Notes under the pieces: generated by a model
What the model saw: the letters and a program-made list of their open reading frames with translations, nothing else
What the model was told of the DNA's origin: nothing
The model's database searches: none
Part shown: one piece after another, positions 1 through 26,030 of the stretch
Layout: each line of letters starts with the position of its first letter
Numbering within the stretch: position 1 is the first letter of the stretch
Program-made: the position numbers and the translations under genes
NCBI GenBank assembly: GCA_025464425.1
Contig: JAODGV010000011.1
Location: 1-26,030 of the forward strand
Direction of reading: 5' to 3'
DNA from: Methanosarcinales archaeon
Lineage (GTDB): Archaea; Halobacteriota; Syntropharchaeia; Alkanophagales; Methanospirareceae
Length of the DNA: 26,030 bases

Positions 1-821
1 GTTTCAAGTGCCAGGTTCTGCAAATCCGCACGGTCACCACCGGTGATCAGAGCAGCCTTCCTCGCTCGTCTGAAATATTTCAGTGCCGATGGTGGTGACA
101 TCGCGCCTATCAGGAAACTCTCGATGATAACATCCTCATCACGAGGCTTTACTAACCATTCACCGTTCAGAGCATCGGCGAGCTCACTTACAGATAGTCC
201 AGCGAGGAGCGGGTCATGAGGCAGTACACCCAGCAGCTCTATTCCGCTGCCATCCAGATACCTCTCCTTTATTGACTTGAGATACGCCTTCTTATAACCC
301 GCGAGTTGATTAAATAGTACGAACTGTAGCCGGTCACCAAAAAGCTCTTTAGCTACCATGAGCCGGTCAAGGACGAAATCCGTTGTATAACGAACAACCA
401 TGAGGATTATCAAATCGAGCATGTTCGATATATCGCAGTCACATAGCCCGAGCATCTTACCCACCTTGTATTCGATCGCACCCTCCACGAGCACGACATC
501 CTTACCCGAACAGATATTAGCATAAGAGCGCTTCACCTGCTCCCTCAATTCTTCCGTATTCGCTGTACATGCGAATTCCACATACGGTCTGTCAAGCTTT
601 ACTGGGCATATGTCGTCCATGACATCACCGGTATCCAGTACCATAGCGGTATTATAGGCATCTTCGTCAATGAGTTGATTACCTATCTTCGTGACACCGA
701 CACCAAACGGCTTGAAATAGCCGACTTCAAAGCCCTTATCTCGCAGTATCAGCCCTAAGGCTATTATAACCGCACTCTTACCCGAATATTCCTCAACCGA
801 AGATACCAGCAAGCTCCTCAT
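1..821 (-). CDS. Phosphotransacetylase N-terminal (BioD-like P-loop + DRTGG domain) family protein, COG0857-like; truncated at the left window edge
   Basis: Not in the ORF track; translated by hand from ATG at 821: [23 protein letters not shown]...GYFKPFG...VLVEGA...LIGAM...[18 protein letters not shown]. Shows the P-loop SGKS, the YFKP motif and the ITGGDR DRTGG signature. The ATG overlaps the map stop codon (ATGA, 818-821). The frame is open to the window edge. Confidence 0.85.
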
Positions 822-1738
822 CCTGAATCCTTCATGGCTGTTATAATTTCGCAGCCATCCTCCTTTATGATTACCGTATGCTCTGCCTGGGAAACCAGAC
901 CCTTATCTTCCTCTTTCAAAACAGGATAATCTCTCAGTAGACCCATGCTATTCAAACTCCGGAGTGCAAGATTAAGCCGTTCCTGTGGCAGCCATCGCCT
1001 GGCAAATGGCAGTCCTCTATACTTCCTTATCGCACCCAGCAGCTTCCGCGCCTCACGCATACGAACCGGCTTCTCTTTCAGCAGGCTGTATATCTCCACA
1101 TTACCGCTCTCCACCACTTTACCACCACCATCTGTCGCGAATGGCTCTATCGCAATAACATCGTTTGCCTTCAATCTGATCCCCTGTTTGTGTCCCACAT
1201 TCGGGATGGTTGGTGGAGCATGTGAGTTGTATCTGAGTAAACCGTGCCCGGATAGATTGACAACGGGCTTGTAGCCACACTCCTTTATCGTATTCCCTAT
1301 CACCTCCCCTATCTCGCTCGTGGTAACACCATCATGAATTATCTTTATAGCTTCGTTCAACGCAATCTCGGATGCACGCACCAGTTCCTCATGCTCGCCA
1401 CTCAAATCCACAGTAACCGCGCTATCCGCAATATAGCCATCAATATGAACACCAAAATCGAGCTTCACAATCTCATCGGCGCTGAATACCGCAGTATCAT
1501 TTACAGAAGGAGTAGCATGAGCCGCCTCCTCATTCCTCGAGATATTACATGGGAACGCAGGTTCACCACCCTTTGCTCTTATACCCTCTTCCACGAATTC
1601 CGCAACTTTCAATAGCGACTCGCCTTCCTTCACCAGTTTCAATGCCTCATCACGAACCTCGATCAATATCTTACCCGCAGCTCTATACTTATCTAATATC
1701 TGTTCCCATTCCTCTTCTTCCATAGCCCTGTCCGCCAT
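818..1738 (-). CDS. map: Methionine aminopeptidase type II (archaeal)
   Basis: 306 aa. Motifs [48 protein letters not shown] and SQAEHTV supply the D, D, H, E, E metal ligands. The type II insertion (GLPFARRWL) is present. Confidence 0.96.
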
Positions 1739-1820
1739 CTTTCTCCCGCTAAATTATAATTATCACTTTTATTTATAATATGCACTATTATACCACCAGG
1801 TGGATGTGCGATAGTAAGGA

Positions 1821-2597
1821 GTGAAAAAAGAGATGAAAGTGCTCGGTAGTGTTGCGATTGGATTGGTGACAGGACTGTTGATAGGCGGAGTAGTGGGCGC
1901 ATTTGTGCTGCCACTGTATGGTTTCAATTTCAATTATAGTAATGCAAATCCCGGCAATGCAAATGCGATATCACCGGAAGCTGCGGGGAATGAAGCGATG
2001 GAGTTCATATCAGAGAATATCCCGCCAGGCGTTAACGTCACATTGATAAACGTTACGGAAGAGAGTGATGTCTACAAAATCACCGTCAATATCTCTTCTA
2101 TGGGCATGTACCGGACGATAGAGACCTACATGACCATGGATGGCAAGCTGCTCTTCCCGCAGGGTATCAACGTAGAGAAAGCGAAGAAGAGCCGAACTAT
2201 TGGAGATTTCATCATCAGCGGCGATGAACTCTGCCGGGATGAAGCAACAGGCAAGCCGGTTATTTACTTCTTCGGCTCTGACGGATGCCCGCACTGCAAG
2301 TGGGAACATCCGGTGATTAAAGAAGTGGCAACGAAGTTCGAAGGATACATATCATTCCACGATAACATGAATAACTTTACTGCCGATAGAGACATATTCT
2401 CGAGATACAGCACGGGTGGCGTGCCCACGATTGTGCTGGGCTGCCGGTTCTATCGCGTTGGCTCGGGTGAGAATCAGGGCAGAGCCCAGGAGGCGAAGAT
2501 ACTCACAGCGCTCATCTGTAATCTGACAGAGAACAAGCCAGTAGATGTCTGTTCCGCACCGGAAATACAAGAACTGATCGCAAAAATATCTGGCTAA
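1821..2597 (+). CDS. Membrane-anchored, probably extracellular thioredoxin-fold (CPHC) protein with a DsbC/DsbG-like N-terminal region
   Basis: N-terminal hydrophobic helix, YMTMDGKLLFP segment, YFFGSDGCPHCKW active site and GGVPT cis-Pro loop. Six N-x-S/T sequons. Start is GTG 1821 or ATG 1833. Confidence 0.8.
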   Translation: MKKEMKVLGSVAIGLVTGLLIGGVVGAFVLPLYGFNFNYSNANPGNANAISPEAAGNEAMEFISENIPPGVNVTLINVTEESDVYKITVNISSMGMYRTIETYMTMDGKLLFPQGINVEKAKKSRTIGDFIISGDELCRDEATGKPVIYFFGSDGCPHCKWEHPVIKEVATKFEGYISFHDNMNNFTADRDIFSRYSTGGVPTIVLGCRFYRVGSGENQGRAQEAKILTALICNLTENKPVDVCSAPEIQELIAKISG

Positions 2598-2645
2598 AAT
2601 AAAAATAAAATAAAAAAATAAGGAGGATATTTTACCTCCTTTTTA
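2598..2645. terminator. Bidirectional terminator-like element between convergent genes
   Basis: AAGGAGG-ATATTTTA-CCTCCTT hairpin (2620-2641), flanked by an A-tract on the left (T-tract on the minus strand) and a T-run on the right. Confidence 0.6.
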
Positions 2646-2662
2646 TATATTTACCAGCCAGC

Positions 2663-3091
2663 TCAGAGTATCTCGATAAGCTGGATATCAAATGTCAGGT
2701 CTTTGCCAGCCAGAGGATGATTCGCATCCAGTGTGATGTGGGATTCTCTTATGTCAGCTATAGTGAGCACGATTATACTGCCGTCCGGCTGTCGGCTCTG
2801 TAACTGCATCCCTATTTCCGGCTTCAGCCCTTCTGGCAACTGAGTCTTCTCAATCTCCAGTATAAGGTCCTCTCGCCGCTGCCCGTAGGCTTCCTCAGCC
2901 GGTATCTTAACGGTCTTTGATTCGCCAGGGCGCATTCCCACCACAGCTTGCTCAAAACCCGGTATTATCTGCCCGCCACCTATTGTGAATAGAAGTGGAT
3001 CCTCTTCTGTGGAAGCATCAAATACCGTACCATCATCCAATTTACCTGTATAGTGTACCTTGACGGTATCGCCATATTTCGCCTGTGTCAT
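2663..3091 (-). CDS. slyD: FKBP-type peptidyl-prolyl cis-trans isomerase, SlyD-like (insert-in-flap domain, no His-rich tail)
   Basis: GDTVKVHYTGKLDDGTVFD, GGGQIIPGFEQAVVGM, EEAYG and LDANHPLAGKDLTFDI motifs. SD AAGGAGGT upstream of the ATG. Confidence 0.94.
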   Translation of the reverse strand: MTQAKYGDTVKVHYTGKLDDGTVFDASTEEDPLLFTIGGGQIIPGFEQAVVGMRPGESKTVKIPAEEAYGQRREDLILEIEKTQLPEGLKPEIGMQLQSRQPDGSIIVLTIADIRESHITLDANHPLAGKDLTFDIQLIEIL

Positions 3092-3283
3092 CGCTTTTTT
3101 ACCTCCTTATTTAACAGTAGAATATAAAGATGGGGATGATATAAAAAGAGCAGGCTGTATCATAGACAGGGCACTGAGAACCTGCTTATTATCTCCACTT
3201 GTTTTGCTCATCCCATTCATCCCATCATACCTACGGATATGATCGAGCATATTCATTAAATTAATTTATATAGAAGATGGAAG

Positions 3284-3691
3284 ATGGAATTTGAATCCCG
3301 GCTGATAAAGGCTATTCGGGCATTGAACAGGCATCTACCCGCGGAACGGAAGACACTTGCCGCACTATTGCGTGAGGATAAGCCCGCGGTTCGCGGTAGA
3401 GACGATACGATTCAGCGTATAAAGAAGGATGAACTGGAGAAGATAGCGAACTTGATACCAGAGGCGTATTATCCGCAGTTGAAACTGCCGATATACATAG
3501 AACTCACGCCCGATTATGGCAGGGGTATATCAAGGATAAGGGGCAGGATAGAGTGTGAAGTGGTGCTGAAATTGCTGCACAAACCAGGAGCCGGTGACAC
3601 GATCTTCATCTATCGTGAGGATGTAAGGCGATTGAGGCGCGAACTGCCAACTGCTACTCAGTACGCATTCGTATTCACACAGGAGTGGTGA
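3284..3691 (+). CDS. DUF61 (UPF0216) family archaeal protein
   Basis: 135 aa. LNRHLPAERKTLAALLREDKP...RIKKDELE...LKLPIYIE...LPTATQYAF pattern recalled as DUF61. AT-rich TATA-like sequence just upstream. Confidence 0.78.
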   Translation: MEFESRLIKAIRALNRHLPAERKTLAALLREDKPAVRGRDDTIQRIKKDELEKIANLIPEAYYPQLKLPIYIELTPDYGRGISRIRGRIECEVVLKLLHKPGAGDTIFIYREDVRRLRRELPTATQYAFVFTQEW

Positions 3692-3701
3692 TTTCATAAT
3701 T

Positions 3702-3725
3702 TTAATCTTAATCTTAATCTTAATC
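3702..3725. repeat. Hexanucleotide tandem repeat (TTAATC)x4
   Basis: Read directly. Lies in the convergent DUF61/tpiA gap and touches the tpiA stop codon. Confidence 0.9.
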
Positions 3726-4410
3726 ACAATCCCGTAATGAGATCAAGCAGAGCGGTCTTTGGATCCTTCGCCTTCACCACCCCGGAAGCTAATAACACAC
3801 CATCCGTACCGAGTTCAATTGCAGCGCGAACATCATCACCGCTTGTTACTCCCGCGCCACAGAGCACCACGCAATCGCTGTACACGGACTTCACCGCATC
3901 GACCGTATTTGCCACTATCTCTGGATCCACCTTCGATACCGCTCTACCACTGCCTATCAACTCAGGAGGCTCAACTGCTATGGCATAAGGCTTCAATTCT
4001 GCAACTGCACGGCTAACCGGTATATTATTCGTGCATACAATAGTCATCAGGTTCAGATCCGCAGCTCTTCTCACTATGAACTCAATATCCGCTATTTTGA
4101 GCCGGTGCTCCGAATGATTCACCAGGGTACCGGCTGCACCCGCTTCCTTCACCGACTCCAGTGTTACAAACCCGGTGTGACTGCCCGGCTCTATGGCATC
4201 CACATGCTGAGCGAAGCACGGTATATTAACGGCTGAAGCTATTTTCGCGAGTTCCACCTGCTGCGGGCATATAGCAATACTCACGCCCTGTTTCGATGCC
4301 ACATCTGCACATATCTTCGCGAGTTCAAACCCCCTTCGACCGGCAGATTCCGCATACGACTTCACGTTCAATACTATTACAGGCGTTCCTAATTTCGTTC
4401 CGCCACCCAT
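3724..4410 (-). CDS. tpiA: Triosephosphate isomerase (archaeal type)
   Basis: LNVKSY, AQHVD, LVNHSEHR, AVEPPELIGSG, LCGAGV and GVLLASG motifs. SD GGGGGTGA upstream. Confidence 0.97.
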   Translation of the reverse strand: MGGGTKLGTPVIVLNVKSYAESAGRRGFELAKICADVASKQGVSIAICPQQVELAKIASAVNIPCFAQHVDAIEPGSHTGFVTLESVKEAGAAGTLVNHSEHRLKIADIEFIVRRAADLNLMTIVCTNNIPVSRAVAELKPYAIAVEPPELIGSGRAVSKVDPEIVANTVDAVKSVYSDCVVLCGAGVTSGDDVRAAIELGTDGVLLASGVVKAKDPKTALLDLITGL

Positions 4411-4546
4411 CCCTATTATTCACCCCCTCTTAAATCTATGTTTCTATGATTTAAACATTGGGAACATGTTATATGTATAGCTATTGATTATATGCTGGAA
4501 AAGTATTTGTTATAATACATGAAAAAACACTCCGTTCATTACGCAC

Positions 4547-6085
4547 TCATAGATAAGGCACCTCTTTTTCCGCTATTTTTTGCCTCACGGGGATAACGAA
4601 ATAGAAAGTCGAACCTTTCCCGGGCTCACTCTCCACCCATATCTTACCCCTGTGCGCTTGTATGATTCCTTTAGCGATAGCCAGTCCTAAACCTGTTCCA
4701 CGATGCTCCCTCACCATAGAGGTATCAATTTGAGAGAATGGCAGGAACAATTTATCTTGATCGGCTTTTGAAATCCCGACACCATGATCTGTTATACGAA
4801 ACATAACATTTTCACCCAGTTGCTTGGTTTCGACGAGCACTTCAGATGATTTTTCAGAGAATTTTATTGCATTGTTTAGTAGATTGCCTATTGCCTGCTG
4901 TAATCTTTCGGCATCACCGATGATCACAGGCAGATCAGCCAGCTTAGCGGTTATTTTTATGCCCTTCTCCTTAGCGAAGGCATCTTGCACTTTTATTGCT
5001 TCCTTAACCGTATCGTTGAGACTCATGGGCTTGAAGGACATCCTGATTCGCCCTGCTTCCAGTCTTGATATGTCCAGTATATCAGCAATCAGATTGTCCA
5101 GCCTCGCCAGATTTCTGAGAGCTATTTCTATGCTATTCTTCTGTTCTTCGGTCAGTTCGCCCATGTAACCTTCTTGAAGCATCTGTAATTGAGCTTTGAT
5201 CGGAGTAAGTGGCGTTTTCAACTCATGGGACGTTATAGAAAGGAACACGGTCTTCATTCTTGCCACCTCCTCCAGACCCACCACCTTCAACTCCAGTTCG
5301 CGGTTGAGTTTTTGAATCTCCTCCTCCGCCTTCTTCCGTTCCGTTATGTCTCTGAATATGGTTAATTTAGATATACTGCCGTCTGCGTTTCTCAGCGGTG
5401 TCTCAATGAGGTCATATGTTTTGTTCTGCCTGCGAGAGTGCCACTCCCATCTGACAGTCCGCCCTTTCATCACCTCCGAAAGTTTGCACAGCGGGCAGGG
5501 CTCTTCGCGATCATGAAACGCTGCATAGCAAATACTCCCCTCCTGATCACCAAACTCATCACGCAGGATCTTATTCATAAACTCCACTTTATAGTCCGCG
5601 GAGACGACATACACACCATCAGCCATGCTCTCAAATATCAGATTCAGGTTGTCTCGCTCTGCTTTTATCCGCCTTCTTATCTCCTCTGCCCTCCTTTTTT
5701 CCTCATGCAAAAGAGCTTTAGCGTGTTCACCGCTGACGAATCCGACGAGATAAGCCACGGCGAAGAAGACAATTGCTCTTTGCAGAGCGCTGAGAGTCAC
5801 GATACCGAAGCTAAAATCTACGGAGATGAGTGTTGTGACGAGATGAAAAGCCCCGAGGAATATTGCAACGTAAATAGCTCTCATGTGATACCATACACCC
5901 GCCATAATGAGGGGGATATAGAAGAAATGTGTGTACATGATTTCTCTACCCAATATGAAGGTAACATAAACATCCAGAATAATGCAGGCTAATATAGCAT
6001 TAAACAGGAGAAGAGCTTTTATCTTCTCAGATTCTATGCCGGCGAAGTGGTATCCGATTCCCATATGCCCTTCTATTTGAGACAC
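4547..6085 (-). CDS. Membrane-bound PAS sensor histidine kinase (about 4 TM, PAS, HisKA, HATPase_c)
   Basis: Hydrophobic N-terminus. PAS ending IFRDITERK. H-box SHELKTPLT (H287), N-box NLLNNAIKF, G1 DHGVGI, F-box LFLPFSQ, G2 GTGLGLAI. Confidence 0.95.
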   Translation of the reverse strand: MSQIEGHMGIGYHFAGIESEKIKALLLFNAILACIILDVYVTFILGREIMYTHFFYIPLIMAGVWYHMRAIYVAIFLGAFHLVTTLISVDFSFGIVTLSALQRAIVFFAVAYLVGFVSGEHAKALLHEEKRRAEEIRRRIKAERDNLNLIFESMADGVYVVSADYKVEFMNKILRDEFGDQEGSICYAAFHDREEPCPLCKLSEVMKGRTVRWEWHSRRQNKTYDLIETPLRNADGSISKLTIFRDITERKKAEEEIQKLNRELELKVVGLEEVARMKTVFLSITSHELKTPLTPIKAQLQMLQEGYMGELTEEQKNSIEIALRNLARLDNLIADILDISRLEAGRIRMSFKPMSLNDTVKEAIKVQDAFAKEKGIKITAKLADLPVIIGDAERLQQAIGNLLNNAIKFSEKSSEVLVETKQLGENVMFRITDHGVGISKADQDKLFLPFSQIDTSMVREHRGTGLGLAIAKGIIQAHRGKIWVESEPGKGSTFYFVIPVRQKIAEKEVPYL

Positions 6086-6089
6086 GGAT

Positions 6090-6479
6090 TTACACGGTTC
6101 TCTTCATCGCCTCTTCGATGGAATCGAGCAGTTCTCGCACGGTAAACGGCTTCTCAATGAAGCCCACAACCTGATTAAATGCGAGCAGCTCCTCCTCCTC
6201 CGCTTCCTGCAAATTGACCGCGGTCAGGAATATGATTTTTGTATCTGCCAATCTACTGTCCTTCTCTATCTCGCCCAGTACTTCCTTAGCAGTCAAGCCG
6301 GGCATCATTATATCAAGCAGGATGACATCGGGTATTTCTTCCTGTAATTTGTCCAGGCACTCATGCCCATCTTTGGCTTTGATTGTTTTGTAATTGTTGG
6401 CATCGAGTATCTGTGCGACTGAAAGCAGAACATCGGGTTCGTCATCCACAATCATGACGGTCTTTCTCTCGCTCATCAT
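6090..6479 (-). CDS. Stand-alone response regulator receiver (REC) protein
   Basis: IVDDE, LLDIMMPG (phospho-acceptor D56), FLTA and IEKPF motifs. No output domain. Confidence 0.95.
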   Translation of the reverse strand: MMSERKTVMIVDDEPDVLLSVAQILDANNYKTIKAKDGHECLDKLQEEIPDVILLDIMMPGLTAKEVLGEIEKDSRLADTKIIFLTAVNLQEAEEEELLAFNQVVGFIEKPFTVRELLDSIEEAMKRTV

Positions 6480-7946
6480 TCAACAATTTATCCTCTGGTT
6501 TTCCGGTGTGACGACGGCGATGAGTTGAAGCGGTCCTTTTTTACCTATTATCAGAGAAGCGGATAATCGGGCATCGAACTCCGAGCCATCCTTTCGGAGT
6601 GCAACCAGAAGCCCTTCCCATGTGCCTTTCTCGCGTACCGCGGTCAGGGCATCTCCGGCTTTAGCTTTATCTTTCCAGAAATCAAGGCAGTTGCGACCCA
6701 GGACCTCGCTTTCATCCTCATAGCCCCACAGTTCCAGGAATGCCGGATTCACATATGTCTGTTTCCCTTCCATATCAGCCATAAAAATAGGTTGAGTGGA
6801 GATTCTGATGGCATCGGCTTTGAGTTTCCACTCCTCTTCTGCTTTGATTTTGGCGATACCACCGGCAATCGTCTCAGATACACCTGCGAGTAAACTTCGG
6901 TCATCATCAGAAATAGCGTTTCCGAAGCGAGAGAGGATGATGAGCGCGCCATGAAGCTCACCTCTGGTCTTCAATGGAATCACGTAGCACTGTTGAAGAT
7001 TATATGCCCTGGCTAAGTGAGAAGCGGGCAGTGCGAGAGGGTCATTCTTATCCATGCCTTTGACCCTGTGAGTCCGGGAGAACTGTATAAATAAGGCTGC
7101 TTTGCGGTTGATTGACTCAGTAGCTATTCTTCTCTTCCATTCAGCGGCATCACTCTTCTCATCCTCAGGTGGATAACCTATCCGGGCATAACATGAGAGC
7201 GTATCGCTAATGGGTTCGTAAATCAGGATGTCACCGAAGTCGAAGGTGATGACGTCACGCAAATTTTTGAGTATCGTGGAACACAACTGGTTGATCGTAT
7301 AAGACCTGTTAACGGCTTCTCCGAGCAGACGATGGAGCTCAGAGAGATTCTTTATTCGCTTCTCATACTTCACCTTCTCCGTGATGTCGCTGATAATAGC
7401 GATGATGGATGAGGAGCCGTCGGGATTCTCCACACGCCTCGCTTTGATGTCAATAATTCTACCCGCTTTGTCCTCCTCGATGGTTTCCACTTCCTCTGCC
7501 GTTCCCGCTATGATCTCCGCTATTTTAGCGTGGTGGTCTGGAGATGCGTGCCCGAAGAATGCGTGCTGATATTTCTGCCCGATGCAATTACCATAAAGTG
7601 CGGTCAGATATCGGTTCATGAAGAGGATATTGAAATCAAAGTCGAGAATAAGAATGCCTTCGGGCATATCAGAGAGAATACGTGAGAATATCTTCTCGGT
7701 ATAGGTCTTCTCATCTTCGCGTAAGGTGAATATGTGCTGCAGGGGTGATTTACTCACGAACCACACCTTTGCACGCCCTATTTGCTTGTAAGATATGCGT
7801 CCGTCAGCACGCAGGTGATTCAGGTACTTGGAGAGTGTATGCCGCCCGAGTGGCACAGCCTTTGAGATTTCATCTATGGTTGCGCCTATACCCCCGATGT
7901 TCTGTATGGCATCAATTATTCTGGAGTATATCTCTTCTGGTTTCAT
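6480..7946 (-). CDS. Winged-HTH + PAS + GAF + PAS sensory transcriptional regulator (no kinase or REC domain)
   Basis: N-terminal wHTH (TIDEISKAVPLGRHTLSKYLNHLRADGRISYKQIGRAKVWFV). PAS1 ends ISDITEK. GAF includes YVIPLKTRGELHGALII. PAS2 includes YVNPAFLELWGY...GRNC. The stop codon abuts the REC ATG. Confidence 0.85.
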   Translation of the reverse strand: MKPEEIYSRIIDAIQNIGGIGATIDEISKAVPLGRHTLSKYLNHLRADGRISYKQIGRAKVWFVSKSPLQHIFTLREDEKTYTEKIFSRILSDMPEGILILDFDFNILFMNRYLTALYGNCIGQKYQHAFFGHASPDHHAKIAEIIAGTAEEVETIEEDKAGRIIDIKARRVENPDGSSSIIAIISDITEKVKYEKRIKNLSELHRLLGEAVNRSYTINQLCSTILKNLRDVITFDFGDILIYEPISDTLSCYARIGYPPEDEKSDAAEWKRRIATESINRKAALFIQFSRTHRVKGMDKNDPLALPASHLARAYNLQQCYVIPLKTRGELHGALIILSRFGNAISDDDRSLLAGVSETIAGGIAKIKAEEEWKLKADAIRISTQPIFMADMEGKQTYVNPAFLELWGYEDESEVLGRNCLDFWKDKAKAGDALTAVREKGTWEGLLVALRKDGSEFDARLSASLIIGKKGPLQLIAVVTPENQRINC

Positions 7947-7970
7947 CTTGAATTGAAGACTCAGGTTTAT

Positions 7971-7978
7971 CTTTAAAT
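7971..7978 (-). promoter_or_regulatory. Probable TATA box of the wHTH-PAS/REC/HK operon
   Basis: Minus strand reads GGGA-ATTTAAAG, 25-32 nt upstream of the ATG at 7946. This fits a leaderless transcript. Confidence 0.5.
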
Positions 7979-8033
7979 TCCCGAAATGGATATGGCATGC
8001 TCGTCTTACCGATGCCTGCCTGCCGTTACAGAT

Positions 8034-8963
8034 TCATTCCAATCCCGCCTTCTCCCTCAGTCTCTTATAGTCCGCTTCCACCCTCGCCTGTATCTCCTCT
8101 ATCACATCATCAGATAGATGTCTGAACCTGCCCTGGTGCTTAAAGTATTCCCTGACCGGTCTAAGCTCCGGTAGATCTATGCTCAAATGGTATTCTCCAT
8201 TGACCACCTCATAAAGCGGGAATATACCGGTCTCTACCGCCAGACGACCCAGTTCGACCGATATATCCGGGCGACACCGCCAGCCAGTAGGGCAGGGCGA
8301 GAACACATGGATATATGCGGGTCCTGCCATATCGAGCCCCCTGCGCACTTTATCCATCAAATCAAACGGATAAGATGGACATGCCGTTGCTACATACGGG
8401 ATACGGTGCGCAACCGCGATCTCAGGCATGTTCTTCTTCCACGTCATCTGCCCCAGCGGGCGCTTCTCACCCACAGGCGCAGTGGTCGTCCATGCGCCAT
8501 AGGGTGTAGCAGAAGAACGCTGTATGCCTGTATTCATATACGCCTCGTTATCGAAGCATACATAGAGGAAATCATGCCCGCGCTCCATTGCACCGGATAA
8601 TGCCTGTATTCCTATATCTGATGTCCCGCCATCACCCGCGAAACCCACGAACTTTACACCCTTCGACGGTATCTTACCCTTTCTTATACGCGCTTTATAT
8701 GCAGATTCTATACCCGACACTACCGCTGCAACATTCTCAAACAGCGTGTGAATCCATGGTACGCGCCACGAAGTTTGCGGTAACAGCGAAGAGATGATCT
8801 CTATACAGCCCGTTGCTGTAACGATGATGACATTCTTACCCAGTGCTTTACATACCAGTCGGACAGCAAGAGCCTCTCCACAGCCTATACATGCACGATG
8901 CCCTGGAGCGAAATTCTCTTCGGTGGTTACTTCTCGCGGTATAAACAAAATCTCCTCACTCAT
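8034..8963 (-). CDS. porB: Pyruvate/2-oxoacid:ferredoxin oxidoreductase beta subunit (four-subunit POR/VOR type)
   Basis: GHRACIGCG, TGC, TPP-binding GDGGTSDIG...DNEAYMNTGIQRS and SPCPTGW motifs. Exact 2-oxoacid specificity cannot be read from sequence. Confidence 0.9.
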   Translation of the reverse strand: MSEEILFIPREVTTEENFAPGHRACIGCGEALAVRLVCKALGKNVIIVTATGCIEIISSLLPQTSWRVPWIHTLFENVAAVVSGIESAYKARIRKGKIPSKGVKFVGFAGDGGTSDIGIQALSGAMERGHDFLYVCFDNEAYMNTGIQRSSATPYGAWTTTAPVGEKRPLGQMTWKKNMPEIAVAHRIPYVATACPSYPFDLMDKVRRGLDMAGPAYIHVFSPCPTGWRCRPDISVELGRLAVETGIFPLYEVVNGEYHLSIDLPELRPVREYFKHQGRFRHLSDDVIEEIQARVEADYKRLREKAGLE

Positions 8964-8968
8964 CTCTA

Positions 8969-10141
8969 TTACTCCCTTATCCCGATCAGCTCAGGCTTAT
9001 CCTCTCTCTCCTCACCCGCATTTACACGTTCCCGCGCACGTTTTATCATGTACCTGAATTCAGCAACAGAGATGTCCCTGCCGCCGAGCCCACCGATGAA
9101 GCCAATGACCGGCGGTCTCTCCACAAGATTATAAAGTGCAGACCGCACCTCTGAGCAGACAGGACCACCCATACCGAACGATATCGCCCTGTCCAGTACA
9201 ACAAGCAGTTCAATATCCTTTACCGCAGCTCTCAACTCAGCAAACGGAAAAGGACGCCAGAGCCGCAACCTTATGAGCCCCACCGCTTCTCCCGCATCCC
9301 GCATCTCATCAACCGCCAGCATGGCAGTCTCACTGAGGCTGCCCATGACCAGTAGCGCAATTCTTGCATCTTCCATCCTGTACAGTTCCACCGGTGAGTA
9401 ATAACGCCCAAATATACGCCCAAACTCTTCCCAGGTCTTCAATATCTTCTGCTTCGTCGCTTCAAAATCCACTTCCTGCGCCTTCTTCGTCTCTGGATAT
9501 ATAAAAGGTGGTGCATAACAGCCCATACTCACAGGCTTATCGGGATCCAAGACAAAAGGATGCTCATAATCGGGTATGAAATCCCGTACATCCTCTTCTG
9601 CCGGCAATTCCATATCCTCTATTACATGCGAGAGGTAGAAGCCGTCAATATGAACCATAGCGGGGAATAAAACCTCTTCTGCCATGCGATAAGCGCAAAC
9701 AGTGAGATCAAACGCCTGCTGGTTGTTCTCCGCAAACATCTGTATCCAGCCAATATCACGTAATGACATCGCATCCGAATGGTCACACCATACAGAAAGA
9801 GGAGCCGACAGCGCTCTGTTCGCCGCAACCGCAACAACAGGCAATCGCATCGAAGAGGGGATATAGAGCACCTCATGCATCAATTCCAGACCCTGACCCG
9901 CTGAGCATGTAAATACACGTGCACCCGCAGCAGAAGCACCCACACACGCACTCATCGCCGAATGCTCACTCTCCACACATATGAATTCCGCATCCAGCTC
10001 GCCGTTCGCAACCATCTCAGCCAGTCGCTCAACGATATGTGTCTGTGGCGTAATAGGATACGCGGCTATAACATCCGCATTCACCATCCTGACTGCTTCA
10101 GCAACAGCGAAAGAACCTTCCAGTCCCACTATCCTGCCCAT
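8969..10141 (-). CDS. porA: Pyruvate/2-oxoacid:ferredoxin oxidoreductase alpha subunit
   Basis: AAYPITPQT, VESEHSAMSA, ANRALSAP, HIDGFYLSH, LRLWRPFP and GGLGGRD motifs. ATG at 10141 preferred over the track's TTG at 10150. Confidence 0.9.
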   Translation of the reverse strand: MGRIVGLEGSFAVAEAVRMVNADVIAAYPITPQTHIVERLAEMVANGELDAEFICVESEHSAMSACVGASAAGARVFTCSAGQGLELMHEVLYIPSSMRLPVVAVAANRALSAPLSVWCDHSDAMSLRDIGWIQMFAENNQQAFDLTVCAYRMAEEVLFPAMVHIDGFYLSHVIEDMELPAEEDVRDFIPDYEHPFVLDPDKPVSMGCYAPPFIYPETKKAQEVDFEATKQKILKTWEEFGRIFGRYYSPVELYRMEDARIALLVMGSLSETAMLAVDEMRDAGEAVGLIRLRLWRPFPFAELRAAVKDIELLVVLDRAISFGMGGPVCSEVRSALYNLVERPPVIGFIGGLGGRDISVAEFRYMIKRARERVNAGEEREDKPELIGIRE

Positions 10142-10296
10142 CGTTATCAAATTAAAGATCGTGTCTTATAAAAAATAAGTTTCGATGATTTTGTATTAAT
10201 GTGATGAGTGGTGGGTGGCGCGCCGCTATGGAGCACGATATAGCACCATGACCAACCTTATTTATCAGTATGATATAATGTAACGAGATAAGAGGA

Positions 10297-10950
10297 ATGA
10301 AATTGAAAGTTATGTATGATAACGAAGCAGAAGGAGGTTTAGAGTCTGACTGGGGTTTTTCATGCCTGATAGAGGAAGGAGGCAGGAAACTGCTGTTTGA
10401 TACCGGCGCATCCGATTCGATACTGGCACGAAACATGGAGAAACTGGGTATAACGCGAGAAGAGATAGAGGTAATCGCACTTTCACATGAGCACTGGGAC
10501 CATATCGGCGGCTTAAATGCGGTATTACATCCTGATGTGGTGGTGTATGTCCCGACATCCTTCACTGCGGCGACAAAGAAGAAGCTCAGACGAAACGTGG
10601 CGGAGCTGAGGGAAGTATCCGGACCAGAGGAAATAATGGCGGGGATTCATACGACCGGTGAGCTTGGTGCGGGCATAAAGGAACAGTCACTGGTTCTCGA
10701 TACGCGAATTGGCGAGATGGTACTGACTGGCTGTGCACATCCGGGACTGGATACCATCATGGATGCAGCGCGTATATTTGGTGATATAGGCGGTGTGATG
10801 GGTGGTTTCCACGGCTTCGACAAGCTGGAACTGCTGAATGGGCTGGAGAAGATCATACCATGCCACTGTACAGTTCGCAAAACGGAGATACTGGAACGGT
10901 ATCCGGGGGTGGCGGTGAAGTGTGCAGCGGGGAAAGAAATAGAAGTTTGA
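10297..10950 (+). CDS. Metallo-beta-lactamase fold hydrolase, COG1237-like
   Basis: WGFSCLIE, LLFDTG, SHEHWDHIGG (HxHxDH), TGCAHPG, GGFH and PCHCT motifs. Confidence 0.87.
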   Translation: MKLKVMYDNEAEGGLESDWGFSCLIEEGGRKLLFDTGASDSILARNMEKLGITREEIEVIALSHEHWDHIGGLNAVLHPDVVVYVPTSFTAATKKKLRRNVAELREVSGPEEIMAGIHTTGELGAGIKEQSLVLDTRIGEMVLTGCAHPGLDTIMDAARIFGDIGGVMGGFHGFDKLELLNGLEKIIPCHCTVRKTEILERYPGVAVKCAAGKEIEV

Positions 10951-10967
10951 AGATCAATCTTTAAAGA

Positions 10968-11366
10968 TCAATAATCGGATTCCAGCCGGTTCTTAGCCCT
11001 GAGGTATACTGCTGGTATACCCTCCCGCTGCAACTTACGCCTGAGTCCCGCATCGTTCGTGAGAACCGCGGCATCTTTCTTCCGCGCCATGCTTATTATC
11101 TTATTATCGGTATCGCCACCAGCGGTATCCTGTGCTATAAGCACCTTGCGCTTACTCATGTACTCGCTCAGGATGCGATAGCCAAGTTCAGCTGCTCGCT
11201 TCGTCTTGCCTCTCCTGCGTCTCAGAGCATCGAGCTCCCTTAATACCGACTCGGGTATAATTATCTCGATATAGCCCATACGCTGGAGTTCATCGAAGAT
11301 ATCAACGCCAAAAGTGCCTGGAACGAGTAATGCGTTCGTGTCCACCACCACACTCTTCCTGTGCAA
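10968..11366 (-). CDS. PIN-domain nuclease, archaeal Fcf1/Utp24-like (COG1412-type)
   Basis: VVVDTNALL, IPESVLRELD, DTDNKII, VLTNDAGLRRKL and VYLR motifs. TTG start 3 nt after the crotonase stop. Confidence 0.85.
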   Translation of the reverse strand: MHRKSVVVDTNALLVPGTFGVDIFDELQRMGYIEIIIPESVLRELDALRRRRGKTKRAAELGYRILSEYMSKRKVLIAQDTAGGDTDNKIISMARKKDAAVLTNDAGLRRKLQREGIPAVYLRAKNRLESDY

Positions 11367-11369
11367 TTT

Positions 11370-12146
11370 TCAACCTTTGAATACCGGCTTTCGCTTATCT
11401 ATAAACGCCTGCAAACCTTCTTTCGCATCGTGAGTTGAGATAGCGGAGCCGAAACATTCCGATTCATAGCGCAATGCCCGTTCCAGATCCATCTCCAGCC
11501 CGTTATTCACCACGAGCTTTAATGTCCTCAGAGCAAGTCTGCTCTTCGTCCGTAACTTGTTGAGCACGGTATCAACAGCGGCATCAAGTTCTGCTACTGG
11601 TACCACCTGATTCACGAGTCGCAACATGAGTGCCTCTTTTGCATCTATCGGCTCGCCGGTCATGAGCATCTCAATCGCTTTCGTCCTGCCTACCAGCCGT
11701 GCGAGCCGCTGTGTACCGCCACCACCGGGAATGATGCCCAGATTGACCTCCGGCAGTCCGAATATCGAGCTATCAGAGGCTATTCGGAAGTCACATGCCA
11801 TTGCGAGCTCGAGACCACCACCGAGACAGAACCCATTTATTCGCGCTATCACCGGCTTGCTGAGCTGCTCCAGGTAACTTATGACACTATGTACCCAGAG
11901 TGACCAGTCACGTGCCCCGACAGGGCTCATATCCTTTAGCTCATGCACATCGGCACCTGCACAGAACGCACGGTCGCCCGCACCGGTTATTACTATCGCT
12001 CGTACCGACTCATCAGCTTCGATATCCGCCAGCAGGGCTCTTAATTGCCGCAATAGGGGTGTATTCAATGCATTGAGCGCATCCTCGCGGTTCAATGTTA
12101 TGGTCGCCACATCATCCCGCCTCTTATATAATACTTCTTTACCCAT
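11370..12146 (-). CDS. Enoyl-CoA hydratase/isomerase (crotonase) family protein
   Basis: ITLNREDALNALN, AFCAGADV, GGGLELAMACD and FGLPEVNLGIIPGGGGTQRL motifs; both catalytic Glu present. Start reassigned to ATG 12146 (258 aa), 5 nt after the DUF106 stop. Confidence 0.92.
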   Translation of the reverse strand: MGKEVLYKRRDDVATITLNREDALNALNTPLLRQLRALLADIEADESVRAIVITGAGDRAFCAGADVHELKDMSPVGARDWSLWVHSVISYLEQLSKPVIARINGFCLGGGLELAMACDFRIASDSSIFGLPEVNLGIIPGGGGTQRLARLVGRTKAIEMLMTGEPIDAKEALMLRLVNQVVPVAELDAAVDTVLNKLRTKSRLALRTLKLVVNNGLEMDLERALRYESECFGSAISTHDAKEGLQAFIDKRKPVFKG

Positions 12147-12151
12147 CTCAA

Positions 12152-12793
12152 TCACATCGCACTCCTTATACCCAGCAATCGCCTTATCACGACCGTCAAC
12201 GGGAATGAACATATCATGTACCAGAGTAACCAGTACGGTATTCTGAATACGAAGGAGTGTGTAAGGTCTTTAGCACCGATGAGCGGGAAGAGTGATATTT
12301 CCGAAGGTGCATAATCCCACATCCAGAAGAATATCGGGAGCGTGATGATCATGATATAAACCATCGGTTTCAATTGCTGCCGCATCAGTTCGCCGGAGAA
12401 TTGCGCCTGTCTGCTCATTATTTCAGCCCGCTTCTTCTCTATTCGCTTGAGTCTGTGCTTGTTATTCTCCCGCTTCGCTTCTAAATACTCCTTCTGTAGC
12501 TCTCTCAATCGTTTCTGAAACTCCTTCGACTTCTCCATCAGTTCCCAGTTCGTTGTGTATTTCTGTATCGTTGAGGTATAAAACCCTGTGAGAACCGCCA
12601 GGATAAGGACAGTGAGCATGAAATTACCGATGAAAGACGCAAACGGACCAAGAACATTATTCATGACCGAGCTTATATCATTACGATACATGATCGAGCC
12701 AAACATGACGAACAGTCCCAGACCCATAATCGCGCCATCTATGAGACTCTTCACCATCTCCTTCTTATTCGTTGTTTTGGTCTTCATCTGCAT
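12152..12793 (-). CDS. DUF106 / EMC3-TMCO1 (Oxa1 superfamily) membrane insertase-like protein
   Basis: TM1, a cytosolic coiled coil (MEKSKEFQKRLRELQKEYLEAKRENNKHRLKRI), QLKPMVYIMIITLPIFFWMW and the C-terminal WLLWYMICSF...RRLLG. Start is ATG 12793 or 12787. Confidence 0.85.
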   Translation of the reverse strand: MQMKTKTTNKKEMVKSLIDGAIMGLGLFVMFGSIMYRNDISSVMNNVLGPFASFIGNFMLTVLILAVLTGFYTSTIQKYTTNWELMEKSKEFQKRLRELQKEYLEAKRENNKHRLKRIEKKRAEIMSRQAQFSGELMRQQLKPMVYIMIITLPIFFWMWDYAPSEISLFPLIGAKDLTHSFVFRIPYWLLWYMICSFPLTVVIRRLLGIRSAM

Positions 12794-12852
12794 AAACAAT
12801 TGATTTATTTTTAGATAAGATTTTTTATTTGGCGCCCGGAATAATTTAAATT

Positions 12853-14541
12853 ATGAGTAGACCACTGATCGTGCAGAGCGACAAGACGATTCTGCTGGAG
12901 GTGGATAATCCCGAGTTTGAGGATGCCCGTGATGCTATAATACGGTTTGCTGAGCTCATTAAGAGTCCTGAGCATGTTCATACGTACAGAATAACCAATC
13001 TATCACTGTGGAACGCGGCAGCTACCGGCATGACCGCATCGGAGATTGTTGCAGCTCTGGAATCGTTCAGCCGATATGAAGTACCTGAGAATGTCATACG
13101 GGACATAGAGGATTACATATCGAGATACGGGCGATTGAAGCTGGAGAAGCATGCCGGAGCGGTTGTACTCAGGAGTGAGGATGAGATACTGCTGAAGGAG
13201 GTGACGAGGAACAAAGCGGTTCAGCGTTACCTCACGGGTGAGCAGATAGATGCTCGAACGGTGGTTGTGGAGCCGGGAGCGCGTGGTTACATAAAGAAGG
13301 CGCTTACTGATATCGGGTTTCCAGCGGAGGATCTCGTGGGGTATGTAGAAGGAGAATTCTTCCCGCTTCAGCTGCGTGAGACCACGAGAGCAGGACTGCC
13401 GTTCTCGCTGCGTAAGTACCAGAAGGAAGCGGTAGACGCGTTCTATGCAGGCGGCAGTGCAGCGGGTGGCAGTGGTGTTGTGGTACTGCCATGTGGAGCG
13501 GGCAAGACGATGGTGGGTATGGGGGTAATGGCGAAACTGGAGACCAATACGCTCATAATCACCACCAGCACGGTCGCTTCACGTCAGTGGCGGGATGAGC
13601 TGCTGGACAAGACTGACCTGGTGAGTGATGACATAGGCGAGTACAGTGGAGAGAAGAAGGAGATCAAGCCTATAACCATTGCCACGTATCAGATTCTAAC
13701 ATACAGACCGAGACGTAAAGGGCAGACTGATAACGCATATTACCCGCATTTCGCATTGTTTAACGAGCGGAACTGGGGTCTGATAATATATGATGAGGTG
13801 CATCTGCTGCCCGCGCCGGTATTCAGGATAACTGCGGAACTGCAGGCGAAGCGGCGATTGGGGCTGACCGCAACGCTTGTGCGAGAAGATGGCAGGGAGA
13901 AGGATGTATTCTCGCTCATCGGACCCAAGCGATACGATGCACCATGGAAGGAGTTAGAACAGCAGGGCTGGATCGCCGAAGCGATCTGTAACGAGATAAG
14001 GTTGGGTATGGACGATGAGCGCAGGCTGATGTACGCACTCGCATCAGACAGGAGTAAGTATCGAATTGCAGCGGAGAATCCACGTAAGCTGGAAGTGGCG
14101 AAGCAGATAGTGGAGTACCATCGTGCACGGGGTGATAAGATACTGGTGATAGGTATGTATATAGAGCAGTTAGAGCAGATAGCGAGGATGCTCAATGCAC
14201 CGCTTCTCACCGGTAAGACGCCGAATCGTGAGCGAGAGAAGCTTTATGACGATTTCAGAAACGGTAAGCTGGATACGATAGTGGTCTCCAAGGTAGCGAA
14301 CTTCGCAGTTAACCTCCCGGATGCAAATGTCGCGATACAGATCTCAGGTACATTTGGTTCACGTCAGGAGGAGGCGCAGCGGCTCGGTCGGATACTGAGA
14401 CCCAAAGCTGACGGGTCTCCCGCATTCTTCTACTCGCTTGTGAGTAAGGATACGAAGGATCAGGACTTCAGTGCCAGGCGGCAGTTGTTCCTGACCGAAC
14501 AGGGCTATCGGTATGTGATAACTGATACATTTGAGGTATAA
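12853..14541 (+). CDS. xpb: XPB/Rad25-family SF2 DNA helicase, bacterial-type with N-terminal Helicase_C_3-like domain
   Basis: PLIVQSDKTILLEVD...ELIKSPEHVHTYRIT N-terminus, Walker A LPCGAGKT, DEVH, GLTATLVRED (XPB RED motif), SKVAN and QRLGRILR. Confidence 0.92.
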   Translation: MSRPLIVQSDKTILLEVDNPEFEDARDAIIRFAELIKSPEHVHTYRITNLSLWNAAATGMTASEIVAALESFSRYEVPENVIRDIEDYISRYGRLKLEKHAGAVVLRSEDEILLKEVTRNKAVQRYLTGEQIDARTVVVEPGARGYIKKALTDIGFPAEDLVGYVEGEFFPLQLRETTRAGLPFSLRKYQKEAVDAFYAGGSAAGGSGVVVLPCGAGKTMVGMGVMAKLETNTLIITTSTVASRQWRDELLDKTDLVSDDIGEYSGEKKEIKPITIATYQILTYRPRRKGQTDNAYYPHFALFNERNWGLIIYDEVHLLPAPVFRITAELQAKRRLGLTATLVREDGREKDVFSLIGPKRYDAPWKELEQQGWIAEAICNEIRLGMDDERRLMYALASDRSKYRIAAENPRKLEVAKQIVEYHRARGDKILVIGMYIEQLEQIARMLNAPLLTGKTPNREREKLYDDFRNGKLDTIVVSKVANFAVNLPDANVAIQISGTFGSRQEEAQRLGRILRPKADGSPAFFYSLVSKDTKDQDFSARRQLFLTEQGYRYVITDTFEV

Positions 14542-17195
14542 TGGAGATAGAGCGAAAAGCCCCGTACAGGTATTACCCGCAGCCCGGCGAGGGGTTTGGT
14601 ATAGCCCGTGAAGTGCCGCGATGTGTATCAGCCTGTCCTGCGTGCTGCGATGTTCACGGGTATCTGCGGCTTGTGCGTGAGGGTAAGCACAGTGATGCGT
14701 ATTCGTTGATAATGGATACGATACCGTTTCCCGCAACCATCGGCAGGATATGTCATCATCCGTGCGAATTGAGCTGTCGGCGTGGTTATTTCGATGCGCC
14801 GGTATCTATTGCCGCGGTGAAGCGATTCGCGGGTGATTACGTGCATGCCCCCGGAACCATACAGAAAACCGACCGGAAACGTGTGGCAGTAATCGGTGCC
14901 GGACCCGCCGGACTCACCGCTGCTTTCCGGCTGGCATGTAAGGGCTATGAGGTGAAGGTCTATGAGAAACTGCCGATAGAAGGTGGCATGCTATTTGCCG
15001 GTATACCCCCGTACAGATTGCCAAAGGACGTATTGAAGGCTGAGATAGAGGCAATCAAGCAGTCCGGTATAGAGATAGAAACGGGTAAGGAGATAGATAA
15101 AGAGGAGTTTGAGCGGTTAAGGCGTGATTATGATGCCATATTCATCGCCACGGGTATGCATGAGAGCAGGCGACTGGGCGTGGAGGGAGAGCACCTGAGG
15201 GGAGTCATACATGGCATTGAGTTCCTCCGTGAGTTAAATCTGAATGGCAGTGTGCCTCATACCGGTAAGCGAGTGGCGGTGATAGGCGGTGGTAATGTGG
15301 CTATGGACGTTGCAAGAAGTCTGATTCGTATGGGTGCGGACGTGACCGTAGTCTATCGTAGGACACGAGCGGAGATGCCAGCCAGCGAGGAGGAGGTTCG
15401 AGAAGCGGAAGACGAGGGTGTGAAGTTCGTATTCCTGGCTACACCTGCGAGGATCATCGGCACAGAGAGAGTGGAGAAGCTGGAACTGGTCAGGATGAAA
15501 CTGGGTGCGCCCGATGAATCCGGCAGGAGGCACCCGATACCGATAAAAGGACTGCGATTCACCATGGATGTTGATATGGTGATACCGGCAATAGGGCAGA
15601 CCTCAAACCTCGAGTTCCTCGAGGGTAGCGGTGTTGATATAGAAAGAGACAGGATAAAAGTGGATGAGTCACGTGCAACAACAGCAGAGGGCATATTCGC
15701 AGGTGGCGATTGCGTTCATGGTGCTGCATTCGCCGTTGATGCAATTGCTGATGGTAATATCGCTGCGGAGTCAATAGACCGTTTTCTAAGTGGTGTAAAT
15801 GAACTGCAACGTCGTGTGAAGCACAAGCAGGAGGAACTCCCGGGTGAAGTGGAATACATACATGAGGAGTTGAGTCTCGAGCATGAGCTGGAATTGATAA
15901 CCCATGCAGGCAGGTGCGAGATACCGGAGATTGATATAGAGGAGCGTAAGAGCAGTTTCAAAGAGGTGAAGCAGTGCTTATCAGAGACTGAAGCTATTAA
16001 GGAAGCTGATAGATGTCTGAGCTGTCGTGGCTGTCTCCTCACCGTTAAGGATTTGAAAGCAGAGGTGAAAGACGCGGATGAGTACATAGCGAGACTGGTG
16101 CATCACACAGGTGTGAATAAATGTGCGGAATGCGGCGAGTGCACTGCTTCATGCCCGGTTGCCGCAATAGACATCGGGTTCTCGCCACGTAAACTCGCAG
16201 GCATCGCTATGATGGAGGATGTATCCAGACTGGCGTTAAGTGAAGGTATATGGTCATGTATCACCTGTGGCATATGTAATGCTGTATGCCCCTATGGTGT
16301 GGATTTCCTGGGGTTCATACAGGGTTTGAGGGTTCTGGCGGTCAGTCGTGGCAATGTACCGCACTACGCCATGCAGAAGCAGATGGAGGAGATGATAAGC
16401 AACACCGACAGGCTGAGCTGGCTTGAGGGTGCGCACGACCTGGAAGTTGCTTCGAGTGGCGAAGTCTATTATTTCTGTGGCTGCCTGTCATATCTCGACC
16501 GTGTATATAGCGACCGGAGGAATTTGAGATTGCTTGATATCGCACGCAGTGCGGTGAGACTGCTCAACCATGCCGGTATAGTGCCTGCGGTGAGCCGTGA
16601 AGAGAGGTGCTGCGGGCATGACCTGCTCTGGCTCGGTGATGAATCGGGCTTCAAAACGCTGATGAATGCAAATATAGAGGTGATAAGAGCGAGCGGGGCG
16701 AAGACCGTGGTATTCTCCTGTGCGGAATGCCTCAGGACTTTTGAAGTGGACTATCGCAGATTTTACGGTGACGACCTGGAGTTTGAACTCGTACACATCT
16801 CTGAGTTTTTGCGTGATAAGGCACTGAATCTGAAGGAATCGGAGCTCGTTATTACGTATCACGACCCGTGCCGGTTGCGACATCTCAGGCTGTATGAGCC
16901 ACCAAGGGCGATGCTCGCCCGTATACCGGGTCTGAAGCAGGTGGAGATGAGGCATAACAGTGAGCATGGGCTGTGTTGCGGTGTGAGCAGTTTGTTGAGC
17001 TGCAGCCCTGTGGCGAGAGCGATGCAGCGTGCAAGGCTGATAGAAGCAGAAGAGACAGGCGCATCAAAGCTCGTTGTTACATGCCCGAAATGCTGGATAC
17101 ATCTCGATTGCGCGATTGAGAATGATGTTGAAATGAAGGGTTACAGGCTGGAAATAGCGGATCTGACAGCTCTGATCGCGGCTCATATAAAGTAA
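14541..17195 (+). CDS. Fusion oxidoreductase: GltD/NfnB-like FAD/NAD(P)H module + HdrC-like 2x[4Fe-4S] + two CCG domains (HdrD/HdrB-like)
   Basis: Fer4_20-type Cys at C28/C32/C71/C75/C79. FAD motif GAGPAG; nucleotide motif GGGNVAMD followed by VYRR. RCLSC at 492-495. Two CxxCxxCxxxCP motifs (528-538, 573-583). CCG motifs C648-x41-CC-x35-CxxC and C777-x34-CC-x34-CxxC. SD GAGGT and a TAATG overlap with xpb. Confidence 0.9.
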   Translation: MEIERKAPYRYYPQPGEGFGIAREVPRCVSACPACCDVHGYLRLVREGKHSDAYSLIMDTIPFPATIGRICHHPCELSCRRGYFDAPVSIAAVKRFAGDYVHAPGTIQKTDRKRVAVIGAGPAGLTAAFRLACKGYEVKVYEKLPIEGGMLFAGIPPYRLPKDVLKAEIEAIKQSGIEIETGKEIDKEEFERLRRDYDAIFIATGMHESRRLGVEGEHLRGVIHGIEFLRELNLNGSVPHTGKRVAVIGGGNVAMDVARSLIRMGADVTVVYRRTRAEMPASEEEVREAEDEGVKFVFLATPARIIGTERVEKLELVRMKLGAPDESGRRHPIPIKGLRFTMDVDMVIPAIGQTSNLEFLEGSGVDIERDRIKVDESRATTAEGIFAGGDCVHGAAFAVDAIADGNIAAESIDRFLSGVNELQRRVKHKQEELPGEVEYIHEELSLEHELELITHAGRCEIPEIDIEERKSSFKEVKQCLSETEAIKEADRCLSCRGCLLTVKDLKAEVKDADEYIARLVHHTGVNKCAECGECTASCPVAAIDIGFSPRKLAGIAMMEDVSRLALSEGIWSCITCGICNAVCPYGVDFLGFIQGLRVLAVSRGNVPHYAMQKQMEEMISNTDRLSWLEGAHDLEVASSGEVYYFCGCLSYLDRVYSDRRNLRLLDIARSAVRLLNHAGIVPAVSREERCCGHDLLWLGDESGFKTLMNANIEVIRASGAKTVVFSCAECLRTFEVDYRRFYGDDLEFELVHISEFLRDKALNLKESELVITYHDPCRLRHLRLYEPPRAMLARIPGLKQVEMRHNSEHGLCCGVSSLLSCSPVARAMQRARLIEAEETGASKLVVTCPKCWIHLDCAIENDVEMKGYRLEIADLTALIAAHIK

Positions 17196-17304
17196 TTGCT
17201 TGCTGCGATGGAATATTAGGTGTGAGTATGGTATAGTATAGCATCCATTTAACCTGAAACTTCTCACATGAGTGAGGTGATGGTGGAGTTGAAGCTGGAG
17301 GATA

Positions 17305-17328
17305 TATAAAATCCTTTATAAAATCCTT
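17305..17328. repeat. Perfect 12-bp tandem duplication (TATAAAATCCTT)x2
   Basis: Read directly in the convergent gap between the Hdr-like fusion and leuS. Confidence 0.85.
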
Positions 17329-17349
17329 TTCTCACCGGTAACTTCACGG

Positions 17350-20151
17350 TCATACAACATATATCGCGGGTTTAAGTGGTACTGCCACCTGTCTCTTATT
17401 ACCCGGGTCGTATTCACCATTAATAACGACCTCACACCCGAACACTCGCTCCAGATAGCTGCGTTCACGTGCCAGAATCGCATCCTCATCCAGTTCAGAA
17501 TATTCAATGTTGCTTTTCATCACTCGTTTCACGAACTCCACCGTCGTCTTATCCTTACGCACCTGTATAGCCGCTCTTATCTTATCCTTCGCCGGTACAT
17601 CCTTTATTGCACGCAATATCTCATACTTCCACGGCTCCGCAGTATACACATATATCCTCTCCGGGTGTTCGATTCGTGCCACACGCAATATCTCCTTTAT
17701 ATCCTCCACCAGTGAGACCAGATACTCCTCCTCCCGTTCCTCTCGCTCGTCCATGAGCTCCGTCCTCACCTCCGGCAGCTTCGCACGCGATATGAATCCC
17801 TCGTGCCCCAGTCTGTGCCATATCTCCTCGCATATATGCGGTATTATCGGTGATAGCACTATCAACCACGCATCCATCACGTTCCTCACTATCCTGCGCC
17901 GTCTCGCCACGTTCGTTCGCTGCTCGTAATACCTCACATCATTCACCATCTCAAAGAACATGTTTATACCTGCATCTCTTATCCTGAACGCTCTGAAACG
18001 CTCAATCGATTCCTTTAACCTGCGATAGAACCGGGCAATCAGCCACCGGTCCATATGCATGAATTCCGACTCTTTCAGCGCAGCTTCTTTGATACTATCC
18101 TCAAATAGCGCCACAAGCGCATTGAACTTCCGCCTTAACGCATCCACATCCTCCTCACGCCAGTTGACCACCGCGCCGAAGTCCGCATTTATCGCACAAT
18201 ACAGCCGGTACAGGTCCACACCATAGAGCTCGGAGACCTTTGCCAGCGGTATCACGTTGCCCCTGCTCTTCGACATCTTCTTACCTTCTCGTATCATCAG
18301 TTCGTTCAGTGTGATACCGCCCGGCAACTTATGCTCCGGGAATATCGCTACATGGTGCATCAGGAAGAAGACCAGATGGTTGCTCAGATGCGGCGGTGCC
18401 GTATGTCTGAGATCGTTTGGATACCAGTATTCAAACTCCGCCCTTATCCTCTTCAATAAGTCTTCATTAACGCCCGTATCACGTGCCACCGCCGCAGCAT
18501 CACCTGTGCCCAGGAAGACATAATCAAAGAAAGTTTCAGTCAGACTCTCCACCGGCACTCCTCTCAATAAGTGCGCTATCGTATATAACGCCATATATAT
18601 CGTGGAATCACTCAACGATTCGATTATCCATTCGCGATCATACGGGAACCTGGTACCCAGCCCTCTCTTACGTGCACAGGGACGCAACGCCAGCCAGTCA
18701 ATGATTTCATGCATATATGCCCTGTACTTCTCAGGATAGAATATCATATGCGAGACGAGTTTATGTGCACGGTCTTTCCACCAGCCCGCACGATAATCTA
18801 TGAACCACTGGTCTTCAAGAACCGCTACAATCACCTTCGCACCGCTCCTCGTCACCGCTTTCCTCGAAGTCTCATAAAATACGTCTGCAACGCCCAGAGT
18901 GCGAAGCCAGACCTTCACTTCATCTTTTATATCCGCTATCTTTATACCTGCGAACCTGCCACACCGCTCGTTCAATACACCACGATAGAACTCCGCTTTA
19001 TAAATGGTCTGCGTTGCTTCTTCCAGCCGCTCATCCGTCTGGCTCTCTATGCCCATCTCTTTGCATATATCCGCTGCCGGGAGGTCATAACCCTCTATAT
19101 CTATTATCTTTATCGGCTCGATAGCCAGTCCCTCTCCCTTCCGTTTCAAATCCTCCACCGCAATATAATCATAAGGTGCATGCGCCGGCACCGAGTACAC
19201 CACTCCTGTGCCAACATCCGGGTCAACGAAACTTGCGGGTAAAACCGGCACTTCCCTGCCGGATACTGGCTCCTTCACTCGCTTATTCACGAATTCACTG
19301 CCCGCAATCTCGGCTAAAATCTCTATACCGGCACCTGCTTTCTGGTATCTCAGCTTCTCACTCGCTTCTTTCGATACTATCCATACCTCATCGTTCATCC
19401 TCAATCTCACATACTTCGCATCCGGGCTTATCCACAGGTTCGTCACACCAAATATCGTCTCTGGTCGCAGCGTCGCCGCAATGAGATAACTGCCATCATC
19501 AAGCTCGAACTTTAGCGTTGTATGTTCTATCACCGCCACTTTATCAGTATCACCGCCCTCTATATCATCCTCGCCAACCGCAGAGCCGTCCTCTATTGAA
19601 TACGTTATCGGGTATTTACCCTTCTTTATCACGCCCTTATCATAGAGCTTCTTGAACTGCCATTCCACAAACCGGTTATACAGTGGCTCGGTGGTATTGA
19701 ACCGCCTTCGCCAGTCTATGGAGTAGCCCATCCGGTTGAAGTCTTCCGAAATACGCTCGGCGAAGAAGTTTGCTACCGCTTTTGGGTCTTTAAAACTCTC
19801 TAAAATATCCCCCACTCGCTTTTCTGACTCGTATATCGCTATATAATCCCTGTATCGCTCTATAACCCCCCTATCTCGTTTCGCTATGCTGTCTGCAATC
19901 GCCAGTATAGGCGTGCCGGTGACGTGGAACGCCATGGGGAACAGCACATTGTAACCCTCCAATCGCTTGAACCGCGCTATTATGTCCCCTATGGTGTATG
20001 TTCGCCCGTGACCTATATGGAGTGGTCCCGAAGTATAGGGGTACGGCACGGTGATGAAGAATTTCTTCCCTTCCACGGGTTCTGCATCAAATATCCGCTC
20101 TTCTTGCCATCTCCACTGCCATTTCGCCTCTATTTCCTTATAATCCACCAT
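17350..20151 (-). CDS. leuS: Leucine--tRNA ligase (archaeal/eukaryal type)
   Basis: PYPYTSGPLHIGH, CP1 editing domain TLRPETIFG...GTGVVYSVPAHAPYD, KMSKSRGN and a C-terminal AVPLKPAIYV. Confidence 0.98.
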   Translation of the reverse strand: MVDYKEIEAKWQWRWQEERIFDAEPVEGKKFFITVPYPYTSGPLHIGHGRTYTIGDIIARFKRLEGYNVLFPMAFHVTGTPILAIADSIAKRDRGVIERYRDYIAIYESEKRVGDILESFKDPKAVANFFAERISEDFNRMGYSIDWRRRFNTTEPLYNRFVEWQFKKLYDKGVIKKGKYPITYSIEDGSAVGEDDIEGGDTDKVAVIEHTTLKFELDDGSYLIAATLRPETIFGVTNLWISPDAKYVRLRMNDEVWIVSKEASEKLRYQKAGAGIEILAEIAGSEFVNKRVKEPVSGREVPVLPASFVDPDVGTGVVYSVPAHAPYDYIAVEDLKRKGEGLAIEPIKIIDIEGYDLPAADICKEMGIESQTDERLEEATQTIYKAEFYRGVLNERCGRFAGIKIADIKDEVKVWLRTLGVADVFYETSRKAVTRSGAKVIVAVLEDQWFIDYRAGWWKDRAHKLVSHMIFYPEKYRAYMHEIIDWLALRPCARKRGLGTRFPYDREWIIESLSDSTIYMALYTIAHLLRGVPVESLTETFFDYVFLGTGDAAAVARDTGVNEDLLKRIRAEFEYWYPNDLRHTAPPHLSNHLVFFLMHHVAIFPEHKLPGGITLNELMIREGKKMSKSRGNVIPLAKVSELYGVDLYRLYCAINADFGAVVNWREEDVDALRRKFNALVALFEDSIKEAALKESEFMHMDRWLIARFYRRLKESIERFRAFRIRDAGINMFFEMVNDVRYYEQRTNVARRRRIVRNVMDAWLIVLSPIIPHICEEIWHRLGHEGFISRAKLPEVRTELMDEREEREEEYLVSLVEDIKEILRVARIEHPERIYVYTAEPWKYEILRAIKDVPAKDKIRAAIQVRKDKTTVEFVKRVMKSNIEYSELDEDAILARERSYLERVFGCEVVINGEYDPGNKRQVAVPLKPAIYVV

Positions 20152-20230
20152 TCCCTATTCCTTTCTTTTATAGAATAATAATGGGATATACAGGTTAATA
20201 GAATATCAAGCAAATATAAAACGATCAATC

Positions 20231-20246
20231 TTTTTAATGGTTTAAA
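20231..20246 (+). promoter_or_regulatory. Probable TATA region of the tRNA-iMet transcript
   Basis: TTTTTAATGGTTTAAA, about 15-30 nt upstream of tRNA position 1, within the AT-rich divergent leuS/tRNA gap. Confidence 0.45.
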
Positions 20247-20260
20247 CTTAATAATAAATG

Positions 20261-20335
20261 AGCGGGGTAGGGTAGTTAGGAGATCCCGTCGGGCTCATAA
20301 CCCGGAGATCGATGGTTCGAATCCATCCCCCGCTA
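20261..20335 (+). tRNA. Initiator tRNA-Met (anticodon CAT); no intron, CCA not encoded
   Basis: Acceptor stem AGCGGGG/CCCCGCT with the A1-U72 pair. Anticodon arm TCGGG-CTCATAA-CCCGG with three consecutive G-C pairs; CAT at 20296-20298. T-arm GATGG-TTCGAAT-CCATC. Discriminator A. Confidence 0.98.
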
Positions 20336-20343
20336 TTGTGACG

Positions 20344-21642
20344 ATGATAATCAACTCAGACCTTCACATTCACTCGCTCTATTCCGCAGCCACGTCTCCC
20401 CTGATGGACCTGCCCACACTGGCTGAAGAAGCTGCTAAGAAGGGTATACAACTGCTCGGCACCGGTGATTGCCTCCATCCCGGGTGGCTGAAGCGTATAA
20501 AAGAGCTGGCTCCGGCTGGTGATGGTATATTCGTACATGGCACAACCAGTTTCGTACTCACTGTTGAGGTGGAAGACCTGAGACGGGTACATCATCTGAT
20601 CATACTCCCCTCTATATCGAAGGCAGAGGAGCTGTACGAGACATTCAAGCGCTATTCACAGGATATAGATTCTGATGGTAGACCCACAATAAGACTCACT
20701 GCTGTGGAAATTGCGGAACATGCACGTGATGCCGAAGCGCTCATAGGTCCATGCCATGCCTTCACACCCTGGACCGCATTATATGCATATCATGACTCGC
20801 TCAGGGAGTGCTATGGTGATATGGTTGATTATATAAGCTTTGTCGAGCTGGGTCTGAGTGCGGATACGTCCTATGCCGATCGCATAACAGAGTTGCACAG
20901 GCTCTCTTTCCTCACTAACTCAGATGCACATTCGCCTTACCCTATACGGCTGGCACGGGAGTTCAATCGGTTTGAACTCGCAGATTTGTGTTTTGACGAG
21001 TTGAAAGCTGCGATAGAGCGTAGAAGAGGGCGTAAGCCGGTGCTCAATGTGGGTGTACCACCTGCGGAGGGTAAGTATAACGAGAGTGCCTGTATCAGAT
21101 GCTACCGGCATTATTCACTCACAGATGCGGCTGCACGGCACTGGAGATGTGCATGTGGGGGCATGATAAAGAAGGGTGTACGGGATAGGGTGAATGAGCT
21201 CGCAGATTGCAATACCGGTGTACATCCCCAGCATCGCCCGCCTTATCTGCATCTGATACCCCTGGCTGAGATAATAAGCATGGCGATACATAAGTCAGTG
21301 GGTTCAAAAGCGGTAAAGACGCTATGGGAATCGCTGCTTGCTGAATTCGGCACTGAGGTCAATGTGCTGGTGGACTGCCCCATACACGAACTGAAAGCGG
21401 CAGAGGTAGGGATGGACCCACGTGTGGTGGATGCGATAGAGGCATTCAGAGAGGATAAAATCCATATTGAGCCCGGTGGCGGCGGTAAATATGGCGTCAT
21501 CAGCCTGAATAGCACATGTGGTGAAGATAGGGACAGAGAGGTTGATGCATCTGAACCAGGAGGACGAGGACAACTTTCTCTATATGATATTTTTGATGCA
21601 CGCGTGAACGGTTCAATAAATAATAATGATGTTAAACATTAG
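20344..21642 (+). CDS. endoQ: Endonuclease Q family (TIGR00375-type PHP domain + Zn-binding domain) DNA repair endonuclease
   Basis: SDLHIHSLYSAATS, GTGDCLHPGW, HAFTPW, ELGLSAD, NSDAHSP, CIRC-x15-CAC and GGGGKYG motifs. PIP-like QLSLYDIF near the C-terminus. Start is ATG 20344 (or GTG 20338). Confidence 0.85.
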   Translation: MIINSDLHIHSLYSAATSPLMDLPTLAEEAAKKGIQLLGTGDCLHPGWLKRIKELAPAGDGIFVHGTTSFVLTVEVEDLRRVHHLIILPSISKAEELYETFKRYSQDIDSDGRPTIRLTAVEIAEHARDAEALIGPCHAFTPWTALYAYHDSLRECYGDMVDYISFVELGLSADTSYADRITELHRLSFLTNSDAHSPYPIRLAREFNRFELADLCFDELKAAIERRRGRKPVLNVGVPPAEGKYNESACIRCYRHYSLTDAAARHWRCACGGMIKKGVRDRVNELADCNTGVHPQHRPPYLHLIPLAEIISMAIHKSVGSKAVKTLWESLLAEFGTEVNVLVDCPIHELKAAEVGMDPRVVDAIEAFREDKIHIEPGGGGKYGVISLNSTCGEDRDREVDASEPGGRGQLSLYDIFDARVNGSINNNDVKH

Positions 21643-21666
21643 ACATTAGCATAGCAGAATGCAGAA

Positions 21667-22692
21667 ATGATAGAAGTGGGGATAATAGGGGGTGCAGGCT
21701 ATACCGGTCTGGAACTGCTGAGATTGCTACTTATGCATCCACACGTGGAGATATCAGTGGTGACATCACGGCGATACCGCGGCAGGAGGATAACCGATGT
21801 GAATCCACACTTAGAGCGCTTCACCGAACTCGAATACGAGGATGTAGATACGCGTGAGATAGCAGATAGGTGTGATGTGGTATTCCTCGCAGTACCTCAT
21901 GGCAGTGCAATGGATTATGTGCCTGAGTTACTCCATGCGGGTACACGTGTGATTGACCTCAGTGCAGATTATCGGCTGAGCAGGGCGGAATATGAGCGGA
22001 TATACCGGCGCCGGCATAATGACCCTGAGATGGAGCACAGGAACGCGGTGTATGGACTCACCGAACTGCATCCTGAGGTGGCTGATGCCACTCTCGTTGC
22101 CAACCCTGGATGCTATCCCACAGGTGCTATACTCGCTGTTGCACCGATAGTGAATTCGCGTATGGTGAATCGTGTGGTATTTGATGCGAAGTCAGGCATC
22201 TCAGGTGCGGGTGCAGAACCTTCTGAGAATTCACATTTCCCAAACCTCGCTGAAAATATCATCCCTTATGAAGTGACGACACACAGGCACGTTGCGGAGA
22301 TGAGGAAGGAATTACCGGATGCGAAGGTCTGCTTCACACCCCATGTTATACCTGCTATCCGGGGCATACTCACCACTGCGCATCTCTTCCTCGCAGAAGG
22401 GGCATACTCATACACTGAGTTAGAATCAAGGCTTGAAACGCTATACGAGCAATTCTATAAGGGTAAGAAGTTCGTAAGGCTCATAAAGAGGATACCCAGC
22501 CTTGGTGCAGTCCGTGGCACGAACTTCTGTGATATCTGGTTCGGGGTGGATGAGAATAGCGACCGTGTAGTTGTGATCTCAGCAATAGACAATCTGGTTA
22601 AGGGTGGTTCAGGACAGGCAATCCAGAATATGAACCTCATGTTCGGTCTGGACGAATCGGCAGGGCTGTGGCAGCCCGGGGTGGTTCCATGA
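21667..22692 (+). CDS. argC: N-acetyl-gamma-glutamyl-phosphate reductase
   Basis: IIGGAGYTG, IDLSADYRL, ANPGCYPT (catalytic Cys), SGISGAG, HRHVAEM, RGILTT and IDNLVKGGSGQAIQNMN motifs. Confidence 0.97.
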   Translation: MIEVGIIGGAGYTGLELLRLLLMHPHVEISVVTSRRYRGRRITDVNPHLERFTELEYEDVDTREIADRCDVVFLAVPHGSAMDYVPELLHAGTRVIDLSADYRLSRAEYERIYRRRHNDPEMEHRNAVYGLTELHPEVADATLVANPGCYPTGAILAVAPIVNSRMVNRVVFDAKSGISGAGAEPSENSHFPNLAENIIPYEVTTHRHVAEMRKELPDAKVCFTPHVIPAIRGILTTAHLFLAEGAYSYTELESRLETLYEQFYKGKKFVRLIKRIPSLGAVRGTNFCDIWFGVDENSDRVVVISAIDNLVKGGSGQAIQNMNLMFGLDESAGLWQPGVVP

Positions 22693-22714
22693 GCGGTGTG
22701 ATCGAGATACAGTA

Positions 22715-23143
22715 TTACTTCCATATCATATCCTTATAGTTACTCGCTAACGTCTTACCGCTCGCATCGCAGACCTTTACGTATATCCTTATCATATCTC
22801 CCCTCTTCGGCTTAACCCCCTTCAAGAATCCGATAACAAATTCGTAGGTGCCGTCACCCGTATAGGGAGCTGAAGCCCAGTAGCAACTCATCCGGAGATT
22901 GAGAAACGCAATCGCGTCCACACTCGGGAACGCCGCGGTGCTATGCCCTCTCGGCGCTTTCAATGGATGAACCGTGCTTTGCTCCACTTTTACTATTCTC
23001 ACTACCGGGTTTCCTTCTGTACCTGTTACCACCTCTGCCTTTACTTTTACAACCGGCGCACTCACCATAGAAAAGGAAAAAATCGAAACCGAGGATACGA
23101 GAATCACGGCAATACATACGCCTATGATAACGTTCTTCTTCAT
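22715..23143 (-). CDS. Hypothetical small exported/membrane-anchored protein (142 aa)
   Basis: Start reassigned to ATG 23143, because the longer track ORF runs into the RNase P RNA. MKK plus a hydrophobic stretch (signal/anchor), followed by a beta-strand-like domain. No family recognised. Confidence 0.7.
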   Translation of the reverse strand: MKKNVIIGVCIAVILVSSVSIFSFSMVSAPVVKVKAEVVTGTEGNPVVRIVKVEQSTVHPLKAPRGHSTAAFPSVDAIAFLNLRMSCYWASAPYTGDGTYEFVIGFLKGVKPKRGDMIRIYVKVCDASGKTLASNYKDMIWK

Positions 23144-23164
23144 CGCTCTATTCCTATTCACAGG

Positions 23165-23435
23165 GGAGGAGTGAGGAGAGTAAGCCCCCTTCTGTTTCCG
23201 CAGCATTTATCTATGCGCCCCTTACGGGCTTGCACCCACGAGGCTGGTCGTTCCATCCGCCACCCACACGACCTCATCCTCACGGAATCATCGCATTGGT
23301 GTGGTGCGGTATCGTTTCTATACCAGAGCCAGGACTCTCGCCCTATGCCATCTCGGCATTCGTGTTTTTAATGGTGGGGGGACTTTCCTCAGCCTTCTCT
23401 CGAAGACCGGCAGCTGCCCTTCCTCTCTCCTCCAC
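23165..23435 (-). ncRNA. rnpB: Archaeal RNase P RNA (compact, ~270 nt)
   Basis: Minus strand contains GAGGAAAGUCCCCC and ACAGAAGGGGGCUUA, which form the P4 pseudoknot with bulged U. Long P1 (GGAGGAG-A-GAGGA-AG with CU-C-UCCUC-A-CUCCUCC), P2 GCAGC/GCUGC, P3 GUCUUC-GAGA-GAAGGC, P5 CACC/GGUG, P7 CACGA/UCGUG. Conserved AUAGAAACG, AUGGAACG, GGUGCAAG and GCAUAG segments. Tandem GA (K-turn-like) motif in P12. Confidence 0.95.
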
Positions 23436-23453
23436 TATAATATTGATTCAGGC

Positions 23454-23462
23454 ATAAATAAA
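23454..23462 (-). promoter_or_regulatory. Probable TATA box of rnpB
   Basis: TTTATTTAT on the minus strand, 19-27 nt upstream of the predicted RNA 5' end. Confidence 0.55.
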
Positions 23463-23467
23463 GCATC

Positions 23468-23496
23468 AAAACGGAAAAAGAAAAAGAAAAAGGAAA
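23468..23496 (-). terminator. Oligo-T terminator-like tract downstream of ftsZ
   Basis: Minus strand reads TTTCCTTTTTCTTTTTCTTTTTCCGTTTT just after the ftsZ stop. Confidence 0.55.
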
Positions 23497-23500
23497 TTGA

Positions 23501-24592
23501 TCAGCCGATGATGGGTATGAGACCATCAGCTGTCCTGTTCAATTTCCTGTTGTTCATAGCTGCCTTGCCGTATACACCACCGATCTCCCAGCGCGGTTCC
23601 ACACCTGTAAGTATCGCAGTCACTCTCACACGCCCATCGTACTCATTACTTATACGCGCACCCCATATCACGTTCGCGTCCGGATTCAGATCGTATGTGA
23701 GTAACTCCACGATCTCGTTCACCTCTTTCAGCTGCAGGTCTTCACCACCGGTGATGTGGATAAGTGCGCCATTCGCACCCTTATAGTCAACTTCCAGCAA
23801 TGGATGATCGAGTGCATCAGAGACAACAGCTTCTGGCTTGTTATCCGTCTTCGTCGTCTCTCCTACAAGCATTACTGCAACACCGCCTTCTGACATCACC
23901 GCAGTCAGGTCTGCGAAATCGAGGTTCACGAGCGAGGGTTTCGCTATCGTCTCTGCAATACCCTGAATCGTTGTCGCTATCAGCATGTCCATCACCTTGA
24001 ACGCCTCATTTACTGGCTTATCCCCTGCATGTTTCAGTAGTTTGTCGTTCTCGAGCACGATAACGGTATCTGTTGACTTCCTCAGCTCTTCTATACCCTC
24101 TACCGCCTTTATCCTCCGCCTGCGCTCAGCAGCGAAGGGGAATGATACCATGGCAACGACAATTGCTCCCTCCTCCTTCGCTACCTCCGCGACAACCGGT
24201 GATGCACCTGTACCTGTGCCACCGCCCATGCCCGCAGTCAGGAACACGAAGTTCTTACCCCTGAGCAATGCCCTTATCTCCTCCTTGTCCATCTCCGCAG
24301 CCTTCCTGCCTATATCAGGTGAGCCGCCAGCACCCAGACCACGAGTGAGTGCCTTCCCGATCAGTAGCTTCTTCTCGCATCTTATAGTATCCAGATGCAG
24401 TTTGTCGGTATTTATCGCTATCCTGTCCACACCTTCAAGCCCCCCAAGTATCTCCAGCCGGTTCATGGAGTTGTTACCGCCACCACCGATACCAACGATG
24501 GCGAGCTTTGGCACGCCAAACAATTTGTCTTCCACTACTGCTGCACTCGCTTCGGTTACATATTCCCTCATCTCTTTTCCACCTTCTTCCAT
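23501..24592 (-). CDS. ftsZ: Cell division protein FtsZ (FtsZ2-like paralog)
   Basis: VGIGGGGNNSMNRL, AINTD, GLGAGG, tubulin signature GMGGGTGTG, NLDFADL and IWGARI motifs. The VAMVSFPFAAERRR segment and the absence of adjacent secE/spt5 point to FtsZ2. Alternative start ATG 24571. Confidence 0.96.
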   Translation of the reverse strand: MEEGGKEMREYVTEASAAVVEDKLFGVPKLAIVGIGGGGNNSMNRLEILGGLEGVDRIAINTDKLHLDTIRCEKKLLIGKALTRGLGAGGSPDIGRKAAEMDKEEIRALLRGKNFVFLTAGMGGGTGTGASPVVAEVAKEEGAIVVAMVSFPFAAERRRRIKAVEGIEELRKSTDTVIVLENDKLLKHAGDKPVNEAFKVMDMLIATTIQGIAETIAKPSLVNLDFADLTAVMSEGGVAVMLVGETTKTDNKPEAVVSDALDHPLLEVDYKGANGALIHITGGEDLQLKEVNEIVELLTYDLNPDANVIWGARISNEYDGRVRVTAILTGVEPRWEIGGVYGKAAMNNRKLNRTADGLIPIIG

Positions 24593-24703
24593 TTTTTCAA
24601 CGTTAAATTCTAAAGAAAGAGGGGGTATATAAAACTTCCTATCATGAAAAATCTTTTGCCCCTACCTGCTCCGCTCTTTACACTCACGGTTAAATATTAT
24701 TAC

Positions 24704-25057
24704 ATGGATGCAAGCGAGTATAAACAGTGCATAATCATCAGAGCGGACTTGAAGCTATCAAAAGGTAAGGTTGCGGTGCAGGCTGCTCATGCATCACTCC
24801 TGAGTTATGAACGTGCGGCGCCACGTGATAGAGCGCGATGGACGGCACAGGGGCAGAAGAAGGTGGTGCTCAGGGTGAACAGTCTGAAAGAGCTGTATGA
24901 ACTGAAGGATATGGCTGATAAGCTTAGCTTACCATGCGCAATCGTTGAAGATGCAGGGCTGACTGAAGTTCCGCCCGGAACTGTTACTGCTCTCGGGATA
25001 GGACCCGCGAGTGCAGATAAGATAGATACGATTACAAAGCATCTGAAACTGCTGTGA
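24704..25057 (+). CDS. pth2: Peptidyl-tRNA hydrolase 2
   Basis: YKQCIIIRADLKLSKGKVAVQAAHA, GQKKVVL and DAGLTEVPPGTVTALGIGP motifs. Start reassigned to ATG 24704 (117 aa). Confidence 0.95.
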   Translation: MDASEYKQCIIIRADLKLSKGKVAVQAAHASLLSYERAAPRDRARWTAQGQKKVVLRVNSLKELYELKDMADKLSLPCAIVEDAGLTEVPPGTVTALGIGPASADKIDTITKHLKLL

Positions 25058-26030
25058 ATGCGTGTGGCTTACCGTTTATGATCGTGTACCTGACCGTGCC
25101 GGGGAATTCGTAGCCCTCAAAGGGAGACCATCCGCACTTCGTTCTCAATTGCTCTGCGCTGATCTTCACACGCCTGCGCTCTAAAATCGTCAGATTCGCT
25201 CGTTTGCACTCCTCTATACTGCCTCTGTCCGTGAGTGCGAGGAACTTCGCGGGGTTGTGTGCGCATGTCATCGCTATCAGTGAGGGGTGCACACCCTGGC
25301 TGAATATAAGCCATGAAGCGAAATTACCGAAGGTATCGAGGTTTGGTACACCCGCAGGCGCTTCTAATACATCAAGTGCTTTTTCATCACGTGTGTGGGG
25401 TGCATGATCGCTCACGAGGAAGTCTATTTCGCCACGCCTGAACGCATACAGGAGCAGCCGCCGATCTAATTCTGTCCTGAGTGGCGGATTTGTCTTCAAA
25501 AAGCCTTTACGCACTTTCAGGTCCTCACGGGTGAAGAATAGATGATGTGGTGTCACCTCACAGTGGATACTTGCATTGCTCTTTATCATCGCCAGGGAGT
25601 CATAGACGGAGATATGGGCGATATTGGTCGTGCGAGGTGGCGTGCATGTAAGAACTCTTCTTATCGCTATTAGCTCAGCCTGAGGTGGTCGCAGCCATGA
25701 ATGGAGCTCTTCATCCACCGCTGCTCCTGGCTCTCTCCTCCTGCTATCTATGAGTGCCTGTTCCTCACAGTGCACCACAAGTGGTCTGGATCCAACCGCT
25801 CTGATTGCCTCTGGTAACCGTTCAGTACTTATACGTAAAGAATCACTGAGGAATATCTTGTAGCCTATCGCTTCTTTATCCATATCAGCCACCTCTTTCA
25901 GGTTGGTCCCGGTAACCAGCCCGTAGAAGAATATGTCAATCCCTGCTTTCTTTCGTGCGAGCTCTTTCCTGGCGCGCAATCGCGAGGCATTTATACCGGG
26001 CAGCGGTGTATTTGGCATGTCCACAACGGT
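25032..26030 (-). CDS. pyrC: Dihydroorotase (cyclic amidohydrolase family); N-terminus lies beyond the right window edge
   Basis: The frame is open to the edge (TVVDMPNTP). GYKIF, VHCEE, AHIS, CEVTPHHL, KTNPPLR, SDHAPH and KCGWSPFEG motifs. Confidence 0.87.
   Translation of the reverse strand, partial: TVVDMPNTPLPGINASRLRARKELARKKAGIDIFFYGLVTGTNLKEVADMDKEAIGYKIFLSDSLRISTERLPEAIRAVGSRPLVVHCEEQALIDSRRREPGAAVDEELHSWLRPPQAELIAIRRVLTCTPPRTTNIAHISVYDSLAMIKSNASIHCEVTPHHLFFTREDLKVRKGFLKTNPPLRTELDRRLLLYAFRRGEIDFLVSDHAPHTRDEKALDVLEAPAGVPNLDTFGNFASWLIFSQGVHPSLIAMTCAHNPAKFLALTDRGSIEECKRANLTILERRRVKISAEQLRTKCGWSPFEGYEFPGTVRYTIINGKPHAFTAVSDAL

What the first reader, a model, noticed from the sequence alone, without database searches (positions are those of the whole stretch)
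14541..17195. Single-chain NADPH-flavin + HdrD fusion: candidate stand-alone NADPH-linked heterodisulfide (or persulfide) oxidoreductase
Seen: one 884-aa polypeptide carries an FAD site (GAGPAG), an NAD(P)H site (GGGNVAMD..VYRR), Fer4_20-type cluster ligands, an HdrC-like 2x[4Fe-4S] domain, and two CCG domains that each keep all five Cys. No hdrA/B/C/E, mvhD, hydrogenase or membrane-anchor gene is adjacent. Established: five-Cys CCG motifs bind the non-cubane [4Fe-4S] sites that reduce CoM-S-S-CoB in HdrB/HdrD; the YRR motif in GltD/NfnB favours NADP(H); NADP(H) (about -320 mV) lies below the heterodisulfide couple (about -143 mV). Inference: this is a soluble wire, NADPH to FAD to FeS to CCG, that couples NADPH directly to a disulfide pool without the bifurcating HdrA flavin or the HdrE membrane anchor. 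It could act as a redox valve in methane/alkane metabolism. I cannot tell from here whether this architecture has been characterised.
Basis: partly seen in the sequence, partly recalled or inferred. Interest (0 to 1): 0.8.

Follow-up and report, generated by a model that had tools for sequence, protein, structure and literature searches.

The report
NADPH-flavin/HdrD fusion, likely MetFV partner
A methane-oxidising archaeon (ANME-1) encodes one 884-residue protein joining an NADPH-binding flavin module to a heterodisulfide-reductase-type iron-sulfur module; in related genomes it sits directly behind metV-metF, so it may be the long-sought electron partner of the enzyme that replaced Mer in these organisms.

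Summary

The flavin half is not NfnB-like. It is the circularly permuted, Lys-ligated GltD module of Stn/Bfu-type NfnA, whose FAD is non-bifurcating. The CCG half falls in a soluble HdrD clade, not with GlpC, GlcF or LutA.

The host is an ANME-1 archaeon with mcrB, mtrA, hdrABC and metVF. Mer and DsrC were not found. The colinear fusion is rare and was seen only in ANME-1 and its Syntropharchaeia relatives.

The gene is solitary in this window, but its relatives give context:
- In three ANME-1 lineages the orthologue lies directly downstream of metV-metF.
- In sister lineages it sits in hdrD-hdrA-hdrA-mvhD clusters.
- A deltaproteobacterium has gltD-hdrD-hdrA-hdrA-mvhD-metV-metF.
- ANME-1 genomes without the fusion carry instead an hdrD-hdrA-hdrA-mvhD-gltD operon, and the two never co-occur.

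Best reading (about 0.45): it is the NADP(H)-binding electron subunit of the MetFV methylene-H4MPT reductase. All functional claims are inference.

The scan had noted the same fusion before in another ANME-1 genome (e1-2899545).

The parts
14541..17195 (+). Whole gene, 884 aa GltD::HdrD fusion (P0001)
   Evidence: ORF and translation. Pfam architecture. 30 full-length homologues.
14533..14537 (+). GAGGT Shine-Dalgarno-like motif. The start ATG overlaps the XPB stop (TAATG).
   Evidence: Read directly from the sequence.
14616..14846 (+). GltD-type Fe-S region (residues 26-102): C28, C32, C36, C71, C75, C79 and K94. K94 is the Lys ligand of the FAD-proximal cluster in Stn/Bfu homologues.
   Evidence: Pfam Fer4_20, profile positions 30-109. 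Alignment to 8oh5_C, 9n5u_A and 5jca_L. Column table.
14880..15755 (+). FAD and NAD(P)H dinucleotide-binding domains (residues 114-405): GAGPAG 119-124, R159, GGGNVAMD 249-256, Y272-R273-R274.
   Evidence: Pfam Pyr_redox_2, 148 bits. Motif check. Residue-level alignments to solved NADPH enzymes.
15912..16034 (+). Relocated 'N-terminal' helix plus RC492xxC495xxC498. This is the circular permutation that supplies the remaining GltD-cluster ligands.
   Evidence: NfnB residues 8-45 align to residues 458-495. The Cys are invariant.
16113..16304 (+). HdrC-like 2x[4Fe-4S] domain (residues 525-588), with two CX2CX2CX3CP motifs.
   Evidence: Pfam Fer4_8/Fer4_17. Hits to HdrC chains 5odc_C and 9sfi_E. 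Motifs checked.
16467..16742 (+). CCG domain 1 (C648, C690, C691, C727, C730).
   Evidence: PF02754 match at these coordinates. Cys positions. Conservation.
16851..17108 (+). CCG domain 2 (C777, C812, C813, C848, C851).
   Evidence: PF02754 match. Cys positions. Conservation.

Best explanation
The protein is a soluble electron-transfer flavo-iron-sulfur enzyme subunit.

Shown by sequence: an NADP(H)/FAD module of the Stn/Bfu-NfnA type is fused, through about 25 residues, to a complete HdrD. That HdrD has an HdrC-like dicluster and two five-Cys CCG sites.

Inferred wire: NADP(H) <-> FAD <-> two [4Fe-4S] (the proximal one with K94, possibly C36) <-> two [4Fe-4S] <-> two non-cubane CCG clusters.

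Inferred role: it is the pyridine-nucleotide-binding third subunit of the MetFV-type methylene-H4MPT reductase that replaces Mer in ANME-1. Together they would catalyse CH3-H4MPT + NADP+ <-> CH2=H4MPT + NADPH. This reaction is nearly isopotential, so no bifurcating HdrA flavin is needed.

In this reading the HdrD half acts as the Fe-S/CCG connector to MetV. HdrCB is thought to play that part in the Moorella MetFV-HdrABC-MvhD complex. It is not primarily a CoM-S-S-CoB reductase.

In this genome the gene has moved away from metVF (contig C91) but is presumed to work with it in trans.
For: - All cofactor ligands are present and conserved.
- The N-half is closest to solved NfnA of T. sibiricus (434 bits), C. 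saccharolyticus NfnABC and S. ovata StnC. It shares their permutation and Lys ligand, and NfnB has Glu at that site. Those FADs are described as non-bifurcating NADPH entry sites (PMC10482914, PMC12018979).
- YRR and R159 are kept in the whole ANME-1 clade.
- metV (PF12225), metF (PF02219) and the fusion lie colinear, 64-172 nt apart, in G019, G014 and G016 and in P0018, Ca. Methanospirare and Ca. Methanoxibalbensis contigs. These fall on both sides of the deepest split of the ANME-1 clade.
- A Syntrophoarchaeales-like genome has metV-metF-HdrL(GltD+HdrA)-mvhD. A deltaproteobacterium has gltD-hdrD-hdrA-hdrA-mvhD-metV-metF.
- MetFV alone does not use NAD(P)H and takes accessory subunits such as RnfC2 or HdrABC-MvhD (PMC8515935).
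- The genus has MetF in 5/5 genomes searched, Mer in 0/5 and DsrC in 0/5. ANME-1 lack Fno, and the MetF electron route is an acknowledged open question (PMC9012536, section 38).
- The fusion and the hdrD-hdrA-hdrA-mvhD-gltD847 operon are mutually exclusive among the 25 family genomes: 17 carry the fusion, 6 the operon and 2 neither.
Against: - In this window, and in at least four other lineages (G003, G012, G017, L090), the gene is not next to metVF.
- Gene adjacency is not proof of a complex.
- The full conservation of both CCG sites, and the closeness of the C-half to (MvhD-)HdrD of Methanomassiliicoccales/Thermoplasmata, fit a real disulfide reductase equally well.
- In the sister clade (f2 and other Syntropharchaeia) the fusion sits in hdr clusters without metVF.
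- Bacterial GltD-HdrD-HdrA modules are also linked to POR rather than MetFV, so the module is generic.
- The substrate of ANME-1 MetF (H4MPT or H4F) is itself unproven.
- The AF2 model was poor (pLDDT 73, pTM 0.50) and gave no inter-cluster geometry.
Confidence: 0.45

Rival explanations
1. This is the first reader's reading: a stand-alone, non-bifurcating NADPH:CoM-S-S-CoB (heterodisulfide) oxidoreductase. The wire runs NADPH -> FAD -> four cubane clusters -> two non-cubane CCG clusters, which cleave the disulfide. It would act as a redox valve or thiol-pool maintenance enzyme.
For: - The ligand set is complete and the two halves are joined covalently.
- The flavin module is of the non-bifurcating type.
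- The gene is solitary here and in several ANME-1 genera, with no Fe-S neighbours.
- The C-half lies in the HdrD clade next to Methanomassiliicoccales/Thermoplasmata HdrD. HdrD activity was measured in M. luminyensis according to the review PMC7374477.
- The best NCBIfam hit is the CoM/CoB-thiol enzyme TfrB.
- The host uses CoM/CoB: mcrB, mtrA and hdrABC are present, and comA is found in the genus.
Against: - NADPH-driven heterodisulfide reduction (about 180 mV downhill) opposes reverse methanogenesis, which must regenerate the heterodisulfide. This is inference from standard potentials.
- The host already has HdrABC.
- Orthologues are embedded in metVF or hdrA/mvhD operons.
- Homologous GltD + HdrD pairs occur in bacteria not known to make CoM/CoB.
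- The C-half is not in the biochemically defined HdrDE-type HdrD branch.
Confidence: 0.25
2. It is a module of an HdrA-based bifurcating or confurcating complex encoded in trans. The fusion would supply the NAD(P)H site and a disulfide site, while HdrA/MvhD supply the bifurcating flavin. An example reaction is Fd(red) + CoM-SH + CoB-SH + 2 NADP+ -> Fd(ox) + heterodisulfide + 2 NADPH.
For: - In f2 (G025, G026) and in a Syntropharchaeia contig the fusion lies in the order hdrD-fusion-hdrA-hdrA-(mvhD-hdrA-mvhD-frhB-fdhA-like).
- ANME-1 genomes without the fusion carry hdrD-hdrA-hdrA-mvhD-gltD847 instead, never both.
- Bacterial operons pair GltD::MvhD, HdrD and HdrA::MvhD.
- The own genome holds several HdrA and MvhD genes.
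- ANME-1 need a route to oxidise thiols and ferredoxin (PMC9012536).
Against: - The fusion has no MvhD domain.
- In the ANME-1 clade it is never next to hdrA or mvhD in the contexts examined.
- The operon-embedded subclade has lost YRR and R159, so it may not be functionally equivalent.
- A direct fusion of donor module to HdrD would short-circuit a bifurcating flavin. This last point is inference.
Confidence: 0.15
3. It is an NAD(P)H-linked reductase or dehydrogenase for another substrate at the CCG site. Candidates are another disulfide, a persulfide or a protein-bound thiol, or a GlpC/GlcF/LutA-like role feeding a flavoenzyme other than MetF.
For: - CCG domains with all five Cys also occur in GlpC, GlcF, LutA and SdhE, so the Cys pattern does not fix the substrate (PMC2754724 for SdhE).
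- All NCBIfam hits to the C-half are far below their cut-offs.
- Relatives occur in Hadarchaeota, Marinimicrobia, WOR-3 and Acidobacteria.
Against: - DsrC was not found in 5 genomes of the genus.
- The C-half is separated from GlpC, GlcF and LutA on the tree.
- No dehydrogenase partner such as GlcD, GlpAB or LutBC is adjacent in any context examined.
Confidence: 0.1

Closest known systems
NfnA of Bfu-type NfnABC / StnC (T. sibiricus 9n5u, C. saccharolyticus 9bov, S. ovata 8oh5)
   Same: - It is the best sequence and fold match to residues 26-502 (to 587 for two of the entries).
- It has the same circular permutation of the GltD module.
- It has the same Lys at the FAD-proximal cluster (K94 = K165/K170).
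- It has the same YRR NADPH motif.
- The FAD feeds a linear Fe-S chain.
   Different: - The fusion has no NuoG/HydA-like or FdhF-like domains.
- No NuoEF-like BfuBC genes are adjacent.
- The chain ends in an HdrD module instead.
- An extra Cys (C36) is conserved almost only in the fusion family.
NfnB / NfnL of bifurcating NfnAB (NfnSL), and GltD
   Same: The fold and the FAD/NADPH motifs are the same, at 38-41% identity.
   Different: - NfnB has Glu where this protein has Lys.
- NfnB is not permuted.
- No NfnA/S partner is adjacent.
- GltD's partner GltB is not adjacent either.
- All NCBIfam GltD/Nfn models score below their cut-offs.
HdrD (HdrDE of Methanosarcinales; soluble HdrD and MvhD-HdrD of Methanomassiliicoccales/Thermoplasmata)
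   Same: - It has an HdrC-like dicluster plus two five-Cys CCG domains in one chain.
- The C-half is 43-50% identical to soluble (MvhD-)HdrD proteins and is sister to them on the tree.
   Different: - It is fused to an NADPH flavin module.
- There is no HdrE.
- It is not in the HdrDE-type branch, which was represented by one HdrD next to a 5-TM HdrE-like gene in G038.
MetFV accessory modules: RnfC2 (A. woodii) and HdrABC-MvhD (Moorella thermoacetica)
   Same: - The gene lies next to metV-metF in three ANME-1 lineages.
- It carries the pyridine-nucleotide site that MetFV lacks.
- It contains an Hdr-type CCG module, as the Moorella complex does (PMC8515935; PMC9012536).
   Different: - It is one polypeptide with a GltD-type module in place of RnfC or HdrA.
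- It has NADPH-type motifs rather than NADH-type.
- It has no MvhD.
- The C1 carrier is presumed to be H4MPT.
- No biochemical evidence exists.
HdrA::NfnB insertions (HdrA9-11 / type III HdrA) and HdrL
   Same: - These occur in the same organisms and use the same GltD-type module (46-51% identity). One example is on contig C54 of this genome.
- They were discussed as possible NADPH links in ANME-1 (PMC9012536, PMC12054007).
   Different: - Those proteins carry the HdrA bifurcating flavin and no CCG domains.
- This protein carries HdrD and no HdrA part.

Membership tests
GltD/NfnB-type NAD(P)H-FAD-2x[4Fe-4S] module (Fer4_20 + Pyr_redox_2) | FAD and NAD(P)H dinucleotide folds, with the YRR 2'-phosphate motif | tested here: met
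   GAGPAG at 119, GGGNVAMD at 249, Y272-R273-R274. These align with solved NADPH-binding homologues.
GltD/NfnB-type NAD(P)H-FAD-2x[4Fe-4S] module (Fer4_20 + Pyr_redox_2) | Ligands for two [4Fe-4S] clusters | tested here: met
   C28, C32, C71, C75, C79, K94 and C492, C495, C498 are invariant. The last three are supplied by a permuted segment.
NCBIfam PRK12771 'NAD(P)-binding protein' (NF009410) | Score at or above the curated cut-off of 516 bits | tested here: not met
   The score is 479.1 bits over residues 23-546.
Bifurcating NfnB (NfnSL large subunit) | Glu ligand at the FAD-proximal cluster and the canonical (unpermuted) order | tested here: not met
   K94 stands where NfnB has Glu (LERF versus VKRF). 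NfnB residues 8-45 align to residues 458-495 here.
Bfu/Stn-type NfnA (BfuA) | Permuted GltD insert with a Lys-ligated cluster | tested here: met
   K165/K170 are described in PMC12018979 and PMC10482914.
Bfu/Stn-type NfnA (BfuA) | NuoG/HydA-like flanking domains and adjacent NuoEF-like BfuBC genes | tested here: not met
   No such domains occur in P0001 and none are encoded in the window. A NuoF-like gene exists elsewhere in the genome, on contig C114.
HdrD (heterodisulfide reductase catalytic subunit) | HdrC-like 2x[4Fe-4S] domain plus two CCG motifs with five Cys each | tested here: met
HdrD (heterodisulfide reductase catalytic subunit) | Groups with the HdrDE-type HdrD and has an HdrE partner | tested here: not met
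   The tree places it with soluble (MvhD-)HdrD proteins. The HdrDE-type HdrD of G038 lies outside. No HdrE-like gene is in the window.
HdrD (heterodisulfide reductase catalytic subunit) | Reduces CoM-S-S-CoB | not testable with these tools
   This needs an enzyme assay.
GlpC / GlcF / LutA-type CCG subunits | Clusters with these proteins, passes the model cut-offs, and has an adjacent dehydrogenase partner | tested here: not met
   E. coli GlpC, GlcF and YkgE fall outside on long branches. GlpC scores 91 against a cut-off of 278, and GlcF 45 against 333. No partner genes are present.
TfrB (thiol:fumarate reductase subunit B) | NCBIfam NF004898 cut-off of 385 bits; adjacent TfrA | tested here: not met
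   The score is 151.5 bits. No TfrA-like gene is in the window.
MetFV accessory electron-input subunit | Encoded next to metV-metF | tested here: inconclusive
   This is not met in the window itself: metVF is on contig C91. It is met for orthologues in G014, G016, G019, L108, L109 and L110.
MetFV accessory electron-input subunit | Forms a complex with MetFV and confers NAD(P)H dependence | not testable with these tools
   This needs co-purification and assays.

The most novel reading that the evidence does not exclude
ANME-1 replaced Mer with a three-subunit enzyme, MetF-MetV-GltD::HdrD, that links methyl-H4MPT oxidation to NADP+. In it the Hdr-type CCG non-cubane clusters serve as an electron adaptor to MetFV rather than as a disulfide reductase. 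The same would then hold for the unexplained Hdr modules of MetFV complexes in acetogens and deltaproteobacteria. Lineages without the fusion would use the five-gene hdrD-hdrA-hdrA-mvhD-gltD set for the same job.
Probability: 0.35. Interest if true: 0.8.

Novelty: new variant of a known kind. Interest (0 to 1): 0.66.

Why it matters
How ANME-1 methanotrophs handle the methyl-to-methylene step without Mer, and how they re-route the electrons without Fno, is stated as an open question in the main comparative study of these uncultured organisms (PMC9012536). That study found no Hdr-related gene next to MetF in ANME-1.

A conserved metV-metF-gltD::hdrD arrangement gives a concrete three-gene candidate that can be expressed and assayed. 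It also offers a minimal system for asking what Hdr-type CCG modules do in MetFV complexes. That question is still unanswered for the Moorella enzyme.

If the protein instead proves to be a plain NADPH:heterodisulfide reductase, it would be a new, simple class of heterodisulfide reductase.

Tried and rejected
- AlphaFold2 on the 30-sequence family alignment gave pLDDT 73 and pTM 0.50, with the N-terminal Fe-S region below 50. No coordinates are available, so the cluster-to-cluster distance test could not be done. Foldseek against the PDB returned only N-half matches.
- No public sequencing run was listed for the gene, so there is no expression evidence. The supplements of the ANME transcriptome paper are not held.
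- Persulfide/DsrC reading: DsrC was not found in five genomes of the genus.
- NfnB-style bifurcation at this FAD: disfavoured by Lys in place of Glu and by the Stn/Bfu-type permutation.
- Assembly chimera: rejected. The same architecture appears in 17 of the 25 family genomes (this one included) and in many metagenome contigs.
- XPB helicase as a functional partner: the synteny is kept only in the two closest relatives.
- Literature searches for an NfnB/GltD-HdrD fusion found no description.
- The absence of McrA in this MAG reflects incompleteness. mcrB lies at a contig edge on C70, and mcrA is present in two congeners.

Full report
**1. The observation**

The window holds an uninterrupted ORF at 14541-17195 (+) of 884 aa. 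The opposite strand is full of stops. The ATG overlaps the stop of the upstream XPB/RAD25 helicase gene by one base, and GAGGT lies 4-8 nt upstream.

Pfam finds Fer4_20 (26-102), Pyr_redox_2 (114-405), an HdrC-type dicluster domain (525-588) and two CCG domains.
- GAGPAG at 119, GGGNVAMD at 249, VYRR at 271.
- Two CX2CX2CX3CP motifs at 528 and 573.
- Five Cys in each CCG domain: 648/690/691/727/730 and 777/812/813/848/851.

These residues are invariant or nearly invariant in 30 full-length homologues of 47-82% identity. The window's other genes are housekeeping: XPB, LeuRS, porAB, a two-component system, TIM, FtsZ, RNase P RNA and a tRNA. None is hdrA/B/C/E, mvhD or a hydrogenase.

**2. The organism**

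The named homologues are from ANME-1 (Methanophagaceae, Ca. Methanospirare, Ca. Methanoxibalbensis) and Syntropharchaeia. The MAG is 0.98 Mb and 73% complete.

- mcrA was not found in it, but mcrB lies at a contig edge (C70) and mtrA is present. mcrA occurs in two congeners.
- comA is in 5 of 7 genomes of the genus.
- MetF is in 5/5 genomes searched, Mer in 0/5 and DsrC in 0/5.
- The genome also encodes hdrC-hdrB-hdrA, an HdrA::NfnB insertion protein (1173 aa) and a solitary 352-aa HdrD-like protein.

The 'no CoM/CoB pathway' refutation therefore does not apply, and a DsrC-linked role is unlikely.

**3. The flavin half**

The best solved relatives are NfnA of T. sibiricus NfnABC (9n5u), C. saccharolyticus NfnABC (9bov) and S. 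ovata StnC (8oh5). The classical NfnB and GltD come next.

Residue-level alignments show three things:
- (a) The N-terminal helix and RCxxC motif of NfnB (residues 8-45) align to residues 458-495 here, so the module is circularly permuted, as in the Stn/Bfu proteins.
- (b) K94, invariant in the family, aligns with Lys165 (Tsi) and Lys170 (Sov). That Lys ligates the FAD-proximal cluster. NfnB has Glu there.
- (c) R159 and YRR are conserved.

The published structures describe this FAD as a non-bifurcating NADPH entry site feeding a linear cluster chain (PMC10482914, PMC12018979). A Cys at position 36 is conserved almost only in the fusion family; its role is unknown.

**4. The CCG half**

The best NCBIfam hit is the CoM/CoB-thiol enzyme TfrB at 151 bits, far below its cut-off. 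LdhH, GlpC, GlcF and DsrK score lower. The nearest stand-alone proteins, at 43-50% identity, are HdrD and MvhD-HdrD proteins of Thermoplasmata/Methanomassiliicoccales.

A 55-row tree gives this picture:
- All fusion C-halves, together with a few Hadarchaeota stand-alone HdrD-likes, form one clade with support 100.
- That clade is sister to the (MvhD-)HdrD proteins.
- An HdrDE-type HdrD (next to a 5-TM HdrE-like gene), an ETF-linked HdrD-like protein, HdrCB, and E. coli GlpC, GlcF and YkgE all lie outside.

The refutation criterion 'groups with GlpC/GlcF/LutA' is therefore not met. The protein is also not in the biochemically defined HdrDE branch.

**5. Distribution and origin**

Among 1.84 billion cluster representatives, only two colinear full-length representatives exist. 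In 41 related genomes the fusion is full length in 17 of the 25 family-f1 genomes and in both f2 genomes. It was not seen in f3-f9.

The N-halves are monophyletic (support 98), with two subclades:
- ANME-1 (f1), which keeps YRR and R159.
- f2 and other Syntropharchaeia, where YRR has become C-V/L-E and R159 has become I/E.

One ancient fusion event is the simplest reading. A different, permuted family (P0031, P0061, P0121, and an Asgard locus) has the GltD module inserted inside the first CCG domain.

**6. Context outside the window**

This is where the reading changes.

(a) ANME-1 contexts. The gene is solitary in this window and in G003, G012, G017 and a Methanophagaceae contig. In G019, G014 and G016, and in contigs carrying P0018, P0024 (Ca. 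Methanospirare) and P0025 (Ca. Methanoxibalbensis), it lies directly downstream of metV (PF12225) and metF (PF02219). It is on the same strand, 64-172 nt away. These lineages span the deepest split of the ANME-1 clade, while the other flanking genes differ.

(b) Sister lineages. In f2 and a Syntropharchaeia contig the order is hdrD-fusion-hdrA-hdrA-(mvhD-hdrA-mvhD-frhB-fdhA-like).

(c) ANME-1 genomes without the fusion. These carry hdrD-hdrA-hdrA-mvhD-gltD847. Orthologues of gltD847 (75% identity or more) occur in exactly six f1 genomes, none of which has the fusion. None of the 17 fusion genomes has gltD847.

(d) Other MetVF links. A Syntrophoarchaeales-like genome has metV-metF-HdrL(GltD+HdrA)-mvhD. 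A deltaproteobacterial contig has gltD::mvhD-hdrD-hdrA-hdrA-mvhD-metV-metF.

(e) Other bacterial and archaeal contexts. Other bacteria link GltD::MvhD-HdrD-HdrA (with an in-frame TGA, probably Sec) to POR genes. Hadarchaeota link the module to NuoEF-like genes.

**7. Interpretation**

MetFV-type reductases do not bind NAD(P)H themselves. They recruit RnfC2 in A. woodii or HdrABC-MvhD in Moorella (PMC8515935). ANME-1 lack Mer and Fno, and the fate of MetF electrons is called an important open question. No ANME-1 MetF had been found next to an Hdr-related gene (PMC9012536, section 38).

The repeated linkage of GltD-bearing Hdr-type proteins to metVF supports a specific role. So does the mutual exclusion of the fusion and the five-gene set. 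The role I favour is that the fusion is the NADP(H)-binding partner of MetFV.

The methylene/methyl-H4MPT and NADP couples are nearly isopotential (established values, own knowledge). A version without HdrA, and so without bifurcation, is therefore thermodynamically sensible. The CCG half would then be the connector to MetV. I put this at about 0.45.

The rivals are:
The chemistry is plausible and the gene is solitary in many genomes, but the reaction runs against the catabolic direction of a methanotroph.
- A module of an HdrA complex encoded in trans, at about 0.15.
- Another substrate at the CCG site, at about 0.1.

None of these was tested biochemically. The AF2 model was too poor to measure geometry and no expression data could be obtained.

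**8. Novelty**

No paper found in the library describes this fusion or the metVF linkage. Related HdrA::NfnB insertions and HdrL are known (PMC9012536, PMC12054007, PMC2702500).

The scan's own notes had flagged the same architecture in another ANME-1 genome (e1-2899545) and the permutation in this one (e1-5314581). I class it as a new variant of known kinds, with a testable link to an open question in ANME-1 bioenergetics.

Noticed in passing
G008:C80 (L093 2654-10067), G015:C49 (L094 1921-9341): ANME-1 genomes lacking the fusion carry an operon in the order hdrD(375)-hdrA(430)-hdrA(569)-mvhD(252)-gltD-like(847 aa, no CCG). Orthologues of the 847-aa protein and the fusion never co-occur among the 25 family genomes.
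   Followed up: partly
L022 1-7555 (Deltaproteobacteria bacterium CSMAG_954): The cluster runs gltD::fer4::flpD (cut by the contig start)-hdrD-hdrA-hdrA-mvhD-metV-metF. It is a Moorella-like MTHFR cluster with HdrD in place of HdrBC, plus a GltD module.
   Followed up: partly
L003 4951-13922 (Neomarinimicrobiota); similar in L007, L009, L028: The operon runs porDABG-gltD::fer4::mvhD(773 aa)-hdrD(383)-hdrA::mvhD. The hdrA reading frame is broken by an in-frame TGA at 12033-12035, probably selenocysteine. This fits the NCBIfam name 'diclust_near_Sec' for the GltD-like protein.
   Followed up: partly
P0031, P0032, P0061, P0121; L025 3884-6646 (Promethearchaeota): A second, differently built fusion family of about 906-920 aa. 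Here the GltD module is inserted inside the first CCG domain of an HdrD, after its first Cys.
   Followed up: no
L095, L096, P0027-P0030 (f2 / Syntropharchaeia fusions): This subclade has replaced the NADPH motif YRR with C-V/L-E and R159 with I/E. That suggests a change or loss of pyridine-nucleotide specificity in the operon-embedded form.
   Followed up: no
L091 1680-8004 (Syntropharchaeia contig JBTNFK010000200.1): The order is acyl-CoA dehydrogenase, HdrD-like (one CCG triplet), etfB, etfA, acyl-CoA dehydrogenase, HdrD-like. This sits immediately upstream of the fusion and a large hdrA/mvhD/frhB/fdhA-like cluster.
   Followed up: no
L108 1125-2111, L109 1-994: A GCHY-1 (PF02649, GTP cyclohydrolase family) gene lies divergently next to metV-metF-fusion in two ANME-1 lineages. 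It may be tied to pterin cofactor synthesis.
   Followed up: no
window 23169-23429 (-) and 20261-20335 (+): Archaeal RNase P RNA (Rfam RF00373, 209 bits, full length) and a tRNA gene.
   Followed up: partly
window 4547-10150 (-): porA/porB-like genes (8034-10150) are followed by a PAS protein (6480-7946), a small ORF and a PAS histidine kinase (4547-6085), all on one strand.
   Followed up: no
window 14646-14648 (residue C36): A Cys at position 36, next to the CP motif of the GltD Fe-S region, is conserved in nearly all fusion proteins. It is V/I/T/L in other GltD modules. It could be an extra or alternative cluster ligand.
   Followed up: no
G000:C114:630-1145: A NuoF-like (Complex1_51K) protein of about 560-645 aa is present in four of five genomes of the genus searched. 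It is unlinked to the fusion.
   Followed up: no
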